Sequence record: PZ445447.1 | Source: a phage | DNA length: 64,000 nucleotides | Strand: one strand, 5' to 3' | Part shown: piece by piece, positions 1-64,000 of the stretch | Layout of the letters: every line of letters starts with the position of its first letter | How positions within the stretch are numbered: position 1 is the stretch's first letter | Translations under genes and position numbers: made by a program | Notes under the pieces: generated by a model | The model's input: the letters and a program-made list of their open reading frames with translations, nothing else | What the model was told of the DNA's origin: nothing | The model's database searches: none

Positions 1-2
1 AA

Positions 3-341
3 GAGCTTGCAGAAGTTCTGAATAGTGGATATACTTTGCTATCATGCGCCTGCTCAGACACCTACGTTGTGTGGACACTTATCCGGAAGGAAGAGCCTGC
101 AGGGATCTTGGTGCCAAACCCTAAGATTATTAGTGAGGTGGATGACTATTCCCAGGACGGCCTGCCAGAAGGCTGGGAAGTATGGGAAGGTGGTGAAAAC
201 CCTGCACCAGGTAAGTGGGTAAAATATAAACTACGTAGTGGTGCACAGTACGCTGACTACTCTGATGACCTAGACTGGAGTCATTCTTCACCAGGATCGT
301 CTGCAAGTTCATATGATATCGTTGCTTTTCAGGAAGAATAA
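3..341 (+). CDS. hypothetical protein, 5' end outside window
   Basis: Open frame runs from window edge to TAA at 339-341; no recognisable motifs. Confidence 0.4.
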   Translation, partial: ELAEVLNSGYTLLSCACSDTYVVWTLIRKEEPAGILVPNPKIISEVDDYSQDGLPEGWEVWEGGENPAPGKWVKYKLRSGAQYADYSDDLDWSHSSPGSSASSYDIVAFQEE

Positions 342-353
342 GGAGATAGTGTT

Positions 354-836
354 ATGTCAGATTTTATGTGGAAAGTAGGTTACGCAGCTCCTGAAATGTG
401 TGAGGCTTGCTTTGTGAAAATAGGCCGCGAGGATATCGACAAAGTGATCCTTAAGTTTCGTGATGTGGCTGTGATCGGCAACCGAGTGCTTAAGCACTTA
501 AAGAATCTGAAGCTCACCAAAAAGAAATTCTTCGGGCTTTTCGAAGAGAAAGTTGATGCTTGGACCCATTGCATTCAGGAAGCTAAATCTCACTACAGTG
601 CTATCGTTACCCCAGAACGGGTAGCCAAGATGGAAGGACTCATCAACAGCACAGAGTTTGAGTGTCTGAAAGCTGCACTCGATAGTTATCCGAAATGCCT
701 CAAGCACTTGGACAAGTATGTAGAAAAGGATGGGGAAATGTATCTCACCCTGGACGCATATTATGAGATGCAAGAAATTTTAAATTTAGATTTGACATTG
801 GTATCCACCGAGTATACAATAGGTATCCGGGTTTAA
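354..836 (+). CDS. hypothetical protein
   Basis: ATG preceded by GGAG RBS; 160 aa; followed by hairpin terminator. Confidence 0.6.
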   Translation: MSDFMWKVGYAAPEMCEACFVKIGREDIDKVILKFRDVAVIGNRVLKHLKNLKLTKKKFFGLFEEKVDAWTHCIQEAKSHYSAIVTPERVAKMEGLINSTEFECLKAALDSYPKCLKHLDKYVEKDGEMYLTLDAYYEMQEILNLDLTLVSTEYTIGIRV

Positions 837-842
837 CACTAG

Positions 843-869
843 GCCCTGCCCGAAAGGGTGGGGCTTTTT
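843..869 (+). terminator. rho-independent terminator hairpin
   Basis: GCCCTGCCC-GAAA-GGGTGGGGC stem-loop followed by TTTTT; identical copy at 11629-11656. Confidence 0.7.
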
Positions 870-887
870 GCATTAGGAGACAGCAAA

Positions 888-1652
888 TTGAAATTTATCT
901 ACAAAGAACACTACCACAAAGGTGTTGTGTGGAGCCTATTTGACGGATCTGGTGGTGCAGTCATTGACTGGGCAAAAGCTGGATATCTGTGCCTGTGCTT
1001 TAACGCAGAAGGTGCTGACCACGGCAGTTATGCAGAGGTGATCACCGATCATCCAAATATTCACTATGTAGATTATTGGATTGATCCATGGTTCCCTCAG
1101 GAAACTTTCTGCATGTACCCAGCTCCGGACTTTGTTCTTGCATTTCCTCCGTGCACCCACTTAGCGGTGTCAGGTGCTGCACACTTTAAGAAGAAGCTGG
1201 CTAAGGACCCGTTGATCCAGATTAATGCTGTAAAGGATGCTCGGGTTGCAGAAGAGTTGGGAGAGATTTACGATTGCCCGTGGCATGTAGAGAATCCTGT
1301 GGGTGTTATGTCCACACTGTGGCGCAAACCTGATTACCGTTTTCACCCTTCTGACTATGGCGGGTATTTACCGGAGGATGATGTAAACCCCTGGTTTCCT
1401 GAATTTATAGCTCCACGTGATGCCTATCCAAAAATAACTTGCGGCTGGATAGGTAATGGATTTATAATCCCGGCCACAAAACCTGTCCCGCAAATAGTTG
1501 ACGCGGTTAGCGGGTATTCCATGCAACACGCCAAGCTGGGTGGAAAGAGTGCAAGAACGAAGATGATCCGAAGCCTCACACCACGTGGCTGGGCAAAAGC
1601 CGTATTCTTAGCAAACGAGCCTGTAGTAAGGAGCAGAATTAATGGGAAGTAA
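888..1652 (+). CDS. putative DNA (cytosine-5)-methyltransferase-like protein
   Basis: Motifs LFDGSGG (motif I-like), PPCTHLAVSG (PC motif IV-like), VENPVG (ENV motif VI-like); start moved to in-frame TTG after AGGAGA RBS because the ORF-track start lies inside the terminator. Confidence 0.5.
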   Translation: MKFIYKEHYHKGVVWSLFDGSGGAVIDWAKAGYLCLCFNAEGADHGSYAEVITDHPNIHYVDYWIDPWFPQETFCMYPAPDFVLAFPPCTHLAVSGAAHFKKKLAKDPLIQINAVKDARVAEELGEIYDCPWHVENPVGVMSTLWRKPDYRFHPSDYGGYLPEDDVNPWFPEFIAPRDAYPKITCGWIGNGFIIPATKPVPQIVDAVSGYSMQHAKLGGKSARTKMIRSLTPRGWAKAVFLANEPVVRSRINGK

Positions 1653-3720
1653 ATTTATGGCATCTGCATACAACCGTTTCGGTGAGCCAAACCCGAAAGC
1701 AACTAAGTATAAAAGTGGGGGAAGTGTGAAACGAGACTATCGTGATGAAAAAGAGGTTGAAACTGTAGAGACTGTTTTAGAAAATACTAAAATTGTCCCT
1801 GTTCCACAACAAAATATCGGTCTGATGGCTGCACAATATTTTGGTGTGCGATCAGCATTGTCTCAAGAAGACGGTGTGACAGTTACTGCAACATATTTCC
1901 CATATTACGACCGCTACGGAAATCTGTCAGGTTTCAAAAAGCGTGACTGGACGATTCCTAAAGAGCAAAGGGGCCATTTCTCAGTTGTTGGCATAGTAAA
2001 GGCTAACTCTCAGATGTTTGGGCAAAAGCTGTGTGCATCTTCCAACAACCGTAAGCAAATTAACGTTTGTGAGGGGGAAGGTGATGTTATTGCAGCATGG
2101 CAGGCTGCATATCAGATACAAGTAAAAGGGATTCTCACCAACGCTAAAGCCCCGGCAAAGGTGAAGCAGTGGGCTAAAGAGGTCCAGGACGGGATCGATG
2201 CAGTTATCAACGGTGGTGATCTGGCAGGAAAACCCTGCCTACCTTTTGTTGGAATTAACTGTGGATGTGCAAACGCAGTAGATACTTTTGCAAACAATGA
2301 GAAGTTTATCCGTAGCTATGGAACAGTTGTGCTGGCAATGGATAACGATGCAGCTAACGAGGTAGAGAAGCAAAAACACGTCATTAAAGGTGTCGAGGCC
2401 ACGCACAATATCGCAGCATTTTTGATGGCTGATAACGTTTACCACGTAGAATACCCTGGTGAAGTAAACGACCCTGACGGTGTAAAAGATATCCGAGACA
2501 TGCTGAAGGCTAAAAAGCTGGAAGATATTGTCAACATGTTCCGGCATCCTGTTAAATATGTGCCTGATGCTGTGTCGGATTTAGAAGACTTCTCTATCGA
2601 GTCTTTGCGGAAAAAGACTTCCAACGGGGTAGATATCAGCGCAGAGTTCCCAAAACTGCAAAAAATGCTAAAAGGCTTGCACAAAGGTACACTCGTAATG
2701 CTTACAGGCCCATCAGGTGGCGGTAAAACAACCGTAGCTAAAAAACTGGAACACTGTATTGCAAGATACCTAATGGACCCGACATGCCCGAAGGCTGATG
2801 ACTATGAAGAGGATGATCGTCTATGTATGATCCATCTTGAGGAGGACCCAGAGGAAGCAATTAACTCCTTGTATGCAAACCAGTTAGGGTTTGATGTTAA
2901 AGAGTTTGTTGAAGATCCTAGCCAGTTTTTAACTGATCAAGAACACGCAGAGATTCATCAGTCATGGGCAAAAGCTGGAAAAATCAAAGTGTTCAAACAT
3001 TTCGGGTCTATTCCGGTGGATGAGTTGATTACCAAGCTTAAGCAAATGGTTTGCCTGTACCATTGCCGTTATATTGTGCTGGATCACCTGTCCATGGTAA
3101 TTTCAGGGCTTAATGTTAAGGATGAGCGAAAAGAACTGGACATGGCTATGACCCAACTGGCTGCGTTTTGTAAGCAGTTTAATGTGTTTATCTTGGTGAT
3201 CGCTCACCTCAAACGTACAGAGATTGTGCCTCCTAAGGACAAGGATGGTAACCCGTTACCTTTCTGGTATCCTGTGCGAAAAGAGAATTTGCGAGGATCG
3301 GCTGGGCTTGAACAGTTGAGTTGGGTAGTTATAGGTGTCGAGGCCGAAGAAATGGTGGATCGTTCTCGTGGGCGTGTCCGTCTGGTAGGTCTTAAAAACC
3401 GTCCAGCAAAAACTTTAGGTATTGCTGACACTTTAGTTATGGACCCGCACACAGGTAAGTTCCATGATGCCAGTAACTGGTACTGGGACAAAGAAATGCA
3501 AATGTTTACAGACGGAGAAGGTGGGGAGGTTGTTTGGAGACCTCAGGCTATGTTTGAGGATCAGGAGCATGCAGTTGTAGAAACACCTATGGGCAAGGTT
3601 GTGGCTGATAAGGTTGTAACTCCTACTGTTAAGCCTGTTGACACGCAGGAAGACCTCCAGTACGATGATCCGTCCTCTGACCATGTTCCTGGTTTTGAGG
3701 ATGATGAAACACCTTTTTAA
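1642..3720 (+). CDS. DNA primase-helicase (TOPRIM primase domain plus DnaB/T7 gp4-like helicase)
   Basis: TOPRIM motifs CEGEGD and VLAMDNDAAN; Walker A GPSGGGKTT; Walker B-like IVLDHLS; 692 aa. Confidence 0.8.
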   Translation: MGSKFMASAYNRFGEPNPKATKYKSGGSVKRDYRDEKEVETVETVLENTKIVPVPQQNIGLMAAQYFGVRSALSQEDGVTVTATYFPYYDRYGNLSGFKKRDWTIPKEQRGHFSVVGIVKANSQMFGQKLCASSNNRKQINVCEGEGDVIAAWQAAYQIQVKGILTNAKAPAKVKQWAKEVQDGIDAVINGGDLAGKPCLPFVGINCGCANAVDTFANNEKFIRSYGTVVLAMDNDAANEVEKQKHVIKGVEATHNIAAFLMADNVYHVEYPGEVNDPDGVKDIRDMLKAKKLEDIVNMFRHPVKYVPDAVSDLEDFSIESLRKKTSNGVDISAEFPKLQKMLKGLHKGTLVMLTGPSGGGKTTVAKKLEHCIARYLMDPTCPKADDYEEDDRLCMIHLEEDPEEAINSLYANQLGFDVKEFVEDPSQFLTDQEHAEIHQSWAKAGKIKVFKHFGSIPVDELITKLKQMVCLYHCRYIVLDHLSMVISGLNVKDERKELDMAMTQLAAFCKQFNVFILVIAHLKRTEIVPPKDKDGNPLPFWYPVRKENLRGSAGLEQLSWVVIGVEAEEMVDRSRGRVRLVGLKNRPAKTLGIADTLVMDPHTGKFHDASNWYWDKEMQMFTDGEGGEVVWRPQAMFEDQEHAVVETPMGKVVADKVVTPTVKPVDTQEDLQYDDPSSDHVPGFEDDETPF

Positions 3721-3735
3721 TGTTTAACAAAGAGT

Positions 3736-3764
3736 GGGAGGGGTAGTACAACCGCCTCCCCTTT
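3736..3764 (+). terminator. putative terminator hairpin
   Basis: GGGAGG...CCTCCC stem followed by CTTT, between primase-helicase and polymerase. Confidence 0.45.
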
Positions 3765-3778
3765 AAGGAGAACTGTAT

Positions 3779-6556
3779 ATGAGCATGTGGTCGTTCGATT
3801 TTGAGTCATCCGGTTTGCTGGAAGACCCAGATCTTTATTATCACTGCGGCCTGTTTAAAGAGCTGAATAAGAACCGTTTTATGCTGTTCCTTCCTCTGAA
3901 TGACCGCACACACTACTCCGAGGAGGATATAGAGAAGGCCAAGAACTTTATTCTGGCAAAGAAAACTCTTTATAAGGATTTTGAAGTTCGCATAGCAGAT
4001 TTTTCGGAGTTGGAAGGTTGGCTTACAGGAAATTCTGACTGGTCACCAACAGCTTTGAACTGCCATAACTGCTACAGTTATGACTTTATGCTGATGGAGA
4101 GATTATCCGGTATTCATTTTGATATGTTCCGTGATCCTAAATGCATGGGGACTATCAACGACCACCAGGTTAACCTGTTTGATACGTTGGCGATGAGCAG
4201 AATCTTGTGGCCTGATCGCCCTTTACCAAAAGGTTGTCCGGACTCTGTATTCAACCCGGTTACTAAGAAAATGCAGCCTGTTGGTCCTCACGGCCTTATG
4301 GCATGGGGCTACGCCCTTGGTAACCAGAAAGTTCAAATTGATGACTGGCGCGATCTTCCGTTGTGGAAGTATGTGGATCGTGTATTCGAGGACGTTATCA
4401 TCCAGGAGCTGCTCTGGAAAGAGCTGGTAGCGGAATCAAAAGGTGTATTCTACGGCAAATCTGACATGCAGAACTTTATGTACGATCCAGCCAAAGAGAA
4501 GCCGAAAGGGTTCAAGAAAATCACCTGGAAGAACGCATTACGCCGAGGCATGCTGCAGCACTTCCTGATGGAGCTGCAGGCCCGTCAGGGTGTGTATTTC
4601 GACATAGATGGGGCTATTGCTTTACGTGACCGTTGCGATGCGTGGATGAAAGAGATCGCTGATCGTGTTGAACCTCAACTTCCTTTAAAAGAGTTGTCAA
4701 TGTCTCAGCGACCCAAGTTCCCTGAAAAGCCGTTTAACCAAGATGGGACAATCTCCAATAATGGTTGGAAATGGTTAAAAGATAAGCTTGGCTATCCTGT
4801 AGACATGAGCGCTTTAGAATTCAAAGCCCCGCCTAAGCGAGCATTTACCTCCACAGGAGATGTCAGCAAGATGGGGATAAAATGGTGCGAAGAGATGGGC
4901 TGCAAAGACCCCGACAAGATGGCTGATTTCTTGAGAGGTTATATTAAGGGCACCTCCACACCACAACCTTTACCTAAAGAGCTGATGGATCAGGCAATAA
5001 GTGATCTGCAGCAGAAGCGAATGCCTGACTGCAAGATACCTATGAAAATCAGCAATCAGGACGACATTAAGCGATACCTGATCAGTGCTGGTTGGCTTCC
5101 GACAATGTGGAGAACTAAGGATGTAACTAAGGACAGCAAGAAGAAAGCTCTACCTGATGCAGATGTTGATGCACGAGTATATGCATACATGGACGAGCTT
5201 TTAGAGTCAGAGTATTGTGACCTAATTATCAACTTCTGGAACAAAACTGATGCTAAGTTTCAGACAACAGTGCACAAGTTCCGAAGCTTTCCTAACTCCG
5301 AAAGGATTAAAAAGGAAGTGTTCGGGAAAATACGCAGAAAAGCCAGGGCACTTATTACTTCTCCGCAACTGAAAGATACGTTTGGACACCTATGTCCGAA
5401 TCTTGAAAAATTGAACGGAGAGATGGCTAAAGATATCGTCTTGTGGTTATCATTGCGAAACCGCAGATCGGTCCTTGATCCAATCAAGGAGGATAAGGTT
5501 GATACTGGTCTTCTTAATCACCCACGTTTGAAGATTGACCATAAGCTTCCTGCTAAAAGCTCTGGATTAACAAACACTTCCCGACAGAAACACAGTATTT
5601 GTGCAAACATGCCTAAACCATCTCCTAAAGTGGTTATGGGTAAAGAGATGCGTAGCTTGTGGGGTGTTCCTCCTGGATATTTTGAGATCGGTATTGACGG
5701 GTCCAACTTAGAGCAGCTTATCGGGGCTTGGGGTGCCTTTGAGTTCGACAACGGCTTGTACTATGATGTTGTAAGTAACGGAGACGCACACCAAAACAAT
5801 GCTGAGGCATATACAAAAGTAGCAGGCAGAGAGGTGTCTCGTAACGACGGTAAACCTATCACGTATGGGGTTATGTACGGGGCACAAAAAGATAAAGTTG
5901 CAGATATGCTGGATATCTCCCCAGAGTTGGGGCAAAGGGTGATCGATGCACTTTGGGATGCCAACCCCGGTCTTAAGGGGCGCAAAGAGGATCTGGAGAA
6001 ATTCTGGGAAGCAACAGGTAAGAAGTTTATCTACTCTTTTGATGGTCATGCTATCTGGACCCGATCTAAACACTCTTTACTTAATGCATACCAACAAAAT
6101 GGTGGTGCATCGCTGTGTGACTTAGTTGGGATACTCATGCACCACCAAATGGTGAAGCGTGGGTGGTACGATGAAGGTGTCCGTCGTATTATTTATTACC
6201 ATGATGAGTACCAACTTCAGGTCCCTGACACACCTAAGTATAAGACTGTGTACACCTTCGACACAATTGAAGAATTGGAAGCATTTAAGGCAGAGCAGGA
6301 GGCCAAACTTCATGTGTTCGACGGTCATAAGTACAAAAAGGCACGCAAGGATGAAAACGGAAACGAAGTGGTTGACAGAGACGGAAACACGGTGTACGAT
6401 CCTATCCTGAACGATGACGGAAAGCTTGAACTTATCTGGAGCCCTGTGGGTGAAATGGTGGTGCATTGCTTCTGGCAAGCTTCTAAAATGATGGGCGTTC
6501 CATTCCAGATCACAGGTGAATACTTGTGCGGTCGTAACTGGGGTGATTGTCACTAA
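3779..6556 (+). CDS. DNA polymerase, family A (Pol I/T7-like) with 3'-5' exonuclease domain
   Basis: Exo I FDFES; motif A DGSNLEQL; motif B RNDGKPITYGVMYG; motif C YYHDEYQ; AAGGAGA RBS; 925 aa. Confidence 0.9.
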   Translation: MSMWSFDFESSGLLEDPDLYYHCGLFKELNKNRFMLFLPLNDRTHYSEEDIEKAKNFILAKKTLYKDFEVRIADFSELEGWLTGNSDWSPTALNCHNCYSYDFMLMERLSGIHFDMFRDPKCMGTINDHQVNLFDTLAMSRILWPDRPLPKGCPDSVFNPVTKKMQPVGPHGLMAWGYALGNQKVQIDDWRDLPLWKYVDRVFEDVIIQELLWKELVAESKGVFYGKSDMQNFMYDPAKEKPKGFKKITWKNALRRGMLQHFLMELQARQGVYFDIDGAIALRDRCDAWMKEIADRVEPQLPLKELSMSQRPKFPEKPFNQDGTISNNGWKWLKDKLGYPVDMSALEFKAPPKRAFTSTGDVSKMGIKWCEEMGCKDPDKMADFLRGYIKGTSTPQPLPKELMDQAISDLQQKRMPDCKIPMKISNQDDIKRYLISAGWLPTMWRTKDVTKDSKKKALPDADVDARVYAYMDELLESEYCDLIINFWNKTDAKFQTTVHKFRSFPNSERIKKEVFGKIRRKARALITSPQLKDTFGHLCPNLEKLNGEMAKDIVLWLSLRNRRSVLDPIKEDKVDTGLLNHPRLKIDHKLPAKSSGLTNTSRQKHSICANMPKPSPKVVMGKEMRSLWGVPPGYFEIGIDGSNLEQLIGAWGAFEFDNGLYYDVVSNGDAHQNNAEAYTKVAGREVSRNDGKPITYGVMYGAQKDKVADMLDISPELGQRVIDALWDANPGLKGRKEDLEKFWEATGKKFIYSFDGHAIWTRSKHSLLNAYQQNGGASLCDLVGILMHHQMVKRGWYDEGVRRIIYYHDEYQLQVPDTPKYKTVYTFDTIEELEAFKAEQEAKLHVFDGHKYKKARKDENGNEVVDRDGNTVYDPILNDDGKLELIWSPVGEMVVHCFWQASKMMGVPFQITGEYLCGRNWGDCH

Positions 6557-6605
6557 TGTAAACTATCAGCACAGGGAGGTGCTGTTGAGCAAAGAGGAGA
6601 CTTTT

Positions 6606-6890
6606 ATGGTAGTAGAGCCAACAAAAACATTTACATCCATGACCATTCCTGTTATTATGCAGGTGGAGTGTGTTCAGGTATCTCAAGTGTGGCCTGGCAC
6701 CAAAATCCCAACAGGGCCTGATTTCTTTCAGGTTGGGAAAGTGTACAATGTCTGGAAGGCACCAGATTGTTACCCTTTCATTAAAGATGACCGTGGGATG
6801 CTGTGGTATCTTGGAAATGACTTGACACTGCACCTTGGGAATGCTATTATTGCAGTATTCAGACTTAACAAGAAGGAGACCGATCAATGA
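6606..6890 (+). CDS. hypothetical protein
   Basis: ATG after AAAGAGGAG RBS, in frame within ORF 6516-6890. Confidence 0.6.
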   Translation: MVVEPTKTFTSMTIPVIMQVECVQVSQVWPGTKIPTGPDFFQVGKVYNVWKAPDCYPFIKDDRGMLWYLGNDLTLHLGNAIIAVFRLNKKETDQ

Positions 6891-7114
6891 CGACTTTGGT
6901 TAAAGCTACCTTTGTAGAAGAAAAGATGACAGACCTGTCATTCTTTAAAGAAGGAAAGACCTACGAGGTTTATTACGATAAAGCTCGTGCAAACAAAATG
7001 ATTAAAGACGAGGAAGGGGTTGCCTGGTATATCTCTCACCTGGCAAACGGTGAGTATCATATCTACGGAACCACTTTGCTTGCCAAGTTTGTAGTTGTTG
7101 AAGAGGACCTATGA
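6887..7114 (+). CDS. hypothetical protein
   Basis: ATGA stop/start overlap with upstream gene; AGGAGA RBS. Confidence 0.6.
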   Translation: MTTLVKATFVEEKMTDLSFFKEGKTYEVYYDKARANKMIKDEEGVAWYISHLANGEYHIYGTTLLAKFVVVEEDL

Positions 7115-7305
7115 AAGTAAAGTATCTTGCTGAAGGTATGAATAGGTATTTTACCCTTGGTGAAGAATATTGGCCCTTTACAAACAACGGTGATGTCTAC
7201 GTGAAAGATAATTTCGGCACGCCGTGGTTTCTGCACTCTAATGGGCTGGGATACTCCATTTACTGCGGTGCAGTGAACAACACAACTCTTGCAGAGTTCG
7301 TTTAG
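7111..7305 (+). CDS. hypothetical protein
   Basis: ATGA overlap, translational coupling. Confidence 0.55.
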   Translation: MKVKYLAEGMNRYFTLGEEYWPFTNNGDVYVKDNFGTPWFLHSNGLGYSIYCGAVNNTTLAEFV

Positions 7306-7315
7306 AGGAGGTAGG

Positions 7316-7687
7316 ATGTTAGTAAAAGGTACCCATACAGTCAAACAACGTATTGAAGTTGAGATTGATGATTGTGAGCTGAAGCATATTTTACGGTCAT
7401 GCTCCAACGTTTTGCTCCTTAGTATTCTCCAGGAGCGAGCGGAGAACGAGTTCTTAAATGCACTGGCAGGCCGCCCTGGTGATTTCTGTGTGCGTAAGCG
7501 TGGTGACAACAAGTCATGGCTGTGGGAGATAGACGCAGAATGGGATTACCATAAAAATGAGGGTATAGATGAACCTATTCGTGAATTGACGGACAACGAG
7601 GTTCAGATGTACAATGAAGTTTGTCAGTGGGCAAAAAGTCAACAAACTTATCTTGATCCTTGGTGGATGATCGAAAATAGTCGTTGA
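7316..7687 (+). CDS. hypothetical protein
   Basis: ATG after GAGGAGG RBS; in frame with ORF 7289-7687. Confidence 0.6.
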   Translation: MLVKGTHTVKQRIEVEIDDCELKHILRSCSNVLLLSILQERAENEFLNALAGRPGDFCVRKRGDNKSWLWEIDAEWDYHKNEGIDEPIRELTDNEVQMYNEVCQWAKSQQTYLDPWWMIENSR

Positions 7688-7763
7688 CAGGAAGTAAGAT
7701 TAGATATAAGATGCTTCACACAAACAGAGCGTTGATTGTTTAACACTTAAGGAGACCGCTAAG

Positions 7764-8018
7764 ATGAAAATTACTCTGAAGCCAGAATGCGTTGAAAATG
7801 ACCGAGCTTTTAAAGATTGCACAATCGGTGCAATTTATGAAGCAGAGTTTTGTGAGAACCCTTTGGTAAAAGCCCTTCTGGAAGAAGGAGCTCCTCTATC
7901 ACAGGAAGAGCTTGATGAGTTGGAAAACTCAGCACAGTGCCTTACCTTTAAAGATGATGAAGGAGACTCTGTCTGGTGCACTGTTAATGAAGTAGTTTTT
8001 GTAAAACCTGAACATTAA
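7764..8018 (+). CDS. hypothetical protein, paralog of 8082-8354
   Basis: AAGGAGA RBS; shares AF(K/R)DCT and KDD(E/Q)GD..(W/C)CT motifs with the next gene. Confidence 0.65.
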   Translation: MKITLKPECVENDRAFKDCTIGAIYEAEFCENPLVKALLEEGAPLSQEELDELENSAQCLTFKDDEGDSVWCTVNEVVFVKPEH

Positions 8019-8021
8019 TGC

Positions 8022-8050
8022 TTGACAACAGTCATAGGGCCTACTATAAT
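8022..8050 (+). promoter_or_regulatory. sigma70-type promoter
   Basis: TTGACA, 17 nt spacer, TATAAT; spacer and -10 lie within an inverted repeat ATAGGGCC...GGCCCTAT. Confidence 0.7.
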
Positions 8051-8081
8051 GGCCCTATCAAAACGGAAGGGGACCACAGCA

Positions 8082-8354
8082 ATGACCAAACAATATCAAC
8101 GAATTAAAGCCAAGGTTAAGCCAGACTATCTGGAGAAGGACTCTGCTTTTCGGGACTGCACAGCTGACAAAGTTTACACAGGGGCCGTCCTGTTGAACGA
8201 TGAACTTGAAGTAGATATTCTGGGTAAAGAGGCCACTATTAAGGACGACCAAGGCGATTATGTTTGCTGCACCACACGTGAGCTAGAAATCTTAGAATAC
8301 TTCGGTGAAATCTTCACCTCTCTTGATGATTACTTAGATGATGAGGAAGCGTGA
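8082..8354 (+). CDS. hypothetical protein, paralog of 7764-8018
   Basis: ATG downstream of promoter at 8022; in frame with ORF 8022-8354. Confidence 0.6.
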   Translation: MTKQYQRIKAKVKPDYLEKDSAFRDCTADKVYTGAVLLNDELEVDILGKEATIKDDQGDYVCCTTRELEILEYFGEIFTSLDDYLDDEEA

Positions 8355-8743
8355 TGAAAAATATTTGGGATATCGATATCTTTGAAGCCTCTAAGCTTGA
8401 TGGTGCTGATGGAGTGATTATGGTGTCTGATGGCAAGGCAACACTAACTTCTGGGGATATCATCTATGCCTTGGACGAGCTGGCGCTTCTGAAATCTACC
8501 GGTAACACTTTAGAGGAGCGTCTTCAAGGCTTCGCCTTCAAAGAAGGCACAAATACCGCCATGATGTGCACCACACGGACAGTTCAAGTTGGTAACGGTG
8601 TCTATATGATCATTGCTGTGTGTCCTAAATTCAGCAACGTCAACAAAGATGATGCTGACGCTGTCAACGATGTGGTTGTTCTCTTCGTGGGTGACGCTAT
8701 GGCAGATCTGATGAATGCAGGAGAAGCAGCAAATGAAGACTGA
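8354..8743 (+). CDS. hypothetical protein
   Basis: ATG after GAGGAAG RBS; 129 aa. Confidence 0.6.
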   Translation: MKNIWDIDIFEASKLDGADGVIMVSDGKATLTSGDIIYALDELALLKSTGNTLEERLQGFAFKEGTNTAMMCTTRTVQVGNGVYMIIAVCPKFSNVNKDDADAVNDVVVLFVGDAMADLMNAGEAANED

Positions 8744-9035
8744 AAACATCACCCCCGCAGGGTTCTTAAAAGTATACCGTGAACTGCTATATACTACAGA
8801 GGACAGTGTTCTAGAGTATCCAGAATATCTTTTGCTGTATAAGTATCTGCAGGAGGCTGGTGAAAATCTGCCAGTTAGTGCAGAAGGTGGTCCGAACTGG
8901 ATATACAGCGCATGGAGAAAGGTTGACATTCTCCCCGACCCAGGTAAAGATATGGTAGTTTGGCAGCTTATTAACAACATCGGGATTCCAATCTTTGATG
9001 AAGCTGTTAAAATCTATTTTGAACTTGACGATTAA
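8733..9035 (+). CDS. hypothetical protein
   Basis: ATG after GGAGAA RBS, overlaps upstream stop. Confidence 0.55.
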   Translation: MKTENITPAGFLKVYRELLYTTEDSVLEYPEYLLLYKYLQEAGENLPVSAEGGPNWIYSAWRKVDILPDPGKDMVVWQLINNIGIPIFDEAVKIYFELDD

Positions 9036-9052
9036 TATCAGGAGACCTTAAG

Positions 9053-9298
9053 ATGACTGAAGTAGTTGCTCGCGCAGGACAGAAAGTACGTTGTGTTGAA
9101 GTAGGTTTTGGTGGCAAAGGGTGTCAAAACTTGACTCAAGGTAAGGAATACGCTGTTATTTCTGGTGGTGGCGACGAAAGTATTGTGTTCGAGGGCCACA
9201 TCCTGGATGCTGAAAACTTTGAAATCTTTGACGACGATGGGGATCCGATCACCTGCCTGCTGGACGGGAATTGGGGAACTTTCGAAGTGATTGGCTAA
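9053..9298 (+). CDS. hypothetical protein
   Basis: CAGGAGA RBS; 81 aa. Confidence 0.6.
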   Translation: MTEVVARAGQKVRCVEVGFGGKGCQNLTQGKEYAVISGGGDESIVFEGHILDAENFEIFDDDGDPITCLLDGNWGTFEVIG

Positions 9299-9381
9299 CA
9301 AATACCTATTGTAATTTACAGAAGGGGATGCTAAAATAGTGTCTCCTTCTATGTTGTTCAAATAAAATCGGAGATTCCATA

Positions 9382-9747
9382 ATGGAACAAATGAACGATC
9401 AAGCGTCGGTTGCGATGAACGAGCAAGAACAACCTCAAGAATTTTTCTTAGGGTTAAGTAAAGATCAAGTGTCTCTTTTGCTAGTGCTTTCTTCTTTCAT
9501 GGGAAGACTTCAGGAGCTCACACAACAACCGGAGGCTGAACAATTATTTCAGGCTCTGCGTGAAGAAGAAAAATATCGTCGTTTGGACTATGCCTTAGGT
9601 TGGGTAGCTCAACAACGAGATATGCTGATGGCCCTCTCTGGGACCACAAGTTTTGCAATGGGCCTGTTGGCTCAAGTTCAGGACAAATTAATTCAAGCAG
9701 GGTTTGCACACACGGCAAACACTAACGAAGAACAAGGAGACAAATAA
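9382..9747 (+). CDS. hypothetical protein
   Basis: GGAGA RBS; 121 aa. Confidence 0.6.
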   Translation: MEQMNDQASVAMNEQEQPQEFFLGLSKDQVSLLLVLSSFMGRLQELTQQPEAEQLFQALREEEKYRRLDYALGWVAQQRDMLMALSGTTSFAMGLLAQVQDKLIQAGFAHTANTNEEQGDK

Positions 9748-11018
9748 TGAGCGTTATTCAACAATTCGCTAACCCGATGAATCCGCGTGAAACTGTTTTA
9801 CTGGCTCACGGCATGATTAAACGCGTCAGCATCAAGCCTATCAAAGGTGCTGATCCTACAACAGGTATTAAAACCACTGTGTGGCAAGGTAAGAAAATTG
9901 AGTCCAGCCACACCATCTCTTTACTGATTTCTGAACTGGATTCCTCTGATAACCTGCTTCAAGGTGGTGAAGAAGTCTGGATCAGCATGGGTGATAAACT
10001 GCTTAAACCGGGTCATCAAGACTCTGTCTCTGTTAAGATTGATGACAAGTGGGAAACCGTAACGCCAGGATGGATCGTAAATATCCCTTTGAAGGCAAAC
10101 GAGCATAACGGTAAGACCTACTACAAGGGCTCACTGGCTAAGATGGTTAAGCTGGGTGCAGGAGAGGCTCCAGCAGCGACTCAGCAGCAAAAACAGCAAC
10201 AAGGTGCACAATCACAAGGCCAGAAGCAGAAACCTCAGCAGAATGCCAATCAGGACGTTTTACGCATCTATGGCGATGTGACTCAGATTGTTGGCAACGT
10301 GGTTACTGTTAATGACCACAAGATTGGCGAAGGTGCTATGGTTGTCACTGATGAGCAGCTTAAAGACCTGGTGGTAGGTGGTCGTGTTGCAGCCATTGTT
10401 GACAAAGACACCGGAAACATTATCAGTGGTTTCAAAGCCTACCCACCTAAGGCAGAGAACGGCACTCAAGGCTCTGGTGGCAAGCGTAAATCCTCTTACG
10501 ACCCTATTGGTGTGGAGACGGGGCATAGCATCAATGCGTTGCAGATCATCCTGGATCGCGGGTTTAAGGTGGACGACCCACTAGGCGTGGCTAAAACACT
10601 GCACGTAGTCACCATTGAGCTTAAGAAAGAGTATGCTCAAGCCACCAACCGAACTGAAGATGAGGTAGGTGCCAGTGTCGGTAATGCGGTGTTGAACGCT
10701 TGTCGCCGTATTGACAAGAAAACGAAAGTTGATGATTTTGCAGTGGCAATTACTGCAGAAGCAAAAGATGTCTTGACTAATCTGGCTGAGCCGTTGTACG
10801 ATTGGATCAAGAACGGTGCTGGGTCCACTGACCATCAAGAACCTCAAGCTGCCAAACAGGAAGCTGCTTCACAGCAAAATACTGTAGACGCTCCTCCTGT
10901 AAATGACGAGGAAGATGACCCAATGGATCAGAATCCAGCACAGTATGACTTCTGTGATGACATACCTTTCGCTCCGGTGGGTTTGCAATATGGCAAAAGT
11001 AGAATCCACGCATTGTAA
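9747..11018 (+). CDS. putative single-stranded DNA-binding protein
   Basis: Q-rich flexible linker between two folded regions; acidic tail ending DFCDDIPF (bacterial SSB-tip-like) followed by 15 further residues; ATGA-coupled start. Confidence 0.5.
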
Positions 11019-11613
11019 GAGGTGCATCAAGTGTGGAGAGGTGAAAAACCTCTCCGAGTTCTACAAACATCCAAAGATGTCTGACGGTCATCTTAATAAG
11101 TGCAAAGAGTGTTGCAAGAAGGCCAGCAGGGAGGCTGACCAATTTTCCCACGACTCTTCAGAAAAAGGTGTGATCCGCGTGTTGTACAAGACTCAAAAGT
11201 GCAACAGTAAGAAGAGAGGTCACCCACCTCCGACTTACACCAAAAAAGAGTTTAAGGAGTGGCTATACCTAAACGGTTACAAAGAGTTGTATGATCAATG
11301 GGTAGCCAGCGGATACGACAAAAGGAAAAAGCCTTCTTGTGACAGGATAGATGATTTCAAAGGGTACTCTTTTGATAATATCCGTTTAACGACTTGGGGA
11401 GAAAATAAAGACAAGCAGACAGAGGATATTCTGTTACATAGAAGCACCAGCGGTAGACGGTGCAAAAATGTAAGGAGGTTGGACATGAATGGTAACGTTC
11501 TTAAAGAATGGGTATCCCACAATTCTTGCCGAAGAGAAACAGGGATATGTGTTGATTACTACATTCATGAAAAAATTCCAGCTCCCGATGGATACCTCTA
11601 TGAATACTTCTAA
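10990..11613 (+). CDS. putative HNH-type homing endonuclease
   Basis: N-terminal CxxC..CxxC zinc-binding segment; [18 protein letters not shown] motif; overlaps 3' end of SSB-like gene in another frame. Confidence 0.5.
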
Positions 11614-11628
11614 CATTTAGTTAACATA

Positions 11629-11656
11629 GCCCTGCCCGAAAGGGTGGGGCATTTTT
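11629..11656 (+). terminator. rho-independent terminator hairpin
   Basis: Same GCCCTGCCCGAAAGGGTGGGGC hairpin as 843-869, followed by T-run. Confidence 0.7.
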
Positions 11657-11675
11657 GTATAAGGAGATCTAAAAA

Positions 11676-12092
11676 ATGACATTAGAAGATATCATTGTTA
11701 AACCTGAGAACTATGACCAATACAACCTGTCAACTCAATCTGTAGACCTTGGATGCGCCACGGTCAGTGCGTGGCTGGTTAACGGAAAAGAGCTGGATAA
11801 ATGCTTAGAAGCTCACATGTCTATTAACAAGTTTCTGGATGAAAATACTCACTGGCTTGAGGGTGCAGGCGTATATGCTTCATGGTTGGAGAGTATGGGA
11901 TTCGACTACCAATCTGAAGAGGGGTGGTGGAGCTATTTAGCTATCTGCCCAGAGACGCTGCAATGCTTCATGAAATATTCTGAAGATTTGGAGTACCGGG
12001 CGGTGGTTGATAGTGCTATTGCCCGTTATAGCCGTAAACCTTTTTCCCACGACATTAAAACTGTGGAAGAATTTGTTGAAGTTTTCTGTTGA
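11676..12092 (+). CDS. hypothetical protein
   Basis: AAGGAGA RBS; 138 aa. Confidence 0.6.
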   Translation: MTLEDIIVKPENYDQYNLSTQSVDLGCATVSAWLVNGKELDKCLEAHMSINKFLDENTHWLEGAGVYASWLESMGFDYQSEEGWWSYLAICPETLQCFMKYSEDLEYRAVVDSAIARYSRKPFSHDIKTVEEFVEVFC

Positions 12093-12188
12093 CACAAGTT
12101 GAAAGGTGTGTAATTATAACTTCATAGAACGGGAGGACGTGATGAACGAAGAAAACTGGGATGTATAACTAACAGGAGGCCACTGCCC

Positions 12189-12386
12189 ATGATTTATAGA
12201 ATCCGTGTAAGAGAAGATGCACCAGGCTGTTACTTTGACTGGCGTGGGTGGTGGTTTCTCCACCCGATGGATGGACTCACAGATAGAATGCTGGATGCTG
12301 CCCTTTATACAGATACCGATATAGAATATAATCTCTATCTGAAGGACGGTATAGATAACGGCCTATTTGAAGCAATTCCTGTGTAA
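12189..12386 (+). CDS. hypothetical protein
   Basis: AGGAGG RBS; 65 aa. Confidence 0.55.
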   Translation: MIYRIRVREDAPGCYFDWRGWWFLHPMDGLTDRMLDAALYTDTDIEYNLYLKDGIDNGLFEAIPV

Positions 12387-12454
12387 GAAACTGTGATAGC
12401 CATGTTTTATGATCTTCCTGTAGCACCACCACCTGTTGAACCCGGAGAACTAAG

Positions 12455-12880
12455 ATGATCTATGAAATGCCAAAACTGATTCGTGATGATGCCCAAAACG
12501 CTCACACCATTATTATGGGCAAACGCATGGATATTATTTGTCATAAAGACTTCTGGGAAGGGAGTTACTTCACAGAGTATTTTGGTAAACTGGACAATGG
12601 TCTGCTGATCCAGTTCTACACCGATGCGGAAAACAACATTCACTGGGAGTTCGAAACTGAAGATATCCATAAACTTTTCACCTTCCTTGGTATTAAGGTT
12701 GAGGCCAAGTTTGAAGAAGGTGAGTGCGACGATTGTGGATTCTATGAGGTAACAGATTTCTACCTTCCAAGTGGTAAAAATCTCTACTACGAAAGCCATT
12801 TCGGCAACTCAAATATGCCACAGGGTTGGGATGAGTTTTTGGAAATTGCAGAAGAGGAGCTGGAATACCGTGATTATTGA
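12455..12880 (+). CDS. hypothetical protein
   Basis: GGAGAA RBS; 141 aa. Confidence 0.6.
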   Translation: MIYEMPKLIRDDAQNAHTIIMGKRMDIICHKDFWEGSYFTEYFGKLDNGLLIQFYTDAENNIHWEFETEDIHKLFTFLGIKVEAKFEEGECDDCGFYEVTDFYLPSGKNLYYESHFGNSNMPQGWDEFLEIAEEELEYRDY

Positions 12881-13328
12881 TACTGTAAAGGGAGATCTAA
12901 TCTCCATTTTCAAGAAAGGGTCAGGCCACATGATCCACGGTTGTAACTGCTTTCACACAATGGGTGCAGGTATAGCGAAAGATATTGCCCGTGAGTTCCC
13001 TCAAGCACTGGCAGCCGACAAAGAGACTGCTTATGGTAATCTAGACAAGCTGGGTATGTTTTCTTGTTGGGAGCATTTTGCCAAGGCCAGGGTCGTATAT
13101 GGAATCAACCTGTATACCCAGTTCTACCCAGGGCCCAATGCTGAATACTTCTCAATCATGAAAGGTTTTGAGCGAGTCAACGAGGTATTCAAAGGTATGT
13201 CATTGCCGTTCTACATTCCTAAAATCGGATGCGGTATTGGAGGTCTAAAGTGGGAACATGTAGAAGATGTAATTAATCTTGCAACCACAGATATTGATGT
13301 GGTTGTAGTAGAGTACAAAAAGTGTTGA
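12870..13328 (+). CDS. macro domain protein (ADP-ribose binding/hydrolase fold)
   Basis: Motifs IHGCNCFHTMGAGIAKDIA (NxxN...GxG-like) and IPKIGCGIGGL (FPAISTGVYG-like); GTG start inferred, overlaps upstream stop. Confidence 0.6.
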   Translation: MIIDTVKGDLISIFKKGSGHMIHGCNCFHTMGAGIAKDIAREFPQALAADKETAYGNLDKLGMFSCWEHFAKARVVYGINLYTQFYPGPNAEYFSIMKGFERVNEVFKGMSLPFYIPKIGCGIGGLKWEHVEDVINLATTDIDVVVVEYKKC

Positions 13329-13352
13329 CGACCATCTTCTGAGGTGATATAG
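13324..13352 (+). promoter_or_regulatory. sigma70-type promoter
   Basis: TTGACG, 17 nt spacer, TATAGT. Confidence 0.55.
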
Positions 13353-13579
13353 TTTCCACAACAACTAAGAGAGGAGAGCACTGTGGAGACTAAAATCTTA
13401 ATTCTTGCTGTGGTAGATACAACCGAAGGAGCTATATTCGAATCTGCAGGAGGGTATTTCTACCTACCATACGGAAAAAGAACTTCCGAGCCAAGTAAAG
13501 ATTCAATCCTCAAAGTGTTCCCGTGTGCTTTCTGGCTGGAGATTTTGGTATAAGATTGCAGATGATTTGGGAGAGAATT

Positions 13580-13774
13580 ATGAGAAACAAGAAAGAACTT
13601 TACTCTGGTGAGTGGATCAACGATCAACAGGTGGGAGAGGTAACCTGCTTCCGATGTTTTACCAGGTACAATCTTAAAACTGCACCAAAAAGTGTTCCAA
13701 AGACTGATGGTTATTATATAAAAGAACCTCATTGCCCAAAATGTAAATGCCGATTGTACTGGAGCAATCTGTAA
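13580..13774 (+). CDS. hypothetical zinc-ribbon protein
   Basis: GGGAGAG RBS; CFRC...CPKCKC cysteine pairs; 64 aa. Confidence 0.55.
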   Translation: MRNKKELYSGEWINDQQVGEVTCFRCFTRYNLKTAPKSVPKTDGYYIKEPHCPKCKCRLYWSNL

Positions 13775-13778
13775 GAGG

Positions 13779-13806
13779 TTGACATCTGAAAACTGCAGTG
13801 TATAAT
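13779..13806 (+). promoter_or_regulatory. sigma70-type promoter
   Basis: TTGACA, 16 nt spacer, TATAAT. Confidence 0.65.
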
Positions 13807-13837
13807 ATACGCATAAACTAACAGAGAGCGATGTATT

Positions 13838-14029
13838 ATGGTAATTTTTAACCGGGATGGTATCATAGTTAGACAGCACCCGTTCCTTGAATACTATCAA
13901 ATTGAGCAATGGTGCTACGGGGATTGCAGTCACTCCTATGGGCAAAGTTGGGGATATCGTACAGTTTTTGAATCAACAGACCTTGACAAAGTAAGACAGA
14001 AAGTTTTAGAACTTATTAACAACAAGTGA
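13838..14029 (+). CDS. hypothetical protein
   Basis: Downstream of promoter 13779; 63 aa. Confidence 0.5.
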   Translation: MVIFNRDGIIVRQHPFLEYYQIEQWCYGDCSHSYGQSWGYRTVFESTDLDKVRQKVLELINNK

Positions 14030-14038
14030 GTATGATAT

Positions 14039-14371
14039 ATGGTAACATTAGAAAGACGTAAAGCTATCGCTGCCACACTGGCAGACATCTTTTGGGATTG
14101 TAATTTAAAATCTACCCGAAATTGTGGCGCATCTGTAGATGTATTATTCCCACGGCCTACTATTGTTGCAATGGGCAACCTTCTTGATGTGGTATATGGA
14201 GCATGGGACAAGGAAGGTGGATTCTATATCTGGCAACCTGACTACGGGACTTGGAAAGAGGTTAGTGGTTCTACGGACTTCACTCCTGCAGTGGCTAAAA
14301 TGGATGGCTGGAAAATCTATGTCGGTAACGACATGGAACTGAAAGGCGAAATTGTTTACTGGTTACCTTAA
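14039..14371 (+). CDS. hypothetical protein
   Basis: ORF track; weak RBS. Confidence 0.5.
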   Translation: MVTLERRKAIAATLADIFWDCNLKSTRNCGASVDVLFPRPTIVAMGNLLDVVYGAWDKEGGFYIWQPDYGTWKEVSGSTDFTPAVAKMDGWKIYVGNDMELKGEIVYWLP

Positions 14372-14391
14372 GAAAGTGCAGGGGATAAAGT

Positions 14392-14637
14392 ATGAACAAA
14401 GGGTGGACATTTGTAGACGGCGTTGAAAACATGCCTCTAGGAAAGTATATTGTAGCCATGGCAGATGAGAATGGCAAGGTTGATTTCGGAGCTTGCGAGA
14501 TTGTTCTTGCAGGATCTGGTGACCATGTGCACAAAACTGGGATAATTAACGGTCATTTCTACTTTGATTACAACCCTGTTGTGGCGTATATGGCTATGCC
14601 AGAGTTAGAGCTCCCAAAGGAGGGTGCAGATGTTTAA
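14392..14637 (+). CDS. hypothetical protein
   Basis: AGGGGA RBS; 81 aa. Confidence 0.55.
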   Translation: MNKGWTFVDGVENMPLGKYIVAMADENGKVDFGACEIVLAGSGDHVHKTGIINGHFYFDYNPVVAYMAMPELELPKEGADV

Positions 14638-14827
14638 GCTTAAATCTGCATGGAACATCGCTGTGGGGGATGAGATCCGCATCCCAGGTGGAAAGACCAT
14701 TATGAAGATATCACGTATCGAGTATGAAGGTGATCGTGTATTTCATATCTTTGCAGAAGATGGTCGAGAAATTTATATACAGGCAGGCTCTCACATCTAT
14801 ATTCGTAAGAAAGGGGACGACAAATGA
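14624..14827 (+). CDS. hypothetical protein
   Basis: AGGAGG RBS; 67 aa. Confidence 0.55.
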   Translation: MQMFKLKSAWNIAVGDEIRIPGGKTIMKISRIEYEGDRVFHIFAEDGREIYIQAGSHIYIRKKGDDK

Positions 14828-15156
14828 CAGAGATCATCGTTTCAACTGCAGGGTATGTATTCCTGACAATCATTGCGTTGGCTATTCTGGTGGCGGTGTA
14901 TGGATTTGTTATCCTGCCTATTCTTGAGACATTTAGCTTGTGTCGGTGTTGGAGAAAAGCTTACGGACCACAACCGTGGAAAGACTGGTTTCATTTGGTG
15001 CGTATAGCGTTCTCTTATGCCTATGATCACTCCAGCAGTGCATGCGTAACCGGGTACCATGCCTACAACTGGAACTGGGAAGGGCTTGGGAGATGGACTG
15101 TTACAAAAACTATACCCTTACGGTTGTATAAAGGAAAGAACACACTGGGAGCCTGA
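14824..15156 (+). CDS. hypothetical membrane protein
   Basis: ATGA overlap; N-terminal hydrophobic helix. Confidence 0.55.
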   Translation: MTEIIVSTAGYVFLTIIALAILVAVYGFVILPILETFSLCRCWRKAYGPQPWKDWFHLVRIAFSYAYDHSSSACVTGYHAYNWNWEGLGRWTVTKTIPLRLYKGKNTLGA

Positions 15157-15179
15157 TATTTTAAGTTATCAGATTGCCA

Positions 15180-15660
15180 GAGATCAGGAGGATTTCTAAA
15201 ATGGATTTCCTCCTTTTGATATTTTACCTACCAGGATATTTTAAAATCCTTAGAAAATCAGAAAATGGATCGAAAACTAAAATGGATTTTTCAGAGCAGG
15301 CACGACGAGATGAACCACTCATCCTATCGTCTGCACCATATTCCAGACCACCATTACAGATTTCCCGCACATGCTCACATCCTTCTACTAGAACTTCCCC
15401 CACTTACCCTTGACCTTTTATAGTAATAATCCAACCACTACCTTGAAGTTGTGGCGCAGCTTTCCAAGTACTCGATCTGTTTTTCGTTTCAAAGATTGAA
15501 TTTTCTGAAAATTTTTCTCGATAAATTTCTCAGTACTCGATCTGTTTTTCGTTTTCTGAATCGGATTTTCTGGAAATCGTTCCGGCTCTCGACCTGAAAT
15601 TTTTGGGGACGAAATCGATTTTTCGTTTTCAGAAATGGATTTTTAAAATTTCTATATGGG
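15180..15660. repeat. non-coding direct-repeat tract (iteron-like)
   Basis: GTACTCGATCTGTTTTTCGTTT at 15468 and 15534 plus degenerate copies; four or five AATGGATTTT-type repeats. Confidence 0.6.
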
Positions 15661-15757
15661 AATATTTTAGTGGATACTATTTTATAGGAAATTGTTACGG
15701 AGGGTAATTAGCGTGCTAATTAAATTTATTAAATGCGAGGAGTTCTCATTTAGAATT

Positions 15758-15776
15758 TTGAATGATAATCATTCTC
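15758..15776 (+). promoter_or_regulatory. Fur-box-like operator (copy A)
   Basis: TTGAATGATAATCATTCTC matches Fur consensus GATAATGATAATCATTATC at 15 of 19 (ATGATAATCATT core exact). Confidence 0.5.
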
Positions 15777-15790
15777 GTTTGCAGAATAAC

Positions 15791-15832
15791 GGGCAGGCCC
15801 GGTGATTGTCTCCCGGCCCCTACTGCCCCGGC
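15791..15832. repeat. GC-rich imperfect palindrome element (copy 1 of 3)
   Basis: GGGCAGGCCCGGTGATTGTCTCCCGGCCCC...; related copies at 15926-15970 and inverted at 25152-25199. Confidence 0.55.
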
Positions 15833-15893
15833 TTGTTATTATAGTAACACACAGGACAAAGAAAGCAAGAAGTTTTTGCATAAATTTTTAGAC

Positions 15894-15912
15894 GATAATG
15901 ATAATCGTTCTC
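15894..15912 (+). promoter_or_regulatory. Fur-box-like operator (copy B)
   Basis: GATAATGATAATCGTTCTC matches Fur consensus at 17 of 19. Confidence 0.55.
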
Positions 15913-15925
15913 ATTTCATGCAGCG

Positions 15926-15970
15926 CCCATCCCCGGTGGTTGTCTCCCCCGTCACCGGTGCCTGCCGTCC
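15926..15970. repeat. GC-rich imperfect palindrome element (copy 2 of 3)
   Basis: CCCCGGTGGTTGTCTCCCCCGTCACCGGTGCCTGCCG. Confidence 0.5.
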
Positions 15971-16176
15971 TTTCGATAGGTATATTTTGCCACCTGGCGG
16001 GGCCGCTGTCAACACTTTTCAAAAAAAAAAAAATTTCTAACCTGATGCGCTGACCGCTGCAACCTGGCGGGGCCAGCCTGGCAGGGCCTAACTGACCAGG
16101 TAGGAGAGAATGAAGGCTTGCAAACCTGGTGGGCCTATGCTATAGGATAGGTAACAATTGAAGAGGAGGTACAAAA

Positions 16177-16353
16177 ATGGAAGGTAATATGATCCCCCTG
16201 GAAAATGTAGCTATTAATGACGCTGAGGCTATCGCCCTGGTTGAAAAGGCTATGGCGGGAGCGTTGGAACATAAAGAAGAGTACGAAAAAATGGTGGTTA
16301 ACCTGGCAGGGGCGGCGGCTGGAGAATTCTACCCAAAAAATAATTTTAACTAA
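16177..16353 (+). CDS. hypothetical small protein (58 aa)
   Basis: Not in ORF track (under 60 aa); ATG 7 nt after GAGGAGG RBS; clean 58-codon frame. Confidence 0.5.
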   Translation: MEGNMIPLENVAINDAEAIALVEKAMAGALEHKEEYEKMVVNLAGAAAGEFYPKNNFN

Positions 16354-16438
16354 TGGTTGACAGCTCGGACAGTTCTTGTTATTCTTATCCTCGCAAGGTG
16401 AACAACACCACACCAATTAACAGAGAGGATAAAAAATC

Positions 16439-16636
16439 ATGAACGCCTACGGAATTAAAGTACGTCGCAACACTCGCCAGGTGGTCACCAATCAAGTGAT
16501 TTGCCGGGTGGATGTAACCATCAACAACGGGCAAGGCCTTTATAAATTTCGTCGCGGTCATAGCTATACCCTGCAACAGCTTAACCGTTGCGCCCTGACA
16601 AAAGGTCAGATCAACCACTGGTTTAATAAAAAATAA
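16439..16636 (+). CDS. hypothetical protein
   Basis: AGAGGATAAAAAATCATG RBS context; 65 aa. Confidence 0.55.
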   Translation: MNAYGIKVRRNTRQVVTNQVICRVDVTINNGQGLYKFRRGHSYTLQQLNRCALTKGQINHWFNKK

Positions 16637-16638
16637 TG

Positions 16639-16667
16639 TTGACATATGGTCTGACACAAAATACACT
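16639..16667 (+). promoter_or_regulatory. sigma70-type promoter
   Basis: TTGACA, 17 nt spacer, TACACT. Confidence 0.55.
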
Positions 16668-16699
16668 GAAATCACAAAAGACACTAAGAGGATAAAATC

Positions 16700-17098
16700 A
16701 TGAAAACCACTACCTTTAATTTTGATAATGCGGACTTTTCTTTTTCTGATGTCAAGAACTGCCGCCGTGATCGTGGATTTTACAAGGCTTATAATCTGGT
16801 GGGCCTGGACGATGACAATAATTTGCACGAAGTAGCTGAGATCCGGTATTATGCCGCCGCCAGTGGTAACACTCACTACTGCGTGTTTTGGATTCACGAC
16901 AACAAGAACAATAAGTACGGTTATACTGGCGGCAAGGCGAGCGGTCACGGTTACGATAAAGCTAACGCAGCACTTGAGAGCGCATTAAATGCTATGGGGA
17001 TCACTGCCGACGGCTGGATCTACGAAGAAGAGTTTTTGTCGGCACTTGCTGACCACCTGGGCTATAAAAAGCACATTGTGACATGCGCCCACGAATAA
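16700..17098 (+). CDS. hypothetical protein
   Basis: AAGAGGATAAAATCATG; 132 aa. Confidence 0.6.
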   Translation: MKTTTFNFDNADFSFSDVKNCRRDRGFYKAYNLVGLDDDNNLHEVAEIRYYAAASGNTHYCVFWIHDNKNNKYGYTGGKASGHGYDKANAALESALNAMGITADGWIYEEEFLSALADHLGYKKHIVTCAHE

Positions 17099-17142
17099 AA
17101 ATCATTGACACGCTGCAAAATTTAAGTAAACTAGACACAAAA

Positions 17143-17161
17143 GGCGGGAATGTTTCCCGCC
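17143..17161 (+). promoter_or_regulatory. 5' UTR hairpin (GGCGGGAA..TTCCCGCC family)
   Basis: Perfect 8 bp stem between promoter (TTGACA at about 17104) and RBS; related hairpins at 19689-19707 and 23788-23804. Confidence 0.5.
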
Positions 17162-17181
17162 AGCACAAAGGAAAAAAGATC

Positions 17182-17577
17182 ATGAATAAGAACGTACGCC
17201 GCATCATGAACGAACTGGCAAACGATGAAAAAATTATTGACATGCATTTAGTCAACATTTGCCGCCGTTGTGTAACATATAACAACCGCGCCGCAAAAGC
17301 GCGTGAGATGAACGCAAAAGGCACCTTAAAGCCCTTTCAGGTGGTTGTAAAATCTATAACCAGTGCAGCAGGCCAGGCGCATGACCACAACAACGGGAGC
17401 ACTAATATTGATCCGTCTTACGTAATGAAACGGATCCGGACTTGCAAGAATAAAGAGCAGGTGTATAATGTCATAGACTGGTTGGATTCTATGGGCGATG
17501 TGGTTTACAATAGGTTTTCTGCAGCTATCGAGATCCAGCTTGACAGGTTGGACGGTAAAGTACTGAAAACTTACTAA
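17182..17577 (+). CDS. hypothetical protein
   Basis: Start moved to ATG downstream of promoter, hairpin and AAAGGA RBS; in frame with ORF 17083-17577. Confidence 0.55.
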   Translation: MNKNVRRIMNELANDEKIIDMHLVNICRRCVTYNNRAAKAREMNAKGTLKPFQVVVKSITSAAGQAHDHNNGSTNIDPSYVMKRIRTCKNKEQVYNVIDWLDSMGDVVYNRFSAAIEIQLDRLDGKVLKTY

Positions 17578-17578
17578 G

Positions 17579-17626
17579 ATTATTTTTAGATGGCCTTGAC
17601 TTCAGGGCCATCAATAAAGTAAACTA
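17579..17626 (+). repeat. repeated intergenic cassette (promoter-plus-stem-loop-like), copy 1
   Basis: GATTATTTTTAGATGGCCTTGACTTCAGGGCCATCAATAAAGTAAACT; near-identical copies at 18209-18256 and 21949-21994. Confidence 0.7.
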
Positions 17627-17657
17627 ATCCCAGTTAAGCGAAAAAGGAGGCTTGAAG

Positions 17658-17777
17658 ATGAGCACTGCACGCCAACACACAAAGGTAACGATTATCGTTT
17701 GCATCATTGGTTACATCCTGGCGCAAATGTTGATGGGTAGCGCCAATGATTTCGCAAAATTTTTCTTAGACTTTTAA
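17658..17777 (+). CDS. hypothetical small membrane peptide (39 aa)
   Basis: AAAGGAGG RBS 7 nt upstream; hydrophobic core VTIIVCIIGYILAQMLMG; not in ORF track. Confidence 0.45.
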   Translation: MSTARQHTKVTIIVCIIGYILAQMLMGSANDFAKFFLDF

Positions 17778-17805
17778 TTGACAAGCTAACTTAAATCAGT
17801 ATAAT
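17778..17805 (+). promoter_or_regulatory. sigma70-type promoter
   Basis: TTGACA, 16 nt spacer, TATAAT. Confidence 0.7.
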
Positions 17806-17857
17806 ACTAAGCACATAAACGGGAAAACTTCCCAGAACACCAAAAGGAGAAAACATT

Positions 17858-18208
17858 ATGAATACTTCCATCACTATGACCGCCGAAGAAAAAGCCCTGC
17901 AGATCGCCGCTCTGAAAAAACAGATTGCAGAACTTGAAGACAAGATCGACAATTTTGAAATCGACGAAGACAAGTACGACGATAAATATGATGAATGGTT
18001 AGACGAGATCTACGGCGAAATTATGATCGGAAACATCTCTTTTCTTCCGTCGCGTATCCTCAAGGAGCTAGATCCTATCGCTTACCGCTGCGGATTTAGC
18101 GACTACATCGACAGCCTGGATATTGAGGACGATGAAGAATACCAGGAATTACAGACAGAGTTAGAAGAAGCAAAAGAAGAGCTTGCAGAACTGGAAGAAA
18201 ACGAGTAA
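17858..18208 (+). CDS. hypothetical highly acidic protein
   Basis: AAAGGAGAAAACATTATG leader; many D/E residues; 116 aa. Confidence 0.6.
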   Translation: MNTSITMTAEEKALQIAALKKQIAELEDKIDNFEIDEDKYDDKYDEWLDEIYGEIMIGNISFLPSRILKELDPIAYRCGFSDYIDSLDIEDDEEYQELQTELEEAKEELAELEENE

Positions 18209-18256
18209 GATTATTTTTAGATGGCCTTGACTCCAGGGCCATCAATAAAGTAAACT
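18209..18256 (+). repeat. repeated intergenic cassette, copy 2
   Basis: GATTATTTTTAGATGGCCTTGACTCCAGGGCCATCAATAAAGTAAACT directly after a stop codon. Confidence 0.7.
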
Positions 18257-18297
18257 TTATACTGTTAACACTGAACTAATGCATAGGAGTTAAAACC

Positions 18298-18543
18298 ATG
18301 GCAGCACTAATCACCAAATATTATGCCCCTACCAACACCAAAAGCGCCCGTATCATGGTAAAAGGATTCGGACGTAAAAAGGTGTACACCTGGGATTATG
18401 CCTTAGACACGGAAGACAACTACACCAACGCGATGACCGATTTTATTAATGATCTGAACACGCGGATCTTGACAAATTATAAAATTACCGATATTGCCTA
18501 TATAGGGGAAGGCGGGATCTGTTTTGTCGGTATCGTCAAATAA
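18298..18543 (+). CDS. hypothetical protein
   Basis: ATAGGAGTTAAAACCATG leader (same as gene at 22912); 81 aa. Confidence 0.6.
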   Translation: MAALITKYYAPTNTKSARIMVKGFGRKKVYTWDYALDTEDNYTNAMTDFINDLNTRILTNYKITDIAYIGEGGICFVGIVK

Positions 18544-18554
18544 GCTGTTTTTTC

Positions 18555-18590
18555 GGTGGTCCTGGTAGCAGGGCCATCTATAAAGATAGT
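18555..18590 (+). repeat. degenerate copy of the intergenic cassette
   Basis: GGTGGTCCTGGTAGCAGGGCCATCTATAAAGATAGT shares the GGGCCATC-ATAAAG core. Confidence 0.4.
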
Positions 18591-18618
18591 TTATCAATAC
18601 AATGAAAGGAGAAAGTAC

Positions 18619-18972
18619 ATGATCAGCGGGGCAAGTTTTATTATTGGCGCTATTGCTACGGCTTTAATTGTAAACAAGATCCAATCTAAAAACGAAAAAG
18701 ATAGCAACGCCCTTACAGAATACCCGTTTTGGGTATTCAACGACAATGAAGACTATATTATCAAGTACAAGAATGAGAAGGGCGACCAGGTAACACCGCG
18801 ACCGATCCCGGCTTACAAGATGCAAGAAACACTATACCGCCTAAAGGCTGGAGGCGCAAAAATCGTAGACTTTTGGGGATACGATCACACAGATCAGGAA
18901 GTTATAAAGCGCCGTATCCGGGCTATTCAGGCCAATATTGAAGTTAGCAAGGGGGGAATATATGAAGATTAA
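18619..18972 (+). CDS. hypothetical membrane-anchored protein
   Basis: AAAGGAGAAAGTACATG; N-terminal TM helix; in frame with ORF 18556-18972. Confidence 0.55.
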   Translation: MISGASFIIGAIATALIVNKIQSKNEKDSNALTEYPFWVFNDNEDYIIKYKNEKGDQVTPRPIPAYKMQETLYRLKAGGAKIVDFWGYDHTDQEVIKRRIRAIQANIEVSKGGIYED

Positions 18973-19159
18973 TTTTGAGAAGATTGTAAAGCGATCTCAT
19001 GCTTCCGAAGAGCTGCCGGAACGCCGCCAGCGCAACAATAAACTGAATAAGCCAAAAAGATTTGGGAAGATCTGGCGGAATCATTATGATCGCAAATTAC
19101 CGGGCCTGCTTTTGGAACGTGAACGACAGGCGGAACGATACCGCCACAAAGGCAAATAA
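18962..19159 (+). CDS. hypothetical small basic protein
   Basis: AAGGGGGG RBS; R/K-rich; 65 aa. Confidence 0.5.
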   Translation: MKINFEKIVKRSHASEELPERRQRNNKLNKPKRFGKIWRNHYDRKLPGLLLERERQAERYRHKGK

Positions 19160-19167
19160 CAACCAAC

Positions 19168-19194
19168 GCCCCGCCATTGTGCGGGGCTTTTTAT
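19168..19194 (+). terminator. rho-independent terminator
   Basis: CGCCCCGCC-ATTGT-GCGGGGC then TTTTT. Confidence 0.7.
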
Positions 19195-19340
19195 TTCTAT
19201 CCTACAAATAGCGCCCCTGGTTGGCCCTGTAAGCGCCAAAAAGGCCCCACCTATGCAATCGCCCCCCTTTAACCTGAAAACATCGCTTAGGGCCGTTTTA
19301 TGGCGTTAAAAATATCATTGACAGTGATTTTATTTAAAGC

Positions 19341-19368
19341 TTGACATCTTAAACAGGTTAGCTATACT
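19341..19368 (+). promoter_or_regulatory. sigma70-type promoter
   Basis: TTGACA, 16 nt spacer, TATACT; a second TTGACA lies 25 nt upstream. Confidence 0.6.
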
Positions 19369-19400
19369 AACCACATCAAAGAGAGAAAGGAGTAAACGCC

Positions 19401-19661
19401 ATGCGTAAATTAAAAAATTTTGATAAAGTTGATGTTGTCCTGAATAATTTTTACTACTGCAACAACAAGGCCATTTGGTGGCGTGATAGTTCCACCGATA
19501 AAGTCAAGGCGCGCTTTCTCCAGGGGCACTGGCAAGGCCGCCCAGTGATTAAAATCATGGGGCAATTGGTAGCGTTTAAAAATTGCCGCCGTGTTGATGA
19601 CGTTGAAGAGATCTTGAATATTTTACGCCACAATAATTTAAAAAATAGTGTTGACAAGTAA
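19401..19661 (+). CDS. hypothetical protein
   Basis: GAGAAAGGAG RBS; 86 aa. Confidence 0.6.
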   Translation: MRKLKNFDKVDVVLNNFYYCNNKAIWWRDSSTDKVKARFLQGHWQGRPVIKIMGQLVAFKNCRRVDDVEEILNILRHNNLKNSVDK

Positions 19662-19679
19662 ATCTCAATAAGTATACTT
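19651..19679 (+). promoter_or_regulatory. sigma70-type promoter
   Basis: TTGACA, 17 nt spacer, TATACT; followed by hairpin GGCGGGAAGTTTTCCCGCC. Confidence 0.65.
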
Positions 19680-19735
19680 AAGCACACAGGCGGGAAGTTT
19701 TCCCGCCACTAACAAAGAAAATAGGAGAAAATATC

Positions 19736-20359
19736 ATGACCACCGTTAACATTACCACAGGTTGCAATTTATCTTTCGACGTGCTGACCGACGAACAAAA
19801 AGAAAAAGCTATTGAAATGGTCCGCGAAAGAGAAGAACACAGCGGAGAGGATTTTTTCGCAGAAAGTGTAATTGAATATTATAAAGAACAAGTTTTTCCA
19901 GAGTACGGCCTTGAAGATACCGATGTACATTGGTCCGGCTTTTGGTGTCAAGGCGATGGCGCGTCAATTAGTGCTGAAAATGTAGACTTAGAGAAATTCT
20001 TGCGTAAAGTCAAGGCCCTGACCAAGTTCCGATCAATTCGTCACTTGTTCGGCACAATGCACGATGGCGAACTATCAGCCAGTGTTGAACGCGACAAGTA
20101 CAGCCATTACAGCCATGAAAACACTGTAAGCGGATATATTGATACTACCTGGCTAGATCTGACCGCAAAACAAGAAAATAAAGTAGAAGATCTGGAAGAG
20201 CTGATCACCGAGACGGTACGGGAGCTATCCCGCAAGGTTTATGTAGACCTGGAGGAGGCCTATCTTGAACAGTTTACTACCGAAAACCTGATCGGCCTTA
20301 TTGAAGCCAATGATTGGCGGTTTGATGTGGATGAATATGGAGAAATGAGTTTTTCATAA
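19736..20359 (+). CDS. hypothetical protein
   Basis: AATAGGAGAAAATATCATG leader; 207 aa; no confident family. Confidence 0.6.
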   Translation: MTTVNITTGCNLSFDVLTDEQKEKAIEMVREREEHSGEDFFAESVIEYYKEQVFPEYGLEDTDVHWSGFWCQGDGASISAENVDLEKFLRKVKALTKFRSIRHLFGTMHDGELSASVERDKYSHYSHENTVSGYIDTTWLDLTAKQENKVEDLEELITETVRELSRKVYVDLEEAYLEQFTTENLIGLIEANDWRFDVDEYGEMSFS

Positions 20360-20450
20360 ATAAAGTGTTGCAATAATCTAAAAACCTGCTATATTAAAAC
20401 TTAAGGGGGCGAGATGACTTGCCCCCACACAAAACAAAGAGGAAAACATC

Positions 20451-20831
20451 ATGAAAAACACTACTAAAGCTATTGACACCGTTATGTTTAACCTGGTTAC
20501 ATTCCGTGAAGATATGAAAGATCTTCCACGTGAAACAGTGTGCGACCATATCGAAAACTATCGCAAACTAATCAAAGAGTTGCCTTTAAAACGTGACCAG
20601 TACGCGGCTAACGCTATGCTTAACGCCATGATCAAGAAAATGATTCAGTGCGATTTGACTTTAGCTTATGATTATGCAGGTGGTCGTTTTGCAGTATACA
20701 ATCAGCCCGTGCCTGGTATGAGCACCACAGAAGAATTGCACGCGTTAAATCTAAAACAAGACGTATGGGATAACATGCCCCGCGTGGTGGTGTGGGCAGA
20801 AAGCGGAAAGATTTACGGCGATAATTTTTAA
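20451..20831 (+). CDS. hypothetical protein
   Basis: Promoter, hairpin GGGGGCGAGATGACTTGCCCCC and AAAGAGGAAAACATCATG leader. Confidence 0.6.
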   Translation: MKNTTKAIDTVMFNLVTFREDMKDLPRETVCDHIENYRKLIKELPLKRDQYAANAMLNAMIKKMIQCDLTLAYDYAGGRFAVYNQPVPGMSTTEELHALNLKQDVWDNMPRVVVWAESGKIYGDNF

Positions 20832-20840
20832 TCAGGTAAC

Positions 20841-20866
20841 AGGCGGCATATTTGCCGCCTTATTGT
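20841..20866 (+). terminator. rho-independent terminator
   Basis: AGGCGGCATATTTGCCGCCT then T-rich. Confidence 0.65.
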
Positions 20867-20895
20867 TAAACAGAACTGCAAAAGAGGTACATAGA

Positions 20896-21267
20896 ATGGA
20901 ATTTATTATTTTGGCTGTAGTAGTTGCCTTGTTCAACGCCTGGATCGCTGGCAAGATGGGTAGATCCGCTTTTCTATGGTTTGTTATATCTATTTTCCTG
21001 GGAGTGGTTGCAACTATTGTATTGGTTATCCTTGCAATTGTTGACAAGGGGAATAATAGAAAGGGTAAAGTATTTTCAGACCTGTACGACGCTCAAACGT
21101 TTGTCAACGCCTATTATAGTGATCTTCCAGTCTCCCTACGTTGCAGCCTTGCACAACAGGTTTTCGATGAAGCTAAAACCAGAGATCACGCCCATGAGAT
21201 TTGTTTAACTGAGGCGGATCGCCTATTTGAGAGGAATAGAAAATATGTGGACCAGCCGTTTAAATAA
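20896..21267 (+). CDS. hypothetical membrane protein (two predicted TM helices)
   Basis: AAAGAGG RBS; in frame with ORF 20863-21267. Confidence 0.55.
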   Translation: MEFIILAVVVALFNAWIAGKMGRSAFLWFVISIFLGVVATIVLVILAIVDKGNNRKGKVFSDLYDAQTFVNAYYSDLPVSLRCSLAQQVFDEAKTRDHAHEICLTEADRLFERNRKYVDQPFK

Positions 21268-21377
21268 TGCCACGTTAATTAACCCCTTTAGTGAAGATTT
21301 GAAGCCAGCCGCCTGGCGGGATGGATTCAATAACGAAAGCTTTATTTTCAGGCCTGATCTTAAGGAATTTTATAACA

Positions 21378-21503
21378 ATGGATCGAACAACGACAGAGAT
21401 AATTTTTCTTGTAATGTGCGTGGTGATAATACTCCTGGGGGCCATTGCAAACCACGTCACTGCTAACAGGAGGAAAGGGGGAGACGATGACACCCAAGGA
21501 TAA
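21378..21503 (+). CDS. hypothetical small membrane peptide (41 aa)
   Basis: AAGGA upstream; TM helix IIFLVMCVVIILLGAI with charged tail; the overlapping ORF 21245-21466 is N-rich low complexity. Confidence 0.4.
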   Translation: MDRTTTEIIFLVMCVVIILLGAIANHVTANRRKGGDDDTQG

Positions 21504-21606
21504 GCCCCGCACCGATAAGGCGCGCCGTGTTATGGTATGGCTTGAGATCATCGCCCTTGAAATATTGTTAGGCGTAGGGATGTATTTTATCGCTGTAAGT
21601 AACTGA
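21487..21606 (+). CDS. hypothetical small membrane peptide (39 aa)
   Basis: AGGAGGAAAGGGGGAG RBS; basic N-terminus then TM helix; not in ORF track. Confidence 0.4.
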   Translation: MTPKDKPRTDKARRVMVWLEIIALEILLGVGMYFIAVSN

Positions 21607-21745
21607 TAACGGCCCCGATCCCTGGGGCCTAACTTTTCAAATTTTTTCTCCCTGAGTGTTGCAATCCGATCCAGAATATGGATAATAACAATCAACGGGG
21701 AGACACTCCCCACCGCATAGACAAAGTTCCAAAAGGAGAAACAAA

Positions 21746-21946
21746 ATGAGCAACAATATCCGCGTTATTAACTTCAAAAAAGAAGAAAAAATTGCCGTGC
21801 TGATTGACGGTCAAGAAATCTTTAAAGGTGATTATGAAGATCATCAAACGGCGATTAGTATCACTCGCGTGATTGGTTACCATAATTTTTACCCTCAAGG
21901 CGCTGAGGCAGCAGTAAAACGAATTAAAGAGATTGTAGGCCTGTAA
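21746..21946 (+). CDS. hypothetical protein
   Basis: TTGCAA...TGGATAATAA promoter-like sequence, hairpin GGGGAGACACTCCCC, AAAGGAGAAACAAAATG. Confidence 0.6.
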   Translation: MSNNIRVINFKKEEKIAVLIDGQEIFKGDYEDHQTAISITRVIGYHNFYPQGAEAAVKRIKEIVGL

Positions 21947-21948
21947 AA

Positions 21949-21994
21949 TTTATTTTTAGATGGCCTTGACTCCAGGGCCATCAATAAAGTAAAT
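21949..21994 (+). repeat. repeated intergenic cassette, copy 3
   Basis: TTTATTTTTAGATGGCCTTGACTCCAGGGCCATCAATAAAGTAAAT. Confidence 0.7.
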
Positions 21995-22031
21995 TTAAAC
22001 CCTGTTAAAATAATCAGTGCAAAAAGGAGTA

Positions 22032-22337
22032 ATGATCATGTTTATCCAGGCTAATAATCTTTATTTCTTTGATGGTCAGATCGTAGACGGCGTGGAGGTG
22101 GAAATCACCGGGTGCCCTGGCGGTCAGGTTATGACTTTTCGGAATAATGCCTTTGATGATTCTCATATCGTTATGAGAATGGAAGTTAGTAAGCTGGATG
22201 ACAAGAAAACACTTATCGACTATTCCGTCAAAGATCATCCAGACTACCACATGATCTATGGTGATTTGTGCATTGTTGACCGTGACAAGGTGGGCGGCAT
22301 TGTGATCGCTATTGTGAACGATGTTTTCTCAAACTAA
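22032..22337 (+). CDS. hypothetical protein
   Basis: AAAGGAG RBS; in frame with ORF 22017-22337. Confidence 0.55.
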   Translation: MIMFIQANNLYFFDGQIVDGVEVEITGCPGGQVMTFRNNAFDDSHIVMRMEVSKLDDKKTLIDYSVKDHPDYHMIYGDLCIVDRDKVGGIVIAIVNDVFSN

Positions 22338-22354
22338 TTTCAGCAGGTGATTTT

Positions 22355-22705
22355 ATGAAAGTAAAACTATATTACCTTAATGAGCTTAACCCCCTTGCCC
22401 AGGTCCGCGCCCTGGCTAATACCTTGATTTGTGAGAAATCTGTATATTGTGTTGAGCTTAACGCCATGCGTGAACGTCTCAAAGGTGGTTACTTTGACAT
22501 CCATGCTGCAATCAACGGCCTGAATATGGAATTTATCCGCTTACGTAACAGCCGCCAGAATCTGGCAAGAATGGAACAAGATCCGGCCCACCTTCGTAAG
22601 CTGGTTATTGAAAATCATCTGATGTTTAATGCCGATGGTGATTATTACCATTTTCACCGTAAACGCTGGTACCGTAGCGGCAATATAGGAAAGAATGCAA
22701 AATAA
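22355..22705 (+). CDS. hypothetical protein
   Basis: 116 aa; followed by two hairpins. Confidence 0.55.
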   Translation: MKVKLYYLNELNPLAQVRALANTLICEKSVYCVELNAMRERLKGGYFDIHAAINGLNMEFIRLRNSRQNLARMEQDPAHLRKLVIENHLMFNADGDYYHFHRKRWYRSGNIGKNAK

Positions 22706-22742
22706 GGCCCCTGGCAGGGCCTGCAGCGATATAATCACATAA

Positions 22743-22774
22743 AGGCTATGCGGTTGCATAGCCTTTATTATTTT
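22743..22774 (+). terminator. rho-independent terminator
   Basis: AGGCTATGCGGTTGCATAGCCT then TTATTATTTT. Confidence 0.7.
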
Positions 22775-22911
22775 GGCGTTACAGCGGCCCCCAAGGCGCT
22801 TAAAAAATTTTTAAAGAAGTACTTGCATCAAGTCCTACAATATGGATAATAAAGGGTGTCGGGGGGCGGGGAGGCCTCCAATCATTAACCGGATAGATAG
22901 GAGTTAAAACC

Positions 22912-23196
22912 ATGGCTATTGTTACCGTTGGCGATGTAATAGAAATGGAAGCCAAATACTTAAAAGCTGGTATGCATATCATACGGAATGATCAAGAATT
23001 GTTATTAACCATGGTTGAATATAATCCCGGTCAGGATTATCCAAGCATTGACTACTTTTTCCAGTATGTTGATGAAGAATTAAAAGAGGATGAGGCTTAT
23101 CAGGGTGAATTTTGTAATTTCTTTTGCTCTGATGAGGTTGTAAAAGTTATCTATCAACCTGGCGTACCTTTCCCGCTGCACGCTATCAATAAATAA
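22912..23196 (+). CDS. hypothetical protein
   Basis: ATAGGAGTTAAAACCATG leader; 94 aa. Confidence 0.6.
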   Translation: MAIVTVGDVIEMEAKYLKAGMHIIRNDQELLLTMVEYNPGQDYPSIDYFFQYVDEELKEDEAYQGEFCNFFCSDEVVKVIYQPGVPFPLHAINK

Positions 23197-23252
23197 ACCT
23201 GGCGGGGCCGAAAAGGCCCCCCAATTATGAAAATAAAGAGAGGCAAATCATC

Positions 23253-23486
23253 ATGATGGAACAAATTAAACGCGCCGAGGCTATTAATGGCAACGTGATC
23301 TATTTTGTCAGCAAAAACGAAAAAGGCGTACCCTATGCGGCTGTAATAGTACAGCCTGACGGCGATTATTGGTGCACTGTGTACGGCGCTTATTCTTTTG
23401 GGCGTCCAGTGCATGATAAAATTTTGAAAGTAGCGAACCCTACCGGGAAAAATATTACAGCAGAAAAATTTTTTGAAAATAGTTGA
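23253..23486 (+). CDS. hypothetical protein
   Basis: AAGAGAGG RBS; 77 aa. Confidence 0.55.
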   Translation: MMEQIKRAEAINGNVIYFVSKNEKGVPYAAVIVQPDGDYWCTVYGAYSFGRPVHDKILKVANPTGKNITAEKFFENS

Positions 23487-23510
23487 CATGACCTTATAAG
23501 ACTGTAGAAT
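23483..23510 (+). promoter_or_regulatory. sigma70-type promoter
   Basis: TTGACA, 16 nt spacer, TAGAAT; followed by hairpin GGGGGCAACAAGCCCC. Confidence 0.6.
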
Positions 23511-23561
23511 ATAAATCAAAGGGGGCAACAAGCCCCACCAACCACAAAGAGGATAAAAATC

Positions 23562-23741
23562 ATGGCTATTATTGCAAAGACTGAGATCGTAGGCTTAGAT
23601 TCTATTCTCCTCGCATATGAGGAAGCTATAGAAATGTATGTGGTTTCCTATGGTGAATATATCCGTGAATATAAATCTATTGATCTAGCTTTTGAATGTT
23701 ATATTCGCCAGGTCAATAAAGCATATGATGATTATCGTTAA
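23562..23741 (+). CDS. hypothetical small protein (59 aa)
   Basis: Complete promoter-hairpin-AAAGAGGATAAAAATCATG module; clean 59-codon frame; not in ORF track. Confidence 0.5.
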   Translation: MAIIAKTEIVGLDSILLAYEEAIEMYVVSYGEYIREYKSIDLAFECYIRQVNKAYDDYR

Positions 23742-23747
23742 AATAGT

Positions 23748-23776
23748 TTGACAACAGTCAACAATCTGGTAAAGTG
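23748..23776 (+). promoter_or_regulatory. sigma70-type promoter
   Basis: TTGACAACAGTCA (same -35 context as the promoter at 8022); followed by hairpin GCGGGAATACTTCCCGC. Confidence 0.5.
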
Positions 23777-23823
23777 TACTACATAGCGCGGGAATACTTC
23801 CCGCCATTAATGAGGGTAATTTA

Positions 23824-23961
23824 ATGAAAACTTTCAACGCAACAGCCTCGACAATTGGTTATATTATTACAGTACAGGCCGTGGATCTGGTAGCAGCAGC
23901 AAACAAGATTAAAAAGATGATTCCGCCAGGTAGTGAATTTTCCGTTTGGGAAGTAAAATAA
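23824..23961 (+). CDS. hypothetical small protein (45 aa)
   Basis: ATG after AATGAGGGTAA leader; frame verified codon by codon to TAA at 23959. Confidence 0.4.
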   Translation: MKTFNATASTIGYIITVQAVDLVAAANKIKKMIPPGSEFSVWEVK

Positions 23962-24044
23962 ATCTTGACAATAGTTTATTACTTGATAGACTGTATTTCG
24001 TAGGGCGGGGCAATAAGGCAACGCCCATTAATGAGGGTAGAATC

Positions 24045-24149
24045 ATGTTAGAGAAAATTTTCACGGTTGTAGTAGTTGGCCTGGCATTATCGGTTGGAGT
24101 GGTTGCAACTATGGCTAACATGATCCTATCTTCCCACGGTATCGGTTAA
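24045..24149 (+). CDS. hypothetical small hydrophobic peptide (34 aa)
   Basis: Promoter (TTGACA 23965), hairpin, AATGAGGGTAGAATCATG leader; sequence LEKIFTVVVVGLALSVGVVATMANMIL. Confidence 0.45.
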   Translation: MLEKIFTVVVVGLALSVGVVATMANMILSSHGIG

Positions 24150-24159
24150 GGTGAATCAA

Positions 24160-24375
24160 ATGATCACGAATAAGACAGGTAAAACAGAATTTTTACGCGG
24201 CTTGCAAATAGGTAAGCCTGAGATCTGGCATTGCACTAAAACACCACGTGACGAAATGAAAGACTTCACCGCCACGCTGCAACGGGTAAAGATATCCATC
24301 ACGCAGAAAAAGGCCTTGATAGTGGTGGAAGGTGAGATCCCTCAAACCGTTGTTATAGTTGAGCGTACAGCATAG
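24160..24375 (+). CDS. hypothetical protein
   Basis: AAGGTG RBS; 71 aa. Confidence 0.5.
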   Translation: MITNKTGKTEFLRGLQIGKPEIWHCTKTPRDEMKDFTATLQRVKISITQKKALIVVEGEIPQTVVIVERTA

Positions 24376-24466
24376 TTTAATTTATAGCGATACCTGAAAA
24401 TTAACCAATAAATCATAAACAGGCGGTTACCGCCGCCTTAAACGTAGCAGAAAGAGGCTAGACACA

Positions 24467-24751
24467 ATGAAAAAGATGATCGCAGTAGTTGCCCTGGTTG
24501 TTGGACTTAATGCGCCTGTAATGGCTAAAGAGCTGGCAAAAGAGGTTAATCTAACGGATATCCATGCCGTCAATCAAATCGGGGTTACTTATCGCTTATG
24601 CCTTGCCGCTAAAACTTTTAATGACGGCACAACAGAGTACTACGGATTCGAGGGTATCCGGTGCGGTGAGCTTGCTCGCGACCTTAAGGAAGATCCAGAC
24701 CTGGAAGATCTGCCCATCACCGTAAACGGTAAAGCTTACGTAAACCGTTAA
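24467..24751 (+). CDS. hypothetical secreted protein
   Basis: AAAGAGG RBS; N-terminal signal-peptide-like MKKMIAVVALVVGLNAPVMA. Confidence 0.6.
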   Translation: MKKMIAVVALVVGLNAPVMAKELAKEVNLTDIHAVNQIGVTYRLCLAAKTFNDGTTEYYGFEGIRCGELARDLKEDPDLEDLPITVNGKAYVNR

Positions 24752-24900
24752 CCGTGAAAAAGATAATCATTACCTTGGGGATTGTGGCGGGATCGCTGGC
24801 GCTCTTTCCCCTTATGGTTAGATATGTGCTGATCAGTATTGTCCTGGTGGTCAGTGATCTACTAGAAACGGTTGGCACCTTGTTTTAAAGAGCGATAAAA

Positions 24901-25092
24901 ATGAATGTTGAACAAGTTAGAAAGGTATTGGCGGTACTGCGTTATCATAATCATAGAAAGGTCATAGACGATCCTGATTATGTTGATTCAAGTCTGGAAG
25001 AGGATACACTACAAGCCATAAGTAACATGCAAGAATTGCTAAAGCGCATGACAGAGAAAAACCGACCGGACTACATAGGCGAAAAAATATAA
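24901..25092 (+). CDS. hypothetical protein
   Basis: ORF track; weak RBS; terminator-like hairpin downstream. Confidence 0.45.
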   Translation: MNVEQVRKVLAVLRYHNHRKVIDDPDYVDSSLEEDTLQAISNMQELLKRMTEKNRPDYIGEKI

Positions 25093-25151
25093 TCCTTATT
25101 AACTAGAAAACAGGGCTTGCAATGGTCCTGTTTTTTGTTATACTTATTACA

Positions 25152-25199
25152 CGGCAGGCACCTGGCGACGGGGGGAGACAATCACCGGGCCTGCCTGTC
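25152..25199. repeat. GC-rich imperfect palindrome element (copy 3, inverted)
   Basis: ACGGCAGGCACCTGGCGACGGGGGGAGACAATCACCGGGCCTGCCTGT; reverse complement matches the elements at 15791 and 15926. Confidence 0.55.
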
Positions 25200-25220
25200 A
25201 TATAAGAACTATAAAAACCG

Positions 25221-25249
25221 TTGACATCTGCCAGGTGGTGGGGTAACAT
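25221..25249 (+). promoter_or_regulatory. sigma70-type promoter
   Basis: TTGACA, 17 nt spacer, TAACAT; followed by hairpin GGGCAAAAGTGCCC. Confidence 0.55.
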
Positions 25250-25303
25250 TTATCTTGAAGGGGCAAAAGTGCCCACACAACAACCAGAAGAGAGGAAAAC
25301 ATT

Positions 25304-25576
25304 ATGTCAAGCTGGATTAATCAAGAAGTCGAATCACGTTTTAATGCTATTTGGGATCTCATCGAAAAAGAGGACGGAACATCAAGCCCTTATCTCAATA
25401 ATCTTGAATTCCATTTCGTGGAAGCGATGAACGCAGAACATGATCACGAAGGTGGTGCGGATGAGTTCGCTAAAGGGTATGGCTTCAACAATGCCAACGA
25501 AATGATCGAGGCGGTTGTACTCCAGGCTGAGGAAGATTATCAATTAAAAACGCTTGAATTCTGCCGCCGTAAGTAA
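25304..25576 (+). CDS. hypothetical protein
   Basis: AGAAGAGAGGAAAACATTATG leader; 90 aa. Confidence 0.6.
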   Translation: MSSWINQEVESRFNAIWDLIEKEDGTSSPYLNNLEFHFVEAMNAEHDHEGGADEFAKGYGFNNANEMIEAVVLQAEEDYQLKTLEFCRRK

Positions 25577-25636
25577 TAAGATAATGACACGGGCCAAAAG
25601 GCCCACTAATCAGAACCACACAAAGAGAGAAAGAAA

Positions 25637-25855
25637 ATGACAACCCGTAAAATTAAAGTTGTTTGCATTGAATCGACTGGGGGCGCTTTTGTAGTTGGTC
25701 AGGAATATAATGCGGTTTTAATGGGTACGGATTGGAAGGTTAAAGGCCTTAATGGTTACGAGTACGGCACTACTTGCGGCTTGCGTGGTCGAATCGGATA
25801 CGTGAGTTTAGACAACAAAGAAAAATTTGTTTTCGACACCGTTGTGAGTAAATAG
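25637..25855 (+). CDS. hypothetical protein
   Basis: AAAGAGAGAAAGAAAATG leader; 72 aa. Confidence 0.55.
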   Translation: MTTRKIKVVCIESTGGAFVVGQEYNAVLMGTDWKVKGLNGYEYGTTCGLRGRIGYVSLDNKEKFVFDTVVSK

Positions 25856-25933
25856 CATGAATTGCTAAAGACTGATCTGCGAACTGCTGTATTATCAACT
25901 AATCAAAACGAACCGCATAAAGAGGAAAACATC

Positions 25934-26197
25934 ATGAAACGTCTGGATCAGCTTAAATTAGTTCAGTACATGGCCTACAGAATTCTTGAAGTCCAAAAAG
26001 GTAGCAAAAAAGAGGTTTGCGAGAAAGCTTATAAGATCTTTACTCGCAAAAAAGATGACTGGATGCTACGCCAGACCAAAAAATCCGATATCCTGGGGTA
26101 CCTGGAAGAAGAGATCCGGCTTGAAGAACAAGAAGAGATCCGCCGCAGTGAGGCAGATTATCAGGCAGCTTGGGAAAACTGGATGAGCAACAAATAA
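25934..26197 (+). CDS. hypothetical protein
   Basis: AAAGAGGAAAACATCATG leader; in frame with ORF 25862-26197. Confidence 0.55.
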   Translation: MKRLDQLKLVQYMAYRILEVQKGSKKEVCEKAYKIFTRKKDDWMLRQTKKSDILGYLEEEIRLEEQEEIRRSEADYQAAWENWMSNK

Positions 26198-26263
26198 TAC
26201 AACAAGTTACGGTCAGGGGGGTAATAAAGCCCCTTGATCACATAAAAATTATGCTATCCCTGG

Positions 26264-26292
26264 TTGACAGGGATCGGCAGTTTTGCTATATT
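26264..26292 (+). promoter_or_regulatory. sigma70-type promoter
   Basis: TTGACA, 17 nt spacer, TATATT. Confidence 0.65.
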
Positions 26293-26341
26293 CTTTTTTG
26301 AAGGGGAGTTGTAAGAAAATTAACTAAGAGGTAAAAACACC

Positions 26342-26761
26342 ATGAACATTAAATCTAATAATCCGGCATATAGCTTTGATAACGCTTTTTGTCACGGTCC
26401 GGCGGCGAAAGGATTCGAAATCGATGGTAAACTAATTATTGTCAATGTTGACGGGGAAGAGGTTGCAGTATATCCGGTGGCAGACGTTAAAAGCCGTCTA
26501 CAATGCCGCATGGATGTTACCGCCTATCAGCTTGATCCGGTCCGCATAGTTGCCCTGGTCCTGGAAGAAGAAATTAAAGCCATGCACCATAGCAACAGAT
26601 TTATTGGTGACGCGCAGGATAATATGAAAGTATGCCGCCATAAAGTTAATGAAGTGCTTAAAGAGTACGGCTATAAAGATCTTATGATCAAACGCGAGGA
26701 AAAATTCCGCTACCGTAACGACCTGGCAAATCGGATTTTTGAAATATACGAATCATTATAA
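26342..26761 (+). CDS. hypothetical protein
   Basis: AAGAGGTAAAAACACCATG; 139 aa; last plus-strand gene before the convergent hub. Confidence 0.6.
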   Translation: MNIKSNNPAYSFDNAFCHGPAAKGFEIDGKLIIVNVDGEEVAVYPVADVKSRLQCRMDVTAYQLDPVRIVALVLEEEIKAMHHSNRFIGDAQDNMKVCRHKVNEVLKEYGYKDLMIKREEKFRYRNDLANRIFEIYESL

Positions 26762-26780
26762 TTTTTTAACTGAATTATCA

Positions 26781-26805
26781 AGGGGCTTAGGCCCCTTTCT
26801 TTTTG
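26781..26805 (+). terminator. rho-independent terminator
   Basis: AGGGGC-TTAG-GCCCCT then TTCTTTTTG. Confidence 0.7.
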
Positions 26806-26806
26806 T

Positions 26807-29273
26807 CTGCTCTTCCCCCTACCATAAACGGCCCTACCTGGCAAGTGGAATAATTGACGAGCCATCAATCCCACACACTGTACAAACATACATATAAAAT
26901 AACTATTGCATAATTTTTCATTGTGTGGTAGCAGGGCCATTTTTACACGTTTTTCCTTCCAAAATTGCACGTAATGCAGCATTTGCACAAAATTTAACCT
27001 GATGCATATATTCAATAGCTTGTCAACAACTAAAAATCTTTATAAGTCATACACTTACATAACTACAAAAGCGTTTTCTACGTGAAAAATCGAGTATAAC
27101 TATAGCCGCCAGATCTCAGAATTTACGTACGCTCGCCATTCTATAGCCTGCTAAGCATTTATTCCAACCATAGAATAACGGAATAGTCAATACCTGCATA
27201 AAATAATTATTCGTGTAAACTGCATAACATAAATCGGCCCAGGTGTCAACATTTTTCGTAAACAGTCTGGAATTGTCACGTTAGGTTACCATAAGCAGAG
27301 AAATCTTCAGTCGTCTAATGTTTACTGTACGTTACTATATTAACTGAAATCATTAGATGACTAATAGAAAGATAAGAAATAATTAACAATACAATTATTT
27401 TATCTGTAACAATAAGGCAACTATGCAAACGAATGGCATGGCGCGACGGAGTCGCGACATAATATAAAAGCAGTAACCATCACCCCCGTGATAGTTTGTC
27501 TGCAAACTATTAATCAGATCATAGTTGCCTTGTATTTAGTTAATCATGACATAACAAGCAAGGCAACTATAGATCTGCTAATAGTTGCCCTGCTTTTATA
27601 TTATGTCATGCTAATTATAATCAGTGCGATTATTGTCATGTATAATTATTGTCATGCAAACGAATGGCATGGCTGATTATCGGTGTGTAAACAGTCAATC
27701 ATGTAAATGGTTAGCATGTGAACAATCAGGAATGTAAACAATCCAGTGTGTAAACTAATAGGTGTGTAAAAGTGTCATGTTGTGTCAGTTAGGTCACATT
27801 ATGTCAGACAAGTTTTTCTCCTCTTTGTCAAGTGCTGCATGAAAAATTTACAAGCTTGTATGGTAGCATTTTTGCGGCCCTGTTTACATTCAGGAGTGTA
27901 TGTATAATCCTTGGTGTGTGGGCGTTTAGACGTCTGGACGGTAAGAAGTCTGCAGGTTAATATCTAATCTATCGGCTGCTAACTATATCCCACACAAATA
28001 GTAAGAAATATAATTGTTATGTGCGTAAACAGTAACCCATGTTATCAATCCCTGTATGTATCGCCAGTGGTGCGCATAATGGGTATTATGTTAAATTGCC
28101 CGTAATGATAAAGGTTCTCACAATGATAGGTATTCTCATTCACCCTCACAAAATAGATTGCAAATGTTGTGCCACTGTGTGAACGGCCTCACCTATTAAT
28201 TTGCCTCACTGCCTCGATATTTGAGAATTATTATAAGAATGAGAAGTATTCCCATTTCGTCCGCCTGGCAGCACTCCAGTCGCTACGGCTCATGACAGGG
28301 CAGCACTCCTGTAGGTCAGGTCAAAATCGTGGTAGAATTGGGCCTGTTCAGATATTTCTGGCTGACTCTTCAGGTCTGTGTGGGAAAAGCCAACCTCTCC
28401 GGCGGGGCAGGGGGTCATGACGGGAAAATTGCAGGTCAATTAAAAAATTTACGTGGTGTATGAAGCGCTCTTCAGGTAAGGCAGGTATTAGAGGATGAAA
28501 CCCTCTTCAGGCAATGATATTTGTGGGTGTGATATTTGCTGGAAAGCCAGATATGACGGGACTCCCGGCGGGGATGGGGTAGTACAGACAGGGAAAATAT
28601 GGGGATGTAGTTGGGTAAATTGATCAGGCAGGTAGAGTATGGATTATGTTACAGGTATGTTAAATATGGAGGTTGAATATCTGTAAGATTTGTGTGTAAA
28701 ATCAAAGACTTAAGTGGTGTTGTGGTATTTTCTATAAATAATTCAAGTTTAATAGGTAATATTTGTCTCTATCCACTTTGTGTGGTAAACAGATTCAGAT
28801 GAAATTGGTTTACAAGTGTATACATAATATACAAATTAAAGATACAAGAAACCCCCCTCCCCTTCGGCTACCATTCACCTTTTCCTCTGACTGGTACTTA
28901 AACACTTATTCAGACTCTTCAGGTTATCACCCATATATCATATGGCAGTGACTGGTGTCCTCCGGCCCCTCTTTCGTCACCCGTCCGCTTCGCCATGCTA
29001 ATGCCATAGCCAATGGTTCGGTTGTTCACCCTGTTCACTCAGGTGTATCTCCATACCCCTTCAAACCGAAGAGAACAGAAAACCCGAATTACTCGGTAAA
29101 AGAAAAGAGAAGAACTTAATTTTATCAAGATAGGCAAGAATGTCAAGGCATGACTGCTCACTAAACAAGCAAACAGTCATGTGTGGGAGGTAAGTGATTG
29201 TGGTTGTAGGAAATTTAGTTGAAAGATGTGTTATAGGTGCTTCCAGCACTTTAGCCGGGTAGCTAATTGTGTG
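26807..29273. other. large non-coding, repeat-rich region between convergent gene blocks (candidate origin, packaging or regulatory hub)
   Basis: No ORF with credible RBS; AT-rich; inverted repeats around 27425-27610 (ATAGTTGCC in alternating orientation); five TGTAAA(C) repeats 27680-27770; CTCTTCAGG four times 28366-28930. Confidence 0.5.
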
Positions 29274-29489
29274 TCAGTCCAGCGGTTCATCCTCTACTTC
29301 ACTGAAATCAATGTTCATGGTCTCTTCCCAACCATCGATCTCAGCACAAGAGTGGAGTTCTTTAGGGTTTACTCCCAAAGCCTCAGCAACAGAGTCTATA
29401 TTTAACACCTCTGGCAGGTATGATTCATCGAATTCAAGGTAAATCAGGCCACGAGTGTTGTCAGCTCCACCAAATATCTCTATCTTCAT
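29274..29489 (-). CDS. hypothetical small acidic protein
   Basis: GAGGAG RBS; starts MKIEIFGG like several array members; 71 aa. Confidence 0.55.
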   Translation of the reverse strand: MKIEIFGGADNTRGLIYLEFDESYLPEVLNIDSVAEALGVNPKELHSCAEIDGWEETMNIDFSEVEDEPLD

Positions 29490-29610
29490 AAAATCTCCTC
29501 TGGGAATGAAAGTGTGAACAGGGTTTTATACGTTCTAATGCACAGGAATTATACACGTTTGCCTCTTCAGGCCATGCTTTAGCATGAGGAACCTGTGTGG
29601 GCTCGGTGCT

Positions 29611-29778
29611 TCATAGTCTACCACCTCTGAACTCTTCGTGCTCAGGCATAATAGAGAACCAGATATCTACGATGTCCTCCCACGTCAGGTCATCAGCCTC
29701 AGGATCTATCTGGGACGAAGATGAAGAGTCCTCAGAATCTAAGTTTTCCTCTTTAACTGGCTCAGCCAAGGGACACAT
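29611..29778 (-). CDS. hypothetical small acidic protein (55 aa)
   Basis: ATG 6 nt after AAGGAG RBS; in frame with ORF 29611-29850. Confidence 0.45.
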   Translation of the reverse strand: MCPLAEPVKEENLDSEDSSSSSQIDPEADDLTWEDIVDIWFSIMPEHEEFRGGRL

Positions 29779-29780
29779 GG

Positions 29781-30026
29781 TCACTCCTTTGGATGTCTCT
29801 TCAGATGCATGTGTGTGTTGATCATGTTCCACCCGTGAGTATTCCGGCAACAGCTGCTATGGACGTAATGATCATCAGGATCACCACCAAAACCTCTGAC
29901 AATGTTTTCATTGTGTATCCCATATTCTCCAAATGATGTGTGGATATTATCACTGGAGCGGTAATGTGTCAACAGAAACGCCGCGAGGGTTTGGTTAAAA
30001 TCCGAGCGTATGGTGATTTGGGTCAA
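29781..30026 (-). CDS. hypothetical protein
   Basis: ORF track only; weak RBS. Confidence 0.3.
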   Translation of the reverse strand: MTQITIRSDFNQTLAAFLLTHYRSSDNIHTSFGEYGIHNENIVRGFGGDPDDHYVHSSCCRNTHGWNMINTHMHLKRHPKE

Positions 30027-30130
30027 AACGGACGTGCGTTCTCGCTACGCTCGAAAGAGAGACTTGTTTGTAGAAAGCTCTTAAACGCTCTGTAACGAGA
30101 TTATCTGTCCAAGGTATGCAATCGTGCACC

Positions 30131-30161
30131 AGATAAAGAAAAGGACGCCACAGAGCGTCCT
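30131..30161 (-). terminator. rho-independent terminator (minus strand)
   Basis: AGGACGC-TCTGTG-GCGTCCT hairpin followed on the minus strand by TTTTCTTTATCT. Confidence 0.6.
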
Positions 30162-30185
30162 AGGTGTCTTAAATTTGATATTTTG

Positions 30186-30485
30186 CTATACCCATGAGGG
30201 CTTATCAAGGTTGGAGTAGCTGAAAGGTGTCAAAAGGTGACTGTCAAAATCTCTCAAACTATCCAAATCTTTTTCCTCGTCCTGACACCATCTGTGCCTA
30301 CATTTATTGTTGTAGTGCATAGAATGCATAGCGTTCTGCAACTTAACAGGTACAAGTGATTCAGGAGTAGATAGTATTGTTGGGTATGCCAGAATCACCT
30401 CAAACAGTGGAAACACATCGAAACTAAAGTCTACCTCTGCAGAGGTTGATGGCATATAGGAGTATTTAGCCGCCTTTGTAGACAT
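30186..30485 (-). CDS. hypothetical protein
   Basis: ATG after GAGGTGG RBS. Confidence 0.55.
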   Translation of the reverse strand: MSTKAAKYSYMPSTSAEVDFSFDVFPLFEVILAYPTILSTPESLVPVKLQNAMHSMHYNNKCRHRWCQDEEKDLDSLRDFDSHLLTPFSYSNLDKPSWV

Positions 30486-30493
30486 AATCCACC

Positions 30494-30820
30494 TCACACA
30501 GGTTTGATAATACCTTTACCGAATAATTCTTCGTATCTAATCTTATCCGGATCCCATTCTTGGATAATTTCGAAGACAATATCCAACCCAGGGATAATCA
30601 CTTCTCCAGTGTCAAGTTTGGCAAGAACAAAACCAGAAGGCTGAATGGTTTCCCAGTTGCGCCGATTGGAATAGAAGACCTCGAAAATATCGCCGACCTT
30701 TATCTGTTGATCAAGATGTTCAAGATTCTCTTTCATATAGACGCAGCGGATTTTTCGTGCAGGCCATAGACCACCTGCATCACGTTCATTTAGCTCTTTT
30801 ACAGTAATCGGTATACCCAT
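30494..30820 (-). CDS. hypothetical protein
   Basis: AAGGAGA RBS; 108 aa. Confidence 0.6.
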   Translation of the reverse strand: MGIPITVKELNERDAGGLWPARKIRCVYMKENLEHLDQQIKVGDIFEVFYSNRRNWETIQPSGFVLAKLDTGEVIIPGLDIVFEIIQEWDPDKIRYEELFGKGIIKPV

Positions 30821-30841
30821 CTCAAATCTCCTTCATAGATA

Positions 30842-30875
30842 GTAAAAAGAGGGGCCCAAGCCCCCCTCTTTGTCA
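30842..30875 (-). terminator. hairpin terminator (possibly bidirectional)
   Basis: AGAGGGGCCCAAGCCCCCCTCT with T-runs on both strands. Confidence 0.6.
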
Positions 30876-31181
30876 TTATTCTACAGAGCGTTTGAACAGA
30901 ATGTCTGCCTCAGACATGTGCTCAACCTCTTCTTCGATTTTAGCGCGACGTTTTTCAGCCTCATAGCGAATATCGAACTCGGTAGCCACCAGAGATTTGA
31001 TGAATTTAGGAGAATACAGGTGATCCTGCTTCTCAACGAGAATGATATCCTTAATGGCATCTTTCAGATCTTTAATCTGAAGTTGGAGTTCTACCAGTTC
31101 TTCGATTGTTTTGCGAAGGCGATCACGCTCTGCAGTGTCAGAAGGAAGAGAGGTGAACAGTTCAACTTTAGATTTAGCCAT
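30876..31181 (-). CDS. hypothetical coiled-coil protein
   Basis: AAGGAGA RBS; 101 aa. Confidence 0.6.
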   Translation of the reverse strand: MAKSKVELFTSLPSDTAERDRLRKTIEELVELQLQIKDLKDAIKDIILVEKQDHLYSPKFIKSLVATEFDIRYEAEKRRAKIEEEVEHMSEADILFKRSVE

Positions 31182-31209
31182 AGTAAGAGTCTCCTTATGT
31201 TGTTTTAAA

Positions 31210-31461
31210 TTAACGTTCTACAAAAATACCGTTCAGTTCAATAACCAGGAATTTCTGGTCTTCACTATCGTCTCGTGCCAGCACCTCACAGACGTATCGG
31301 TCATCCCCATCATCATCGCAGTCAAATACAAGACTGAGGACTTTATCATGGTAAACCTTCGCCACTACCGCCTCGTAAGTATTGCCGATTGTGAATCCAA
31401 GATAATCTCCGATGCATTTGACAACAACATGGTCTCCAGCATTTAAGTCAATCTTCGTCAT
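31210..31461 (-). CDS. hypothetical protein
   Basis: ATG after AAGGAGC RBS; acidic DCDDDGDDRY segment. Confidence 0.55.
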   Translation of the reverse strand: MTKIDLNAGDHVVVKCIGDYLGFTIGNTYEAVVAKVYHDKVLSLVFDCDDDGDDRYVCEVLARDDSEDQKFLVIELNGIFVER

Positions 31462-31588
31462 TACTGCGCTCCTTGGGTAATAATACTGTATGTAAAACTT
31501 TAACCAGAGATGTGAATAACGCCCCAAAACACACCGATAGCGCTAAAACAGACAAGGCCATCATTAAAGCTTCAGTAAAATCAGTCAT
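31448..31588 (-). CDS. hypothetical small membrane peptide (46 aa)
   Basis: AAGAGGTGAGGA RBS then ATG; sequence MTDFTEALMMALSVLALSVCFGALF...; not in ORF track. Confidence 0.4.
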   Translation of the reverse strand: MTDFTEALMMALSVLALSVCFGALFTSLVKVLHTVLLPKERSNDED

Positions 31589-31616
31589 TCCTCACCTCTT
31601 GTTAGTCACTATACTA

Positions 31617-31880
31617 TCATTTATCCTTGTCGTCAAGAACTTTTTTAAATCTTTCAGGGATATCTCCCGTTCTTAGATAGTTCATGACCTCGCAAGGTTC
31701 CCACTTGAATTTCTTACAGAGCAGGGCGGCTGAGATTGTTTCATTGCGAAAAGAAAGGATATTAATATCCCACTCTGAGAACCCCAACTTCCGAAGGGTA
31801 GCTACAGAAATCCTCACCGCAACCCAGCAGCAAAAACATGCAACAAACGCCACTGCTACAACCCACATCAGGATGTTCAT
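31617..31880 (-). CDS. hypothetical membrane protein
   Basis: AAGGTG RBS; N-terminal TM helix; 87 aa. Confidence 0.55.
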   Translation of the reverse strand: MNILMWVVAVAFVACFCCWVAVRISVATLRKLGFSEWDINILSFRNETISAALLCKKFKWEPCEVMNYLRTGDIPERFKKVLDDKDK

Positions 31881-31889
31881 ATAAGCACC

Positions 31890-31973
31890 TTACTGAAATA
31901 CAAGACACAGTGTTAAGGTTACTGACCAGCAAATAATTAGCAGGACCATTGCAACCTTGGCAAGATTTATCAT
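31890..31973 (-). CDS. hypothetical small hydrophobic peptide (27 aa)
   Basis: ATGA overlap with upstream stop; AGAGG upstream. Confidence 0.3.
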   Translation of the reverse strand: MINLAKVAMVLLIICWSVTLTLCLVFQ

Positions 31974-32257
31974 AGTGCCTCTAAGATTTCATATCCTTCA
32001 GGTCGAAATACAAGCCACTCCGTGGCTCCGTTTGGTCGATACGCTTTATACAGAACAACCTGGTCTCGGCACATGCACATGGCTACATAGTTTTCATCCA
32101 CACCTGCAGCCTGCATTGCATCTTCTTCTCCGGCAACTGCTTTGCTTACAACTTCCTTGGTAGGCAGGTGTGCGATCAGCTCGTCACCATCATTAATTCC
32201 AAAATGGCTGAGTTCGCCGTTGGTATCTTTAATCTTAATCTTAACCAGATCTTTCAT
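31970..32257 (-). CDS. small acidic protein, paralog array member
   Basis: GGGGGAAG RBS; C-terminal ...PEGYEILEAL. Confidence 0.6.
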   Translation of the reverse strand: MKDLVKIKIKDTNGELSHFGINDGDELIAHLPTKEVVSKAVAGEEDAMQAAGVDENYVAMCMCRDQVVLYKAYRPNGATEWLVFRPEGYEILEAL

Positions 32258-32586
32258 TAGTCTTCCCCCAGGTTCAAAGGTCCTAAGATTTCATATGCCA
32301 GATTAGAAGTTACAAGAGGGTCTTCTGCGTCTTTAGTATTATACCACCCGTGAATAACCAGAGTCCCACTTTGTTTCATGTCCAACTGGAACTCTTCTGC
32401 CGTTTCCTCATCCAGCTCCAAGATTTCCATAAGGTATTTGATGTTAGGGAGGTATGCAGCTGTTACAGTCCCCTCTACCAGACCTTCAGGCCAACCTACA
32501 TCTGGATGACAAGTAGGAACCAGGTTGGTCAGCTTAATGGTGTACGCTTTTTCTGCACGAGCCTTCAGTAACGGGTCAATCTTCAT
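32257..32586 (-). CDS. small acidic protein, paralog array member
   Basis: GAGGAGGA RBS; ends ...YEILGPL. Confidence 0.6.
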   Translation of the reverse strand: MKIDPLLKARAEKAYTIKLTNLVPTCHPDVGWPEGLVEGTVTAAYLPNIKYLMEILELDEETAEEFQLDMKQSGTLVIHGWYNTKDAEDPLVTSNLAYEILGPLNLGED

Positions 32587-32936
32587 TATTCGTCCTCCTC
32601 TTCGGTACCTGCTTCCAGTAATAAGTTAAGAATATCTTCTGCACAAGGTTCATAGAACTCTTGGCCTTCATTATCGATGATTTTGTAGTCATCTCCACGA
32701 ATAATCAGGGGATCACTCTCAAAATTATCGAGACCTTTAACAACGACAACACGATCGATTGCCATCATTGTAAGAACTTTATCGACATCTTCCTCTGCTA
32801 CACCATACTGCAGCAGAATGTCTTTGGTAGGAGGAACAGCATCCACCACAACGCCGTTACCAAAACCTTCTGGAAGTTTAGCTAAAATATCTTCCGGAAC
32901 CACATTCACATCAAAACCGGTAATTTCTACTTTCAT
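32586..32936 (-). CDS. small acidic protein, paralog array member
   Basis: Starts MKVEITGFDV; acidic C-terminus. Confidence 0.6.
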   Translation of the reverse strand: MKVEITGFDVNVVPEDILAKLPEGFGNGVVVDAVPPTKDILLQYGVAEEDVDKVLTMMAIDRVVVVKGLDNFESDPLIIRGDDYKIIDNEGQEFYEPCAEDILNLLLEAGTEEEDE

Positions 32937-33197
32937 TTACAGCACCTCTTCGTCAACTACTTCATAAAAATGGCCTGGGATTGCAATAGCGTTCTCACCT
33001 TCACCTACAAACACAGTTCCGTCAAGAATCAACATCATAAGAATTTCTGTAATATCCTCTTCCGGAACATTGCCAAAACCTTTAATCAGCTCGTAGGTTG
33101 GAATATTTACCTCTAAGATGTCACCATCTTTAGAACGGAAATCAACACCGTCCTGAATCTCTGCCGTTTCAAGGTTTTTCAATTTAATCTTCATCAA
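32937..33197 (-). CDS. small acidic protein, paralog array member (family C)
   Basis: Minus-strand promoter TTGACA, 17 nt spacer, AATAAT upstream; ends ...HFYEVVDEEVL, similar to 34361-34630. Confidence 0.6.
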   Translation of the reverse strand: MMKIKLKNLETAEIQDGVDFRSKDGDILEVNIPTYELIKGFGNVPEEDITEILMMLILDGTVFVGEGENAIAIPGHFYEVVDEEVL

Positions 33198-33273
33198 TCG
33201 GTCCCCTGTCTTGTTAAGATGAAGGTATTATTTCACACAGGGTTGGCGTTGTCAACACCTGTGTGCAAGAAAA

Positions 33274-33669
33274 TTACTGAAACAGTGCGGATAAATTACC
33301 TTCTGGTGGGAACTTATCTGCCAAAAACGGTGTTAGCACAGTAGCCTTCTGAAGATCTGGGGTCCACTCGTTGTTCAGAACATCCCAGTAGTACGCAATG
33401 TTGCTGTGTGGGTGCCGCATTACGAACTTTTTCCCTTCGTAGTCATCTGAAACCTCTACAGAAGAAATAACAACAGAATCTTCAAGGGTTTCTTCATAGA
33501 AGGATCCACCTTCAAATTTCCAACGAGATGCAAGAGCCCCTGCCTTGAACGCTGCAGATAACGGACTGTCGGCAAGAACATACATTTCTTGCACTCTGTC
33601 GCTGCGATCTTTGCTTCTTACGTTGTATACAGTATCTGAGCTATACTTAACACGGTATAGGCTTACCAT
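33274..33669 (-). CDS. hypothetical protein, paralog of 35481-35879 (family B)
   Basis: GAGGAGG RBS; shared VMRHPHSNIAYYWDVLNNEWTPD versus VIVHPDSRVKHYWNARTKTWTPF. Confidence 0.6.
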   Translation of the reverse strand: MVSLYRVKYSSDTVYNVRSKDRSDRVQEMYVLADSPLSAAFKAGALASRWKFEGGSFYEETLEDSVVISSVEVSDDYEGKKFVMRHPHSNIAYYWDVLNNEWTPDLQKATVLTPFLADKFPPEGNLSALFQ

Positions 33670-34001
33670 TACCGCACCTCCTCAATAACTTCCACATCTG
33701 AACCTACCACAAATGCAAAAGGACAGGTTTCATGAAAGATATCCGGATCGCCGCCAAGCTTGCTAACAATTTCTCCACCACTAATAAACACAAGCTCACC
33801 GATATTCATCAGATTGCTGAAATAGTACCCATAATGATTAAAGAATGCAGCAGGGTCAGGTAGACTAGTAGCCTCAAGCACTACATCGGTTGAGGTTACT
33901 TTCTTATCATAACCTCTCGCCTTTTGAGATGCAAGATCTGCAGAATCCTCAGGCGACCGGAGATGCACAGGAATTGTTTCACCAATAAAGCGTACTTTCA
34001 T
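33669..34001 (-). CDS. small protein, paralog array member (family A)
   Basis: ATG (MKVRFIGE) in frame with ORF 33669-34028; ends ...DVEVIEEVR. Confidence 0.55.
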   Translation of the reverse strand: MKVRFIGETIPVHLRSPEDSADLASQKARGYDKKVTSTDVVLEATSLPDPAAFFNHYGYYFSNLMNIGELVFISGGEIVSKLGGDPDIFHETCPFAFVVGSDVEVIEEVR

Positions 34002-34005
34002 ATTA

Positions 34006-34269
34006 TCACCCAACAACCATAGCTTCAAAAGGAGTCATGAACGAATAAACGGCATCATCATCTGCTTCAGGGAATGCTCCCAAAGACTTCATATCTGAGC
34101 CCTTGACAAATACAAGGTTTTGATCAAAGGCTTCTTGGGGGTCAATCCGATACATATTTCGTAAAATATCGCTTACCTCCTCATCAAGAGGTGAGTATGC
34201 TGTGCACGTTTTTCCGATCAAGCTTTGAGAATCAGGGTATCCACCTGAAGTTTTAAAATAAACAATCAT
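34006..34269 (-). CDS. small protein, paralog array member (family A)
   Basis: GAGGTGA RBS; 87 aa. Confidence 0.6.
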   Translation of the reverse strand: MIVYFKTSGGYPDSQSLIGKTCTAYSPLDEEVSDILRNMYRIDPQEAFDQNLVFVKGSDMKSLGAFPEADDDAVYSFMTPFEAMVVG

Positions 34270-34360
34270 ATAGTATCACCTCTGGTAAGAGATTGGGACT
34301 CCTTTCCCACAAATAATTACAAATCTTCCTTAGCGAGGAAGTATGCTAATCCAAGCAGGA

Positions 34361-34630
34361 TTATTCCTCTACAATCTCATACACATCAGGAGTTACAATC
34401 AACTCTTCTCCGTTACCCGGTGCAACAAACACCACCAAACCTTCAGGTGTGTGCTTTTTAGCCATCTCGATAACATCTTCTCGCAGAGCTGGCTCCATAA
34501 GATCAAAACCTTCACCTAGGGCATCACGAACCACCTTCATATAGTCCACTGGTTGTGCTTCAACAATCATGCCTTCAACCAGTCCACAATTTTTGTCTGC
34601 CAGCTCAGTTTGGAATAATTTAATTTTCAT
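34361..34630 (-). CDS. small acidic protein, paralog array member (family C)
   Basis: GAGGAG RBS; ends ...DVYEIVEE. Confidence 0.6.
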   Translation of the reverse strand: MKIKLFQTELADKNCGLVEGMIVEAQPVDYMKVVRDALGEGFDLMEPALREDVIEMAKKHTPEGLVVFVAPGNGEELIVTPDVYEIVEE

Positions 34631-34656
34631 TTAGAGGTCTCCTCAATTATTTGATA

Positions 34657-34758
34657 TTAATAGCCGTAACCTAACACATTAACTACAACTGCGATTGCAA
34701 ACATAATTTCAAAGCATGCAATCTCTACATTTGGGACTAATTTCTTAATCACACCCAT
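34657..34758 (-). CDS. hypothetical small hydrophobic peptide (33 aa)
   Basis: GAGGTG RBS then ATG; not in ORF track. Confidence 0.3.
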   Translation of the reverse strand: MGVIKKLVPNVEIACFEIMFAIAVVVNVLGYGY

Positions 34759-34767
34759 TGTAGCACC

Positions 34768-35088
34768 TCATTCTCCAAAGTCAATCTTTACTTTGCCTTT
34801 CCCCTTACCTTTCTTTCCACCGCATTTAGCCAGCTGACGTGCTGCAACATCTACCATACGGTCAGTTGCCTCGTAAGCATCACTGCCTTTAGCCTTGGCA
34901 ATAACTTCTTTTCCAGAATTGTCAAAAATGAACGCCATAACTTCCTGGTGATCATTTTCAACTTTTACACTCACACGTGCATAGTTAACAGAGGGATGTA
35001 AACGCTCCAGCTTGGACATTTTGCGGGAAATAAAAGATACCATACCTTCTGTGATTTCTACATTGTTGCCAGTGATTTCAATCTGCAT
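34768..35088 (-). CDS. hpf: ribosome hibernation promoting factor / RaiA (YfiA) family protein
   Basis: MQIEITGNNVEITEG...KVENDHQEV...GSDAYEATDRMVDVAARQLAK lines up with E. coli HPF as I recall it (MQLNITGNNVEITEA...KVEKV...GQDMYAAIDGLIDKLARQLTK); own minus-strand promoter. Confidence 0.85.
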   Translation of the reverse strand: MQIEITGNNVEITEGMVSFISRKMSKLERLHPSVNYARVSVKVENDHQEVMAFIFDNSGKEVIAKAKGSDAYEATDRMVDVAARQLAKCGGKKGKGKGKVKIDFGE

Positions 35089-35137
35089 AACGTGTTCCTT
35101 TTAAGGAAGAGGGAATAACTATCTCTCTTTGAAAACA

Positions 35138-35166
35138 ATGATACTAAATCTGAAGCGTTGTGTCAA
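35138..35166 (-). promoter_or_regulatory. sigma70-type promoter for hpf (minus strand)
   Basis: Minus-strand TTGACA, 17 nt spacer, TATCAT. Confidence 0.6.
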
Positions 35167-35172
35167 CAGTTT

Positions 35173-35463
35173 TTACAGCTTGTTGTCGATAGTTTTTAAA
35201 ATATCCACAGCAAGATCTGCCATTTTTCGAACATACTCTGCAAACTCAACAGGATCCTTGATCAAAGAATTCACAGGGTCGTACCCTAGAGCGTTTAAAA
35301 TGGCTGCAGCATCTACAACCTTCTCATCATTTGCGAAGATCTCTCCGTCAAACTTGTAGGTCCATTTTGAGTCAACCTTAGCAGAGCAGGGTTTGTCCAT
35401 GCTTGTTACACCATCGTCTTTAAACTCTCCTGCGTTATCAATATTTAGAATTAAATCCATCAT
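35173..35463 (-). CDS. hypothetical protein
   Basis: GAGGTG RBS; 96 aa. Confidence 0.6.
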   Translation of the reverse strand: MMDLILNIDNAGEFKDDGVTSMDKPCSAKVDSKWTYKFDGEIFANDEKVVDAAAILNALGYDPVNSLIKDPVEFAEYVRKMADLAVDILKTIDNKL

Positions 35464-35480
35464 GGTGACACCTCACTGTT

Positions 35481-35879
35481 TCAGTTTAGCTTTTCTTCAA
35501 CAACCCCATAACTTGGGGCAGAGTCAAGAGCTTTCTGGTTTAAAAGTGGCGTAGCAGAATCTGCAAACGGTGTCCAAGTTTTTGTTCTGGCATTCCAGTA
35601 ATGCTTCACTCTGGAATCTGGATGCACTATAACAAAAACTTTTTCACTTGTCAACACATTAATTTCTTCTACACCCTTGCTGATAATTTCTCCGTCATAG
35701 CCCCCAGTCTGGTATCCTTCGTACCAGGTTCTTGCATAGGCATAGCCAGCCTGCCAGCATGCAGCCTCCTCCGAGGTGGAGACTACGTAGAAGTCTTTCT
35801 CAAATTCTGGAATACGCCCTTGCTTTACGCTCCAAGCCCCGCGAATTTTCATTGTAACTTTAAACAGTTTATTTTTCAC
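35481..35879 (-). CDS. hypothetical protein, paralog of 33274-33669 (family B)
   Basis: 132 aa; HP..YW..TW/TP motif shared. Confidence 0.6.
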   Translation of the reverse strand: MKNKLFKVTMKIRGAWSVKQGRIPEFEKDFYVVSTSEEAACWQAGYAYARTWYEGYQTGGYDGEIISKGVEEINVLTSEKVFVIVHPDSRVKHYWNARTKTWTPFADSATPLLNQKALDSAPSYGVVEEKLN

Positions 35880-35891
35880 AACGGTTACCCA

Positions 35892-36146
35892 TCACAGCTC
35901 TACAATATCTGCATCTGACCCTACCCCAAAGGCATAGTAGGACTCTTCCCCGAAATAATATTCAGGTGCACCAGCGGTGATCAGGTCTGATCCCAAGATA
36001 AACACCACGTTGTGGCCTACATAACTGTGATGTTGCCGCACAGGATCATCCCACGGCAACCCTTCAAAGTATACCGCAGGAACGACCTTTCCATTCAGGA
36101 AGGATTGTCCCAAGTAGACGTTAGAATCAAGAATTTTAACCTTCAT
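35892..36146 (-). CDS. small protein, paralog array member (family A, MKVK-LDS type)
   Basis: GGAGGA RBS; starts MKVKILDSNVYLGQ. Confidence 0.65.
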   Translation of the reverse strand: MKVKILDSNVYLGQSFLNGKVVPAVYFEGLPWDDPVRQHHSYVGHNVVFILGSDLITAGAPEYYFGEESYYAFGVGSDADIVEL

Positions 36147-36360
36147 GATCGTCCTCCACTACCTCTACATCCTCACCTAGGGCAAAGTTATAGGTCCACT
36201 GACTGTCAAAGCATTCCTGAGATGCACCAGCGGCAATAAGATCTGCTCCTTTTATTTTTAAAAGGTCAGGGTAATCTTCGTTATGGACAGCAGTAAACAC
36301 TTTTCCTACTAAAGGCTCCTGACCAATATAGAAGCTTGAATCTAAAACTTTAACTTTCAT
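36136..36360 (-). CDS. small protein, paralog array member (family A)
   Basis: GGAGA RBS; starts MKVKVLDSSFYIGQ; ends ...DVEVVEDD. Confidence 0.65.
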   Translation of the reverse strand: MKVKVLDSSFYIGQEPLVGKVFTAVHNEDYPDLLKIKGADLIAAGASQECFDSQWTYNFALGEDVEVVEDDHEG

Positions 36361-36641
36361 CAACGGTCTCCATCAGGTGGTTGTGGGACGTAAACACTGT
36401 TACGAATATCGTCAGCAGTGTAGTAATAAGTGGTTCCAACCCTGTCTCGGGCTGCAATGTACTCTGCTATACCAATAAGTGCCATTGATTTGGTGGCGTA
36501 TCTTCCCCACTCGTTAGCTCCCCAGTAGAATTTAGACCAGTAAGGAATAAGACCGAACAAATATACCTTTTGACGAACTTCCCAGTAAGTGCCTTTTCCG
36601 ACAAGTTTAAACTCGACTTCACTACTGTTAATCTTTTTCAT
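36360..36641 (-). CDS. hypothetical protein
   Basis: GAGGGAG RBS; W/Y-rich. Confidence 0.55.
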   Translation of the reverse strand: MKKINSSEVEFKLVGKGTYWEVRQKVYLFGLIPYWSKFYWGANEWGRYATKSMALIGIAEYIAARDRVGTTYYYTADDIRNSVYVPQPPDGDR

Positions 36642-36728
36642 TATCAATCTCCCTCTACCGTGGTAGGATTGTCAGTAAGAAATTGAGCATTGGCTGGAGG
36701 CACGTTTTTACATATTTAACAAACATCG

Positions 36729-36914
36729 TCACCCCTCATCGCACGTCTGATATAGCCACTCTATAAAATCTTGATACCATTCGCCCTCTGAGCGCTCCGT
36801 AGGCCAATAATCTTCACCCTCTCGTGCATTAAAATCTGAGTATTCAACTTTCCACTCCTTTACCAGCTCGTGGAGAAGGTTTTCAGCCTGCTCTAAAGAT
36901 TTATTTTTTACCAT
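36729..36914 (-). CDS. hypothetical small acidic protein
   Basis: AAGGAGA RBS; 61 aa. Confidence 0.5.
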   Translation of the reverse strand: MVKNKSLEQAENLLHELVKEWKVEYSDFNAREGEDYWPTERSEGEWYQDFIEWLYQTCDEG

Positions 36915-36997
36915 TGCTGTCTCCTTTTTCAAGATAGTTATACATCAGAACTGCACCACCTAAGATGGCTACCAGTAACAATACCCCAGATAGCATC

Positions 36998-37150
36998 TCA
37001 ATAAACATGGCTTGAAACACTGGAAGGCCTCCCTAAATTAACGCACCATTTTAAATACATGCTCTTTTCCCATAAAGGTGCCTGGCTAAGATCTGCGTAG
37101 AACGCAATCTCTTTAAGAACAGTATAAACAGTTTTAGGTGCGGTCTCCAT
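36998..37150 (-). CDS. hypothetical small protein (51 aa)
   Basis: AAGGAGGG RBS 6 nt before ATG; in frame with ORF 36998-37195. Confidence 0.35.
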   Translation of the reverse strand: METAPKTVYTVLKEIAFYADLSQAPLWEKSMYLKWCVNLGRPSSVSSHVY

Positions 37151-37370
37151 CCCTACCCTCCTTTTTCTCCTTACGGATATTCTTGTAGTAATCAACCAGG
37201 CACATTATCACGATGAAGATAACAACAGGCCAAAAAGGTGCAGCAGTGATGATGGTGATAAAATCATCAAACTTCACCCTTCGTCTGGACACGATGCATA
37301 CACCTGTCAAGAATACCGCTGTTATAACGGACATTACCAGGTAACCTATTAGCACAACATTTATACTCAT
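37134..37370 (-). CDS. hypothetical membrane protein (two TM helices, charged C-terminal tail; holin-like topology)
   Basis: GGGAGGA RBS; 78 aa. Confidence 0.55.
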   Translation of the reverse strand: MSINVVLIGYLVMSVITAVFLTGVCIVSRRRVKFDDFITIITAAPFWPVVIFIVIMCLVDYYKNIRKEKKEGRDGDRT

Positions 37371-37400
37371 TGGTCCTCCCTTTGTAGGTTAAACTGTATA

Positions 37401-37925
37401 CTACAAATGGCAACTGAGGGTGTCAAGAAAATTATCCCGTTCTTTCTCAGAGTTTTCATGGGTGTAGCTGAAAAACATATCGAGAATAACCTTATTGATA
37501 TATTCCAGCTCCTCTGTGTTCAGATGCTTAGCAGGATCTACAATGACATCCCAAATATCATACAGACCACACTCATGATACCCATAACGCCACTCAATTG
37601 TCAAGCTGAGCGGCAAATCTTTACCGTCACAAACAACCTTCCATCTACATATGTTGGTATCTGGTCGTATCTGTGCACGGTACACCTGTACAAAATCCAA
37701 TTTGAATTTGAGGTACTCGTCATACAATTTAAGCACAAAGCTCTCGATTTGTGGAGACACTTTTGCAGCAAACTGTGCGTATTTGTACTTGCACTGGATG
37801 ATCTTTCTGCGTTTTGCAGTTAAATTTTTTGCCGCCAGTTGTTCTTCAGTGTATCTCCACCTACGATCAACAAACGCAACAGGGTCTTTGTCCCCATAGA
37901 GGTCTTCCCAGTTAATCAGAAGCAT
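37401..37925 (-). CDS. hypothetical protein
   Basis: GGAGGAG RBS; 174 aa. Confidence 0.6.
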   Translation of the reverse strand: MLLINWEDLYGDKDPVAFVDRRWRYTEEQLAAKNLTAKRRKIIQCKYKYAQFAAKVSPQIESFVLKLYDEYLKFKLDFVQVYRAQIRPDTNICRWKVVCDGKDLPLSLTIEWRYGYHECGLYDIWDVIVDPAKHLNTEELEYINKVILDMFFSYTHENSEKERDNFLDTLSCHL

Positions 37926-37930
37926 ACCTG

Positions 37931-38164
37931 TCACTCCTCCACAACTTCAAGGCCTTTACCGCCTCGCTCTGGCAGATTACTTAAAGATAGGTAATACATA
38001 TAATCAGGAGAGATCCTGCCAGACTCTGCACCTGCAGCTAGTAAATCCTTCCCTTTAACCAGGACAACATTCTCGTTTGCAGATAGCCGTTTTGCTTCCA
38101 CAATTTTACCAACACAGTCAACCAAGGAAGGGTACCCTAAATCTGTAAGAAATTTAACTTTCAT
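37931..38164 (-). CDS. small protein, paralog array member (family A)
   Basis: AGGAGG RBS; starts MKVKFLTDLGYPSLVD; ends ...GLEVVEE. Confidence 0.65.
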   Translation of the reverse strand: MKVKFLTDLGYPSLVDCVGKIVEAKRLSANENVVLVKGKDLLAAGAESGRISPDYMYYLSLSNLPERGGKGLEVVEE

Positions 38165-38203
38165 GCTACCTCCTGCTTCTACCGTCCCCGGTAAGATAAA
38201 TTA

Positions 38204-38602
38204 TTACTGAACAGAGCGCGGAGCTGGGAAGGATAACTCTTCTAAAGAGAAGATTTCATTCCCCACAATCCATGTTGCAGGATCATCTGGGTTGACTGGA
38301 TAGATAATCATCACCTCGTCAGTGTTACATACCCGCTTTTTACCTGTGGAGTCATCAGCAACCAGCATGCGCGGTTCTTCAGAAATGCACAGGTAGCCTC
38401 CTCGGCCCACTGTTCCTTCCACAGGATCTTGTCCTTTGATCACGATGATTATCTTCTCTCCTGAGGTGATATTACCTTGCACACTCACCGTTTGACCAAC
38501 TTTAGATGTGCCGAACTTGGTGGTTTCAAACATTAAATCTCGAATTACTGTTGCATAGTCTCCAGACACTTTCTTACCTTCTTTAGTGATCTCAATCTTC
38601 AT
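38204..38602 (-). CDS. hypothetical protein
   Basis: 132 aa; starts MKIEITKEG. Confidence 0.55.
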   Translation of the reverse strand: MKIEITKEGKKVSGDYATVIRDLMFETTKFGTSKVGQTVSVQGNITSGEKIIIVIKGQDPVEGTVGRGGYLCISEEPRMLVADDSTGKKRVCNTDEVMIIYPVNPDDPATWIVGNEIFSLEELSFPAPRSVQ

Positions 38603-38838
38603 ACACTGGGCTCCTTAAATGAATCTATGTAATCAATTAAATCCCAAGCATCCCTATGACCTGTCAGAGGGTATACTTCTCCAAGAGGGATCATAGCAAT
38701 AAGTCTATCAAAAACCCAAGCTGGACGCAACATTTTATGGTGATACTCCCACTCACCCTCTACAGATTTTTTCTGAGTAATCAGGATCTCTGTGTAGTGT
38801 TTCGCCTGTCTTGAGTAAATTGAAAATGACTTGTACAT
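38599..38838 (-). CDS. hypothetical protein
   Basis: ATG after AAGGGGGTCA RBS; in frame with ORF 38599-38865. Confidence 0.55.
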   Translation of the reverse strand: MYKSFSIYSRQAKHYTEILITQKKSVEGEWEYHHKMLRPAWVFDRLIAMIPLGEVYPLTGHRDAWDLIDYIDSFKEPSV

Positions 38839-38872
38839 AAATGACCCCCTTGTTGATAACAACAATACACAA

Positions 38873-39157
38873 CTACCAGGTTACTGTCAAGTAGGCAACC
38901 GTGTTATTTTTCTCTGGAGAGATGCCAACAACATCTACCTGCAGACCTCCTGCCCTCAAATCCCCAACAATATGCGGGAAGTAATCTGAGAGATGTGAGG
39001 GTAGATTTATCGAAAATCCGCATCCCAGAAAGCCTGCTAACGCTTTATTTTGTATCTCCCCTACAATCGCATCATAAATGGAGTTAAGCTCGTCAGGGAG
39101 CGTTACAGGACGTTTTAGCGCTAACTGGTGCAACTTGTCCTTAGCACTCATTTTCAT
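38873..39157 (-). CDS. hypothetical protein
   Basis: ATGA overlap with methyltransferase stop; in frame with ORF 38873-39226. Confidence 0.5.
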   Translation of the reverse strand: MKMSAKDKLHQLALKRPVTLPDELNSIYDAIVGEIQNKALAGFLGCGFSINLPSHLSDYFPHIVGDLRAGGLQVDVVGISPEKNNTVAYLTVTW

Positions 39158-39687
39158 TTCAAATCTGCCTCTGGTGGTGCCAACCACATAAATGGCGGCA
39201 AGTCTAGACGGTTTTTCTTGTCCCATACAAAATATGCATATGCCTGACCATCCGTTCTACCATTGGATTGGAATGACGGGCGCTTAGATATTGTGATCAC
39301 AGTGGTAGGTGCATTATCAAGCCACCATTCAAATCTGGCCTTGCTTTCCAGAAAATTAAGACGCAAAAGCATAATAACTACGTCGGCATCTTTCAACGCC
39401 TTGTCTACAAACTCACGAGCCAGACTGTATGGTGGGTTGGTGATAATACAGTCAACATGGTTGTATTCTGTATTCAGATAGTCAACACCTTCTTGGATTT
39501 CTCCCCATGCAGATCCTAACGGCATACGGGAGTAGAACACACCTGAGGCACTATTCCTGCAAGGCTCTAAGTAGGTCCAGTCTTCTGGGAACGGAATAAG
39601 GTCATACAGCCCTTCTGCACACCACTCCGGTGTTACATACTCATCGTAGGCGTTACGTTGTTCATCAGGTTTTCTAGCACAAGTCAT
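39154..39687 (-). CDS. DNA adenine (N6) methyltransferase, phage Dam-like
   Basis: Catalytic motif IV ITNPPYS; GGAGA RBS; 177 aa. Confidence 0.65.
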   Translation of the reverse strand: MTCARKPDEQRNAYDEYVTPEWCAEGLYDLIPFPEDWTYLEPCRNSASGVFYSRMPLGSAWGEIQEGVDYLNTEYNHVDCIITNPPYSLAREFVDKALKDADVVIMLLRLNFLESKARFEWWLDNAPTTVITISKRPSFQSNGRTDGQAYAYFVWDKKNRLDLPPFMWLAPPEADLK

Positions 39688-39738
39688 GCAAATCTCCAGA
39701 TCATAAAAGCCCTCCGAAGAGGGCTTTAGAATTAATGT

Positions 39739-40788
39739 TTAAGCTTCTTCGACAATTCCTGCACCCAGGATTTTTTCATTGAGCTCTTTTGCTGTTTTAA
39801 TAATATTGTCCACCAGACGCTTGCGCGTCTTATCTTTCACCTTAACCTCTTCACCGCCGTTCAGAGTAGTCTTCAATTGAGACAGAATATCCTGAAGTTC
39901 AACGACAGAGAATCTCTGCAGATCTTCTGAAGTAATCTCACTCAGGGCAATTCTGACAGTCTCGCCACTTTCCATCTGCAGATTCAGGAACACAGTGTGA
40001 ACATCACCTTTCGAACCACCCGCTTTTGCAGATTCAACAGCATGAACTAACTCATCTAAAGATGTGCACTGGTGAATCTCCGGAAGACCTGCTTCACCTA
40101 ACACGCCTTCTTCATCACCTTTTGCCAAAAGCTTTTTCGGTTTTTGTCCGTTCTGGATGCGTTGTATGTTGCCTTCATCCAGAATAATAGCTCCAGTGCG
40201 TGCTGCCAGCTCTTCTCCGTCCAACCACACTTCGCCACCAGCTGTGATGGATGCGATCTCATCTTCTGTCAGCACCCCACCGTAGTATTTTTCGATCAGG
40301 CGTTCAAAACGTTTTTTCCAGTAGCTGACCTGAGTATTCATGTTCACACCGTTACCATAAGTGCCACCTTGATAGTAGTGGAACATAAACTCTGTGTCCG
40401 GAGCCACAGTACGTTCTTTACAACCAAGCCATAAGATTGTTCCAGCAGAGCAGCACATCCCTTCAGCATGTGCAACAACGCTTGCCTGAGACTCGCGGAA
40501 TGCCTGCAGATAAGCCATTGCAATGTGCACGCAACCCCCAGGACTATTGATGATCACCCGAATGCTTTCTTCCGGCTGAGCCATACGGATCGTCTGCAGA
40601 CGAGACATATGATCTTGTAAGTCTTCCAAATCGTCGATATAAAGAACGTGGTCAACAACAGGTGTTGGGTAGCTGTATGTTTCCATAATACCACCCGGCA
40701 TACCAAACATTTTATTACTCATAGGTTCGAAACCGTTCTGTTTTTCTTTCATGCCGTGTACCATGGTGCTGCGAGGTGTTAAATTCAT
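39739..40788 (-). CDS. ClpP/S14-like serine peptidase with C-terminal extension
   Basis: INSPGGCVHIAMAY (ClpP INSPGG-like) and GMCCSAGTIL (catalytic Ser region); about 150 aa extra C-terminal helical domain. Confidence 0.65.
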   Translation of the reverse strand: MNLTPRSTMVHGMKEKQNGFEPMSNKMFGMPGGIMETYSYPTPVVDHVLYIDDLEDLQDHMSRLQTIRMAQPEESIRVIINSPGGCVHIAMAYLQAFRESQASVVAHAEGMCCSAGTILWLGCKERTVAPDTEFMFHYYQGGTYGNGVNMNTQVSYWKKRFERLIEKYYGGVLTEDEIASITAGGEVWLDGEELAARTGAIILDEGNIQRIQNGQKPKKLLAKGDEEGVLGEAGLPEIHQCTSLDELVHAVESAKAGGSKGDVHTVFLNLQMESGETVRIALSEITSEDLQRFSVVELQDILSQLKTTLNGGEEVKVKDKTRKRLVDNIIKTAKELNEKILGAGIVEEA

Positions 40789-40848
40789 GAGAAATCCTTA
40801 ATATTGGAAGTTGAAAGCTATTTATTTAAACCTGATTCACATTTACCT

Positions 40849-41160
40849 TTATTTAGCAATCACTAGGGAATACTTACGATTGTCAGAAGCATCACAGCTC
40901 AATGATTGCCAGTCTACCACATACCACGTATCATTGTCAACAATTACTTTATCGCCTGTTCTGTAGCAGGTGCTGCTTTCAATAATCCGAGACTCGATAA
41001 AGAATCTGTGTCGGCGCTCACGTAGCAACGCTAAGTTGATTATATTACCACCACTGTCCTTGATCCACACATTCTTGGATCCTTTATTTGCCAAAATTGT
41101 CTCGCCGTTATAGACAAACAGGCAGTATATTTTATTCAGTCTCTCTTGTATTGTAGCCAT
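40849..41160 (-). CDS. hypothetical protein
   Basis: AGGAGA RBS; own promoter 41191-41219. Confidence 0.6.
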   Translation of the reverse strand: MATIQERLNKIYCLFVYNGETILANKGSKNVWIKDSGGNIINLALLRERRHRFFIESRIIESSTCYRTGDKVIVDNDTWYVVDWQSLSCDASDNRKYSLVIAK

Positions 41161-41190
41161 ACTATCTCCTTCTACTTGTCTTGTCCGATA

Positions 41191-41219
41191 ATAATATCTA
41201 AATCTTACCTGTTTGTCAA
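41191..41219 (-). promoter_or_regulatory. sigma70-type promoter (minus strand)
   Basis: Minus-strand TTGACA, 17 nt spacer, TATTAT. Confidence 0.65.
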
Positions 41220-41263
41220 CAACTGTTTTAGATATTTAAGGGTGGAATAACCACCCTTCTGTA

Positions 41264-42052
41264 TTACTCGGAAACAGGGGTCCAAATATGATTTGCACGA
41301 TCCTCGATAAGATTGAGTGCAATCTGACGACCCAACCCGGAACGAACGACATCATCTGGACTATCAAAGCTGATCATTCCAACCTCAGGATCTGGATGGC
41401 GAGTAAAGAAATCCGTCACCCATGCAAGGCCAGATTTACCAGGGATGTCACGTTGGCTATTATCACCCATAATTACAAGGGTGGCTTGATCAGAGATCCT
41501 TGTGATAATTGACAACATTTCTTCAGGGTTAGTTTGCTGTGCCTCGTCAATCAGGACAAAGCATCGCTCATCGAAACTACGACCACGAATGCTTTCAACT
41601 TCACAAATCTCGATACGACTGTTCTGACCGTCTCCCAGCATTGCGGCAAAAGCACCTTTGCCAACACGGAGACAAATCGTGTCCATCATGCTTCGAAGAT
41701 AGGGCCACAGTTTCTGCATTGCATTTCCAGGTTTAAATCCTGAAGTCTTTCCTGTCTGAACGTAAGGGCGTGCAACAATGATCTTATCAATCTCGTTCTT
41801 ACGCAGAAGATCACCTGCATATGCAGATGCCATGAACGTCTTACCAGACCCAAACACACCGTTTACAATAATAATCTTACGTGACCCTAGATAATCAAGA
41901 TACTTTTGCTGCTTCTTGTTCATTGGTCGGAGAGCTGGAGCGGTGTGCTCTCTTTCGTCAGCAAATTTCTCAGCAGCCTTACGCAGGCGATCAGATTTTC
42001 TAGCCTCTCTAGCTTCATCACGCATGCGTTTTGTTTCTTTAGCTCGACCCAT
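41264..42052 (-). CDS. phoH: PhoH-like ATPase
   Basis: Walker A GVFGSGKTF; LIDEAQ; GDNSQRD; AAAGGAG RBS. Confidence 0.85.
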   Translation of the reverse strand: MGRAKETKRMRDEAREARKSDRLRKAAEKFADEREHTAPALRPMNKKQQKYLDYLGSRKIIIVNGVFGSGKTFMASAYAGDLLRKNEIDKIIVARPYVQTGKTSGFKPGNAMQKLWPYLRSMMDTICLRVGKGAFAAMLGDGQNSRIEICEVESIRGRSFDERCFVLIDEAQQTNPEEMLSIITRISDQATLVIMGDNSQRDIPGKSGLAWVTDFFTRHPDPEVGMISFDSPDDVVRSGLGRQIALNLIEDRANHIWTPVSE

Positions 42053-42090
42053 GTTGGGACTCCTTTCAGATTGAGATGTGCCAAGTACTT

Positions 42091-42441
42091 TTACTGCAAC
42101 AGTTTTTCAATAGCCGCTTCCATGCTGCTTGCAACAGCCTGAACTCGGATATTCATCTCTTCTTGGTGGATCAGCTCCTTAAGCTCTTTAATGGTAAATT
42201 CTTTAGAGAAACCTTCCACCATAATCTTGTGTAAGGCTTCTTGCGTGTCTACTTGCAAGAACTTTTCCAGTTTGTTGGCAGAGGCTTCTAAATCAGCCCG
42301 AATGCGAGGGTCATCTGTGCGATTCAGCATTAGGCGTAAGCCATCAAGATTAGTAGAAATAGCGTCTGCATGTTGAGTAACTAACCGTGGCAAAATGAGA
42401 TCTACAAACTTATTAGCCAAATCGATACGTTCTTGTGTCAC
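42091..42441 (-). CDS. hypothetical protein
   Basis: GTG start after AGAGGGGGTG; 116 aa. Confidence 0.5.
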   Translation of the reverse strand: MTQERIDLANKFVDLILPRLVTQHADAISTNLDGLRLMLNRTDDPRIRADLEASANKLEKFLQVDTQEALHKIMVEGFSKEFTIKELKELIHQEEMNIRVQAVASSMEAAIEKLLQ

Positions 42442-42551
42442 TGTTGCACCCCCTCTTCATCCTCATGATGTTTCTTTTCACGCTTGTGTTTTTTCTTGAG
42501 CTCAAGCGCAATTTCTTTTTTGTACGCCTTCTTCAAGGCTTTTTTAGCCAT
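42438..42551 (-). CDS. hypothetical small lysine-rich protein (37 aa)
   Basis: GAGGAGGTG RBS then ATG; MAKKALKKAYKKEIALELKKKHKREKKHHEDEEGVQQ; promoter 42583-42612 upstream. Confidence 0.45.
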   Translation of the reverse strand: MAKKALKKAYKKEIALELKKKHKREKKHHEDEEGVQQ

Positions 42552-42582
42552 TTGGCACCTCCTCTGCTTTCATTTTACGATA

Positions 42583-42612
42583 ATTATACCTATCTGAACA
42601 AAGCTTTGTCAA
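42583..42612 (-). promoter_or_regulatory. sigma70-type promoter (minus strand)
   Basis: Minus-strand TTGACA, 18 nt spacer, TATAAT. Confidence 0.65.
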
Positions 42613-42615
42613 CAG

Positions 42616-43089
42616 CTAGTCTACCTGGACCCAACCGCCTGATACTTTTTTAAACATTCTTTGGTTATCGCTGCCTCGGAACGGTTTCTTGGTTGGTAAA
42701 TCTTTTACATACTTACCGTCAATGATGATATCAGCCAGTTTAAGAACATCACTAGAGATATGGTCAAATGTGAACCCAGTATATACAAGAATAGTTTTCT
42801 TGTCACCAAATTTTTCCTTAATTTTCTCCATCAGGCTAATAATATCTGGCTCATTATAGTATGCTAAGGGTTCTCCACCCAGCAGAGAGATACCGCACAC
42901 AGACGGGTTATCTAAATCTGACAAGATTTTTTGCAAGTCTTCTTCAGTAAACTCTCTCCCCTTATCTTTTGACCAAAATGCCTGATTAAAGCAACCAGGG
43001 CAAGCGTGTGGGCACCCAGATACCCATAAGGCAGTTCTAATACCTGGCCCTTCGGTGTAAGATATTTCTGTGTATCCGGCAATATTCAT
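42616..43089 (-). CDS. nrdG: anaerobic ribonucleotide reductase activating protein (radical SAM)
   Basis: CPHACPGC cysteine motif; 157 aa; downstream of nrdD. Confidence 0.8.
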   Translation of the reverse strand: MNIAGYTEISYTEGPGIRTALWVSGCPHACPGCFNQAFWSKDKGREFTEEDLQKILSDLDNPSVCGISLLGGEPLAYYNEPDIISLMEKIKEKFGDKKTILVYTGFTFDHISSDVLKLADIIIDGKYVKDLPTKKPFRGSDNQRMFKKVSGGWVQVD

Positions 43090-43202
43090 AGATACTCCGC
43101 ATCACATTTAGGGCAATGCCAAATAAAATCGTCCAGTGCCTTGCACCAACGAAGATTGCAACGACAACCACACTTGCAAATTTTATAAATACCTGTAGAC
43201 AT
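43086..43202 (-). CDS. hypothetical small cysteine-rich (zinc-ribbon-like) protein (38 aa)
   Basis: AGGAGG RBS; CKCGCRC...CPKC; ATGA-coupled to nrdG; not in ORF track. Confidence 0.45.
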   Translation of the reverse strand: MSTGIYKICKCGCRCNLRWCKALDDFIWHCPKCDAEYL

Positions 43203-43265
43203 ACTGTACCTCCTAGCTCACTGTATGTCAATAATATGCCACATCCTTGTGGCTTTTGTCAAGTA

Positions 43266-44471
43266 TCAGCAACCACAACTTCCGTAGTGCTTAACCCGTT
43301 CTATAACTTCCGCTTGCTTACCTTTATTGTAAGGACGGGAGTTTGGACTAGACAGGTACCCGGATACACGTCTGATCACACTGATCGTTCCCTCTTCATG
43401 GTTTCCACACTCTGGGCATACGAATCCCTTAGCTGTTGCACTGAACTCACCAGAGAAACCACACTTAAGACATTTATCCACAGGCTGGTTGATACCAAAA
43501 TACATAATGTGTTTATATCCGAAATCAACAAGAGCTTCCAAAGCATCTAAGTTGTTTTTCAGATTTGGTGTCTCTACGTATCCGATGTTGCCACCAGAGG
43601 ATATCATAGCAAAACCTTCTTCATACTCCCACTTATCAAAAGGAGAGCTATTGATCCATACTGGCTGATGGAAACTGTTGGTGAGATATTCATGCTCGTG
43701 CTTCAACACTTCAGGATATTCACGATCCAGACAGGTTGCAGCTTTATAGCATAGACTCTCAGAAGGGGTGCCGTACAAACTAAACGCTAGTCTACTTTTC
43801 TTCTTGTATCGCTCACAAGCATCTCTCATGTGCTGAAGTATTCCAAGAGCTAAAGCCTTGTCACCCTCTCTGCCCAAAATCTGACAGGTTTCATACACAC
43901 CAATATACCCAATACTGATGGAAGCGTACCCGTCATAGAAGAGTTTATCAATACTCTCTTCAGGATCCAGGCGAGCAAGAGCGCCTTCACACCACATGAT
44001 AGGGTTCTGCCCTGCCTTAGTGCCTTTCAGACGGTTAACCCTTACAAGGTGAGCTTCATATGCCAAATCCAGATACTCGTCAAGAACGGAAAAGAAATCA
44101 ACACCTTCCGTCTTAGCTTTTGCCGCAATCATTGGCAGGTTAAGACTAACAACACCCAAGTTGAATCTGCCGAGGTATTTCTCCTCACCTGTTTCCAAGT
44201 CATTGTATTTGCTAAGAAAACTCCGGCAACCCATGCTCGTTACTTTACCATCTGTCGAGCCTGTCACTTTACGATTTAGTGGAACAGAAACAAAGTCAGG
44301 ATAAATCCGCTCTGCAGAGCATTCCAGAGCTAATCGTTTCAAATCATAGTTAGGATCTCCAGGGTTCATGTTGACACCCTCTTCTAGGAAGAACAACACT
44401 TTAGGGAACACAGGTGTGATACGTTCTTCACCAAGACCCATTTTGTGGACTTTCAAGTAGTTTTTGGTAAT
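43266..44471 (-). CDS. nrdD: anaerobic ribonucleoside-triphosphate reductase, exon 2 (C-terminal part)
   Basis: C-terminal CxxC pairs and glycyl-radical-like RVSGYL; exon start placed right after intron terminal G (inferred). Confidence 0.7.
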   Translation of the reverse strand: MTKNYLKVHKMGLGEERITPVFPKVLFFLEEGVNMNPGDPNYDLKRLALECSAERIYPDFVSVPLNRKVTGSTDGKVTSMGCRSFLSKYNDLETGEEKYLGRFNLGVVSLNLPMIAAKAKTEGVDFFSVLDEYLDLAYEAHLVRVNRLKGTKAGQNPIMWCEGALARLDPEESIDKLFYDGYASISIGYIGVYETCQILGREGDKALALGILQHMRDACERYKKKSRLAFSLYGTPSESLCYKAATCLDREYPEVLKHEHEYLTNSFHQPVWINSSPFDKWEYEEGFAMISSGGNIGYVETPNLKNNLDALEALVDFGYKHIMYFGINQPVDKCLKCGFSGEFSATAKGFVCPECGNHEEGTISVIRRVSGYLSSPNSRPYNKGKQAEVIERVKHYGSCGC

Positions 44472-45325
44472 CATTCTACCAAAGACTGAGGTGTCCAGAC
44501 CTAAACTTAATGTGATGAATGGAGTCTGCTGTCTCCTCCCTGTGTTTCCACAGGGCCAGACTATCTCTTACTCTACTTCAATAAGATAATAACCCTTTAT
44601 TGTGAGATGCTTACCTTCGGCATTTCCTTCGATAGCCCTATGAACGTTACCTACGTTCAAATTTAAGGCTTTTGCACAGGCATAGAGTGAAGGATATTCA
44701 CCCACCAAGGTTTTACCTTTGTATGCCTGCACTTTCCTATAGCACTTACCTGGACAAAGTCCTGTTCGGAAAGCATGTCTCTTATTATCTTCCGGCAAAA
44801 CCCACTCTAGGTTAGACGGATGATCATTCAATGTATTGCCATCTTTATGATTCACTTCCCAGTTTTCAGGGTCTACTGGGACATCTGGCAAACAATACAA
44901 GGCAACAACCCTTGAGGTTTGGATTCGAATCTTTTTGCCTTTGTGGTTGAAAGAGTACATATAACGGCGTTTAACATGCTTGTTACCTTTTCCATAACCT
45001 CCCCACAATATTGGGTGCAGCATTCCACGTTTTCCGTATACGTTTCCAACCTCATCAATCACATAGTTTGATTCTTCACCATTAAGAATGATCTTTTTCA
45101 TAGAGCCTCTCCATTTCGAAGTTAGCATTTCAACTAACCCCTACACTACTTGGTTCAGAAATGTTTGTCAAGCATCTCTGCCTTTCGTTAGTCGTTACAA
45201 CCGTTCCAACTCCTGTAAGAACTAGTCACGGGATTGGCATAGCTTTCGCCTTAGCGTTCCCCGTTAGCCGGATTTACCGACCCCTCTTATGAGGTTAGGA
45301 GAGTTTTACAACGGCCAGTTTGTTA
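44472..45325 (-). mobile_element. group I intron interrupting nrdD, carrying an HNH homing endonuclease ORF
   Basis: Begins UAA right after exon 1; contains AACGGGGAAC and CAAUCCCGUGACUA elements resembling the T4 td/nrdD intron core as I recall it; ends AAUG before exon 2. Confidence 0.7.
44568..45128 (-). CDS. HNH homing endonuclease (intron-encoded)
   Basis: NHKDGNTLNDHPSNLEWV HNH motif; same strand as nrdD. Confidence 0.8.
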   Translation of the reverse strand: MLTSKWRGSMKKIILNGEESNYVIDEVGNVYGKRGMLHPILWGGYGKGNKHVKRRYMYSFNHKGKKIRIQTSRVVALYCLPDVPVDPENWEVNHKDGNTLNDHPSNLEWVLPEDNKRHAFRTGLCPGKCYRKVQAYKGKTLVGEYPSLYACAKALNLNVGNVHRAIEGNAEGKHLTIKGYYLIEVE

Positions 45326-46186
45326 ACCGTTGACAGAAGTTAACGTATTGATTTGATAGAGCAAAGTCTGCATGCTGTCAAATACGTCTTTATCTGTCAT
45401 TTGCATTGCAACAGTCTCAGCATCTGGCAACCAATGTTCCTGGCAAAATTTAAGGTTCTTCTCATAGGTCGCTTCAGCATACTGTGCCAGATAATGATCA
45501 ATATGGCTCATAGTCTGACCACCATATTGAGCACTAGCTACTGCACTAGAGATTTGGCTAAGGATTGTTGTTGCAACCCCTATTGACTTCGGCTTACTGA
45601 CATGGGCGTTACCAATGTTGAATCCGTTTTCCAACATATCTGGATAATTTACCAAACAACAGTTTGTTAACGGACTGATCAAGTAGTCAAGATCATGCAC
45701 ATGGATGAAGCCCCTATTGTGCTCTTCTGAGACACGGTCTGGCAGGATCTGTGTTGATGCAAGGTGTTTGCTAAGGATGCCTGCAAGCAGGTCACGATGA
45801 GTGTGTACATGATTGGTAGGCTTATTTGCGTTTTCTTTTGTAAATTCATCACAAGTTCGATCCAAGAAGCCACTAATATCTGCAAGCAGTTTTCCACCTG
45901 CCTCTCTGTTATTATCTCTTGTCTGTCTATACTGGATGTATTCTCTGGCTGCACATTTTAAACCCATATCCATAAGAGCGTCTTCAACAAGGATATGGAT
46001 ATTTTTTACAGAGATCGTGCACTGATCGGTTGGTAGATTGTTAGCAACAACTTCATTAACCGCGCAGGCGATCCGGTAAGCTTCTTCTTCAGTATGTCCA
46101 GACTCAAGTAAGGCGGACTCTGCCGCCTTGATCACCTTAATTCCGTTATAGAACTCTTCTCTACCGTCCCGTTTTACAACTTTCAC
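45326..46186 (-). CDS. nrdD: anaerobic ribonucleoside-triphosphate reductase, exon 1 (N-terminal part)
   Basis: ATP-cone-like N-terminus MKVVKRDGREEFYNGIKV; ORF ends ...TSVNG with stop at intron start. Confidence 0.7.
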
Positions 46187-46461
46187 TTTTTCTCTCCAAA
46201 ACCATTCTTAACAAAAGAGATGAAATCGTCGGCACCGCCTATATGGACACTTTCAAGAGCGCTTTCTAAAAAGATCTGCGGCAACGTTCTGGGGACGATT
46301 GGACTACACTTCTCAATAAGCTCTTCTTTTGTGTAGCCCTCTCCAAGTGTCTTATATACAAAAGGTATACCTTTGCTGACTGCAAATTCTTTTGCTCTGA
46401 CACAATGTGGGCAGTTATCCTTACCGTAGATGATGATGAAAAAAGATTTTTCGCAGCTCAT
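46183..46461 (-). CDS. glutaredoxin/NrdH-like redoxin
   Basis: CPHC active site; 92 aa; adjacent to nrdB/nrdA. Confidence 0.7.
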   Translation of the reverse strand: MSCEKSFFIIIYGKDNCPHCVRAKEFAVSKGIPFVYKTLGEGYTKEELIEKCSPIVPRTLPQIFLESALESVHIGGADDFISFVKNGFGEKK

Positions 46462-46464
46462 ATA

Positions 46465-47553
46465 TTAAAACTCCCAAATTTCTTCTTCAGCGTCGTTAAC
46501 AGTTGTGTTGACGCGGTAGTCAGTGTTCGACATTTCTTGGTTTGCCGTCTGTTGCAATGAAGGTTTCATCCACACCTGCATAAACGGTAGCGGGTCCTTT
46601 GTTGGCGGCACAAAGTCTTTGTCGATGTCGTAGTAATCATAAATCGGTGAGCAGTTATAGTCAACCCATTCTTTAAGCAACGGTGAGTTAAGACCTATAA
46701 TCGCTCTTCCTTCGCTGAAAATATAGTCACTCCAACCGTACTCTTTGGTTCGTACTTCATCAAGAATCTCTTTTAACTCCCCCTTTATCTCAAGGAAGCT
46801 TTTCTCCCATGCGGGATCATTAAGCAGGATATCAATGATGGCAAAATCACCTTTCGAATGCAGCATTTCGTCAAGCATGATTTTTTGAACAAGCTGCGCC
46901 ACCTGAACAAAGATACCCTGTTCAGCTACTGCGAAAGTGCATGCAAAACTTGCAATAAACTCAATACTTTCCAGGGCTAAAAGTGCAAAAAGCGCTCTAA
47001 GAATGCATTTCCGCACAATATCTTCTTCAACACTAGAAGGATCCAGTCGGTATTTTGCACCAATAACCTCAAGCTCTTGCATGTATTTGACAATAACGCC
47101 AGATCTGCTCAGAACGTTTTGGTTTTCCTGAATCTCTTCTATAATCTCACGGGCATTTGGGAGGCATTGTCTAACAATCTCTGAGTAAGTTAGTGCGTGA
47201 AGAACTTCAATCTCTGACTGTTTCATCAATAGAGTGAAAAGCTCACTATTAGTGATGAATGGTGAAAAGAGGCAGATGATCGATCTTGCCGCAACGCTAT
47301 CAGCCTCCCATTGCCACATCAAGGTCTGCACCATCACGTCATAAGTTGACTTGGAGCATGTTACAAAATCTGAAATAGATTGCGACAAATCCACTTCATC
47401 CTCTGCCCAATCTTGCTCTTTTTGTTTTTTGTATAGTTCAAACAGTTGTGGATATTTTTTGTTGATAGAGTCATACATACCCATTTGCTGTCCTAGAAAC
47501 AGCGGATAGTCACCAGTTTTATGAGCGGTGTTCTCAGCATTAAATACAGCCAT
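46465..47553 (-). CDS. nrdB: ribonucleotide reductase small subunit (class I, beta)
   Basis: Di-iron ExxH motifs (EIEVLHALTYSE, DEMLHSKG); C-terminal acidic tail EEEIWEF. Confidence 0.85.
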   Translation of the reverse strand: MAVFNAENTAHKTGDYPLFLGQQMGMYDSINKKYPQLFELYKKQKEQDWAEDEVDLSQSISDFVTCSKSTYDVMVQTLMWQWEADSVAARSIICLFSPFITNSELFTLLMKQSEIEVLHALTYSEIVRQCLPNAREIIEEIQENQNVLSRSGVIVKYMQELEVIGAKYRLDPSSVEEDIVRKCILRALFALLALESIEFIASFACTFAVAEQGIFVQVAQLVQKIMLDEMLHSKGDFAIIDILLNDPAWEKSFLEIKGELKEILDEVRTKEYGWSDYIFSEGRAIIGLNSPLLKEWVDYNCSPIYDYYDIDKDFVPPTKDPLPFMQVWMKPSLQQTANQEMSNTDYRVNTTVNDAEEEIWEF

Positions 47554-47592
47554 TATTCTAACCTCTAAAATGGGGCCGAAGCCCCTTTAAAA

Positions 47593-49908
47593 TTATAGTG
47601 CACAACTTTCGCAATACGGATCTTCAACCGAACTATCTGCAATCAAAGGGTAGTTCTTTCTGGTTTCATCTTCAGCCTGTTTCTTGGCATGAAGTTCCTC
47701 TGCCAATGAGTCACCAGCACCAACCCTGGAGTTTAAATAATACCATGTCTTCATCCCGAATTTAGTGGCACGGATAAGGTACCCTAGCTGCTCCTTCATT
47801 GAAATTTTACCATCTTTCAACTTGGTGTAATCTATGTATAAATCCGCGCTGATTGCCTGACCTGTAAATTTTTGAATCACAGCATACATATCGATCATGT
47901 CGTTAGTATCAACGTCCCAAGCCGAGGTGTAATACTCTTTCAACTCATCATAGTCAGGAACGATAAACAGCACCTGCCCTTGTGGCGACTTTTTAAAGAT
48001 AATGTGCTCACGGACAGGATAAACCCCGTTAGTGGTGTTTGTTGCCAGCGAAGAGCTTTCATTAGGCATATATGCTTCAAGAACGCTATTACGTAGCCCA
48101 CCATTCTCAATGATTTCTTTACGTAACCCTTCCCAATCCTGTTTAAGAGAAGGATCTTTCACCACGCTATCGACCTCTTTGTTATAGGTGTCGATTGGTA
48201 ACCAACCTTCTGGATATTTTGTTTTATGCATCCACTCGCAGACACCACGCTCTTTTGCCAACCGTAAACTTGCCTTATGCAAGCTGTAGCTGTGAAGTTC
48301 TGCAAGATCGTGAACGAGCTGTTTACTTTCAGGAGACCCGTAAGTAACCTTGTGGCTGGCAATAAAATGTGCAACATTGGTAAGGCCAACCCCGATGGAT
48401 CTGCGTTTTTTAACTGTGCTTTCCATATTTTCATACGGATATGTCATGATTTCCATAACATTGTCAATCATAAGCACCGTATAGTATGCAACATCCTCAT
48501 ACTCCTCTGGAGTAACCCTCCCAGCTACAAGAGATGACAGGAAGCACAATGCAACCTCTCCATCATCAGCATCGTACTTGAAGATATTACGCATATCTGA
48601 ATAGCCTTTTGTCGGGAGGGCTATTTCTGCACACAGGTTGCTTGAATAGATCACATCTTTAAAAGGTGTATGTCTATTCATCTCATCTGTCCAGTATACG
48701 TACAGCCTTCCCACCTCAGTGCGCTGCGTGATCAGTTCAACAGCAAGATCTCTAGCTCGGATCCATGTTTTAGGAATACTGTCATCTTTAGCAATACGAT
48801 CAACCTCTGCATCAAACTCCTCCATAGACATGGTGAAGATACCCTCATGCAGTTGAGGCGCGTGCTTATAAGAAACAAGCATCCAATCTAAATTCTTAGC
48901 CACACGGTTGATAAACGACCTATTAATACCGATGGAGTAGTCCATGGTGTTGATTCTTTTTGAAGCAACAGTCATAGGGTTTCTCAAACGGATTAGCTCA
49001 TCAATCTGCGGGTCCAGTGCAAGGAATGATACTGTTGCAGAACCACCACGTGATTGTTGTCTGTTCTCCTTAACCCCAGCATCAATACCTCGATAATATG
49101 GAATCTTACCCATATGTTTAATAGTGTTACCACGAACACCATCGCCTGCAGATCTTGAGGATAAGTAGTAGCCGATACCTGCTTGGTTAACCGTCATTGT
49201 GTACGCAACTTCACGTGCCACACCAATAGATTTTGCTGTATCGTCAGCTTTTATTACACAACAAGATGCATACCCTGTCTTACCTGTGCGCAGCCCGTTT
49301 AAGTACGGTGTTGGGGCATTGATCTTTAAGTCGGACAGATAAGTGTATAATTTTACAACATCGTTGATACGACGTTCTTTCGGCATATTCTTCATGACAG
49401 CCATTGCTATCCCCATAAACATCATCTGGGGAGATTCAAACAAGGTGTCTTTAAGAGTATCCTTGATCCCGTATTTGTCGCGAAACTGTTTAAGGACTGC
49501 ATAGCCATAACCGAGATCTTTACTGTGGTCAATAACAGCGTCTAAAGTGTTTAGCTCGGTAAAGCTATAACCCATATCCTCCCAATAACCTTTCTCAACC
49601 ATGTCATTGTAAAATGATGGTAAGGAAGGGATCTTTGTAAACCCTCCAAAAGCCTCTTTATAGATCTGACCAATAAGAACACGACCAGCCATACGGGAAT
49701 GTGCTTCGTCTTTACGGCTAACACAAGAGTCTATAATAGCTTGGTTAACTTCTTTGGTTGTACATCCATCATACAACCGCTTGTAGGCATCCAGTGCAAT
49801 ATGTGACCAATTGCCGTTACCATCGTCACCGAAAATAGCTGCCTTATTTAAACGTTCTGGATCGAATGCCACTTCACATCCGTTGCTTTTAATTACCTTG
49901 GTGATCAA
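47593..49908 (-). CDS. nrdA: ribonucleotide reductase large subunit (class I, alpha)
   Basis: ATP-cone N-terminus; NLCAEIALPT active-site motif; C-terminal CESCAL; 771 aa. Confidence 0.9.
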   Translation of the reverse strand: MITKVIKSNGCEVAFDPERLNKAAIFGDDGNGNWSHIALDAYKRLYDGCTTKEVNQAIIDSCVSRKDEAHSRMAGRVLIGQIYKEAFGGFTKIPSLPSFYNDMVEKGYWEDMGYSFTELNTLDAVIDHSKDLGYGYAVLKQFRDKYGIKDTLKDTLFESPQMMFMGIAMAVMKNMPKERRINDVVKLYTYLSDLKINAPTPYLNGLRTGKTGYASCCVIKADDTAKSIGVAREVAYTMTVNQAGIGYYLSSRSAGDGVRGNTIKHMGKIPYYRGIDAGVKENRQQSRGGSATVSFLALDPQIDELIRLRNPMTVASKRINTMDYSIGINRSFINRVAKNLDWMLVSYKHAPQLHEGIFTMSMEEFDAEVDRIAKDDSIPKTWIRARDLAVELITQRTEVGRLYVYWTDEMNRHTPFKDVIYSSNLCAEIALPTKGYSDMRNIFKYDADDGEVALCFLSSLVAGRVTPEEYEDVAYYTVLMIDNVMEIMTYPYENMESTVKKRRSIGVGLTNVAHFIASHKVTYGSPESKQLVHDLAELHSYSLHKASLRLAKERGVCEWMHKTKYPEGWLPIDTYNKEVDSVVKDPSLKQDWEGLRKEIIENGGLRNSVLEAYMPNESSSLATNTTNGVYPVREHIIFKKSPQGQVLFIVPDYDELKEYYTSAWDVDTNDMIDMYAVIQKFTGQAISADLYIDYTKLKDGKISMKEQLGYLIRATKFGMKTWYYLNSRVGAGDSLAEELHAKKQAEDETRKNYPLIADSSVEDPYCESCAL

Positions 49909-50135
49909 TTTGCTTCCTCCACTTCACTAACGTATTTATCAAGGCAGGTATCAGTATCTTGCTGGATAAAAGTATCCTCTTCTACAGAGATATTTATAAT
50001 TTTACCTGTATACTCGTCATAATAGACATCATCATACATTTTAATATCGTTTGTCAGGCCATTGAACCAAAGCCAACCAACATACTCTGCCCGACTTGCA
50101 AAACCAAGATCCTTCCACTTGGAGTTATGACTCAT
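49905..50135 (-). CDS. hypothetical protein
   Basis: ATG after AAGGTGGTG RBS; in frame with ORF 49905-50213. Confidence 0.45.
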   Translation of the reverse strand: MSHNSKWKDLGFASRAEYVGWLWFNGLTNDIKMYDDVYYDEYTGKIINISVEEDTFIQQDTDTCLDKYVSEVEEAN

Positions 50136-50145
50136 CTTCACCACC

Positions 50146-50646
50146 TTAGCTTTCAATACCGAATAATTTTTCCAGGCGATGCAGATCTTCAAAATTGAAA
50201 GGTTCATCAACAATATGAATATCTTCAGCCTTTTCAGATTGTTTTGTATACTTTCTTACATTAACACGATCCTCTACAGGGATATCATACGGGAGATCTT
50301 GAACAAGCATTGCCTCACCAGGTGCTTTATCTACATCTAAAATATCTACACCGTTATACATTTGTGGGTATCTAAAGTCTGCACGCATGACACCAGCAAA
50401 TACATCTGCCTTTCGATAATGTGTTGGCTTATTTTTGCATCGAACGTTTTTTCCACGAAGAACATCAATACTTTTTAAATCAAACCCTACGGCAAAGAGT
50501 GCAGCTCGGAGACCGTTTCGTGTGCGAACGTTAAACCCGGGGACGGTAGATAGAAAATCTAAAGTAACTGAAATAAATGTCTTTTTAGGAATCATAACAT
50601 TACTCATATCTGTCTCCATTTCTGGCTCACCAACAAAGTGAGCCAT
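50146..50646 (-). CDS. hypothetical protein
   Basis: 166 aa between nrdA and ThyX-like gene; no confident motifs. Confidence 0.5.
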   Translation of the reverse strand: MAHFVGEPEMETDMSNVMIPKKTFISVTLDFLSTVPGFNVRTRNGLRAALFAVGFDLKSIDVLRGKNVRCKNKPTHYRKADVFAGVMRADFRYPQMYNGVDILDVDKAPGEAMLVQDLPYDIPVEDRVNVRKYTKQSEKAEDIHIVDEPFNFEDLHRLEKLFGIES

Positions 50647-50705
50647 TATTATAGATTATCTAATACTATTAGTCAACACAAAAGTTACCTATCGCTGTGA
50701 TAGGA

Positions 50706-51689
50706 TTAACCTTTCACGAAGTGGTTATTAAGCAGTTGTCTGTGCTGAACCCACCCACAAAAGTTGGCAGACCAGAATTTACCATCACGGTCTTGATGGG
50801 TTACACCTTCCTGCCAAGTACTGATGTCTTGTGTGATTTCACATGAAGACAGGTAGTAGTTTAAACGTTCCATTGCGTTATCGTGATCCATAGGTGTTGC
50901 CTGGTGCTCGTAAGGGCTTGCATGAATACGATCCCCACCAATCAATTTTTTAGCCACACTATCTGCCTTTTCAAACGTGCTGTCAATATTTCGATAAGAT
51001 ACTTGTGCACAGCAACTAGCACTGATAGACAGAGCTTCTTTAGTATCGAGAATGCAGAGCTTTCCTTCTGTGTCACGTACAGCGTAGTTAAACTCCCCGT
51101 CCAAATAAACGTGCTCTACATATGGAGTGTGCCATTGACCCGGTTTAAGGATTTCAGGAGTGCTATTCACAAGAGCCTCCCACATACAATTAGCTAACAT
51201 CTGAATCGTAGGATCCGCATCGTGCCAGCAACGGAGGTGGAAAAAATTATTCCACTCGGTGCTTGTTACAACTGTTTTCATGCGCTGAAAAGGCTCCACT
51301 AAGCGGTTACATACTTGCTTATGGTAACCAGCAAGGGCAAACTTCTCTGCATGCCAAGCGGCGTTTTTTGCAGCTTCTTTCCAAAACTCTTCCGGAGTTA
51401 GCTCCATATCAGTGTACTCTACACGGATCTTTTGATCGTGTTCCCCACCATCTTCCATTCCTCGCTTATTTACACCGAAGCGAACTGGCATTGCCGGATT
51501 CTCCACAATCTGTTGCAGCATCTTTCCGACAGGCACTGCACGGGAAGACATGGCGTTTCGGCTGAACACTCGGTGCGTCATAAGCTCTGAGTGAATAATT
51601 CGAGGATACTCTAGCTCAAAAGTGGTGATGCGCTTACCTTTCTCGGAAATGCTGTCAGCAATGATCTTTGCAGTGCACAGTTTTAGCAT
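50706..51689 (-). CDS. flavin-dependent thymidylate synthase (ThyX)-like protein
   Basis: LMTHRVFSRNAMSSR resembles ThyX RHR-x7-S signature (T in place of first R); 327 aa. Confidence 0.5.
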   Translation of the reverse strand: MLKLCTAKIIADSISEKGKRITTFELEYPRIIHSELMTHRVFSRNAMSSRAVPVGKMLQQIVENPAMPVRFGVNKRGMEDGGEHDQKIRVEYTDMELTPEEFWKEAAKNAAWHAEKFALAGYHKQVCNRLVEPFQRMKTVVTSTEWNNFFHLRCWHDADPTIQMLANCMWEALVNSTPEILKPGQWHTPYVEHVYLDGEFNYAVRDTEGKLCILDTKEALSISASCCAQVSYRNIDSTFEKADSVAKKLIGGDRIHASPYEHQATPMDHDNAMERLNYYLSSCEITQDISTWQEGVTHQDRDGKFWSANFCGWVQHRQLLNNHFVKG

Positions 51690-51889
51690 TATTTAGCTCT
51701 CCTTGTTTTAATTTTGGAAATTTCGTCTGGGTTTATGTTGGCCTTAAATGCAAGGTATCTGTTGAACATATCGGAGCACATGTCTTGGGTGATCCTGGAG
51801 GCATACACCAGCTTACCTCCCAGATCATACACCTCTAGCCAGTCACCGTATCTGACTACAGGATCGCCACCTTTAGAACATCTGCCCAT
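51689..51889 (-). CDS. hypothetical protein
   Basis: ORF track; 66 aa; coupled to downstream gene. Confidence 0.45.
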   Translation of the reverse strand: MGRCSKGGDPVVRYGDWLEVYDLGGKLVYASRITQDMCSDMFNRYLAFKANINPDEISKIKTRRAK

Positions 51890-51890
51890 T

Positions 51891-52484
51891 TCAAATACCT
51901 TCTAAAAACTTTCCTATTTTATACCAGCTATTAGCGGTATAGTCAACACTGACCTTTAACTCCTCAAATTGCTCATAAGGCGTATCTTTTAGGATTTTAA
52001 TAACTTCAGGGCGTGAAGCGAATTGGTTCAGGTATTCATGCCTGTCGTCAATTATAACATCTACAGCCACATTTCCCTTGAAATGCGTGGCGTAGAAGCC
52101 GTGACCCTGGGTGTGATCGTCCAGATCCATAAAATCACTAGTCCAACGCTTTAAGAACCTTGATTTAGATGCAAGGTGACCTTTCTTGCATACCGAGATA
52201 AATGCAAGCTTGTGACCACGAGCCACCAAATCTTTCATAACCTCAATAGCCCCCTCTTCAGGCTTAAGAAAGTCGTAGAGGAACGGGTCACTCCAGAAAT
52301 CAAAAGGCCCTATGATGTTTTCTTTGGGGCGATCAGGCCAATACTTTGACAGATCGTAATACATCAGCCCATTAGAAGGTTTAGCGACTGTCTTACTGGC
52401 TGGACCATATAAACGCTCCAACCACTCCCACCATGCTGTTCCTGAATCTACCAGTGTCAAATCTACATCAATACCGATTAACAT
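51891..52484 (-). CDS. HAD-family phosphatase, putative 5'-deoxynucleotidase
   Basis: HAD motif I IDVDLTLVDSG; 197 aa. Confidence 0.6.
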   Translation of the reverse strand: MLIGIDVDLTLVDSGTAWWEWLERLYGPASKTVAKPSNGLMYYDLSKYWPDRPKENIIGPFDFWSDPFLYDFLKPEEGAIEVMKDLVARGHKLAFISVCKKGHLASKSRFLKRWTSDFMDLDDHTQGHGFYATHFKGNVAVDVIIDDRHEYLNQFASRPEVIKILKDTPYEQFEELKVSVDYTANSWYKIGKFLEGI

Positions 52485-53095
52485 TCTTCTTGGGCCTCTT
52501 TAGAATCAATATACTTGCACACAATCTCCGATGCACATTCCCAAGGTGCACCTTCAGGGTTTACAACATCGAACTCAATTCCTTTTATTCCGTTCTTTTC
52601 CAGACTTAGATAGGTTCTGGAATCATTTCCCCAGTCATATCCGACACGGTGAATACGGAACAACAACAGATCTCCACCTGTGCTGTACGCGTACTCGCTA
52701 AGGCATGCCAGCTCCTCTTTGAATCCACCATCGGAGTAAACAACAACCCCTTTACCTTTAGGGAAATCTTTCTTCAAAGATGCGACTGCGGCTTTACCGA
52801 AAGCATCTTCACCAAAGATAGGTTTAATCAGATTTTCACTACAATGGATCATCCATTCTCGCGGAGAAACATGCTTGCCGTCTATCATTAAGAAAGGGCA
52901 AGGCTCTTCTTTGTAGTGGCGGTCATAAAGTGCATTCCAGATTTGAGGAGTTACGCCAGCTGCCTTAATTGCCACACTGAAGAGCATCTCCTTAACCTCA
53001 CGGTGGTGTGAGTTAGGAATAGCTTCCAACAAGAGATCTGCAATGTGATCCTTACCACTGCTGGGTGGGGCGTTAAGAACAATAATATCCATCAA
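52478..53095 (-). CDS. deoxynucleoside monophosphate kinase (T4 gp1-like)
   Basis: P-loop NAPPSSGKDHIADLL resembles T4 dNMP kinase N-terminus as I recall it. Confidence 0.6.
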   Translation of the reverse strand: MMDIIVLNAPPSSGKDHIADLLLEAIPNSHHREVKEMLFSVAIKAAGVTPQIWNALYDRHYKEEPCPFLMIDGKHVSPREWMIHCSENLIKPIFGEDAFGKAAVASLKKDFPKGKGVVVYSDGGFKEELACLSEYAYSTGGDLLLFRIHRVGYDWGNDSRTYLSLEKNGIKGIEFDVVNPEGAPWECASEIVCKYIDSKEAQEEC

Positions 53096-53295
53096 AAACC
53101 TCCGTGGTATTCTTCAACTGCATCAATAATACTTTTACACTTATCTACCAGCTCGTTAGCCACTACAGCATCGTCTTCCCAAACAGCTTCCTCGATCTGA
53201 TCAAGTAATGATCGCATCTTACCCATCATTTCTGGGATAAAGTCTTCTGAAAAGCTGTCTGGAATTGTTAACTTTAGTGTCATTGCGGTCTCCAA
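53092..53295 (-). CDS. hypothetical small acidic protein
   Basis: ORF track; 67 aa. Confidence 0.5.
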   Translation of the reverse strand: METAMTLKLTIPDSFSEDFIPEMMGKMRSLLDQIEEAVWEDDAVVANELVDKCKSIIDAVEEYHGGF

Positions 53296-53310
53296 TCATA
53301 CTATGCGTTA

Positions 53311-53769
53311 TTAGAAGTTTGTTTTTACACGTCCCTTTTCATCAACCTCGTTGTTGGCTAGAAGCGTTACAAAGTCTGTGAAACGGACATGAAGAACTCT
53401 TTTCTTATCAAGGTATCCTAAAGCCACCCCTGAGAAATTTAGCATCAAAGGGGCTAAAGAAGCTCTGGCACTGAAATGCTGTTGTTCTACCCTTCCAACA
53501 CCCTTAGTGTAGGATGGGTTAAGATTGTAAGTTCTGAATCCCAGTTTTGTTGGAGCTTTAGAATTAAAAACAACTTTATAGCGTTTCTTACTCAACTTAT
53601 GCTCCAGGATAAGCATTCCCTTATCACCCTTGATGAGTTGAAAATCTGTAAAGTGTTCTTTTAAGACAAAAGGTAGTGCCAGCCCCATCGCCTGCCCCCT
53701 TTGTACCGCTGTCTCACCAAAAGCTTTTGCATCAGTAAGTTCTTTGGTCAAGTCTATGCTTTTGATCAT
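53311..53769 (-). CDS. hypothetical protein
   Basis: ORF track; 152 aa. Confidence 0.5.
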   Translation of the reverse strand: MIKSIDLTKELTDAKAFGETAVQRGQAMGLALPFVLKEHFTDFQLIKGDKGMLILEHKLSKKRYKVVFNSKAPTKLGFRTYNLNPSYTKGVGRVEQQHFSARASLAPLMLNFSGVALGYLDKKRVLHVRFTDFVTLLANNEVDEKGRVKTNF

Positions 53770-54550
53770 ACCTAGTCTCCAAAATGTATTGTAGTTCTTT
53801 CTTACCTATACTCTTCATTCCAGCAGTCTTACCTGCTTCTTCTTGAAAAGAAGAATAGCATTCAGCAAACACTCTGTCAACACCGTCGACTAAAGATTTT
53901 ATGAAATATGTCGATTCTTCAGATTTTGGATCATCATCCCCCAATACTTTTCCAGCATTATACCCAACACGTCTTACACAGAAGTCGTAGTCATCTGGAG
54001 TGCTAAAAGAAAATAACTTATTCTCTCCAATCTCTACAGGATCCCTGTTGCACGCCTTTTTCTCCCAAATTTGGAAAACACACGGCACGTCATAAGGTTT
54101 GCCATTAAGTAGAAACGAGTTCTTAGGGCACCTTTCACTGTAGACAAGGTGCATCGACATGTCCAGTTTGTTTGCAAAAAATATTTTTTCAAATGTCCGT
54201 GGCAAGATGAAGGCTATAGCCCCTCCAAGCTCTAGCAATGATGCACAATGGTTAAAGAATTTGCAAGCTAAAGATGAATTCTTGCCAAATGGTGGGTTAC
54301 CTATGAAGACATCTGCCTTGGGATGCACCTCCAAGAAGTTTGCCTGAATGCACGGTGCTGGTCCTTCAAATTCAGGATCTGGTACTAGATCGTAAGACAG
54401 TATCTCTGAAAATAGTTTTGAAAAAGAACCCCTTCCAGCAGAAGGCTCAACGTATGCACAATTTCCATACTTATCTTTTACTTTACCAACAAGATATTCT
54501 GCATACTCAGGGTTTGTGTAATATTTGTCGTTGGACTCTTTCTTGCTCAA
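53732..54550 (-). CDS. DNA methyltransferase (N6-adenine or N4-cytosine type)
   Basis: Motif I VEPSAGRGSF and motif IV FIGNPPFG; TTG start after GGAGG RBS (no in-frame ATG before the motifs). Confidence 0.6.
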   Translation of the reverse strand: MSKKESNDKYYTNPEYAEYLVGKVKDKYGNCAYVEPSAGRGSFSKLFSEILSYDLVPDPEFEGPAPCIQANFLEVHPKADVFIGNPPFGKNSSLACKFFNHCASLLELGGAIAFILPRTFEKIFFANKLDMSMHLVYSERCPKNSFLLNGKPYDVPCVFQIWEKKACNRDPVEIGENKLFSFSTPDDYDFCVRRVGYNAGKVLGDDDPKSEESTYFIKSLVDGVDRVFAECYSSFQEEAGKTAGMKSIGKKELQYILETRYDQKHRLDQRTY

Positions 54551-54560
54551 AGTGCCTCCA

Positions 54561-54587
54561 AAAGGAAAAGGGAGGCGCAAGCCTCCC
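54561..54587 (-). terminator. rho-independent terminator (minus strand)
   Basis: GGGAGGC-TTGC-GCCTCCC followed on the minus strand by TTTTCCTTTT. Confidence 0.65.
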
Positions 54588-54596
54588 TATACTTGA

Positions 54597-55586
54597 TTAG
54601 ATTATCTGAATCAGGGTGTTTTTCATTTCTTCTCTGGTACGGATGTTGTTACGGTCACGAACAACAGATCCACAACCTTCGCAGCGATATGTTTTAAATG
54701 CACTCAGTTGAGTATACGCCAAAGCTTCTTCCTCGTGAAGGTGTTCTCCACCACAGCGTGGGCAACGAACTTTTGGCTCCTCATCCTGGTAGTACAATGA
54801 CATGTTGGGGTGCTGCTTAGCAAACGGGCGTGCCAGCAAATACAGGCCTTCCAGAGATAGGATATCACCAACATTGTACTCCCGCATCTGTTTAAACGCC
54901 TCAAGATCACCATGAACACACTTGATCCACATTTCAAATGTGTGGTCAATCAGTTTCTGTCGGGCAAGTTGGAAGTATTTGCATGCATACTCCAAAGTGT
55001 TTGCATTCAAACGGAATGCCTTCTTGATCATTTTAAGGGTGTCAACCTCTTTGTATGGGCTTGTTGGCGGCAACCCGTGAAATGCAAATCGTTGGTTTGC
55101 CCACCCACAGTCAAAACCTGAATTGTGGGCTACTGCGACATCACATTTATCCAGATAATACCACAAGTCCTGAATCAATTCGAGGTCATTGTGAATATCC
55201 TCATCCCACATTTTGTAATCTGGAAGAGCGCAGTCAACCACACTAGGACTGTCTAACCACTTACCTGCGAAAGTTAGCATATAGGGCATAATTTCAATAC
55301 CGCAGGTTTGAATGTTGGTCTTATAGTGCCCAAAGAACCAGCCGTTTGTTGGTGATGTTTCTGTATCATACACCCAAACTTTAGCTCCTTTGTGTTCTTC
55401 AAGGAAGCGCTCCGTTGCTTCTCCTACAATCTCTGACATATTCTCTTGTGCACGTTTAAGCTGTAGTCGGATCCAACTCTCACGTGACTCACGGCCTAAA
55501 AATTCACGAGCAATTTGTCTATTAGTGTATCCCTGCTGCTTTAGTGTTAAAATTTGCTCAAGAGTTAACTTTGTCATCATCGTCAA
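54597..55586 (-). CDS. putative 3'-5' exonuclease (DEDD family) with N-terminal HTH and C-terminal zinc ribbon
   Basis: VWVYDTET (Exo I-like), VAHNSGFD (Exo II-like), C-terminal CPRCGG...CEGCG. Confidence 0.5.
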   Translation of the reverse strand: MTMMTKLTLEQILTLKQQGYTNRQIAREFLGRESRESWIRLQLKRAQENMSEIVGEATERFLEEHKGAKVWVYDTETSPTNGWFFGHYKTNIQTCGIEIMPYMLTFAGKWLDSPSVVDCALPDYKMWDEDIHNDLELIQDLWYYLDKCDVAVAHNSGFDCGWANQRFAFHGLPPTSPYKEVDTLKMIKKAFRLNANTLEYACKYFQLARQKLIDHTFEMWIKCVHGDLEAFKQMREYNVGDILSLEGLYLLARPFAKQHPNMSLYYQDEEPKVRCPRCGGEHLHEEEALAYTQLSAFKTYRCEGCGSVVRDRNNIRTREEMKNTLIQII

Positions 55587-55592
55587 AATTCC

Positions 55593-55814
55593 TTAGTAAA
55601 ACTGAAGAATGTCTTTTAAAGCGAAGTCACGATATTCGCCCTTGTCTACATCAAAGGCATGCATCAACCACTGCTCTTCTTTATGATACTCTGTAGAGCC
55701 AAACCATAAATTAGGCTCAGTAACGCAGCGATCTGCAACAACACCTTTACAGTTACGGTATTTCATCCTGATCAGGACTGAGTCGCAAGGATTGAATACC
55801 TTTTTCATCCCCAT
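55593..55814 (-). CDS. hypothetical protein
   Basis: GAGGAGAGAG RBS; 73 aa. Confidence 0.55.
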   Translation of the reverse strand: MGMKKVFNPCDSVLIRMKYRNCKGVVADRCVTEPNLWFGSTEYHKEEQWLMHAFDVDKGEYRDFALKDILQFY

Positions 55815-56358
55815 AGAAATCTCTCTCCTCAGTTTTCTTTATAAACTCCTGCATGTAGAACTCAATAGCCTCATGCTTGGTGCACTCCGGATTAATGACA
55901 AGATTGAGATCTGATTCTGCTCGTGCAATGATCGTAGCTTTAGAGCATCTCCTCAAGAACTTTGTCATATCATCTCTGTAGTTTTTGTGGAGCGGGAAGT
56001 CGCTGTAGTCTTTCTCCAAATAGTCAGCCATCCGGCGCAACGCCTCTGATAAACTGCAATCTGTATACTCGTTACAGTATTTCATCCAGTATTTAAGCAC
56101 ATACCCCTCAAAGGTATTAGTGCATTGAGACAAAACACCCCTGCAACGACCAGTCAGATGATCATGATCTAAACAAGGCTTACGAAGTGGCTCGCACAAG
56201 ATTGGATCAAGACCATCCTGCTCCTCTGACAATTCTTTTCGAAAGTTGGCTATGTCCTTAGAATCTTTTAACCACCCGTTATGAACGGGAGCTTTGACAG
56301 CTTTCTTTCTTATTTTACGCTTTGCGATAATCCCTCCAGATGCGCCCTGCCTATCCAA
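55753..56358 (-). CDS. recombination endonuclease VII-like (T4 gp49 family) Holliday junction resolvase
   Basis: CEPLRKPCLDHDHLTGRCRGVLSQCTN matches Endo VII zinc/His-Me finger signature; start uncertain (TTG). Confidence 0.65.
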   Translation of the reverse strand: MDRQGASGGIIAKRKIRKKAVKAPVHNGWLKDSKDIANFRKELSEEQDGLDPILCEPLRKPCLDHDHLTGRCRGVLSQCTNTFEGYVLKYWMKYCNEYTDCSLSEALRRMADYLEKDYSDFPLHKNYRDDMTKFLRRCSKATIIARAESDLNLVINPECTKHEAIEFYMQEFIKKTEERDFYGDEKGIQSLRLSPDQDEIP

Positions 56359-56939
56359 TAAGCATCTGCAAGATCGGCCTTACCTTGTACCAAATTGATC
56401 CCATCTAGGAACCCAGGTTCAGATACTTCGCAGGCCTTAACCATCAACTTTTTATCCATCGTAACAGGTTTCTTCACAGTATGCTCTTTACCTGTCCTTT
56501 TGTCAAGCTTTTTCTTCTCCTCAAAAGCAAGTTCCTCAGGAAGATGACTACGAGCAAACTTTTTGGCAGTTGTTGGTGTCACTGTGTGGACCTTAAACAG
56601 GCCGTCATTTTCACAATCAGCTAAAGCATCCCAAAGCATAACTTCGAGACCGTAAAACAACCCAGCCAGTTCACGTGTGGCATCCCCGCGTGATCCAAAG
56701 GAAAGCCCTTCCATAACCACGGTGTCAACGTGGTGCGTGTGGATATAATATCTGACCTGTTTGCAGATCCAGTCAATACGCTCAGCAGCTGTTGCAAAAG
56801 AAACCGTCCCTGGTTTCTTCTCTTTTGCAGATGAGCTTTGAGTTCGTAACACAACCTTGTGAACAGGCTTTCCATCGTCCCATACAACGCAAGCTGTGTG
56901 TGTCAACGACTGGTCTATGGATAATAGACGCTCTCTCAT
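56310..56939 (-). CDS. RuvC-like Holliday junction resolvase
   Basis: LSIDQSLTHTACVV (IDPG-like N-terminus), VVMEGLSFG, C-terminal ADLADAYWIG. Confidence 0.55.
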   Translation of the reverse strand: MRERLLSIDQSLTHTACVVWDDGKPVHKVVLRTQSSSAKEKKPGTVSFATAAERIDWICKQVRYYIHTHHVDTVVMEGLSFGSRGDATRELAGLFYGLEVMLWDALADCENDGLFKVHTVTPTTAKKFARSHLPEELAFEEKKKLDKRTGKEHTVKKPVTMDKKLMVKACEVSEPGFLDGINLVQGKADLADAYWIGRAHLEGLSQSVK

Positions 56940-57271
56940 GCTTCCTCATCCTCCTCTCCTTCATCAGGAGCATAAGCCTTATCTTTGAACAGGACGAGAG
57001 AGCAAAGCTTAACATCTGTTTCCACACTGGTGAACATGCATAACCGCTCACCCTCAATCAGCTCACAATCCTCTTTTAAAACAGCAGACCATACACGGTC
57101 ATCTGCGTAATCATCCGTGTACAGGATGTATGAAATAGTGTCATCTTCATACAACCGCCACATACCTGTGGCAACAATAAATGTATTTTTTGTTTTAATG
57201 GTCCCTGTTGTATGATCATCCTCAAAAACAGCTTCCATAATTGCATTATCTACAGAATTTTTAGTCATCAA
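56936..57271 (-). CDS. hypothetical protein
   Basis: ORF track; 111 aa. Confidence 0.5.
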   Translation of the reverse strand: MMTKNSVDNAIMEAVFEDDHTTGTIKTKNTFIVATGMWRLYEDDTISYILYTDDYADDRVWSAVLKEDCELIEGERLCMFTSVETDVKLCSLVLFKDKAYAPDEGEEDEEA

Positions 57272-58407
57272 ATTGCTCCAACATTTCTAAGAACGTTAAC
57301 AAGTTTTGTTTGATCATTGAATGTTCGCTTCATATACAAACAGTCAAAAATTATACTCATCCATTGACCTACGGAAATTCTACGATCAACACCATTGAAG
57401 TCAGTATACTTAACAACACCTTTCGGGAACCACTTCTTGTACTGATCAATAATAGCCACCCACATCTCCTTTGGAGTGCTGCACTGAGACAGTAGGTAGA
57501 ATGCTGAGGCATCCCCGAACTTACCCTTACCGATAAGTCCTTGATACGGCTTGATATTGTCAGCAGAGTCACCACACAGCATTTGGTATCCGAAGAACAG
57601 CATTCCGTAACCACCAACCTCTCCATTAGGCTTCATGAAGATGTTTCCCATACCGTTATCGATCAGCATAGGGGTTTCCCTTACAAAATCTCCCTTATCG
57701 TTTCGCATGGGATCGAACACAAGCCCCGGTAGTGTTCTTTGGTCCTTATCAATAGAGATAATAAACTTGTTGAACTTACCTGTTTTTTGGTAGTGGTTCC
57801 AACCTTCAAATTGCTGGATAGCTAACCAGTCGTCAGCCTCGATACCGTTGATCACTTGAGCATTATACTGCTTTTGGAGATACTGTCTTGCATCTCCAAG
57901 CAGCAGTGGTCGAAGAGTATTGTTACGGTTGGCTTTGTATCTTTCCGGCATGGGAAGATCTAGTCTGAAATTACCTGTGCCTCCAAGTACCCCCACGCAC
58001 CGATCTTCCGGAATACCGAGATAATTAAGGACTGCATTAGCTTTACACTTAATTGTGTGCAAGCAGTTCTCTACAGGATCAGGGGTTTGGATATCCAAGA
58101 CATCGAAATCTTCTCGTGTCCACGGAATAAACTCCTTGCCAGCCTTTTTACATGCAGCTTCACGGTTGGTATTCTCAGCTTTTAACCAACCACCAACGGT
58201 GTTCTTCTGCCGCCCCCAGAACTCTGTCCGTGTTTTAAACATCTTCTTACGTCCGGAGGCTTTGTGTGTTACCTCAATTGTCCTTTTTTCACAACTTGCT
58301 GCAGCTTGATATGCAACCTGATCGAAGTCATAATAAACTATAGCGTCAGGTTCAAGAAGATCAGCCAGACAATCTATGGACTCAATAAGTGGATATTCTC
58401 TACTCAA
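57268..58407 (-). CDS. 5'-3' exonuclease / flap endonuclease (FEN, RNase H-like)
   Basis: ERYKANRNN, GIEADDWLAI and ISIDKDQRTL motifs. Confidence 0.8.
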   Translation of the reverse strand: MSREYPLIESIDCLADLLEPDAIVYYDFDQVAYQAAASCEKRTIEVTHKASGRKKMFKTRTEFWGRQKNTVGGWLKAENTNREAACKKAGKEFIPWTREDFDVLDIQTPDPVENCLHTIKCKANAVLNYLGIPEDRCVGVLGGTGNFRLDLPMPERYKANRNNTLRPLLLGDARQYLQKQYNAQVINGIEADDWLAIQQFEGWNHYQKTGKFNKFIISIDKDQRTLPGLVFDPMRNDKGDFVRETPMLIDNGMGNIFMKPNGEVGGYGMLFFGYQMLCGDSADNIKPYQGLIGKGKFGDASAFYLLSQCSTPKEMWVAIIDQYKKWFPKGVVKYTDFNGVDRRISVGQWMSIIFDCLYMKRTFNDQTKLVNVLRNVGAI

Positions 58408-58708
58408 AGACCCTCCTGTTAGTTATTCTGCAAGATGGTTGGATGCTGTAATGGAATGCATCATCACTTTCTGCAATAAGTGACTCAACATCCCAATACT
58501 TTTCAAAAAGGAACGGATTAGAACCCCAGTGATGAGTTATTTTCATCAAGGAGTCTGGTATCAGATAACCAGAGATCTTAACTACATCGCCAGGTTGAAT
58601 TGTGTTTTCATGAAGGTTGCTTGCCTTCTTCAGGATCATACCTTTATGATTCTCGTTTGCATACAACTGGACAATATCTTTATCTTCAATAATAAAAATT
58701 TTAAGCAT
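58400..58708 (-). CDS. hypothetical protein
   Basis: Minus-strand TTGACA, 17 nt spacer, TATTAT promoter upstream; 102 aa. Confidence 0.55.
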   Translation of the reverse strand: MLKIFIIEDKDIVQLYANENHKGMILKKASNLHENTIQPGDVVKISGYLIPDSLMKITHHWGSNPFLFEKYWDVESLIAESDDAFHYSIQPSCRITNRRVFE

Positions 58709-58767
58709 ATCTAGTTCTCCTGGTTTATAAATATCTGAACGATAATATCAGATTAATAACACTTTTG

Positions 58768-59061
58768 TCAAGACTTTTTAGTCTTTCTTGGAGAGCTTTT
58801 TGTTGATCTTTTCCTTTTGTGGTAGATTCCAAGTGCAGCGTTTTCTTGGGCGCACGTTTTAACAGTTCTCAGACAAGAACTTTCAGCTTTAGGCAGGTTT
58901 AACTCCCACCAACCAAGCCAGTAAAGTTCTGATTCAGACAACTGCTCAGATTCAGCCTTCCGATACAAGGCTTGCATACCTCTGATGATATCGTCCAGAG
59001 GTGTATCGAATACAAAAGCTGTCTTATCGAATTTCTCTTTTACAGGTCTCTTAGCCATCAA
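58768..59061 (-). CDS. hypothetical protein
   Basis: ORF track; basic C-terminal tail. Confidence 0.5.
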   Translation of the reverse strand: MMAKRPVKEKFDKTAFVFDTPLDDIIRGMQALYRKAESEQLSESELYWLGWWELNLPKAESSCLRTVKTCAQENAALGIYHKRKRSTKSSPRKTKKS

Positions 59062-59515
59062 GGTAACCCTCTATCCACGAAAAGTCAGTCTTCCATTCTG
59101 GAACTTTACTAAGCTCACGCCACTCTGCAAAGCAGTCTCGGTAATACGCCTCTGCCATACTCTTGGTGATCTTATTCACCTTAGCCAACTGATTAACTGC
59201 CTGAGCATACTTTCCACGGATATTTGCTAACCCAGGATGCACCGATGTGTGACAATCCGGGCACAGTGCTATCAGTCCGACAAGCCGGATCACTCCCTCT
59301 TCGAAAGTGTAAAGTTCATGACACTCCACTGGGTGTTTGCTGCCTTTACCGCCGCACACCTCACAAGTGTAGTTGGCTTCTCTATAGCACTTCTTACGTA
59401 TCTTATCCCACTCACTCTTCTTCACAGCGTTTCGGAGGTTATTATACCAAGCTGTTTCTGGGATCAGTTGCACAATAAGCCTGCGTTCAGACTTCATTAA
59501 ACGTCCGTCTTCCAC
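59051..59515 (-). CDS. hypothetical zinc-binding protein (possible HNH-like nuclease)
   Basis: CEVCGG...HPVECHE...CPDCH; GTG start after GAGGGAG. Confidence 0.4.
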   Translation of the reverse strand: MEDGRLMKSERRLIVQLIPETAWYNNLRNAVKKSEWDKIRKKCYREANYTCEVCGGKGSKHPVECHELYTFEEGVIRLVGLIALCPDCHTSVHPGLANIRGKYAQAVNQLAKVNKITKSMAEAYYRDCFAEWRELSKVPEWKTDFSWIEGYLDG

Positions 59516-59525
59516 GTGTTCTCCC

Positions 59526-59732
59526 TCATTCAAAGAAATGGGTGCGAGGGCAGGAACCTGCCTCACCTTGTTTCACAAGCTCGTAGAGCTCACCTTGACT
59601 TGTCTCATAAAGGCAAATACGTTTACCATTGTCCCGATATACATCGACAAGATACGCTGTTTCACCTGCAAACACGACACCACAGGACAGACATGCTACC
59701 ATGAACAAAATTGCCAACAGAAAATCTTTCAT
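59526..59732 (-). CDS. putative small lipoprotein (spanin or exclusion-like)
   Basis: AGGAGGG RBS; signal peptide with lipobox-like ...FMVACLSCG; 68 aa; directly downstream of endolysin. Confidence 0.55.
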   Translation of the reverse strand: MKDFLLAILFMVACLSCGVVFAGETAYLVDVYRDNGKRICLYETSQGELYELVKQGEAGSCPRTHFFE

Positions 59733-59795
59733 GGTTAAGCCCTCCTAAACATTTTATGAGGTAACAATACCACGTCCGTGTGGTTATGTCAATGA

Positions 59796-60266
59796 TCAAT
59801 CAAGGACAACACCGCCTGCCTTTTTAAACACCTCGATCAACTTCTCGATCTTCTGTTCATGCTGACCATATCCAGCACCAGGTAACGAAGCCCAGCGGGA
59901 ACGGCATTTATGGATAGCCTCGTGGATACGCCCTTCGTCAATGTCGGCGAGAGCCTTGCACTCACGGATCAGTTGCAACGCAATCTTGTCCTGACTGGCG
60001 GGGCCAAAATCTGGCAATCCTAACTGTTCCATGTAGTGTTTAGCAAACTTCTCCAAAACCTGGTAACGACCAGCAGCGGAGGAGGTAAGTTTAGCATTTA
60101 GCTTAACGTACACACCTGGATGCTTGCTGTAATCGCTAAACAGCTTGCCACCAACTATGACATCGTATCCCCGATCCTTAGTGGGTTGCCTACCATTATC
60201 TGTGCCTTCCGAATATGCGATCATGTCCAAGAAAGCTTTTCGTTGAACATTTTTATCAAGTTTCAT
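59796..60266 (-). CDS. endolysin, phage lambda R-like lytic transglycosylase
   Basis: QRKAFLDMIAYSEGTDNGRQ...GYDVIVGG...AGRYQ...WASLPGAGYGQHEQK matches lambda R nearly end to end as I recall it. Confidence 0.9.
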   Translation of the reverse strand: MKLDKNVQRKAFLDMIAYSEGTDNGRQPTKDRGYDVIVGGKLFSDYSKHPGVYVKLNAKLTSSAAGRYQVLEKFAKHYMEQLGLPDFGPASQDKIALQLIRECKALADIDEGRIHEAIHKCRSRWASLPGAGYGQHEQKIEKLIEVFKKAGGVVLD

Positions 60267-60389
60267 TTTTCATACTCTCCAGTTTACTCATAACTAACAC
60301 GATCAACAACACTACACAGTGTGGTTATGTAGGTGCCGATTGAAAACCATCATTCAATTGGCTACCGTTACCTACTGAACCTTCCTACA

Positions 60390-61673
60390 TCATTCAAGCA
60401 CCTCCCAAGTGTCTGGGTTAACATTTCGGACGCAGATACCGACAGGGAATTGGTAGTTGTTGTCTTCTGTCCTTGCTTGGTATTTGAAGGTGACAAACTT
60501 GCCGATCATTTCCTGCATCCTGTCATAGCTACGCTCCTCGTGCGTGCCTTTCATCTTCATTTTAACAACAACACCTTCCTTGTCAACACAGATAAGAACA
60601 CCTTCATCATTCTTATCTTTCTCAACGTCAATAACTTTCACCTCTGCGTCGTTGAACTTTTTCCATTTCAATGCTTCAGATGTTCGCTGACCATACTCAT
60701 ATTTACCGCAGAAATTACGCATGATAGTACCTTCATATCCTTCGGACATGAATATACCAACAGATTCTTCGCAATGATCAACTGTGTACGCAAGCTCCGC
60801 GTCAACAACCTTGATATGATCAAGCATCAGAGTGGTAACGGTATCCTCTGCATCCATAAGATCCTTGCAGCGTCCAGACTCTGTTTCTGGATCCCACCAC
60901 ACCTTGTCGCTAGGAATATCAAAAATGTGATACTCCAGATCGTAGCTACAGTATCCACCGTAACGCAAATCATCACGAACAGGCTCAACATCGACAGGAA
61001 TATCTACCTTGTTGAAGTTTTTGTATGTTGATAAGCCTGCCTTAATTGCTGCATGACGGCGTTTTTTATCTGCCTCATAGTCTTTATCGATCTCGGCCTG
61101 AATCTCTTCCTGTGTGCGCCACCGTTTAGCAAGAGACACTATTTTCTGCAAAGGAAGACCATGAATGTATAGTTCCCCATCAAGTTGTTTAATCCCAGTG
61201 GTAGAATGGAAAGAACGAAGTTGCTCTAAAAGCTTTCCTTGAATAGGGTAGGACTTATTACCACGGGAAATAAATTTAGGCTCACCATTTTGGAAAACAA
61301 CAAGCAGACGAAGGCCATCTAACTTACGCAAGATCCAGCAAGGTAATTTAAGTGCCTTGCCACGCTTCAGGTAGTCATGCACCAGCATAGGTAAAAGATC
61401 AACACCCTGCTCGCAATCTTCCATGTTTTCAACATACCCCAGACGGACTTGTTTTTCCCACTTGCTGATAGCCTCAAGCTCGGCCTGTTGCTCAGCTGTA
61501 GTCTCGTTGGCACGACCTACGTTTTTAGGTGTACATACCGTCTCTTTGTACTGCAATTTACCGTCAAGCTTGCCAAACTCTACGATAACCTTTTCGCCAT
61601 CAGTGAATACTTTCCACTGTTGGTAGCTGCCATCTTTGTTCAGTGCGTACAGTGTTGTTTTGATTTGATGCAT
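60390..61673 (-). CDS. ATP-dependent DNA ligase
   Basis: Nucleotidyltransferase motif I KLDGLR; 427 aa. Confidence 0.7.
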   Translation of the reverse strand: MHQIKTTLYALNKDGSYQQWKVFTDGEKVIVEFGKLDGKLQYKETVCTPKNVGRANETTAEQQAELEAISKWEKQVRLGYVENMEDCEQGVDLLPMLVHDYLKRGKALKLPCWILRKLDGLRLLVVFQNGEPKFISRGNKSYPIQGKLLEQLRSFHSTTGIKQLDGELYIHGLPLQKIVSLAKRWRTQEEIQAEIDKDYEADKKRRHAAIKAGLSTYKNFNKVDIPVDVEPVRDDLRYGGYCSYDLEYHIFDIPSDKVWWDPETESGRCKDLMDAEDTVTTLMLDHIKVVDAELAYTVDHCEESVGIFMSEGYEGTIMRNFCGKYEYGQRTSEALKWKKFNDAEVKVIDVEKDKNDEGVLICVDKEGVVVKMKMKGTHEERSYDRMQEMIGKFVTFKYQARTEDNNYQFPVGICVRNVNPDTWEVLE

Positions 61674-61942
61674 TACTCGGCCTCTTCCTTAAAAATTTTA
61701 AACATCTCTTCTTTACTCATTACCAACCAGTCTCCCATAAAGTCAACTAACCAATCTCCCTGGTACAAAACCAAGTTGCCAAACGGCTCAACAAGCTCAC
61801 ACATGCGACGAATATCTCTGGTCCGAACAGGTGACGATGTAAACACACCTGTATCAATCCACCGTTGCAGATCAGATACTGATGAAGAGCTTCCATCAAA
61901 CTGGTGTGCTTCTACAGGTTTAGCAAGATTAAATAACGGCAT
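61673..61942 (-). CDS. hypothetical protein
   Basis: ORF track; 89 aa. Confidence 0.5.
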   Translation of the reverse strand: MPLFNLAKPVEAHQFDGSSSSVSDLQRWIDTGVFTSSPVRTRDIRRMCELVEPFGNLVLYQGDWLVDFMGDWLVMSKEEMFKIFKEEAE

Positions 61943-62237
61943 TGCAGTCCTCCTTCTGTAGTAGGTCTTTTATAGGATAAACAAGTAAGTGTGGATCGGA
62001 ATAACGTATAGTCCTATTCTGCCACACTATGAACTTTATTACAACCAAATTTACAATATCTTTATCACCATGTAGCCCAACACACACATTTGTCCATATT
62101 TTGTGGTTGAAGATCTTGCTATCGATGTAGATTTTAGTGTCAAACTTATCTTCCATTCTACCTATAAGTTTGATCAGCTCCTTCATCTGGTCGCCAAACA
62201 CAGCATCTTTTTCAAGATCTCTGGAATGCTTGTACAT
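61929..62237 (-). CDS. hypothetical protein
   Basis: ORF track; 102 aa. Confidence 0.5.
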   Translation of the reverse strand: MYKHSRDLEKDAVFGDQMKELIKLIGRMEDKFDTKIYIDSKIFNHKIWTNVCVGLHGDKDIVNLVVIKFIVWQNRTIRYSDPHLLVYPIKDLLQKEDCNAVI

Positions 62238-62299
62238 AACTAACTACCTCACTGCATACTTTCCATAATAAGTAAAGCCGGGTAATCCCGGCTATGTTG

Positions 62300-63013
62300 T
62301 TAAATATACTCTGTTACATCCTTGAAGCTCGAAGGCTTCATAATCTTACCTTTACTGTCAAGGAATATAATAACTTTATTACCGTTGTAGAACTCCTCTT
62401 TAGCAACGAAACCTTCGTAGCGACCACCAAAACGACGCTCAAGATCTTCAATCTCTAACTCTATGAGCAATTCAGTAGACATATCTGCACTGGCACCGTG
62501 AGAATATCGTAGATGGTTGATCCGTGCAAACTTGCTGTCATTAGATTTGAGAACCTTCCGCATCATCCCACACACATCGCCGCGAAGCTGGAACAGCAAA
62601 GCTGTTGACAACTCCGCTAAGCGGTAAGCTGACGCTCTTTGCTTGGATGTGTTTTTCGCAGCGATCAGTGTATCATAGAACTCACCGATCTTGAACTTAA
62701 GACCTCGTGGATTATCAAACAGGTTTGACCACTTTTCGTGATTATCATTAACAAGATAAGCGGCATAACTTGTGACAACGTGAAGATCGCAGGCCTCTTT
62801 TAGCAGGTGATCTCCACCATCACCTTTCTCCAGCTCTTCCAAAACCTCATTGAACTCTTCCTCAATGAAGCTAAGCTGTAATTCGAATGGTGTGTATGAT
62901 TTTTTCACTTTAGCTGCCACACGGTTCCAGTTTTCCACCCAGTTGGCAGACCAAAGGTAGTTTTCAGGCTGAGACAGTTTTTCCAGGTTGTCGATCAGTT
63001 TAGTATTCAGCAT
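62300..63013 (-). CDS. hypothetical protein
   Basis: 237 aa; EE-rich helical N-terminal segment; no confident family. Confidence 0.55.
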   Translation of the reverse strand: MLNTKLIDNLEKLSQPENYLWSANWVENWNRVAAKVKKSYTPFELQLSFIEEEFNEVLEELEKGDGGDHLLKEACDLHVVTSYAAYLVNDNHEKWSNLFDNPRGLKFKIGEFYDTLIAAKNTSKQRASAYRLAELSTALLFQLRGDVCGMMRKVLKSNDSKFARINHLRYSHGASADMSTELLIELEIEDLERRFGGRYEGFVAKEEFYNGNKVIIFLDSKGKIMKPSSFKDVTEYI

Positions 63014-63026
63014 TAAAGGTCTCCTT

Positions 63027-63788
63027 TTAAAGTTCCATAAAGTTTTCTACGGTCTCAATGAATGTTTTATCAGAGAAAGCGTCAACCGCCCCGTTAAACC
63101 AAACCGGGATGCCGCGATCCTCGTACTGGTAAATATCACTACGTGAAATGCCATTCTCCTCTAGATGCTGTGAGTCGTATTTGTTAACGATCAGCAGTTT
63201 GGTGCCCTTATTGCAGGCAGGGAATAGCTCCCAGTTAAAATTGATAACTGTGTTGGAACACCCTACAAGGATAACCATATCATTGCTTGTAAGAGAAGTC
63301 AACAGGTCATACATGTCTGTATACTTCGGAGCTACTTCTCCGAAGAACACCACATTAGGTTTAACCCAGGTATACTTTCCTGCATCTACCTCAGAGTATC
63401 CAATGTCCTTAATGACGTCACTTCCTTCATCGTCCTCATAGACTATTTCTGGCAAATACCCGTGAACATGTAAAATATCTTCATGTTTTACACCAGCACG
63501 CTCCAGCAAATCATCTACATTGGTGGTAAGGTTGATCACACGACCAGACCAGCGGGAATACCACTCAGCGATCCGAAGATGTGCAAGGTTAGGCTCAACA
63601 CCGCCTAGAGCTACACGACGTGCATTGTAAAAGTCATGCACCTTGTAGTAGTTCTTGGCAAAGGTGTGGATGTTGCACACCTCATCGATGCTGAAATTCT
63701 CCCACATTGCAGTGCTACCAGATCGGAAAGTGGGAATACCAGATTCAGCGCTCAAACCAGCACCGGAGATAATAATCAGTCGTCGCAT
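63027..63788 (-). CDS. SIR2-family (sirtuin-like) protein lacking zinc ribbon
   Basis: GAGLSAESGIPTFRSG, TTNVDDL, catalytic-His HVHG, VVFFGE; no CxxC pairs. Confidence 0.75.
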   Translation of the reverse strand: MRRLIIISGAGLSAESGIPTFRSGSTAMWENFSIDEVCNIHTFAKNYYKVHDFYNARRVALGGVEPNLAHLRIAEWYSRWSGRVINLTTNVDDLLERAGVKHEDILHVHGYLPEIVYEDDEGSDVIKDIGYSEVDAGKYTWVKPNVVFFGEVAPKYTDMYDLLTSLTSNDMVILVGCSNTVINFNWELFPACNKGTKLLIVNKYDSQHLEENGISRSDIYQYEDRGIPVWFNGAVDAFSDKTFIETVENFMEL

Positions 63789-63796
63789 AAGTGTCC

Positions 63797-64000
63797 TCAG
63801 TAGATGTTTTGTTTAATCTCTATTCCAAACTTTTTAAACGAGTCAGCTGCAAGCATGAATTTACGAGCCGCTGATGGGTTAGAAGTATGCACGAAAATCT
63901 TCACGTTGTCAACTACAGGGGGCTCACCAAATACAAATTTTTCCTCCAACATAGATAGGCAATCGTACCCTTCGAACAACTCTCCAAGGTCGTTGTCCAT
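63797..64000 (-). CDS. hypothetical protein (ATG at window edge; may be complete or 5'-truncated)
   Basis: Open frame reaches the last base of the window. Confidence 0.35.
   Translation of the reverse strand: MDNDLGELFEGYDCLSMLEEKFVFGEPPVVDNVKIFVHTSNPSAARKFMLAADSFKKFGIEIKQNIY

Follow-up and report, generated by a model that had tools for sequence, protein, structure and literature searches.

Does a lytic coliphage that carries a homolog of a bacterial ribosome hibernation factor still direct it at the ribosomes of its host? Viruses that encode components of the translation machinery attract wide interest, and a coliphage that is lytic and bears a hibernation-factor homolog makes a tractable case, with E. 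coli K-12 as host and BASEL phages such as MaxBurger available. The window analyzed here is a stretch of 64,000 nucleotides of phage DNA (PZ445447.1), and the minus-strand open reading frame (ORF) of 106 codons that the initial annotation had described as a ribosome hibernation promoting factor (HPF) is present in the ORF listing with exactly the sequence quoted there (Table 1). A 2-kb stretch around the gene matches Escherichia phage MaxBurger (BASEL Bas54, MZ501093.1) at 100% identity and over 100 further rV5-like myoviruses of Vequintavirus at 97 to 99.9%; judged by its sequence, the window is that of a Vequintavirus, an rV5-like coliphage. Eighteen records named "Campylobacter phage" (MG0656xx; C12, C14, C2, A147, and others), with Campylobacter jejuni given as host, are 97 to 99.8% identical here, and that host attribution is probably wrong. 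The encoded protein is 100% identical to MaxBurger bas54_0155, which is annotated "ribosome hibernation factor" and is surrounded by a long run of small minus-strand genes without known function.

Table 1. Features of the HPF locus, in coordinates of the window
Feature	Coordinates	Strand	Basis and remarks
HPF homolog CDS	34768..35088	-	ATG-to-TGA, 106 aa plus stop; ortholog of rV5 gp144/ORF144
Folded S30AE/HPF core, codons 1-90	34819..35088	-	AlphaFold2, block-mean pLDDT 83-95
Lys/Gly-rich tail, codons 91-106 (GKKGKGKGKVKIDFGE)	34771..34818	-	Predicted disordered; purine-rich, slippage-prone DNA
Predicted sigma70-type promoter, TTGACA-17-TATCAT	35138..35166	-	Consensus scan, 11/12; the published rV5 P144
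Small inverted repeat AAGAGAG...CCCTCTT, predicted 5′ UTR	35107..35128	-	RNA fold, weak
Shine-Dalgarno-like AAGGAA	35095..35100	-	6 nt upstream of ATG; read from sequence
33-aa ORF	34657..34758	-	Starts 9 nt after the HPF stop codon; ORF listing

The novelty implied by the initial annotation does not hold up, as the gene, its family assignment, and its promoter are all already known. Kropinski et al. (2013; PMC3606486) listed rV5 ORF144 as "sigma 54 modulation factor; PF02482 Ribosomal_S30AE" and gave, in their Table S4, the promoter P144 with exactly the sequence found upstream of the gene here; promoter and gene are both annotated in the RefSeq record NC_011041. The gene is carried by about 119 phage records under the names "sigma 54 modulation factor," "ribosome hibernation factor," "hpf," or "RaiA," and some O177 phage records label it "ATP-dependent protease La Type I." An 89-aa ORF downstream (34361-34630, minus strand), which has no Pfam match, is labeled "sigma 54 modulation factor" in APCEc02, nom, navn, SophiaRose, and JLBYU08, a label that looks like a propagated misannotation.

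Mizuno et al. (2019; PMC6375957) counted the HPF of rV5 and its relatives among virus-encoded ribosome-associated proteins and expressed rV5 HPF from pBAD24 in E. coli NM522 under arabinose induction. Using cells at OD600 = 1, they found peptides of the protein in the crude extract and none in 70S or 100S ribosomes after a 500 mM NH4Cl cushion; the 100S peak showed no discernible change, in late-exponential cells that contain few 100S particles. The possible reasons given by the authors were the wrong growth phase, stripping by salt, and a true loss of binding. In essence, this is the expression experiment that the initial annotation had suggested. Our literature search found no phage HPF experiment after 2019, no Vequintavirus transcriptome or 5′-end data, and no timing or infection phenotype for the gene; the LL12 Keio screen paper makes no mention of hpf, rmf, or raiA. 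The sole experiment was negative under conditions that could not be decisive, so that it does not amount to a refutation. The initial annotation had gone further and claimed ribosome silencing and deliberate control of translation, a step taken from homology only, and the published test recovered no peptides from salt-washed 70S or 100S ribosomes; silencing is an inferred role. What we add to the published record is the isolation of the clade (34 to 44% identity to cellular HPF, with a divergence of about 60% from host HPF), purifying selection, synteny with a divergent contig, the loss of particular ribosome contacts, and a tail intermediate between those of HPF and YfiA; these observations sharpen the functional question without answering it.

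Membership of the phage protein in the HPF/YfiA (Ribosomal_S30AE) family is secure, because profile score and predicted fold both pass. Residues 3-89 cover positions 1-83 of the 88 in Pfam PF02482 (Ribosomal_S30AE) with 56.7 bits, above the cut-off of 23.7, and the HPF/YfiA family model TIGR00741 gives 56.8 bits where 40.9 are required. The full-length alignment with bacterial HPF asserted in the initial annotation is borne out over residues 1-90, which phmmer, run on the sequences of the PDB, matches to residues 1-89 of E. coli HPF (2rql, 4v8h, and 6h4n) at E = 4e-15 to 2e-14; with E. coli HPF as the query, tblastn gives 44% identity over 87 residues. An AlphaFold2 model, built from an alignment of phage and enterobacterial homologs, has a mean pLDDT of 83.6 and presents the β-α-β-β-β-α order over residues 2-90 (β1, 2-8; α1, 14-30; β2, 34-44; β3, 47-56; β4, 61-68; α2, 71-90). 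All 35 Foldseek matches in the PDB with E ≤ 0.001 are HPF, YfiA, or pY, with an rmsd of 1.0 to 1.1 Å to the best of them, 4hei and 6h4n_x; the value is 1.0 Å to Vibrio cholerae HPF and 1.1 Å over 89 residues to the HPF inside the E. coli 100S ribosome (6h4n_x). Neither the profile search nor the predicted fold contradicts the family named from the bare sequence.

Models of individual family members score below their cut-offs. The short HPF equivalog NF007780 represents gammaproteobacterial YhbH, which matures RMF-induced 90S particles into 100S, and it scores 65.2 bits against a cut-off of 125; the RaiA/YfiA equivalog NF007654 reaches 22.8 of the 158 bits required. The HPF equivalog is thus far above the RaiA model and is the best-scoring NCBIfam model. 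The format of short HPFs, about 95 aa with about 8 residues after RQLxK, does not fit a protein of 106 aa with an 18-residue tail, and the C-terminal dimerization domain of long HPFs, about 60 to 90 residues after a linker, is absent, the phage protein ending at residue 106 with residues 91-106 predicted to be disordered. Because the RaiA/YfiA equivalog score falls short and the tail is not of the acidic-ended YfiA type, the RefSeq name "RaiA" is best taken as a generic family label.

Searched exhaustively with phmmer, 1.84 billion cluster representatives yielded the protein's own cluster at 126 bits, its representative (P0004) being 64 to 66% identical to the phage protein, and the next match at only 55 bits. 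Cellular relatives are gammaproteobacterial short HPFs, for example from Thorsellia, at 34 to 44% identity, whereas the host HPF relatives among those listed, mostly from Enterobacterales, are 76 to 100% identical to E. coli HPF. A word-indexed homolog search with the phage protein retrieved only 5 close relatives, and the cellular ones were obtained by the exhaustive search and with E. coli HPF as the query. Several matches were set aside: a protein of 1160 aa matched in 8 stretches (P0127), which is repetitive and was matched by chance or composition; another (P0126) resembling an enterobacterial HPF except for its unrelated C terminus, which probably stems from a frameshift or an assembly artifact; and a "Salmonella" phage HPF, as the record filed in the phage collection, AGRM01000002.1, is a 691-kb bacterial contig of Salmonella enterica subsp. 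houtenae bearing the host's own hpf, 95% identical to E. coli HPF. The GC content of the phage gene is 41.7%, against 42.9% for the window. The isolation of the clade, its 34 to 44% identity to cellular proteins, and a GC content of the gene that matches the phage together point to an acquisition that is old and ameliorated, not recent.

P0004 is found on contigs as long as 137 kb from metagenomes and isolate assemblies. In one divergent 126-kb contig, here called L002, about 10 kb read around HPF are syntenic with the window at 29 to 88% protein identity, and HPF, at 64%, exceeds the median of the L002 syntenic proteins. The phage HPF gene is under strong purifying selection: pN/pS is 0.05 to 0.18 among five Vequintavirus alleles, the window and Aya differ by 30 synonymous and 6 nonsynonymous changes, and comparison with the L002 ortholog gives a pN of 0.24, with pS saturated at 0.81.

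Positions that contact the ribosome were taken from cryo-EM lists for enterobacterial and Pseudomonas HPF (bioRxiv 10.1101/2025.10.07.680626) and compared, in E. coli numbering, in an alignment with 136 diverse cellular representatives. The phage protein retains K23, K26, R29, E44, D75, D79, R83, Q84, K87, and K91, and all ten are also the dominant residues among the cellular representatives. K80 is replaced by V, a residue present in 17 of the 136, and K89 by G, at a position that is basic in 122 of them. The other altered contacts are T53 to F, Y30 to L, E51 to M, and H55 to F or D according to gap placement. Positions 80 and 89 likewise lack a basic residue in the L002 ortholog. Because K80 and K89 are two otherwise strongly conserved basic contacts, their loss suggests weaker, salt-sensitive ribosome binding, which would fit the published nonrecovery of rV5 HPF on salt-washed ribosomes.

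Divergence at contact positions might also mean that the S30AE fold has been neofunctionalized, ribosome binding having been lost and the dsRBD-like surface and polybasic tail now engaging another RNA or protein. In favor of such a change are the absence of the expressed protein from purified ribosomes (PMC6375957), the low identity to cellular HPF beside the 76 to 100% among the listed host-family HPFs, the several altered contacts, and scores beneath both equivalog cut-offs. We nevertheless consider it improbable: the retained residues are largely the most invariant ribosome contacts (K23, K26, D75, R83, Q84, and K87), strong selection on exactly that surface is hard to explain without a ribosome target, and the conditions of the negative test may strip the protein, as its authors pointed out (PMC6375957).

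The C terminus has the Lys/Gly-rich character ascribed to it in the initial annotation. The conserved RQLAK is followed by CGGKKGKGKGKVKIDFGE, 18 residues with 6 Lys, 6 Gly, and a net charge of +4, and the AlphaFold2 model has pLDDT < 50 for residues 91-95 and 98-106. Counted from the equivalent of K87, the tail is 18 residues long, compared with 8 in E. coli HPF and 26 in YfiA, where the net charge is -4. Among short HPF-type proteins of cells, 15 to 25 residues is a common tail length (median 20); tail length alone therefore does not predict YfiA-like behavior, and we rejected it as an indicator of either HPF-like or YfiA-like behavior. The Gly-Lys repeat is not kept in the L002 ortholog, although its tail is also basic. 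A C-terminal K-[IW]-D-[FY] motif, present in the tails of the window and L002, was rejected as evidence because it is drawn from two lineages only and because its codons in the window also overlap a promoter-like TTGACT box. The tail DNA (34771-34830, minus strand; GGAAAGAAAGGTAAGGGGAAAGGCAAAG) has single-base indels in the Murica and APCEc02 records that shift the frame and cut the proteins to 99 and 101 aa; these reflect either sequencing errors in homopolymers or natural variation of the tail.

In YfiA, the tail heads toward the RMF site, and YfiA antagonizes 100S formation. A phage protein with an HPF-like core, an intermediate polybasic tail, and two basic contacts missing might plausibly bind ribosomes weakly and reversibly, parking and protecting them or hindering RMF-dependent dimerization. 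Mizuno et al. (PMC6375957) proposed a competitor of this general kind, which would act against hibernation by competing weakly and reversibly with host HPF, YfiA, and RMF, so that 100S dimers are prevented or dissolved and the ribosomes of slow-growing or stationary hosts are freed for phage mRNAs. The HPF-like core is compatible with this proposal, as are the longer polybasic tail, which in YfiA points to the RMF site, the loss of K80 and K89 if it weakens binding, and the failure to survive a 500 mM NH4Cl wash. The proposal is nonetheless unlikely, though with a real chance of being right: no discernible change of the 100S peak was seen in E. coli, albeit in late-exponential cells with few 100S, and an occupant of the A and P sites is itself inhibitory, so that a net benefit would require fast off-rates. 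We give a similarly small but real chance to the protein being not a silencer but a phage-tuned, weakly binding guard of ribosomes or anti-dimerization factor. It would then sit transiently in the HPF site, its polybasic tail would block the RMF site, the 3′ end of 16S rRNA would be protected from host RNases (YbeY, RNase R, or defense nucleases), and ribosomes would be kept as readily reactivated 70S; if true, the benefit to the phage would be greatest on starved or stationary-phase hosts.

The initial annotation also gave the gene a minus-strand sigma70 promoter of its own, and this prediction stands. TTGACA (35166-35161) and TATCAT (35143-35138, minus strand) are separated by a 17-nt spacer and lie in the 84-bp gap that follows the stop codon of the upstream gene (35175-35173). 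Sites scoring at least 11/12 number 19 in the window, whereas 100 dinucleotide shuffles yield 1.35 ± 1.06 (at most 4), a 14-fold enrichment; the nine on the plus strand are all below 26.3 kb and the ten on the minus strand all above 29.1 kb. Being enriched over shuffles and strand-consistent with the gene layout, this class of sigma70-like sites is not a product of chance. Neither hexamer varies among rV5, nom, JES2013, APCEc02, Murica, and Aya, the last with 4 substitutions in the spacer, and the -35 box with its AAACTG flank (AAACTGTTGACACA) recurs in L002, where the orthologous protein is 64% identical. The strand switch of strong sites at about 26.3 to 29.1 kb implies that two transcription blocks converge there, and it matches the unit boundary proposed for rV5 genes 163/164.

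The Shine-Dalgarno-like site is annotated as ribosome_binding_site in the Murica record. The predicted 5′ UTR folds at -7 kcal/mol with z = -0.58 in the window, z = -0.56 in rV5, and z = -2.7 in Aya; a conserved hairpin as a regulatory element was rejected, since it lacks significance in the window and rV5 (z of about -0.6) and is absent in L002. The promoter is close to consensus and the Shine-Dalgarno sequence is good, both of which hint at strong expression, and cellular HPF and YfiA are translation inhibitors; these traits would suit a host shut-off factor such as the initial annotation implied: at high early expression, the protein would titrate free 30S and 70S and globally damp translation, for example starving host defense or stress responses. 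We regard this as very unlikely, since a block of vacant ribosomes cannot tell host from phage mRNAs, and arabinose induction to an OD600 of 1 gave normal ribosome profiles with no toxicity reported (PMC6375957).

The placement of the gene inside an array of paralogous small proteins proved only partly correct: two small paralog families flank the gene, but HPF and its two immediate neighbors are singletons, with no detectable paralog within the window. One family pairs 33274-33669 with 35481-35852 (BLASTP, E = 4e-9), and the other comprises 35892-36146, 36136-36360, and 37931-38164 (BLASTP, E = 4e-15 and 5e-7). Overall, at least two small-protein paralog families, all on the minus strand and including 33669-34001, are interleaved in the early region, with BLASTP E values of 4e-15 to 8e-4 and no Pfam matches.

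The neighboring ORFs, including the 33-aa ORF downstream, likewise have no Pfam match. The 33-aa ORF, which corresponds to rV5 ORF145, a "membrane protein, 1 TMD" in Table S3 of Kropinski et al. (PMC3606486), is probably cotranscribed with the HPF gene and is absent from the divergent locus L002. A second promoter-like site (34757-34784, minus strand; 10/12; TTGACT-16-TACAAT plus an upstream TG) shares sequence with the final HPF codons (K-I-D-F) as well as with the first codon of the 33-aa ORF and could drive this next gene; its L002 equivalent, TTTACA-17-TACACT, is located in an intergenic gap. Upstream of HPF in the same minus-strand block, the ORFs at 39739-40788, 39154-39687, and 41264-42052 (minus strand) correspond by position to MaxBurger genes with the annotations ClpP-like protease, putative N6-adenine methyltransferase, and PhoH-like ATPase. 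PADLOC gave no defense match, and the window contains no Rfam family and no tRNA gene.

Taken together, we favor the reading that the phage protein still occupies the decoding channel of vacant host ribosomes, with a probability of roughly 0.55: the most constrained residues of the family are retained and selection is strong, which argues for this reading, and it is held at that level because the only direct test was negative. The protein is a diverged, single-domain HPF/YfiA (S30AE) protein that, in this reading, Vequintavirus phages took long ago from a gammaproteobacterial host and that has since been kept under purifying selection. Because the gene lies in a minus-strand block of small genes studded with sigma70-type promoters, it would most likely be transcribed early in infection by unmodified host RNA polymerase. 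As in its cellular relatives, the folded core would lie within the decoding channel of the 30S subunit in vacant host ribosomes, where it would overlap A- and P-site tRNA and mRNA positions, with the basic helix α2 against 16S rRNA. HPF, RaiA, and RMF protect 16S rRNA from RNases in starvation (Prossliner et al. 2021, PMC7913689), and the outcome of phage HPF binding may similarly be that idle ribosomes are reversibly parked and their 16S rRNA shielded from RNases, as by the E. coli factors. Since its flexible polybasic tail exceeds the enterobacterial HPF tail by 10 residues, the protein may act more like YfiA/RaiA, through inactive 70S and interference with RMF-dependent 100S, than like HPF.

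Among known systems, the closest is rV5 gp144/ORF144 (ABI79209, YP_002003641), the same gene, with a protein 97% identical to that of the window and with the same position, promoter P144, and downstream 33-aa ORF; MaxBurger, V18, slur12/16, and others encode a protein 100% identical to the window's. The window allele reads GNNVEITE (106 aa) where rV5 reads GNVEITE (105 aa), a difference of one Asn. The Asn-Asn pair is at codons 8-9 (35062-35067, minus strand), rV5 and most relatives having a single Asn, and the 3-nt insertion makes residues 5-14 of the window protein identical to E. coli HPF. Other phage S30AE proteins (phrog_8990; Cronobacter phage GAP32 AFC21633) share the Pfam S30AE domain and its occurrence in large phages, and S30AE matches are also found in Listeria, Enterococcus, and Xanthomonas phage records. 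Their relation to the Vequintavirus HPF is weak (phrog_8990, E = 1e-7), the Vequintavirus clade has its own PHROG, phrog_12469, labeled "unknown function," and GAP32 HPF was placed elsewhere in the tree of Mizuno et al. (PMC6375957); the phage S30AE proteins are probably independent acquisitions. Among cellular factors, E. coli short HPF (YhbH; 2rql, 4v8h, 6h4n, and 6y69) shares with the phage protein its fold, the DxYxAxD...RQLxK motif, most of the basic contact residues, and an identity of about 43% over residues 1-89; the phage protein differs in lacking K80 and K89, in its altered T53, H55, and Y30, and in a Lys/Gly-rich tail of 18 rather than 8 residues after K87. E. coli YfiA/RaiA (protein Y; 1n3g and 4v8i) resembles the phage protein in its fold and in a C-terminal extension past the helix; the phage extension is shorter (18 versus 26 residues), opposite in net charge (+4 versus -4), and without sequence similarity to that of YfiA.

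Follow-up and report, generated by a model that had tools for sequence, protein, structure and literature searches.

A minimal gamma-type adenine methyltransferase, predicted to methylate GATC, and three further methyltransferase genes of the Vequintavirus MaxBurger

The window analysed here is a stretch of 64,000 nucleotides that corresponds to positions 66025-130024 of MZ501093.1, the 136.3-kb genome of Escherichia phage MaxBurger (Bas54, Vequintavirus), and differs from it by 1 base. The initial annotation placed three DNA methyltransferases in this window: a C5-cytosine-like enzyme, a Dam-like adenine enzyme with an NPPY motif, and an NPPF enzyme. All three open reading frames are present and match coding sequences of the GenBank entry exactly (Table 1). 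That annotation was silent on the minus-strand orientation of the NPPY and NPPF genes. Its count of three holds for the window but not for the phage, as a fourth methyltransferase, of the Type III Mod-like kind, is encoded shortly before position 1.

Table 1. Methyltransferase genes, their motifs and neighbouring features. Nucleotide positions refer to the window; motif positions are residues.
Feature	Locus tag	Position	Strand	Annotation and details
Fourth methyltransferase	bas54_0070	~380 bp upstream of window start		Type III Mod-like, 441 aa; PF01555 (1.5e-42)
C5 enzyme	bas54_0074	888-1652	+	GenBank "Dcm-like C5 cytosine methyltransferase"; 254 aa; TTG start
Primase/helicase gene		1642-3720		Start overlaps the stop of the C5 gene
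Putative glycosidase	bas54_0165	37401-37925	-	Named from annotation; orthologue of bas51_0171
NPPY enzyme (mini-Dam)	bas54_0170	39154-39687	-	GenBank "putative N6 adenine methyltransferase"; 177 aa
mini-Dam motif X	bas54_0170	D15-x-Y17-x-T19-P20		YVTP at 17-20; from family alignment
mini-Dam motif I, degenerate	bas54_0170	L40-E41-P42-C-R-N-S-A-S-G49		LEPC at 40-43; CRNSASG in place of CxGxG
mini-Dam motif IV	bas54_0170	T83-N84-P85-P86-Y87		NPPY at 84-87
152-aa gene of unknown function	bas54_0190	53311-53769	-	phrog_9938; shares 38 nt with the 3' end of the NPPF gene
NPPF enzyme	bas54_0191	53732-54550	-	GenBank "putative N6 adenine methyltransferase"; 272 aa; TTG start
NPPF gamma-type core	bas54_0191	D8-x-x-Y11-T12; E35-P-S-A-G-x-G-x-F43; D54; G84-N-P-P-F-G89		

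At the sequence level, the three genes stand far above chance expectation. Their products match phrog_799 (177-aa enzyme, 5e-67), phrog_757 (C5 enzyme, 7e-87), and phrog_5172 (NPPF enzyme, 1e-128), the last being labelled "unknown function". Pfam returned only sub-threshold matches for the three window proteins, no NCBIfam family scored above threshold for any of them, and a direct sequence search against PDB chains gave nothing meaningful; profile searches against the PDB produced only weak matches to M.TaqI and DNMT3B. On alignment, the catalytic motifs are present and conserved in diverse homologues of all three enzymes. Carriage at an identity of at least 90% is close to universal in 122 related records (119 for the 177-aa gene, 117 for the C5 gene, and 121 for the NPPF gene), and the four methyltransferase genes are core to the genus. 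They are located in replication and nucleotide-metabolism modules, together with primase/helicase, DnaQ-like exonuclease, and ribonucleotide reductase genes.

The motifs of the 177-aa NPPY enzyme, here termed mini-Dam, follow the gamma-type order X-I-IV. Across diverse members of its family, the D-x-Y-x-TP, EP, and TNPP elements are invariant, and D69 and D79 are conserved acidic residues. The protein has no separate target-recognition domain (TRD): it ends about 90 residues past NPPY and consists entirely of catalytic core. The family profile matches residues 21-110 of M.TaqI, which span motifs X, I, and IV (E = 2e-4). Both mini-Dam and the NPPF enzyme share the motif order X, I, IV (NPPY/F) with the M.TaqI/Eco57I-type gamma class, but M.TaqI carries a C-terminal TRD of ~180 aa, whereas the NPPF enzyme has only ~100 aa in its place and mini-Dam none; Pfam Eco57I matches are far below threshold. 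In size (~165-180 aa), phage origin, and lack of a separate TRD, mini-Dam resembles the small phage "Dam" enzymes of the PF05869/TIGR01712 type (HP1 and Stx-phage type), which have GATC specificity. These models match residues 69-143 of mini-Dam with scores below their cut-offs (19.2 versus 28.1 bits for PF05869 and 16.1 versus 97.05 for TIGR01712), and only 11 of 27 family members reach E of 0.01 or better. By sequence comparison, the mini-Dam family (phrog_799) is separate from PF05869/TIGR01712.

Mini-Dam is 100% identical over its 177 aa to bas51_0176 of Escherichia phage WalterGehring (Bas51; 140.7 kb), so the two cases differ only in the phage genome. The phages are about 96-97% identical around this region, and a ClpP-like protease gene and small unknown genes flank the methyltransferase gene in both. 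Mutants of Bas51 that escape Retron-Asa1 and Retron-Squ1 fall in its N6 adenine methyltransferase gene, and the engineered substitutions D69G, D79G, and T83P each abolish retron defence; expression of the enzyme is toxic to E. coli (PMC12548924, 2025). Among the four Bas51 methyltransferases, D69, D79, and T83 are found only in bas51_0176, the other three having Q/A/I, C/G/E, and F/A/I at these positions, and the escape residues therefore fit bas51_0176 alone. Nanopore sequencing of wild-type Bas51 called m6A at 1405 GATC, 509 GTAC, and 576 other positions, compared with 35, 511, and 349, respectively, in the T83P mutant (PMC12548924). By our count, the Bas51 genome holds 703 GATC sites (1406 adenines) and 258 GTAC sites (516 adenines). 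Set against these totals, the published calls amount to 1405/1406 and 509/516 methylated adenines, and thus both motifs are 99-100% methylated. The extensive self-methylation proposed initially is borne out by these Bas51 figures for adenine only. The methyltransferase mutants plated equally on the no-retron control and the retron strains (PMC12548924), and the enzyme is therefore dispensable on the laboratory K-12 host.

By analogy with its identical counterpart, bas54_0170 would methylate the GATC adenine in MaxBurger too, where 692 GATC sites are present, 362 of them within the window, alongside 242 GTAC sites in the genome. GATC occurs close to its Markov expectation (observed/expected 0.98-0.99) and is therefore not avoided; GTAC is under-represented (0.47-0.59), as is CTAG. 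Such site statistics show only how these motifs are represented and give no basis for assigning enzymes. The label "Dam-like" is apt in the functional sense, as the identical Bas51 protein is required for virion GATC m6A, but does not extend to membership of the E. coli/T4 Dam family. The alpha-class Dam enzymes of E. coli and T4 (PF02086) have chemistry and target in common with mini-Dam, namely m6A at GATC, but their motifs are ordered I-TRD-IV with DPPY, as opposed to X-I-IV with NPPY. Mini-Dam is less than two-thirds of their size and gave no PF02086 match at E of 1 or better. Judged by these sequence features, it is a functional analogue of E. coli/T4 Dam and not a family member.

The C5 enzyme, whose gene overlaps stop-on-start with that of the primase/helicase, contains motif I as F-D-G-S-G, motif IV as P-P-C89, and motif VI as E135-N-P; in an alignment of 27 sequences, Pro-Pro-Cys and Glu-Asn-Pro are invariant and motif I is nearly so. 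Motifs I (FxGxG), IV (PC), and VI (ENV-like ENP) are shared with the classical C5 enzymes (M.HhaI, M.HaeIII, and EcoDcm; PF00145), but these measure ~330-470 aa, whereas the MaxBurger enzyme has 254 aa and a minimal TRD, very small between motifs VIII and IX. PF00145 did not match the MaxBurger protein at E of 1 or better, and precomputed PF00145 matches exist on only a few homologues of its family. The AlphaFold2 model (pLDDT 89) is closest in predicted fold to the DNMT3A/3B catalytic domain: these domains make up the top 31 Foldseek matches in the PDB (E = 1.5e-6 to 4e-5; best TM ~0.54), followed by the prophage C5 methyltransferase 3g7u.

The enzyme also shares 53% identity (E = 3e-86) with a protein from Drexlerviridae, 236 aa long, in which C82, E128, K175, and K176 agree with the residue numbering of phage K42 Dcm. 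The latter (KarlJaspers-like, Drexlerviridae) is a trigger of retron Ec86/Eco1 and belongs to the same short C5 family; its catalytic Cys and Glu are conserved in MaxBurger. Taken together, the C5 motifs, the DNMT3-like predicted fold, and the K42 Dcm-type relative uphold the C5-cytosine-like identity assigned at the outset. The remark that the enzyme is unusually short applies in relation to classical bacterial C5 enzymes, but not within its own family, where its length is normal or even long: the family counts 3530 database proteins, those listed having 219-262 aa and its phage enzymes 225-262 aa, and it is present in 1502 phage records. K42 Dcm makes 5mC on retron Ec86 msDNA, as shown by LC-MS in a study that also set the enzyme against DNMT3A (bioRxiv 10.1101/2023.08.16.553469). 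By analogy, the MaxBurger enzyme would form 5mC. Its sequence specificity may differ from that of the K42-type enzyme, given 53% identity, and the second lysine of the K42 type, K176, is replaced by isoleucine (K182-I183).

The NPPF enzyme likewise shows the gamma motif order, with YYTNP at residues 10-14, EPSAGRGSF at 35-43, and GNPPFG at 84-89, and the D-x-x-YT, EPSAGxGxF, and GNPPFG elements are invariant across diverse homologues. Beyond this core, it carries an extra C-terminal domain of ~100 aa. Neither Pfam nor NCBIfam gives a match for it, and sequence searches reveal no relative of solved structure; the precomputed family PF26055 is present on its homologues. A profile-profile comparison (hhalign) aligned the 177-aa and NPPF families over 148 columns (probability 97.6%, E = 4e-12), and by this criterion the two families are homologous and share a common core.

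Some sources name homologues of the NPPF enzyme "predicted RNA methylase", and one homologue matches PF00398 (RrnaAD). The protein could accordingly be an RNA m6A (or m2G) methyltransferase acting on host or phage rRNA or tRNA, a reading that also draws on the lack of above-threshold DNA methyltransferase matches in Pfam and NCBIfam. In the AlphaFold2 model (pLDDT 92), the core is structurally as close to the rRNA m6A methyltransferases METTL5 and PH1948 as to DNA enzymes. RNA methyltransferases, however, align over this core of ~150 residues only, and beyond it solely DNA methyltransferases do so: M.BseCI, MmeI, CamA, and M.TaqI cover 227-250 of the 272 residues. The homologous 148 columns belong to a proven GATC DNA enzyme, and the N-terminal D-x-x-YT-(N)P and EPSAGxGxF correspond to motifs X and I of gamma-class DNA methyltransferases. 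Moreover, bacterial NPPF homologues lie beside IS elements and a type I restriction-modification (RM) operon, and the sister phage Bas51 has a spare DNA specificity, GTAC. We therefore regard an RNA substrate as quite improbable; from sequence and structural model, the NPPF protein is probably a DNA m6A methyltransferase, one that could account for the GTAC activity.

Two of the four enzymes, NPPF and the Mod-like bas54_0070, are candidates for writing the GTAC m6A. Neither the published Bas51 data, in which the mark is visible, nor our search of the literature on phage GTAC m6A methyltransferases supplied an assignment. GTAC, the second m6A motif of Bas51 virion DNA, is also the one modified by the GTAC-specific m6A systems HpyAXII of H. 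pylori and M.CviQI of chloroviruses. These systems resemble the phage in motif and differ in that the phage has no recognisable restriction partner.

In favour of bas54_0070, a strong curated DNA methyltransferase match (PF01555) exists for it alone among the four, it matches Mod subunits in the PDB at 1e-28 and 3e-24, and it contains a large insert that could serve as a TRD. If it wrote GTAC, the NPPF enzyme would recognise a different DNA motif among the "other" m6A sites or be inactive under the conditions tested. With 349 "other" sites left in Bas51 T83P, there may be one or more additional specificities. Mod-type enzymes typically modify a single strand of asymmetric 5-6 bp sites, whereas the Bas51 GTAC motif is a 4-bp palindrome that is ~99% methylated on both strands. 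In 140 kb, a 5-bp motif methylated on one strand would be expected about 275 times, near the 349 observed, which, if speculatively, suits the Mod-like enzyme better. The NPPF enzyme, by contrast, is homologous to the enzyme proven to act on GATC, and GTAC and GATC differ only in the two central bases. An assignment of GTAC to bas54_0070 is thus possible, though we consider it somewhat unlikely. For the NPPF enzyme, we infer a DNA substrate and GTAC specificity, and tentatively, with confidence a little short of even, suggest a fuller scheme. It would methylate every GTAC in Vequintavirus; it and the GATC enzyme would be diverged copies of one minimal gamma-type core, with the C-terminal addition of ~100 aa shifting specificity; and the Mod-like enzyme would account for a third motif among the ~350 "other" sites. 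If this scheme is true, phrog_5172 gains a function, and the two enzymes offer a compact, naturally occurring pair in which 4-bp recognition by very small methyltransferases can be studied.

The NPPF gene adjoins a DnaQ-like exonuclease gene and overlaps bas54_0190. The latter was considered as a partner or nuclease of the NPPF enzyme and rejected: it has no Pfam match, and an exhaustive HMMER search of 1.84 billion proteins gave only 5 representatives and no link to the partner found elsewhere. In Poseidonibacter and Paracoccaceae, an NPPF homologue is followed by a conserved protein of ~200 aa (phrog_6892), a pairing also found in the T4-like cyanophages P-RSM4 and S-WAM2. Searches of Pfam, NCBIfam, and the PDB gave no match to this protein, which the sources leave unnamed; in Syn1 and ACG-2014f, it is present without an adjacent methyltransferase gene. 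A tblastn search with it matched no Vequintavirus record, and its only similarity to bas54_0190 is one weak local BLASTP match (E = 0.002 over 37 aa). Other NPPF homologues in viral and giant-virus-like surroundings gave no further clue. The small genes neighbouring the methyltransferases contain no Pfam domain and no recognisable nuclease domain, although they could still conceal a nuclease. The "orphan" status proposed for the methyltransferases is consistent with these data.

The initial annotation interpreted the methyltransferases as anti-restriction. As a broad claim, this is contradicted by the BASEL data, in which all type II and type III systems tested restricted MaxBurger strongly, with efficiencies of plating of about 3e-4 to 9e-4 (EcoRI), at or below 1e-6 (EcoRV), 1e-3 to 6e-3 (EcoP1I), and below detection (EcoCFT_II). 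The BASEL study describes Vequintavirinae in general as "exceptionally susceptible" to RM systems, and the original rV5 paper mentions neither methyltransferases nor restriction. Given this heavy restriction, any protection can only be site-specific, directed against GATC-, GTAC-, and possibly CCWGG-type enzymes. In the related Pectobacterium phage CB7 (Certrevirus), Dam-type resistance to ClaI has been described (PMC7344957).

The genes might instead be kept mainly for reasons other than restriction, such as MutH avoidance or else phage gene regulation, packaging, or self/non-self discrimination against phage or host nucleases. This would fit a phage unprotected from any RM system tested, whose methyltransferase genes all sit among replication and nucleotide-metabolism modules. 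In the MutHLS system, MutH nicks unmethylated GATC, and fully unmethylated DNA can be cut on both strands. Host Dam alone leaves Bas51 GATC almost unmethylated (35/1406 adenines in T83P), and without the phage enzyme, progeny DNA would therefore be in a MutH-cleavable state. Against these roles, the equal plating of the Bas51 point mutants on control and retron strains implies that there is no strong replication, repair, or packaging need in the laboratory. Furthermore, no role of GTAC in the repair or gene regulation of E. coli is known, and its under-representation resembles restriction-driven avoidance. We thus consider retention for mainly non-restriction reasons unlikely.

Our preferred account, which we hold with high confidence, is that a minimal GATC enzyme and three further genus-core methyltransferases provide fixed virion methylation and site-specific masking at the price of retron sensing. 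During infection, the 177-aa SAM-dependent gamma-type N6-adenine enzyme would methylate essentially every GATC in the replicating phage DNA, which host Dam would not achieve by itself. The DNMT3-like short C5 enzyme, encoded beside the primase/helicase, would be expected to contribute 5mC to virion DNA, and the longer, homologous NPPF enzyme and the Type III Mod-like enzyme would complete the set of four. Virion DNA would bear a fixed pattern with GATC and GTAC methylated, as in the sister phage Bas51. The most likely benefit would be site-specific masking from restriction enzymes that read those short sites, not general anti-restriction, and the known cost would be that methylation activity is sensed by retrons. 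While we infer an adaptive role for the methyltransferases, the one phenotype demonstrated for the NPPY enzyme is costly to the phage, namely the triggering of retrons Asa1 and Squ1.

The finding itself is already known: the genes are annotated in the deposited genome, and both the activity of the 177-aa enzyme and its role as a retron trigger have been published for the identical protein. For the short C5 family, too, a role as retron trigger has been published, and the finding carries little weight as a discovery. The locus is of use as a worked example of phage methyltransferases that mark short sites completely, yet do not shield the phage from restriction in general and make it visible to retrons. 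A second gene of this region has been linked to the same defence, as the mutation R87* in the glycosidase gene of Bas51 also relieved Retron-Asa1 defence (PMC12548924). Residue 87 of bas51_0171 is indeed an arginine, and its MaxBurger orthologue bas54_0165 lies ~1.2 kb downstream of mini-Dam in the same direction of transcription.

The sequence between 38000 and 42000 is 100% identical to Escherichia phage MaxBurger (Bas54 in the BASEL collection, genus Vequintavirus; MZ501093.1) by megablast and 90–99% identical to about 120 other rV5-like genomes. The whole window corresponds to record positions 66025–130024 of MZ501093.1, one base apart; position 23877 is the sole difference, with G in the window versus A in the record. 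The three methyltransferase genes described in the initial annotation are a correct observation that is already known, as the ORFs at all three places coincide with the GenBank entries (see table). For all three proteins, Pfam returned only sub-threshold matches (the two adenine enzymes drew EcoRI_methylase, Dam and Eco57I, the C5-like enzyme nothing of relevance) and NCBIfam no usable match; their assignment to PHROGs is firm (see table). On alignment, catalytic motifs are present and conserved in each family. At least 90% identity is kept for all three genes in about 117–121 of 122 related genomes, which argues for a place among the core genes and for some natural benefit.

Methyltransferase genes and other features (window coordinates unless stated; ORFs of the first three genes match the deposited annotation base-exactly)
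Feature	Position	Strand	Description
bas54_0074	888-1652	+	Dcm-like C5 cytosine methyltransferase; phrog_757, 7e-87
bas54_0170	39154-39687	-	putative N6 adenine methyltransferase (mini-Dam); phrog_799, 5e-67
bas54_0191	53732-54550	-	putative N6 adenine methyltransferase (NPPF enzyme); phrog_5172 ("unknown function"), 1e-128
bas54_0070	record 64323-65648 (L007:14323-15648)		fourth methyltransferase, 441 aa, ~380 bp before window position 1; PF01555, 1.5e-42
bas54_0165	37401-37925	-	putative glycosidase
phrog_6892 loci	L014:4805-5404, L016:4788-5438, L020:2492-3097 (P-RSM4 PRSM4_061), L021:1492-2097		beside mini gamma-type methyltransferases or in translational coupling with them
Gene-free region	26762-29273		~2.5 kb
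Direct repeats	27423, 27654		exact 20-mer
Direct repeats	27505, 27565		34 nt
Inverted repeat	27456-27473 / 27590-27607		exact, 18 nt
Ribonucleotide reductase gene	43266-45973	-	class III anaerobic
Intron-like insert with homing endonuclease gene	44568-45128		within the preceding gene
Homing endonuclease genes	10990-11613, 59051-59497		annotated

The product of bas54_0170, a 177-aa NPPY enzyme termed mini-Dam here, can be linked to methylation of GATC through an identical protein. In the sister phage Bas51 (WalterGehring, MZ501111), all isolated mutants escaping Retron-Asa1 and Retron-Squ1 map to "an N6 adenine methyltransferase", and defence is lost with engineered D69G, D79G or T83P substitutions in this protein (PLoS Biology 2025, PMC12548924). 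Among the four Bas51 methyltransferases, only bas51_0176 carries D, D and T at residues 69, 79 and 83, and comparison with the fetched Bas51 genome revealed 100% protein identity to mini-Dam. The enzyme is toxic on expression in E. coli, and nanopore sequencing detected GATC m6A in wild-type Bas51 virion DNA that was nearly all gone in the T83P mutant (methylated adenines in the source data: 1405 at GATC, 509 at GTAC and 576 elsewhere for wild type, against 35, 511 and 349 for T83P; PMC12548924). Set against our own counts of 703 GATC (1406 adenines) and 258 GTAC sites (516 adenines), these calls place both motifs at 99–100% methylation in Bas51. Host Dam on its own reaches just ~2.5% of the GATC adenines in phage DNA. 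The proposed self-methylation is complete at two adenine motifs, as Bas51 shows. The MaxBurger genome contains 692 GATC, 242 GTAC and 228 CCWGG sites (362, 127 and 129 within the window). The glycosidase gene bas54_0165 lies 1.2 kb downstream of mini-Dam; R87* in its Bas51 orthologue likewise relieved Retron-Asa1 defence (PMC12548924).

Mini-Dam works like Dam, as its "Dam-like" label had implied, but it falls outside the family of E. coli and T4 Dam, and its scores against PF05869 and TIGR01712, the small "Dam" families of phages, stay below the cut-offs. Its motifs follow the gamma-type order X, I, IV; the profile of its family matches residues 21–110 of M.TaqI (E 2e-4), and a separate target-recognition domain is lacking. 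Relatives occur in 544 phage records; aligned homologues span 160–227 aa and keep R11, D15-x-Y17-x-T19-P20, E41-P42, D69 and T83-N-P-P in the N-terminal part and core, as well as R109, R118, R136-P, D146, Y150 and W155 towards the C-terminus.

The NPPF enzyme is homologous to the 177-aa family over the entire catalytic core (profile–profile probability 97.6%, E 4e-12) and adds about 100 C-terminal residues. Its 792 homologues (~250–290 aa) share invariant D8, T12, E35-P-S-A-G-x-G-x-F43, D54 and G84-N-P-P-F-G89, with further conserved residues at the C-terminal end. The core of the structural model (pLDDT 92) resembles gamma-class DNA and RNA m6A/m2G methyltransferases alike, and only the DNA enzymes M.BseCI, MmeI, CamA and M.TaqI align over 227–250 residues. 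The protein is a probable DNA m6A methyltransferase.

Methylation of GTAC in Bas51 does not depend on mini-Dam, as 509–511 of 516 adenines are modified in both wild type and T83P. E. coli K-12 is not known to encode a methyltransferase for GTAC, so the mark must come from a phage enzyme. The published study ties it to no enzyme, and its source data include about 350 m6A calls outside GATC and GTAC in T83P (PMC12548924). MaxBurger encodes four methyltransferases in total, versus three in the window; the fourth, bas54_0070, is a beta-class enzyme akin to Type III Mod subunits (PDB 6k0w, EcoP15I Mod). We infer that either bas54_0070 or the NPPF enzyme writes the GTAC mark, and lean slightly towards the NPPF enzyme because of its homology to the GATC enzyme, because its small extra domain suits a 4-bp palindrome, and because both strands are methylated. 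GATC occurs at its Markov expectation; GTAC is under-represented (observed/expected 0.47–0.59).

The C5-like enzyme has about 3530 homologues in a large protein collection, and its family is found in 1502 phage records, Drexlerviridae and Dhillonvirus among them. MaxBurger's member had been called unusually short, but its length is normal for the family (219–262 aa among the 120 matches listed). PPC (C89) and ENP (E135) are invariant in 27 sequences, FDGSG is nearly so, and a C-terminal GGK...TKxIRSLTPRG block is strongly conserved. The AlphaFold2 model (pLDDT 89) is closest to the DNMT3A/3B catalytic domains (E 1.5e-6), whose target-recognition regions are likewise very small. In the Drexlerviridae phage K42, a 711-bp dcm gene triggers retron Ec86 through C5 methylation of the retron's msDNA, with catalytic residues C82, E128, K175 and K176 (bioRxiv 10.1101/2023.08.16.553469). 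The MaxBurger enzyme shares 53% identity (E 3e-86) with a 236-aa Drexlerviridae protein that has exactly these residues. Together these findings establish the activity of the family; that of the MaxBurger member itself is predicted. The Bas51 methylation data consist of 6mA calls only.

The earlier interpretation is partly supported: the enzymes and self-methylation hold, whereas the unusual shortness of the C5 enzyme and a broad anti-restriction role are not supported. MaxBurger plates poorly on EcoRI (raw efficiency ~3e-4 to 9e-4), EcoRV (<=1e-6), EcoCFT_II (below detection) and EcoP1I (1e-3 to 6e-3), with 0.1–0.5 on EcoKI. Since the sites of these five systems contain neither GATC nor GTAC, methylation could still mask sites specifically. 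The related phage CB7 is reported to resist ClaI in a Dam-like manner (PMC7344957). Engineered Bas51 methyltransferase mutants plate equally on no-retron control and retron strains (PMC12548924), indicating that mini-Dam is dispensable in the laboratory; retron triggering is its only demonstrated effect.

The enzymes do appear to be orphans as far as visible, with no nuclease domain found in the neighbours of any methyltransferase gene. A conserved ~200-aa protein (phrog_6892), for which we found no recognisable domain, name or solved relative, follows the NPPF homologue in two unrelated bacteria (Poseidonibacter, Paracoccaceae) and, in T4-like cyanophages, is paired with a mini-methyltransferase of 166 aa. 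It may act as a nuclease or specificity partner, and it also occurs without an adjacent methyltransferase gene; tblastn yielded no match in Vequintavirus records. The 152-aa gene overlapping the NPPF gene was rejected as such a partner, being not detectably related.

Elsewhere in the window, plus- and minus-strand gene blocks converge on a region (26762–29273) with no annotated genes, no ORF above 101 aa and no Rfam match at E <=0.1; the direct and inverted repeats of the table lie inside it. The annotation splits the ribonucleotide reductase gene into two pieces that are joined, and the intron-like insert between them bears a homing endonuclease gene. Finally, some 20–40 "Campylobacter phage" records (MG0656xx series, host C. 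jejuni) match these genes of E. coli Vequintavirus phages at 97–99% identity, which suggests mislabelled or contaminant public genomes.

Follow-up and report, generated by a model that had tools for sequence, protein, structure and literature searches.

The locus at 39739..40788 on the minus strand of the window, by which the whole analysed stretch of 64,000 nt is meant (record positions 66025-130024), is filled exactly by a 349-amino acid open reading frame that begins with ATG, ends with a stop codon and carries an AAGGA ribosome-binding site 6 nt 5' of its start codon. The gene corresponds to record positions 105763-106812 and is deposited as bas54_0171, 'ClpP-like protease'. A 3.1-kb stretch around the gene matches Escherichia phage MaxBurger (Bas54, MZ501093.1; Vequintavirus, rV5-like) with 100% identity and about 100 other rV5-like records with 97-99%. 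As the locus is found at 80-100% DNA identity in 123 phage records, and a homologue covering at least 80% of the protein in 182, the open reading frame is a real gene, far beyond what chance would produce. It is also an already known one, being annotated in more than 100 genomes, assigned to a PHROG of its own and included in the rV5 paper of 2013; the rV5 counterpart is the 349-amino acid gp122, termed 'ClpP (ATP-dependent) protease subunit' (Table S3, PMC3606486).

A sigma70-type promoter-like site, TTGACA-N17-TATTAT, identified by a motif scan at 41191..41219 (minus strand) with 11 of 12 consensus positions, lies 5' of a 103-amino acid open reading frame at 40849..41160 (minus strand; rV5 gp121, bas54_0172), and this predicted site corresponds to P121, predicted independently in rV5 (Table S4, PMC3606486). 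The 103-amino acid frame is the first gene of a two-gene unit and matches PHROG 5456, a family of unknown function, with an E-value of 3e-39; Pfam and PADLOC searches with it gave no match. The unit ends in an intrinsic terminator, GCCCTCTTCGGAGGGC followed by TTTTAT, at 39703..39724 (minus strand), 14 nt past the stop codon of the ClpP-like gene. Its hairpin is rich in GC, with a U-tract behind it (RNA fold -14.7 kcal/mol, z-score -2.8), and it is identical to the independently predicted rV5 t122. The T4-like late-promoter motif is listed in rV5 for structural genes only (Table S4, PMC3606486). The fact that a sigma70-type promoter and a terminator flank the two genes makes the ClpP-like gene look like the second cistron of a predicted host-polymerase-dependent unit.

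Outside this unit, the gene of a PhoH-like ATPase is located at 41264..42052 (minus strand; Pfam PhoH, E 9.5e-47), with a hairpin after the gene and before the promoter. A putative N6-adenine DNA methyltransferase gene, recognised by weak Pfam Dam and EcoRI methylase matches and by the record annotation, is the direct downstream neighbour at 39154..39687 (minus strand). The sequence-only reading had placed the protease gene between a methyltransferase and phoH; the methyltransferase does adjoin it, while phoH is separated from it by the 103-amino acid frame. The order PhoH, one to three small genes, ClpP-like gene and DNA methyltransferase is kept in MaxBurger, the Seunavirus EC152 and the Certrevirus CR3, the methyltransferase neighbour being present also in the two latter, and the succession from PhoH to the ClpP-like gene is conserved in ICP1 as well. 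A 29%-identical homologue of the 103-amino acid frame is found within this block of EC152, and gp121-like frames are common to Vequintavirinae only. A partner gene conserved between phoH and the protease across lineages was considered and rejected, as what lies between the two is not related from one lineage to the other, a DprA-like gene occupying the interval in EC152 and an HNH endonuclease gene in ICP1. A relationship to defence systems was likewise rejected, PADLOC giving no match for either the ClpP-like protease or gp121.

Structure prediction and an alignment of 19 homologues (41-69% identity to the ClpP-like protein) divide the protein into an N-terminal region, a peptidase domain, a linker and a C-terminal domain, the AlphaFold2 model of the full protein having a mean pLDDT of 74.6. 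In the N-terminal region (aa 1-44; 40657..40788, minus strand) residues 1-43 have a pLDDT below 50 and fall outside the hhalign alignment to E. coli ClpP; its length varies between homologues, among which a FGxPG...YxYP motif is conserved. Residues 45-212 (40153..40656, minus strand) are modelled as a confident ClpP fold, with pLDDT mostly 85-95. The top Foldseek matches of this model in the PDB are all ClpP (best 6wr2, E 2e-10, target-normalised TM 0.70), hhalign aligns the domain to E. coli ClpP with a probability of 96%, and a 23-residue helix occupies the place of the ClpP handle helix in the model. The linker (aa 213-261; 40006..40152, minus strand) is variable in length and sequence, and the C-terminal domain (aa 262-349; 39742..40005, minus strand) is delimited by a model of this domain alone together with its conservation. 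An extension of about 150 residues described as helical had been read from the sequence: the length holds, the helical content only in part. A short helix (205-212) is followed by the low-confidence linker, in which residues 223-237 have a pLDDT below 50 and helix 244-257 is an insertion specific to the rV5/phi92-like clade, and the rest consists of a beta-hairpin at 267-281 and a pair of long helices at 295-309 and 322-342.

The Pfam CLP_protease model (PF00574) matches residues 59-168 at 47.7 bits, above its gathering cutoff of 20.2. Together with the fold of residues 45-212 this bears out the ClpP-like domain first proposed from the sequence, and the protein is a member of the ClpP superfamily. 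It belongs to PHROG 5410 ('ATP-dependent protease'), residues 24-345 matching positions 4-322 of the 323 in the profile (E 2e-155), and residues 52-200 match PHROG 1827 (E 2.6e-40), which is shorter and identically labelled. After these families of its own, the best profile is PHROG 1684, a head maturation protease (79 bits, aa 70-256), followed by the head-maturation PHROGs 94, 2976 and 133, several of such matches lying at 53-79 bits. The best NCBIfam match is similarly a ClpP-related head-maturation domain, NF045542, at 60.3 bits and thus below its cutoff of 120, while the four best curated ClpP models (NF009205, NF001368, TIGR00493 and NF011090) give 27.8-39.1 bits against cutoffs of 228-347. 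Nor do the S49 profiles assign the protein to that family, the SppA domain scoring 14.4 bits against 155 (E 0.021) and the SDH-type S49 model 24 bits against 250 (E 2.4e-5). Judged by the curated cutoffs, the predicted protein qualifies neither as canonical ClpP nor as a head-maturation protease of the ClpP type. Beyond its own family, phage head-maturation profiles are closer to its protease domain than cellular ClpP models are, and a residual role in the capsid is conceivable on this ground. This suggests that the family may, as a working hypothesis, stem from a capsid protease that shifted to another role, and gives some evolutionary basis to the likeness to protease-scaffold fusions pointed out in the sequence-only reading, PHROG 1684 scoring higher (79 bits) than the cellular ClpP models (33-39 bits against cutoffs of 228-309).

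Ser114 (codon 40447..40449, minus strand) and His137 (codon 40378..40380, minus strand), both codons having been checked, are invariant in all 19 homologues, and the highly conserved protease part contains the motif INSPGG. When the protein is aligned by profile with ClpP chains of solved structure and with the E. coli enzyme, Ser114 falls on the catalytic Ser97 and His137 on His122 (mature numbering). Both residues are still invariant when the ICP1 and Pakpunavirus homologues are added to a MAFFT alignment, and the GG of the oxyanion-hole motif is invariant across the long family. The HMM alignments stop short of the third catalytic position, and an ungapped count from His137 places ClpP Asp171 at Glu186 (codon 40231..40233, minus strand), which is thus the expected counterpart, judged by spacing. 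The residue at position 186 is Glu in four and Gln in 15 of the 19 family members, Asp in ICP1 Gp211 and Glu in Pakpunavirus. The occurrence of Gln at the third catalytic position in most family members implies that the activity may differ from that of ClpP. In addition, the ClpP-like family has an invariant Gly where E. coli ClpP carries an Arg beside its catalytic Asp.

In E. coli ClpP, Tyr60, Tyr62 and Phe82 form the hydrophobic pocket that receives the IGF/LGF loops of ClpX and ClpA. In the ClpP-like family these residues align to an invariant Arg77, Ile or Val at position 79 and an invariant Glu99, in an alignment around INSPGG that is gap-free in both hhalign (probability 96%) and MAFFT. 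The N-terminal axial-loop region of ClpP is not alignable to the phage protein. Canonical docking to host unfoldases appears unlikely, and, because the pocket residues are replaced by the invariant Arg77 and Glu99, the 'ATP-dependent' label of the databases is unsupported. This bears directly on the possibility that the gene encodes an ATP-dependent Clp proteolytic subunit, the name given to it in most records, which would take the place of host ClpP or combine with it and redirect regulated proteolysis via host ClpX/ClpA during infection. Such a function, which we regard as unlikely, would fit the ClpP fold with its retained handle helix, the Ser and His in place and the Pfam CLP_protease match above threshold. 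It is opposed by scores far below the cutoff of every curated ClpP model, by the charged or aliphatic residues in place of Tyr60, Phe82 and Tyr62, by an N-terminal region which is modelled at low confidence where ClpP has its axial loops, and by the Gly for Arg replacement next to the catalytic Asp. A Keio screen with the V5-like phage LL12, in which clp and lon are not mentioned, adds at most a weak argument in the same direction, being uninformative for an accessory gene.

A role in capsid maturation, the first of the two options raised in the sequence-only reading, has to be weighed against the gene content of the rest of the genome. The MaxBurger head module, with portal, protease, scaffold, decoration protein and major capsid protein, is located at record 3214-7700, about 58 kb upstream of the first base of the window and about 100 kb from the ClpP-like gene, which lies on the opposite strand. 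Between the portal gene (3214-4770) and that of the separate 325-aa scaffold is a 139-aa 'prohead protease' (4838-5257) which matches Pfam Peptidase_S78_2 (XkdF, PF14550) at 65 bits (cutoff 24), and the capsid protein matches Phage_cap_E. Nowhere in the 64,000-nt window is a structural gene annotated, as had been noted from the sequence; a clear assignment to a prohead protease family with capsid genes just beyond the window's edge was not found.

The same arrangement is seen in other phages. In Pakpunavirus the gene after the portal is XkdF-type (76 bits) although mislabelled 'DNA methyltransferase', and a 182-aa ClpP-like gene lacking any C-terminal extension resides among early small genes. 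In ICP1 the annotated capsid protease, Gp125, shares 40% identity with the XkdF protease of the rV5 type, whereas the ClpP-like Gp211 (about 36% identity over the protease domain) is encoded apart from it, downstream of nrdAB and phoH, as the last gene of the range gp176-gp211. Scaffold degradation in ICP1 has been assigned to Gp125, and the capsid genes gp122-126 are late (PMC7567579, PMC9040626), while nucleotide-metabolism genes peaking at 12 min fall within gp176-gp211 (PMC7567579). The presence of an XkdF-type capsid protease together with a separate ClpP-like gene is hence a duality common to MaxBurger, ICP1 and Pakpunavirus. Furthermore, locus 122 is absent from the rV5 virion mass spectrometry table of 19 proteins, and so are six gp122 tryptic peptides; this is weak evidence, given the shallow depth of the proteome and the frequent loss of maturation proteases from the capsid. 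Virion detection of the neighbouring small rV5 gp133 was considered as a sign of a structural block and given little weight, as it rests on two low-score spectra. Considering the separate XkdF protease, the duality in ICP1 and Pakpunavirus, the sigma70-type unit in the PhoH block and the absence from virions, a function as prohead protease is very unlikely.

A wider version of this idea is that the protein is capsid-associated in some other capacity, either as a second head-maturation enzyme or as a protease-scaffold-like fusion targeted into the procapsid by its C-terminal domain, where it would process scaffold or internal head proteins. The ranking of head-maturation profiles directly after its own PHROG families (PHROG 1684 at 79 bits, then 94, 2976 and 133), the identity of the top NCBIfam match and the layout of a protease followed by a helical C-terminal region, known from protease-scaffold fusions such as lambda C/Nu3, all speak for it. 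We nonetheless find it quite improbable: the head-maturation score reaches only half the curated cutoff, the head module already holds both an XkdF-type protease and a scaffold, the gene is situated far from the head module, within a conserved block that it shares with genes of nucleotide metabolism, its predicted promoter is of the sigma70 type rather than of the late motif, gp122 is not in the rV5 virion proteome, and the short Pakpunavirus homologues manage without any extension.

The AlphaFold2 model of the C-terminal domain alone, residues 262-349 (pLDDT 84.6, pTM 0.73), has two long helices in addition to a beta-hairpin and a short helix. Phe293, Glu297 and Arg322 are invariant among the homologues, and each of the 16 members examined has an acidic domain, with a net charge of -1 to -19. 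A profile of the domain found five matches among 1.84 billion representative proteins, all of its own family or fragments thereof, and in the viral structure library BFVD one significant match was obtained, to a 303-aa protein of a size that fits the ClpP-like family; Pfam and PHROG matches to the C-terminal part were sub-threshold only. In the libraries searched, the domain is thus restricted to its own family by sequence as well as by fold. A SAP/HeH-like nucleic-acid-binding domain, prompted by the sequence pattern, was rejected on account of the acidic character of the domain in every member and of a fold match to the Rho N-terminal domain that does not rise above noise. Homology to the extension of ICP1 Gp211 was also rejected (hhalign probability 0.4%). 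The C-terminal part differs by lineage: Vequintavirinae have the orphan acidic domain, ICP1 carries another extension, and the Pakpunavirus proteins have none. A role in protein-protein interaction is the most economical inference.

That the protein is a catalytically dead ClpP-fold scaffold, chaperone or decoy, poisoning host ClpP rings, for example, or binding a host factor through its C-terminal domain, is scarcely credible, for although the Asp171 position is Gln in 15 of 19 family members and the docking and ring-ring contact residues are unlike those of ClpP, an inactive protein is not expected from a conservation pattern in which Ser114, His137 and the oxyanion-hole GG are invariant across the long family and the Ser and His are kept even in ICP1 and Pakpunavirus homologues at 25-30% identity.

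The ClpP-like protein is, in our view, probably a non-structural, cytoplasmic ClpP-fold serine peptidase of the early or middle phase of infection, i.e. a second protease beside that of capsid maturation. It would be co-transcribed with the small upstream gene from the sigma70-like promoter, inside a block devoted to nucleotide metabolism and replication. The host-type promoter and the position in the metabolism block argue for expression before, or independent of, the late structural genes, a timing that rests on the predicted promoter and on the distant ICP1 homologue. The catalytic residues would be Ser114 and His137, together with a Glu or Gln in the third place. As the ClpP handle helix is retained, a ring-shaped, self-compartmentalised oligomer is likely, and as the ClpX/ClpA docking-pocket residues are replaced, this oligomer is probably not a plug-in subunit for the host unfoldases and would operate independently of ClpX/ClpA. 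The acidic 88-residue C-terminal domain, carried on a flexible linker of about 50 residues, is most likely a protein-protein interaction module that would bring in a substrate or partner, or regulate access to the ring, and the substrates may be host or phage cytoplasmic proteins or peptides. With respect to the two functions suggested by the sequence-only reading, the prohead protease is not supported, given the phage's own XkdF head module, the 60.3 bits against a cutoff of 120, the sigma70-type promoter and the absence from the rV5 virion proteome. What exclusion and the gene context favour is a non-structural protease that may be directed at the host. The literature searched contained no experiment on this protein or a close homologue and no functional work on rV5 gp122, ICP1 Gp211 or any phage homologue of ClpP. 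A more far-reaching view, which we hold to be doubtful, is that such proteins represent a class of host-takeover or counter-defence proteases, unfoldase-independent ClpP-fold rings whose lineage-specific C-terminal domains would capture host proteins for destruction in early or mid-infection.

The result is mainly a clarification rather than a discovery. What is added to the known annotation is that the gene specifies a second protease apart from the XkdF type, that this duality extends to ICP1 and Pakpunavirus, that the 'ATP-dependent' label is without support and that the C-terminal domain is restricted to the family. An extra ClpP-like gene beside a separate capsid protease occurs in many large virulent myoviruses, among them rV5-like biocontrol phages, the cholera phage ICP1 and the Pseudomonas PAK_P1-like therapy phages. 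If the protein degrades specific host or phage proteins, it would be a component of host takeover that is both conserved and open to experiment. Annotation should cease to imply a ClpX/ClpA partnership or a role in the capsid.

Compared to cellular ClpP (MEROPS S14; E. coli, PDB 1tyf and 6wr2), the phage protein shares the fold over about 160-175 residues, the INSPGG motif, the placement of the catalytic Ser and His, the spacing from the His to the third position and a similar handle helix. It differs in being only about 19-24% identical, in the added linker and 88-aa C-terminal domain, in the Tyr60 to Arg and Phe82 to Glu replacements, in the Glu or Gln as third catalytic residue and in being encoded by a virulent phage. 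The ClpP-related head-maturation proteases (NF045542; PHROGs 1684, 94, 2976 and 133) offer the closest protease-domain profiles outside its own family, and some of them likewise carry C-terminal extensions or fusions, but the ClpP-like protein scores at half the cutoff, is encoded outside the head module behind a predicted host-type promoter and was not detected in rV5 virions. Lambda gpC and the SppA-type S49 peptidases belong to the same ClpP/crotonase superfold; in gpC, a protease, the C-terminal part also serves as scaffold, and S49 enzymes use a Ser-Lys dyad. The profile matches to this group are marginal, and the ClpP-like protein keeps the ClpP His. The PHROG 1827 proteins (ICP1 Gp211, those of Pakpunavirus and Otagovirus, and others) have a homologous protease domain in a non-structural position, also co-occur with an XkdF-type capsid protease and, in the ICP1 member, are likewise encoded downstream of phoH; they differ in that the Pakpunavirus proteins end after the protease domain (182 aa) and that the extension of ICP1 Gp211 is dissimilar.

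The gene immediately upstream of the ClpP-like protease in the predicted two-gene unit (window 40849..41160, minus strand), with which the protease is predicted to be co-transcribed, encodes a 103-aa protein that corresponds to rV5 gp121 and belongs to PHROG 5456. Searches of Pfam and PADLOC with gp121 gave zero matches, and a homologue (29% identical) is found in the same block of the Seunavirus EC152. The gp121 protein is one candidate for a partner of the protease. Downstream of the protease lie three small ORFs, all on the minus strand, of 84 aa (window 35892..36146), 75 aa (36136..36363) and 77 aa (37931..38164). Their translations have two motifs in common, MKVK-x-L at the N-terminus and G-x-DL-x-AAGA in the centre, and on this similarity the three look like paralogues. 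In rV5, the gene for gp133, a protein of 151 aa with one transmembrane segment, lies downstream of the protease at a distance of about 3 kb. The protein is rated 'predominant' among the virion proteins in the rV5 paper, and the supplementary data list for it no more than 2 low-scoring spectra, from 2 peptides (PMC3606486, Tables S3 and S5).

Elsewhere in the window, a stretch of about 2.5 kb (26761..29274) lacks any annotated gene. A change of sign in GC skew and a switch of coding strand fall here, all ORFs are of at most 101 aa, and neither a tRNA nor an Rfam family was found when these were looked for. The stretch contains short exact direct repeats of 20 nt (27423 and 27654) and a perfect inverted repeat of 18 nt (27456-27473/27590-27607), and could represent a regulatory region, an origin or a group of very small genes. 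In the annotation, the gene for the class III anaerobic ribonucleotide reductase (window 43266..46000) consists of two joined pieces, and the intron that splits it bears an ORF for a 186-aa homing endonuclease (44568..45128).

When the 3.1 kb around the ClpP-like gene served as query, about 19 records titled 'Campylobacter phage' matched this rV5-like phage of E. coli at 98-99% identity. Campylobacter jejuni is the host stated in these records (e.g. MG065658.1, MG065661.1 and MG065682.1), an assignment that is doubtful. Another observation concerns the separate XkdF-type capsid protease, the gene of which adjoins the portal gene both in MaxBurger (4838-5257, outside the window) and in Pakpunavirus (8353-8823). 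The best PHROG match of this portal-adjoining protease is PHROG 1530, labelled 'DNA methyltransferase', and in several phage records the gene is named 'DNA methyltransferase' or 'DNA-binding protein', which looks like a mis-annotation that has spread between records.

Follow-up and report, generated by a model that had tools for sequence, protein, structure and literature searches.

Gene context of the interrupted nrdD gene

The window, by which is meant the whole 64,000-nucleotide stretch of phage DNA that was analysed, carries on its minus strand, in this order, nrdA, nrdB, a glutaredoxin gene, an interrupted nrdD, a 38-aa Cys-rich ORF, nrdG and phoH. In this cluster, nrdD, which encodes the anaerobic ribonucleotide reductase, is found as two minus-strand ORFs, one at 46186-45326 and a second listed from ATG 44474, with an ORF that scores above the Pfam HNH_3 cut-off lying between them on the same strand and a TAA (45325-45323) directly after the first. 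An earlier sequence-only reading of this DNA had proposed that nrdD is split here by a group I intron that houses an HNH homing endonuclease, and this proposal is supported by the independent lines of evidence described below; the intron length of 854 nt (44472-45325) given in that reading is corrected to 797 nt (44529-45325). Over the 854-nt segment there is 100% identity to Escherichia phage MaxBurger (MZ501093), a Vequintavirus and rV5-like E. coli phage of the BASEL collection. The predicted elements of the locus are as follows.

45326 to 46186, minus strand: nrdD exon 1, with the ATP-cone and the N-terminal part of NrdD (Pfam NRDD)
44529 to 45325, minus strand: predicted group I intron of 797 nt, placed by intron-less alleles, by the match of the spliced product to QXV82698.1 and by structure
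44568 to 45101, minus strand: ORF of the HNH homing endonuclease (177 aa and a stop codon), which occupies the P8 loop (Pfam HNH_3, I-HmuI, PHROG 59)
43266 to 44528, minus strand: nrdD exon 2, starting CAG ACU CCA UUC (QTPF), with the glycyl-radical domain, stop codon included

Annotation of this gene varies among records. The start of nrdD is set at ATG 45973 in the GenBank entry of MaxBurger and at the equivalent of GTG 46186 in the annotation of Murica. Several GenBank records give exon 2 from ATG 44474 as a separate CDS, which is where ORF finders place its start, and many sister-phage records split nrdD into two or three CDSs.

Intron boundaries and the exon junction

Exon 1 ends in ACU UCU GUC AAC GGU (TSVNG), its last base being U 45326, and the intervening RNA begins, as had been noted before, with UAA immediately afterwards; this UAA is in frame with exon 1. 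The 5' splice site of the earlier reading (U 45326/UAA 45325) is thus retained, and its 3' end, which lies 57 nt too far downstream, is not. The frame of exon 2 is open for 57 nt upstream of its first methionine, where it codes for QTPFITLSLGLDTSVFGRM (44528-44472), and this peptide matches the conserved NGQTPFVTITFG... segment of T4 NrdD. The intron had been described as ending in AAUG; these letters do precede AUU ACC, but the ATG in question is merely the first methionine codon of the open frame. When the exons are joined as TSVNG/ITKNY, as had been suggested, the product has a 19-aa deletion relative to both T4 NrdD and Murica NrdD, and in an alignment of this 688-aa product with the T4 NrdD crystal-structure sequence (1h78) the gap falls at the junction, where 1h78 reads NGQTPFVTITFGTGTDWTERMIQK. 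The boundaries had been marked as inferred in that reading.

In the corrected junction, ...TSVNG/QTPFITLS..., the 3' splice site would follow G 44529, the omega-G and last nucleotide of the intron, whose 3' end reads ...GGAGACAG; the intron of an ORF-less homologue ends in ...GGGGACCG. A 400-nt query made of the 200 nt on each side of this junction is matched by blastn without interruption, at 93-98% identity, in many records of Vequintavirus, among them Murica, pangalan, typing phage 14, EduardKellenberger, JES2013 and APECc02. In a nucleotide alignment, the intron-less phages Murica and EduardKellenberger read ...GTCAACGGG/CAAACYCCATT..., and the window reads ...GTCAACGGT (797 nt) CAGACTCCATT..., so that exon 2 starts with CAGAC in the window versus CAAAC in the intron-less phages, and the junction glycine codon is GGT in intron-bearing alleles and GGG in intron-less ones. 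The ligated exons are predicted to read ...GUCAACGGU/CAGACUCC... at the RNA junction, with a predicted spliced sequence of ...GTCAACGGT/CAGACTCCATTC... around it.

In silico excision of 44529-45325 restores an uninterrupted nrdD, whose 707-aa product shows 98.3% identity to the NrdD of Murica, which is uninterrupted, in a gap-free alignment of 707/707 residues. Read from the GenBank start, the same product (636 aa) is exactly the GenBank protein QXV82698.1 of MaxBurger, and the GenBank nrdD CDS is a two-piece join over 2708 nt, which is 1911 + 797. From this match and this join it follows that the element has already been annotated with the same boundaries; the nrdD intron is therefore known, being present in public GenBank annotation with an identical exon junction. 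In the BASEL paper, a general methods statement describes the boundaries of homing-endonuclease-associated introns as having been fixed through comparative genomics (PMC8594841), and a literature search found no paper that explicitly describes the nrdD intron of the window.

Structure of the ribozyme core

The predicted core, listed here in its 5' to 3' order on the minus strand, is made up of the following elements.

45326 to 45332, minus strand: P1 exon strand CAACGGU, ending in U 45326, the base whose U·G wobble defines the 5' splice site
45309 to 45315, minus strand: internal guide sequence GCCGUUG, the intron strand of P1, giving a 7-bp P1 with CAACGGU
45298 to 45303, minus strand: P3 5' strand CUCUCC, pairing with GGAGAG 45112-45107
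45294 to 45283, minus strand: hairpin A, CCUC AUAA GAGG, an extra element between P3 and J3/4-P4
45281 to 45267, minus strand: hairpin B, GUCGG UAAAU CCGGC, an extra element after P3 and ahead of the UA that leads into P4
45228 to 45264, minus strand: P4-P5-P4' (ACGGGG ... UCCCGU), holding AACGGGGAAC and CAAUCCCGU, both of the earlier reading
45197 to 45227, minus strand: P6 stem-loop region, from folding
45189 to 45193, minus strand: P7 5' strand GACUA, preceded by J6/7 (AAC) and pairing with UAGUC 44563-44559
45180 to 45156, minus strand: P7.1, an 8-bp hairpin, bigger than in the ORF-less variant
45141 to 45118, minus strand: P7.2, between P7 and P3' as in T4 sunY
45107 to 45112, minus strand: P3 3' strand GGAGAG, of which the longer GGAGAGG would also be the Shine-Dalgarno sequence of the HNH ORF
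45105 to 45100 (CUCUAU) and 44576 to 44571 (GUAGAG), minus strand: the two strands of P8, whose loop is filled by the HNH ORF
44559 to 44570, minus strand: J8/7 (UAAGAGA) and P7 3' strand UAGUC (44563-44559), aligned to the J8/7-P7' consensus of RF00028
44538 to 44555, minus strand: P9 hairpin CCCUGUG GAAA CACAGGG, followed by AGGAGACAG, which ends in the omega-G

Just 5' of the guide sequence, CUG 45318-45316 can pair with the CAG of exon 2, which would give a short P10. P7 with its flanks (AACGACUA and AGAUAGUCU), which closes the P3/P7 pseudoknot, is invariant across all relatives and T4 sunY. The two sequence elements that had been quoted in support of a T4-like core are present, AACGGGGAAC at 45265-45256 and CAAUCCCGUGACUA at 45236-45223. 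The motifs of P4 and P4', AACGGGGAA and CAAUCCCGUG, are presumably common to the T4 td intron, as the sequence-only reading suggested. Placement of P7 at the first GACUA (45227-45223) was ruled out by comparison with T4 sunY and by covariation, and placement of P3 on hairpin B, as in the Rfam alignment of navn, by comparison with T4 sunY and by the pairing CUCUCC/GGAGAG in the window versus CUCUGC/GCAGAG in navn.

When the ORF is replaced by a short loop, the minimum free energy (MFE) fold of the resulting 293-nt RNA holds P1, long-range P3, P8 and P9, and within P3 it holds P4-P5, P6, P7.1 and P7.2 (z = -5.9 relative to dinucleotide shuffles). In navn, the 257-nt homologue that naturally has no ORF takes the same fold (z = -4.85), and the same helix order is found in independent MFE folds of seven relatives, including navn, L009, L014, T4 sunY, L016 and L008, of which L009, L014 and L016 are metagenomic relatives. 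RNAalifold predicted 45 pairs from five sequences, and in 16 of these both sides have changed in a compensatory way. The stems of P3 and hairpin B covary among the relatives as listed here.

P3: window CUCUCC/GGAGAG; navn CUCUGC/GCAGAG; L007 no entry; L009 AAUAUCU/GGAUAUU; L014 UCGGG/CCCGA; T4 UCUGCC/GGCAGA
Hairpin B: window GUCGG/CCGGC; navn GUCAGC/GCUGGC; L007 GUCGGC/GCUGGC; L009 GUCAUC/GAUGGC; L014 GUAGGA/UCCUGC; T4 absent

Hairpins A and B, with covarying stems, are found in navn, L007, L009 and L014/L021, and they are absent from T4 sunY, L016 and L008. With its two hairpins between P3 and J3/4-P4, a position at which T4 sunY has none, the window intron does not fit the canonical model perfectly. 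In L019, an HNH ORF with its own consensus promoter (TTGACA-N17-TATAAT) sits at the hairpin A/B position between P3 and P4.

Subgroup IA2, the T4 sunY/Twort type of group I intron, is characterised by P7.1 together with P7.2. In the window both hairpins lie between P7 and P3', collinear with T4 sunY, which places the intron in this subgroup when membership is defined by extra P7.1/P7.2 helices after the 5' strand of P7, a definition taken in part from a review of bacterial group I introns (PMC3984707). This review makes no mention of nrdD or of a P3-P4 insertion (PMC3984707), and a literature search for extra P3.1/P3.2 helices in group I introns returned nothing relevant.

Covariance-model scores

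No part of the window matched Rfam at gathering thresholds. With a permissive threshold, RF00028 matches 44538-44825 on the minus strand with 27.7-27.8 bits, anchored on J8/7-P7'-P9, and it is the only Rfam family with E<0.05 in the 64-kb window on both strands. A covariance-model search had been named as a check on the group I assignment; its match lies inside the gap and on the correct strand, with a score below the cut-off of 50. The 5' half of the RF00028 alignment of the window is wrongly placed inside the HNH ORF. The gathering score of 50, which is the operational cut-off of one model and not a defining property of the class, is missed by the window intron and also by the ORF-less homologue (30.1 bits, full model). 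Among the T4 introns, RF00028 gives 105.3 bits for nrdD/sunY, whose core is uninterrupted, 40.3 for td and 35.7 for nrdB, and L016, which shares the P4...P7 pattern, scores 70.1 bits. Because the proven td and nrdB introns of T4 also fall below 50, the failure of the window intron at this threshold is a limit of the model and not contrary evidence.

The HNH endonuclease ORF

The ORF within P8 is annotated in its 177-aa form in magaca and slur16, and in the MaxBurger record from an upstream start, ATG 45128 (186 aa). Pfam HNH_3 matches residues 87-116 of the 186-aa form with 28.9 bits (cut-off 24.8), and for a C-terminal DNA-binding module of the NUMOD/helix-turn-helix kind there is a weak, I-HmuI NUMOD-like match to PF22083 (18.3 bits, cut-off 27). 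The protein is collinear with I-HmuI (1u3e, 174 aa) over residues 8-160 / 8-159 (E = 7e-4), and the alignment takes in the I-HmuI motif region VDHKDGN...NLRWV, that is, the HNH motif HKDGN...NL.W. It also matches PHROG 59 (HNH endonuclease) with E = 1e-25.

The start codon, ATG 45101, sits within the 5' strand of P8 and is preceded, at a distance of 5 nt, by GGAGAGG, which makes a good Shine-Dalgarno sequence. As the Shine-Dalgarno sequence is at the same time the P3 3' strand and the start codon is part of P8, folding of the ribozyme and translation of the endonuclease should exclude each other on any one RNA molecule, and through these P3/P8 signals endonuclease translation and splicing may be antagonistically coupled. 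A candidate sigma-70 promoter of the endonuclease's own, TTGACA-N17-TAGTGT in P7.1 (45169-45141), was not reported by a consensus scan, and promoter-like sites in the region are no more frequent than in shuffled sequences.

Distribution among relatives

Among about 119 Vequintavirus-level records, nrdD is uninterrupted in some 77. The intron with its ORF is present, at 97-100% identity, in about 28 phage records, and in about 14 the same site holds an ORF-less intron of 257 nt, whose core is about 86-87% identical; these counts are estimates in which duplicate RefSeq and GenBank entries are included. The intron is thus polymorphic for presence and absence at one site among close relatives, and such patchiness among near-identical genomes fits the signature expected from homing. 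When IMG/VR was scanned for exact matches to the full P4...P6 motif, one further contig only was found, which is Vequintavirus-like; a looser pattern found 15 loci.

Comparison with known phage introns

Among the closest known systems is the nrdD (sunY) intron of phage T4, which interrupts the same host gene and also has UAA as its first codon. In both introns the order of elements is P1, no P2, P3, P4-P6, P7, P7.1/P7.2 before P3', P8, P7' and P9, and the two are near-identical in J6/7-P7 (AACGACUA), in the linker from P7.2 to P3' (CGAAAY) and in J8/7-P7' (AGAUAGUCU). In T4 the intron lies behind the first base of codon Y180, whereas that of the window follows the equivalent of G190, 32 nt downstream, so that a shared insertion site is ruled out; the likeness to T4 introns put forward in the sequence-only reading accordingly holds for the core and does not extend to the site of insertion. 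The T4 ORF encodes I-TevII, a GIY-YIG enzyme, and lies 3' of the core, as opposed to the HNH ORF in the P8 loop of the window intron. In addition, T4 sunY has no P3-P4 hairpins and scores 105 bits with RF00028, as opposed to two hairpins and 27.8 bits in the window.

Another known system is the SPO1 DNA-polymerase intron, which codes for I-HmuI (PDB 1U3E), a protein of a similar length class (174 aa versus 177 aa in the window). Both enzymes are encoded in phage group I introns, but their similarity is low (E = 7e-4), the host genes differ (DNA polymerase versus nrdD) and SPO1 belongs to another phage lineage. The nrdB intron of T4/RB3 (with the HNH enzyme I-TevIII) and the td intron of T4 resemble that of the window in that they belong to group I, lie in coliphage genes for nucleotide metabolism and have a ribozyme interrupted by an ORF; they differ from it in gene, ORF position and endonuclease architecture. 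In the T4 td and nrdB introns the ORF is located in P6a. A td-like sequence is present in the second intron of navn.

Within the Vequintavirinae, HNH-containing introns in nrdA, nrdB, terL and pol of Pectobacterium phage CB7 have been shown to splice by RT-PCR (PMC7344957), and in the rV5 genome paper introns are described in the terminase gene (terL) only (PMC3606486). These introns belong to the same subfamily and are the same kind of element as that of the window; the CB7 and rV5 papers describe no nrdD intron.

Interpretation and alternative explanations

Taken together, 44529-45325 (minus strand) is very probably a mobile group I intron of subgroup IA2 with a core of the T4 nrdD/sunY type, inserted in nrdD between GGU (Gly) and CAG (Gln), ...SVNG/QTPF.... 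The main competing explanation is that the insert is not spliced at all and that nrdD is either expressed as two polypeptides that assemble after translation or is a tolerated pseudogene. It is true that a stop codon closes exon 1 and that an ATG (44474) occurs within the frame of exon 2, and NrdA of Aeromonas phage Aeh1, which is split by mobE, is reportedly made as separate polypeptides that assemble after translation. Moreover, nrdD is dispensable for aerobic laboratory growth, so that viability of the phage is no proof of splicing, and one HNH-containing intervening sequence of CB7 did not splice (PMC7344957). Against this stands a complete, covarying and thermodynamically unusual group I core that lies exactly between the exons, with the canonical U and G at its boundaries. 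The 257-nt ORF-less version at the same site in other phages cannot itself be an inserted free-standing endonuclease. In intron-less alleles ATG 44474 serves no function, and a start at this codon would lose the 19 conserved core residues whose in-frame codons directly precede it. An unspliced insert is therefore considered improbable.

The mobile group I intron could also have been delimited differently, as in the sequence-only reading, with 854 nt (44472-45325), an AAUG end and the junction TSVNG/ITKNY; such an intron would still end in G, and its junction would be in frame. However, the product would be without the 19 residues (QTPFITLSLGLDTSVFGRM) that are found in intron-less sisters and conserved in T4 NrdD, and the Pfam NRDD profile would jump from position 154 to 181. 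The corresponding 617-aa product is absent from a collection of 15 billion proteins, in which the corrected 636-aa product is present. Since the 57 nt in question adjoin exon 1 in the intron-less alleles, which are contiguous across this region, that junction is refuted and practically no weight is left to it. A similarly negligible chance is given to the insert being an intein or a group II intron, even though inteins are frequent in ribonucleotide reductase genes and some group II intron proteins carry HNH domains. An intein is excluded by the TAA right after exon 1, as no continuous frame runs through the insert, and a group II intron is excluded because no group II family of Rfam matches at E<0.05 (permissive threshold) in the window and the ORF has no reverse-transcriptase domain, its Pfam domains being of the HNH type only.

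If the insert is a mobile group I intron, as preferred here, ribosomes that have finished translating exon 1 would be stopped by the in-frame UAA at the start of the intron. An exogenous guanosine bound at P7 would attack after U 45326, the terminal G 44529 would then take the P7 site, and the free 3'-OH of exon 1 would attack after G 44529, ligating the exons. In a mixed infection, the HNH enzyme might, by analogy with I-HmuI, nick or cut an intron-less nrdD near AACGGG^CAAAC, and repair of the cut gene would copy the intron into it; homing of this kind would explain the intron polymorphism among close relatives.

Significance

Ever since T4, phage ribonucleotide reductase genes have been a textbook setting for group I introns that carry homing endonucleases. 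The element described here is a standard mobile group I intron, and beyond correct annotation it adds little. Its lesson for annotation is that, in an ORF-based reading, the first ATG of exon 2 is taken for the 3' splice site and 19 conserved residues are lost without notice. The intron is mildly unusual in its P3-P4 hairpins, in the blindness of Rfam to its lineage and in the location of the endonuclease translation signals within P3 and P8. It is conceivable, though doubtful, that the window intron together with navn, L007, L009 and L014/L021 forms a distinct IA2 sub-lineage, marked by P3-P4 hairpins that are perhaps undescribed and by antagonistic coupling through P3 and P8. The P3-P4 hairpin element appears to push even ORF-less members below the Rfam threshold, and, if the hairpins do lower the score in this way, introns of this kind would be missed systematically. 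As RF00028 at its curated threshold misses the lineage of the window intron, covariance-model screens undercount such introns.

Architecture of the intron and its relatives

The intron in nrdD of the window carries two hairpins (window 45294-45267) located after the P3 5' strand and before J3/4-P4. They are also present in its ORF-less homologue in phage navn (L002, 2531-2565) and in three further related introns (L009, L014 and L021), with stems that covary among five introns. The T4 nrdD intron (sunY) and the related introns of L016 and L008, in contrast, lack a helix at this position. Of the introns with the P3-P4 hairpins, even those that lack an ORF reach only about 30 bits against the Rfam group I model RF00028. 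A different arrangement is seen in a related intron within an unrelated host gene on a 275-kb viral contig (L019, 1950-2730), where an HNH ORF of 225 aa lies between P3 and P4, at the position of the two hairpins of the window, and runs through P4-P7.1. The interior of this intron holds a consensus promoter (TTGACA-N17-TATAAT) and an AAGGAG ribosome-binding site.

A promoter-like sequence, TTGACA-N17-TAGTGT, is likewise found inside P7.1 of the window intron (45169-45141, minus strand), some 40 nt 5' of the HNH start codon, and it sits in a 40-nt expansion of P7.1 that is exclusive to the ORF-bearing variant of the intron. Its -10 element is weak, and a scan for consensus promoters did not report it.

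Intron sites in phage nrdD

The nrdD gene of some sister phages is interrupted a second time, by a td-like group I intron (L002, 3058-3819; L007, about 2283-2540) inserted directly 5' of the active-site cysteine codon (TSMG/CRSFL, with the slash marking the insertion point). In navn this intron contains another I-HmuI-like HNH ORF, navn_81. Its L007 counterpart is ORF-less and matches RF00028 at 70.5 bits. This second intron is absent from the window, where the equivalent position at about 44250 (...TSMG/CRSF...) is contiguous and reads VTSMGCRSFLSKY. Three IMG/VR contigs (L010, L017 and L020) also have a group I intron in nrdD whose P4/P7 core is that of the window intron; here the insertion is at the glycyl-radical motif (...SRVCG/...), and an HNH-like ORF follows the intron in each. 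Phage nrdD thus has at least four distinct intron sites (one at the glycyl-radical motif, one in T4 and two in Vequintavirus), all of which fall in highly conserved codons.

Gene annotation and the region downstream of nrdD

In many GenBank records of sister phages, nrdD is split into two or three CDSs or labelled 'hypothetical protein', and is not given as a spliced join; because of this the NrdD proteins of such phages are truncated in protein databases; the NrdD protein cluster includes members of 321-428 aa. Records of the MG0656xx series (e.g. MG065646, MG065655 and MG065690; 135-146 kb), named 'Campylobacter phage' with C. jejuni as host, are 95-99% identical to rV5-like phages of E. coli over nrdD and the intron found in the window. 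They have the appearance of Vequintavirus genomes that were mislabelled or came from contamination.

Between nrdD and nrdG there is a Cys-rich ORF of 38 aa (MSTGIYKICKCGCRCNLRWCKALDDFIWHCPKCDAEYL; window 43086-43202, minus strand) that overlaps the start of nrdG. Its annotation is 'hypothetical', and Pfam gives no match for it. Just upstream of this ORF, a terminator-like hairpin lies at 43253-43238 and two promoter-like TTGACA sites lie at 43262 and 43231.

Divergence of the exon 1 flank

The 60 nt of exon 1 adjoining the intron (window 45326-45385) are identical at 59 of 60 positions between the window, whose intron has the ORF, and intron-less phages, whereas the same flank in phages with the ORF-less intron (L002, 2441-2500) shows only about 85% identity. 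A divergent co-conversion tract may have accompanied the arrival of the ORF-less allele; alternatively, this allele may have diverged at the endonuclease target.
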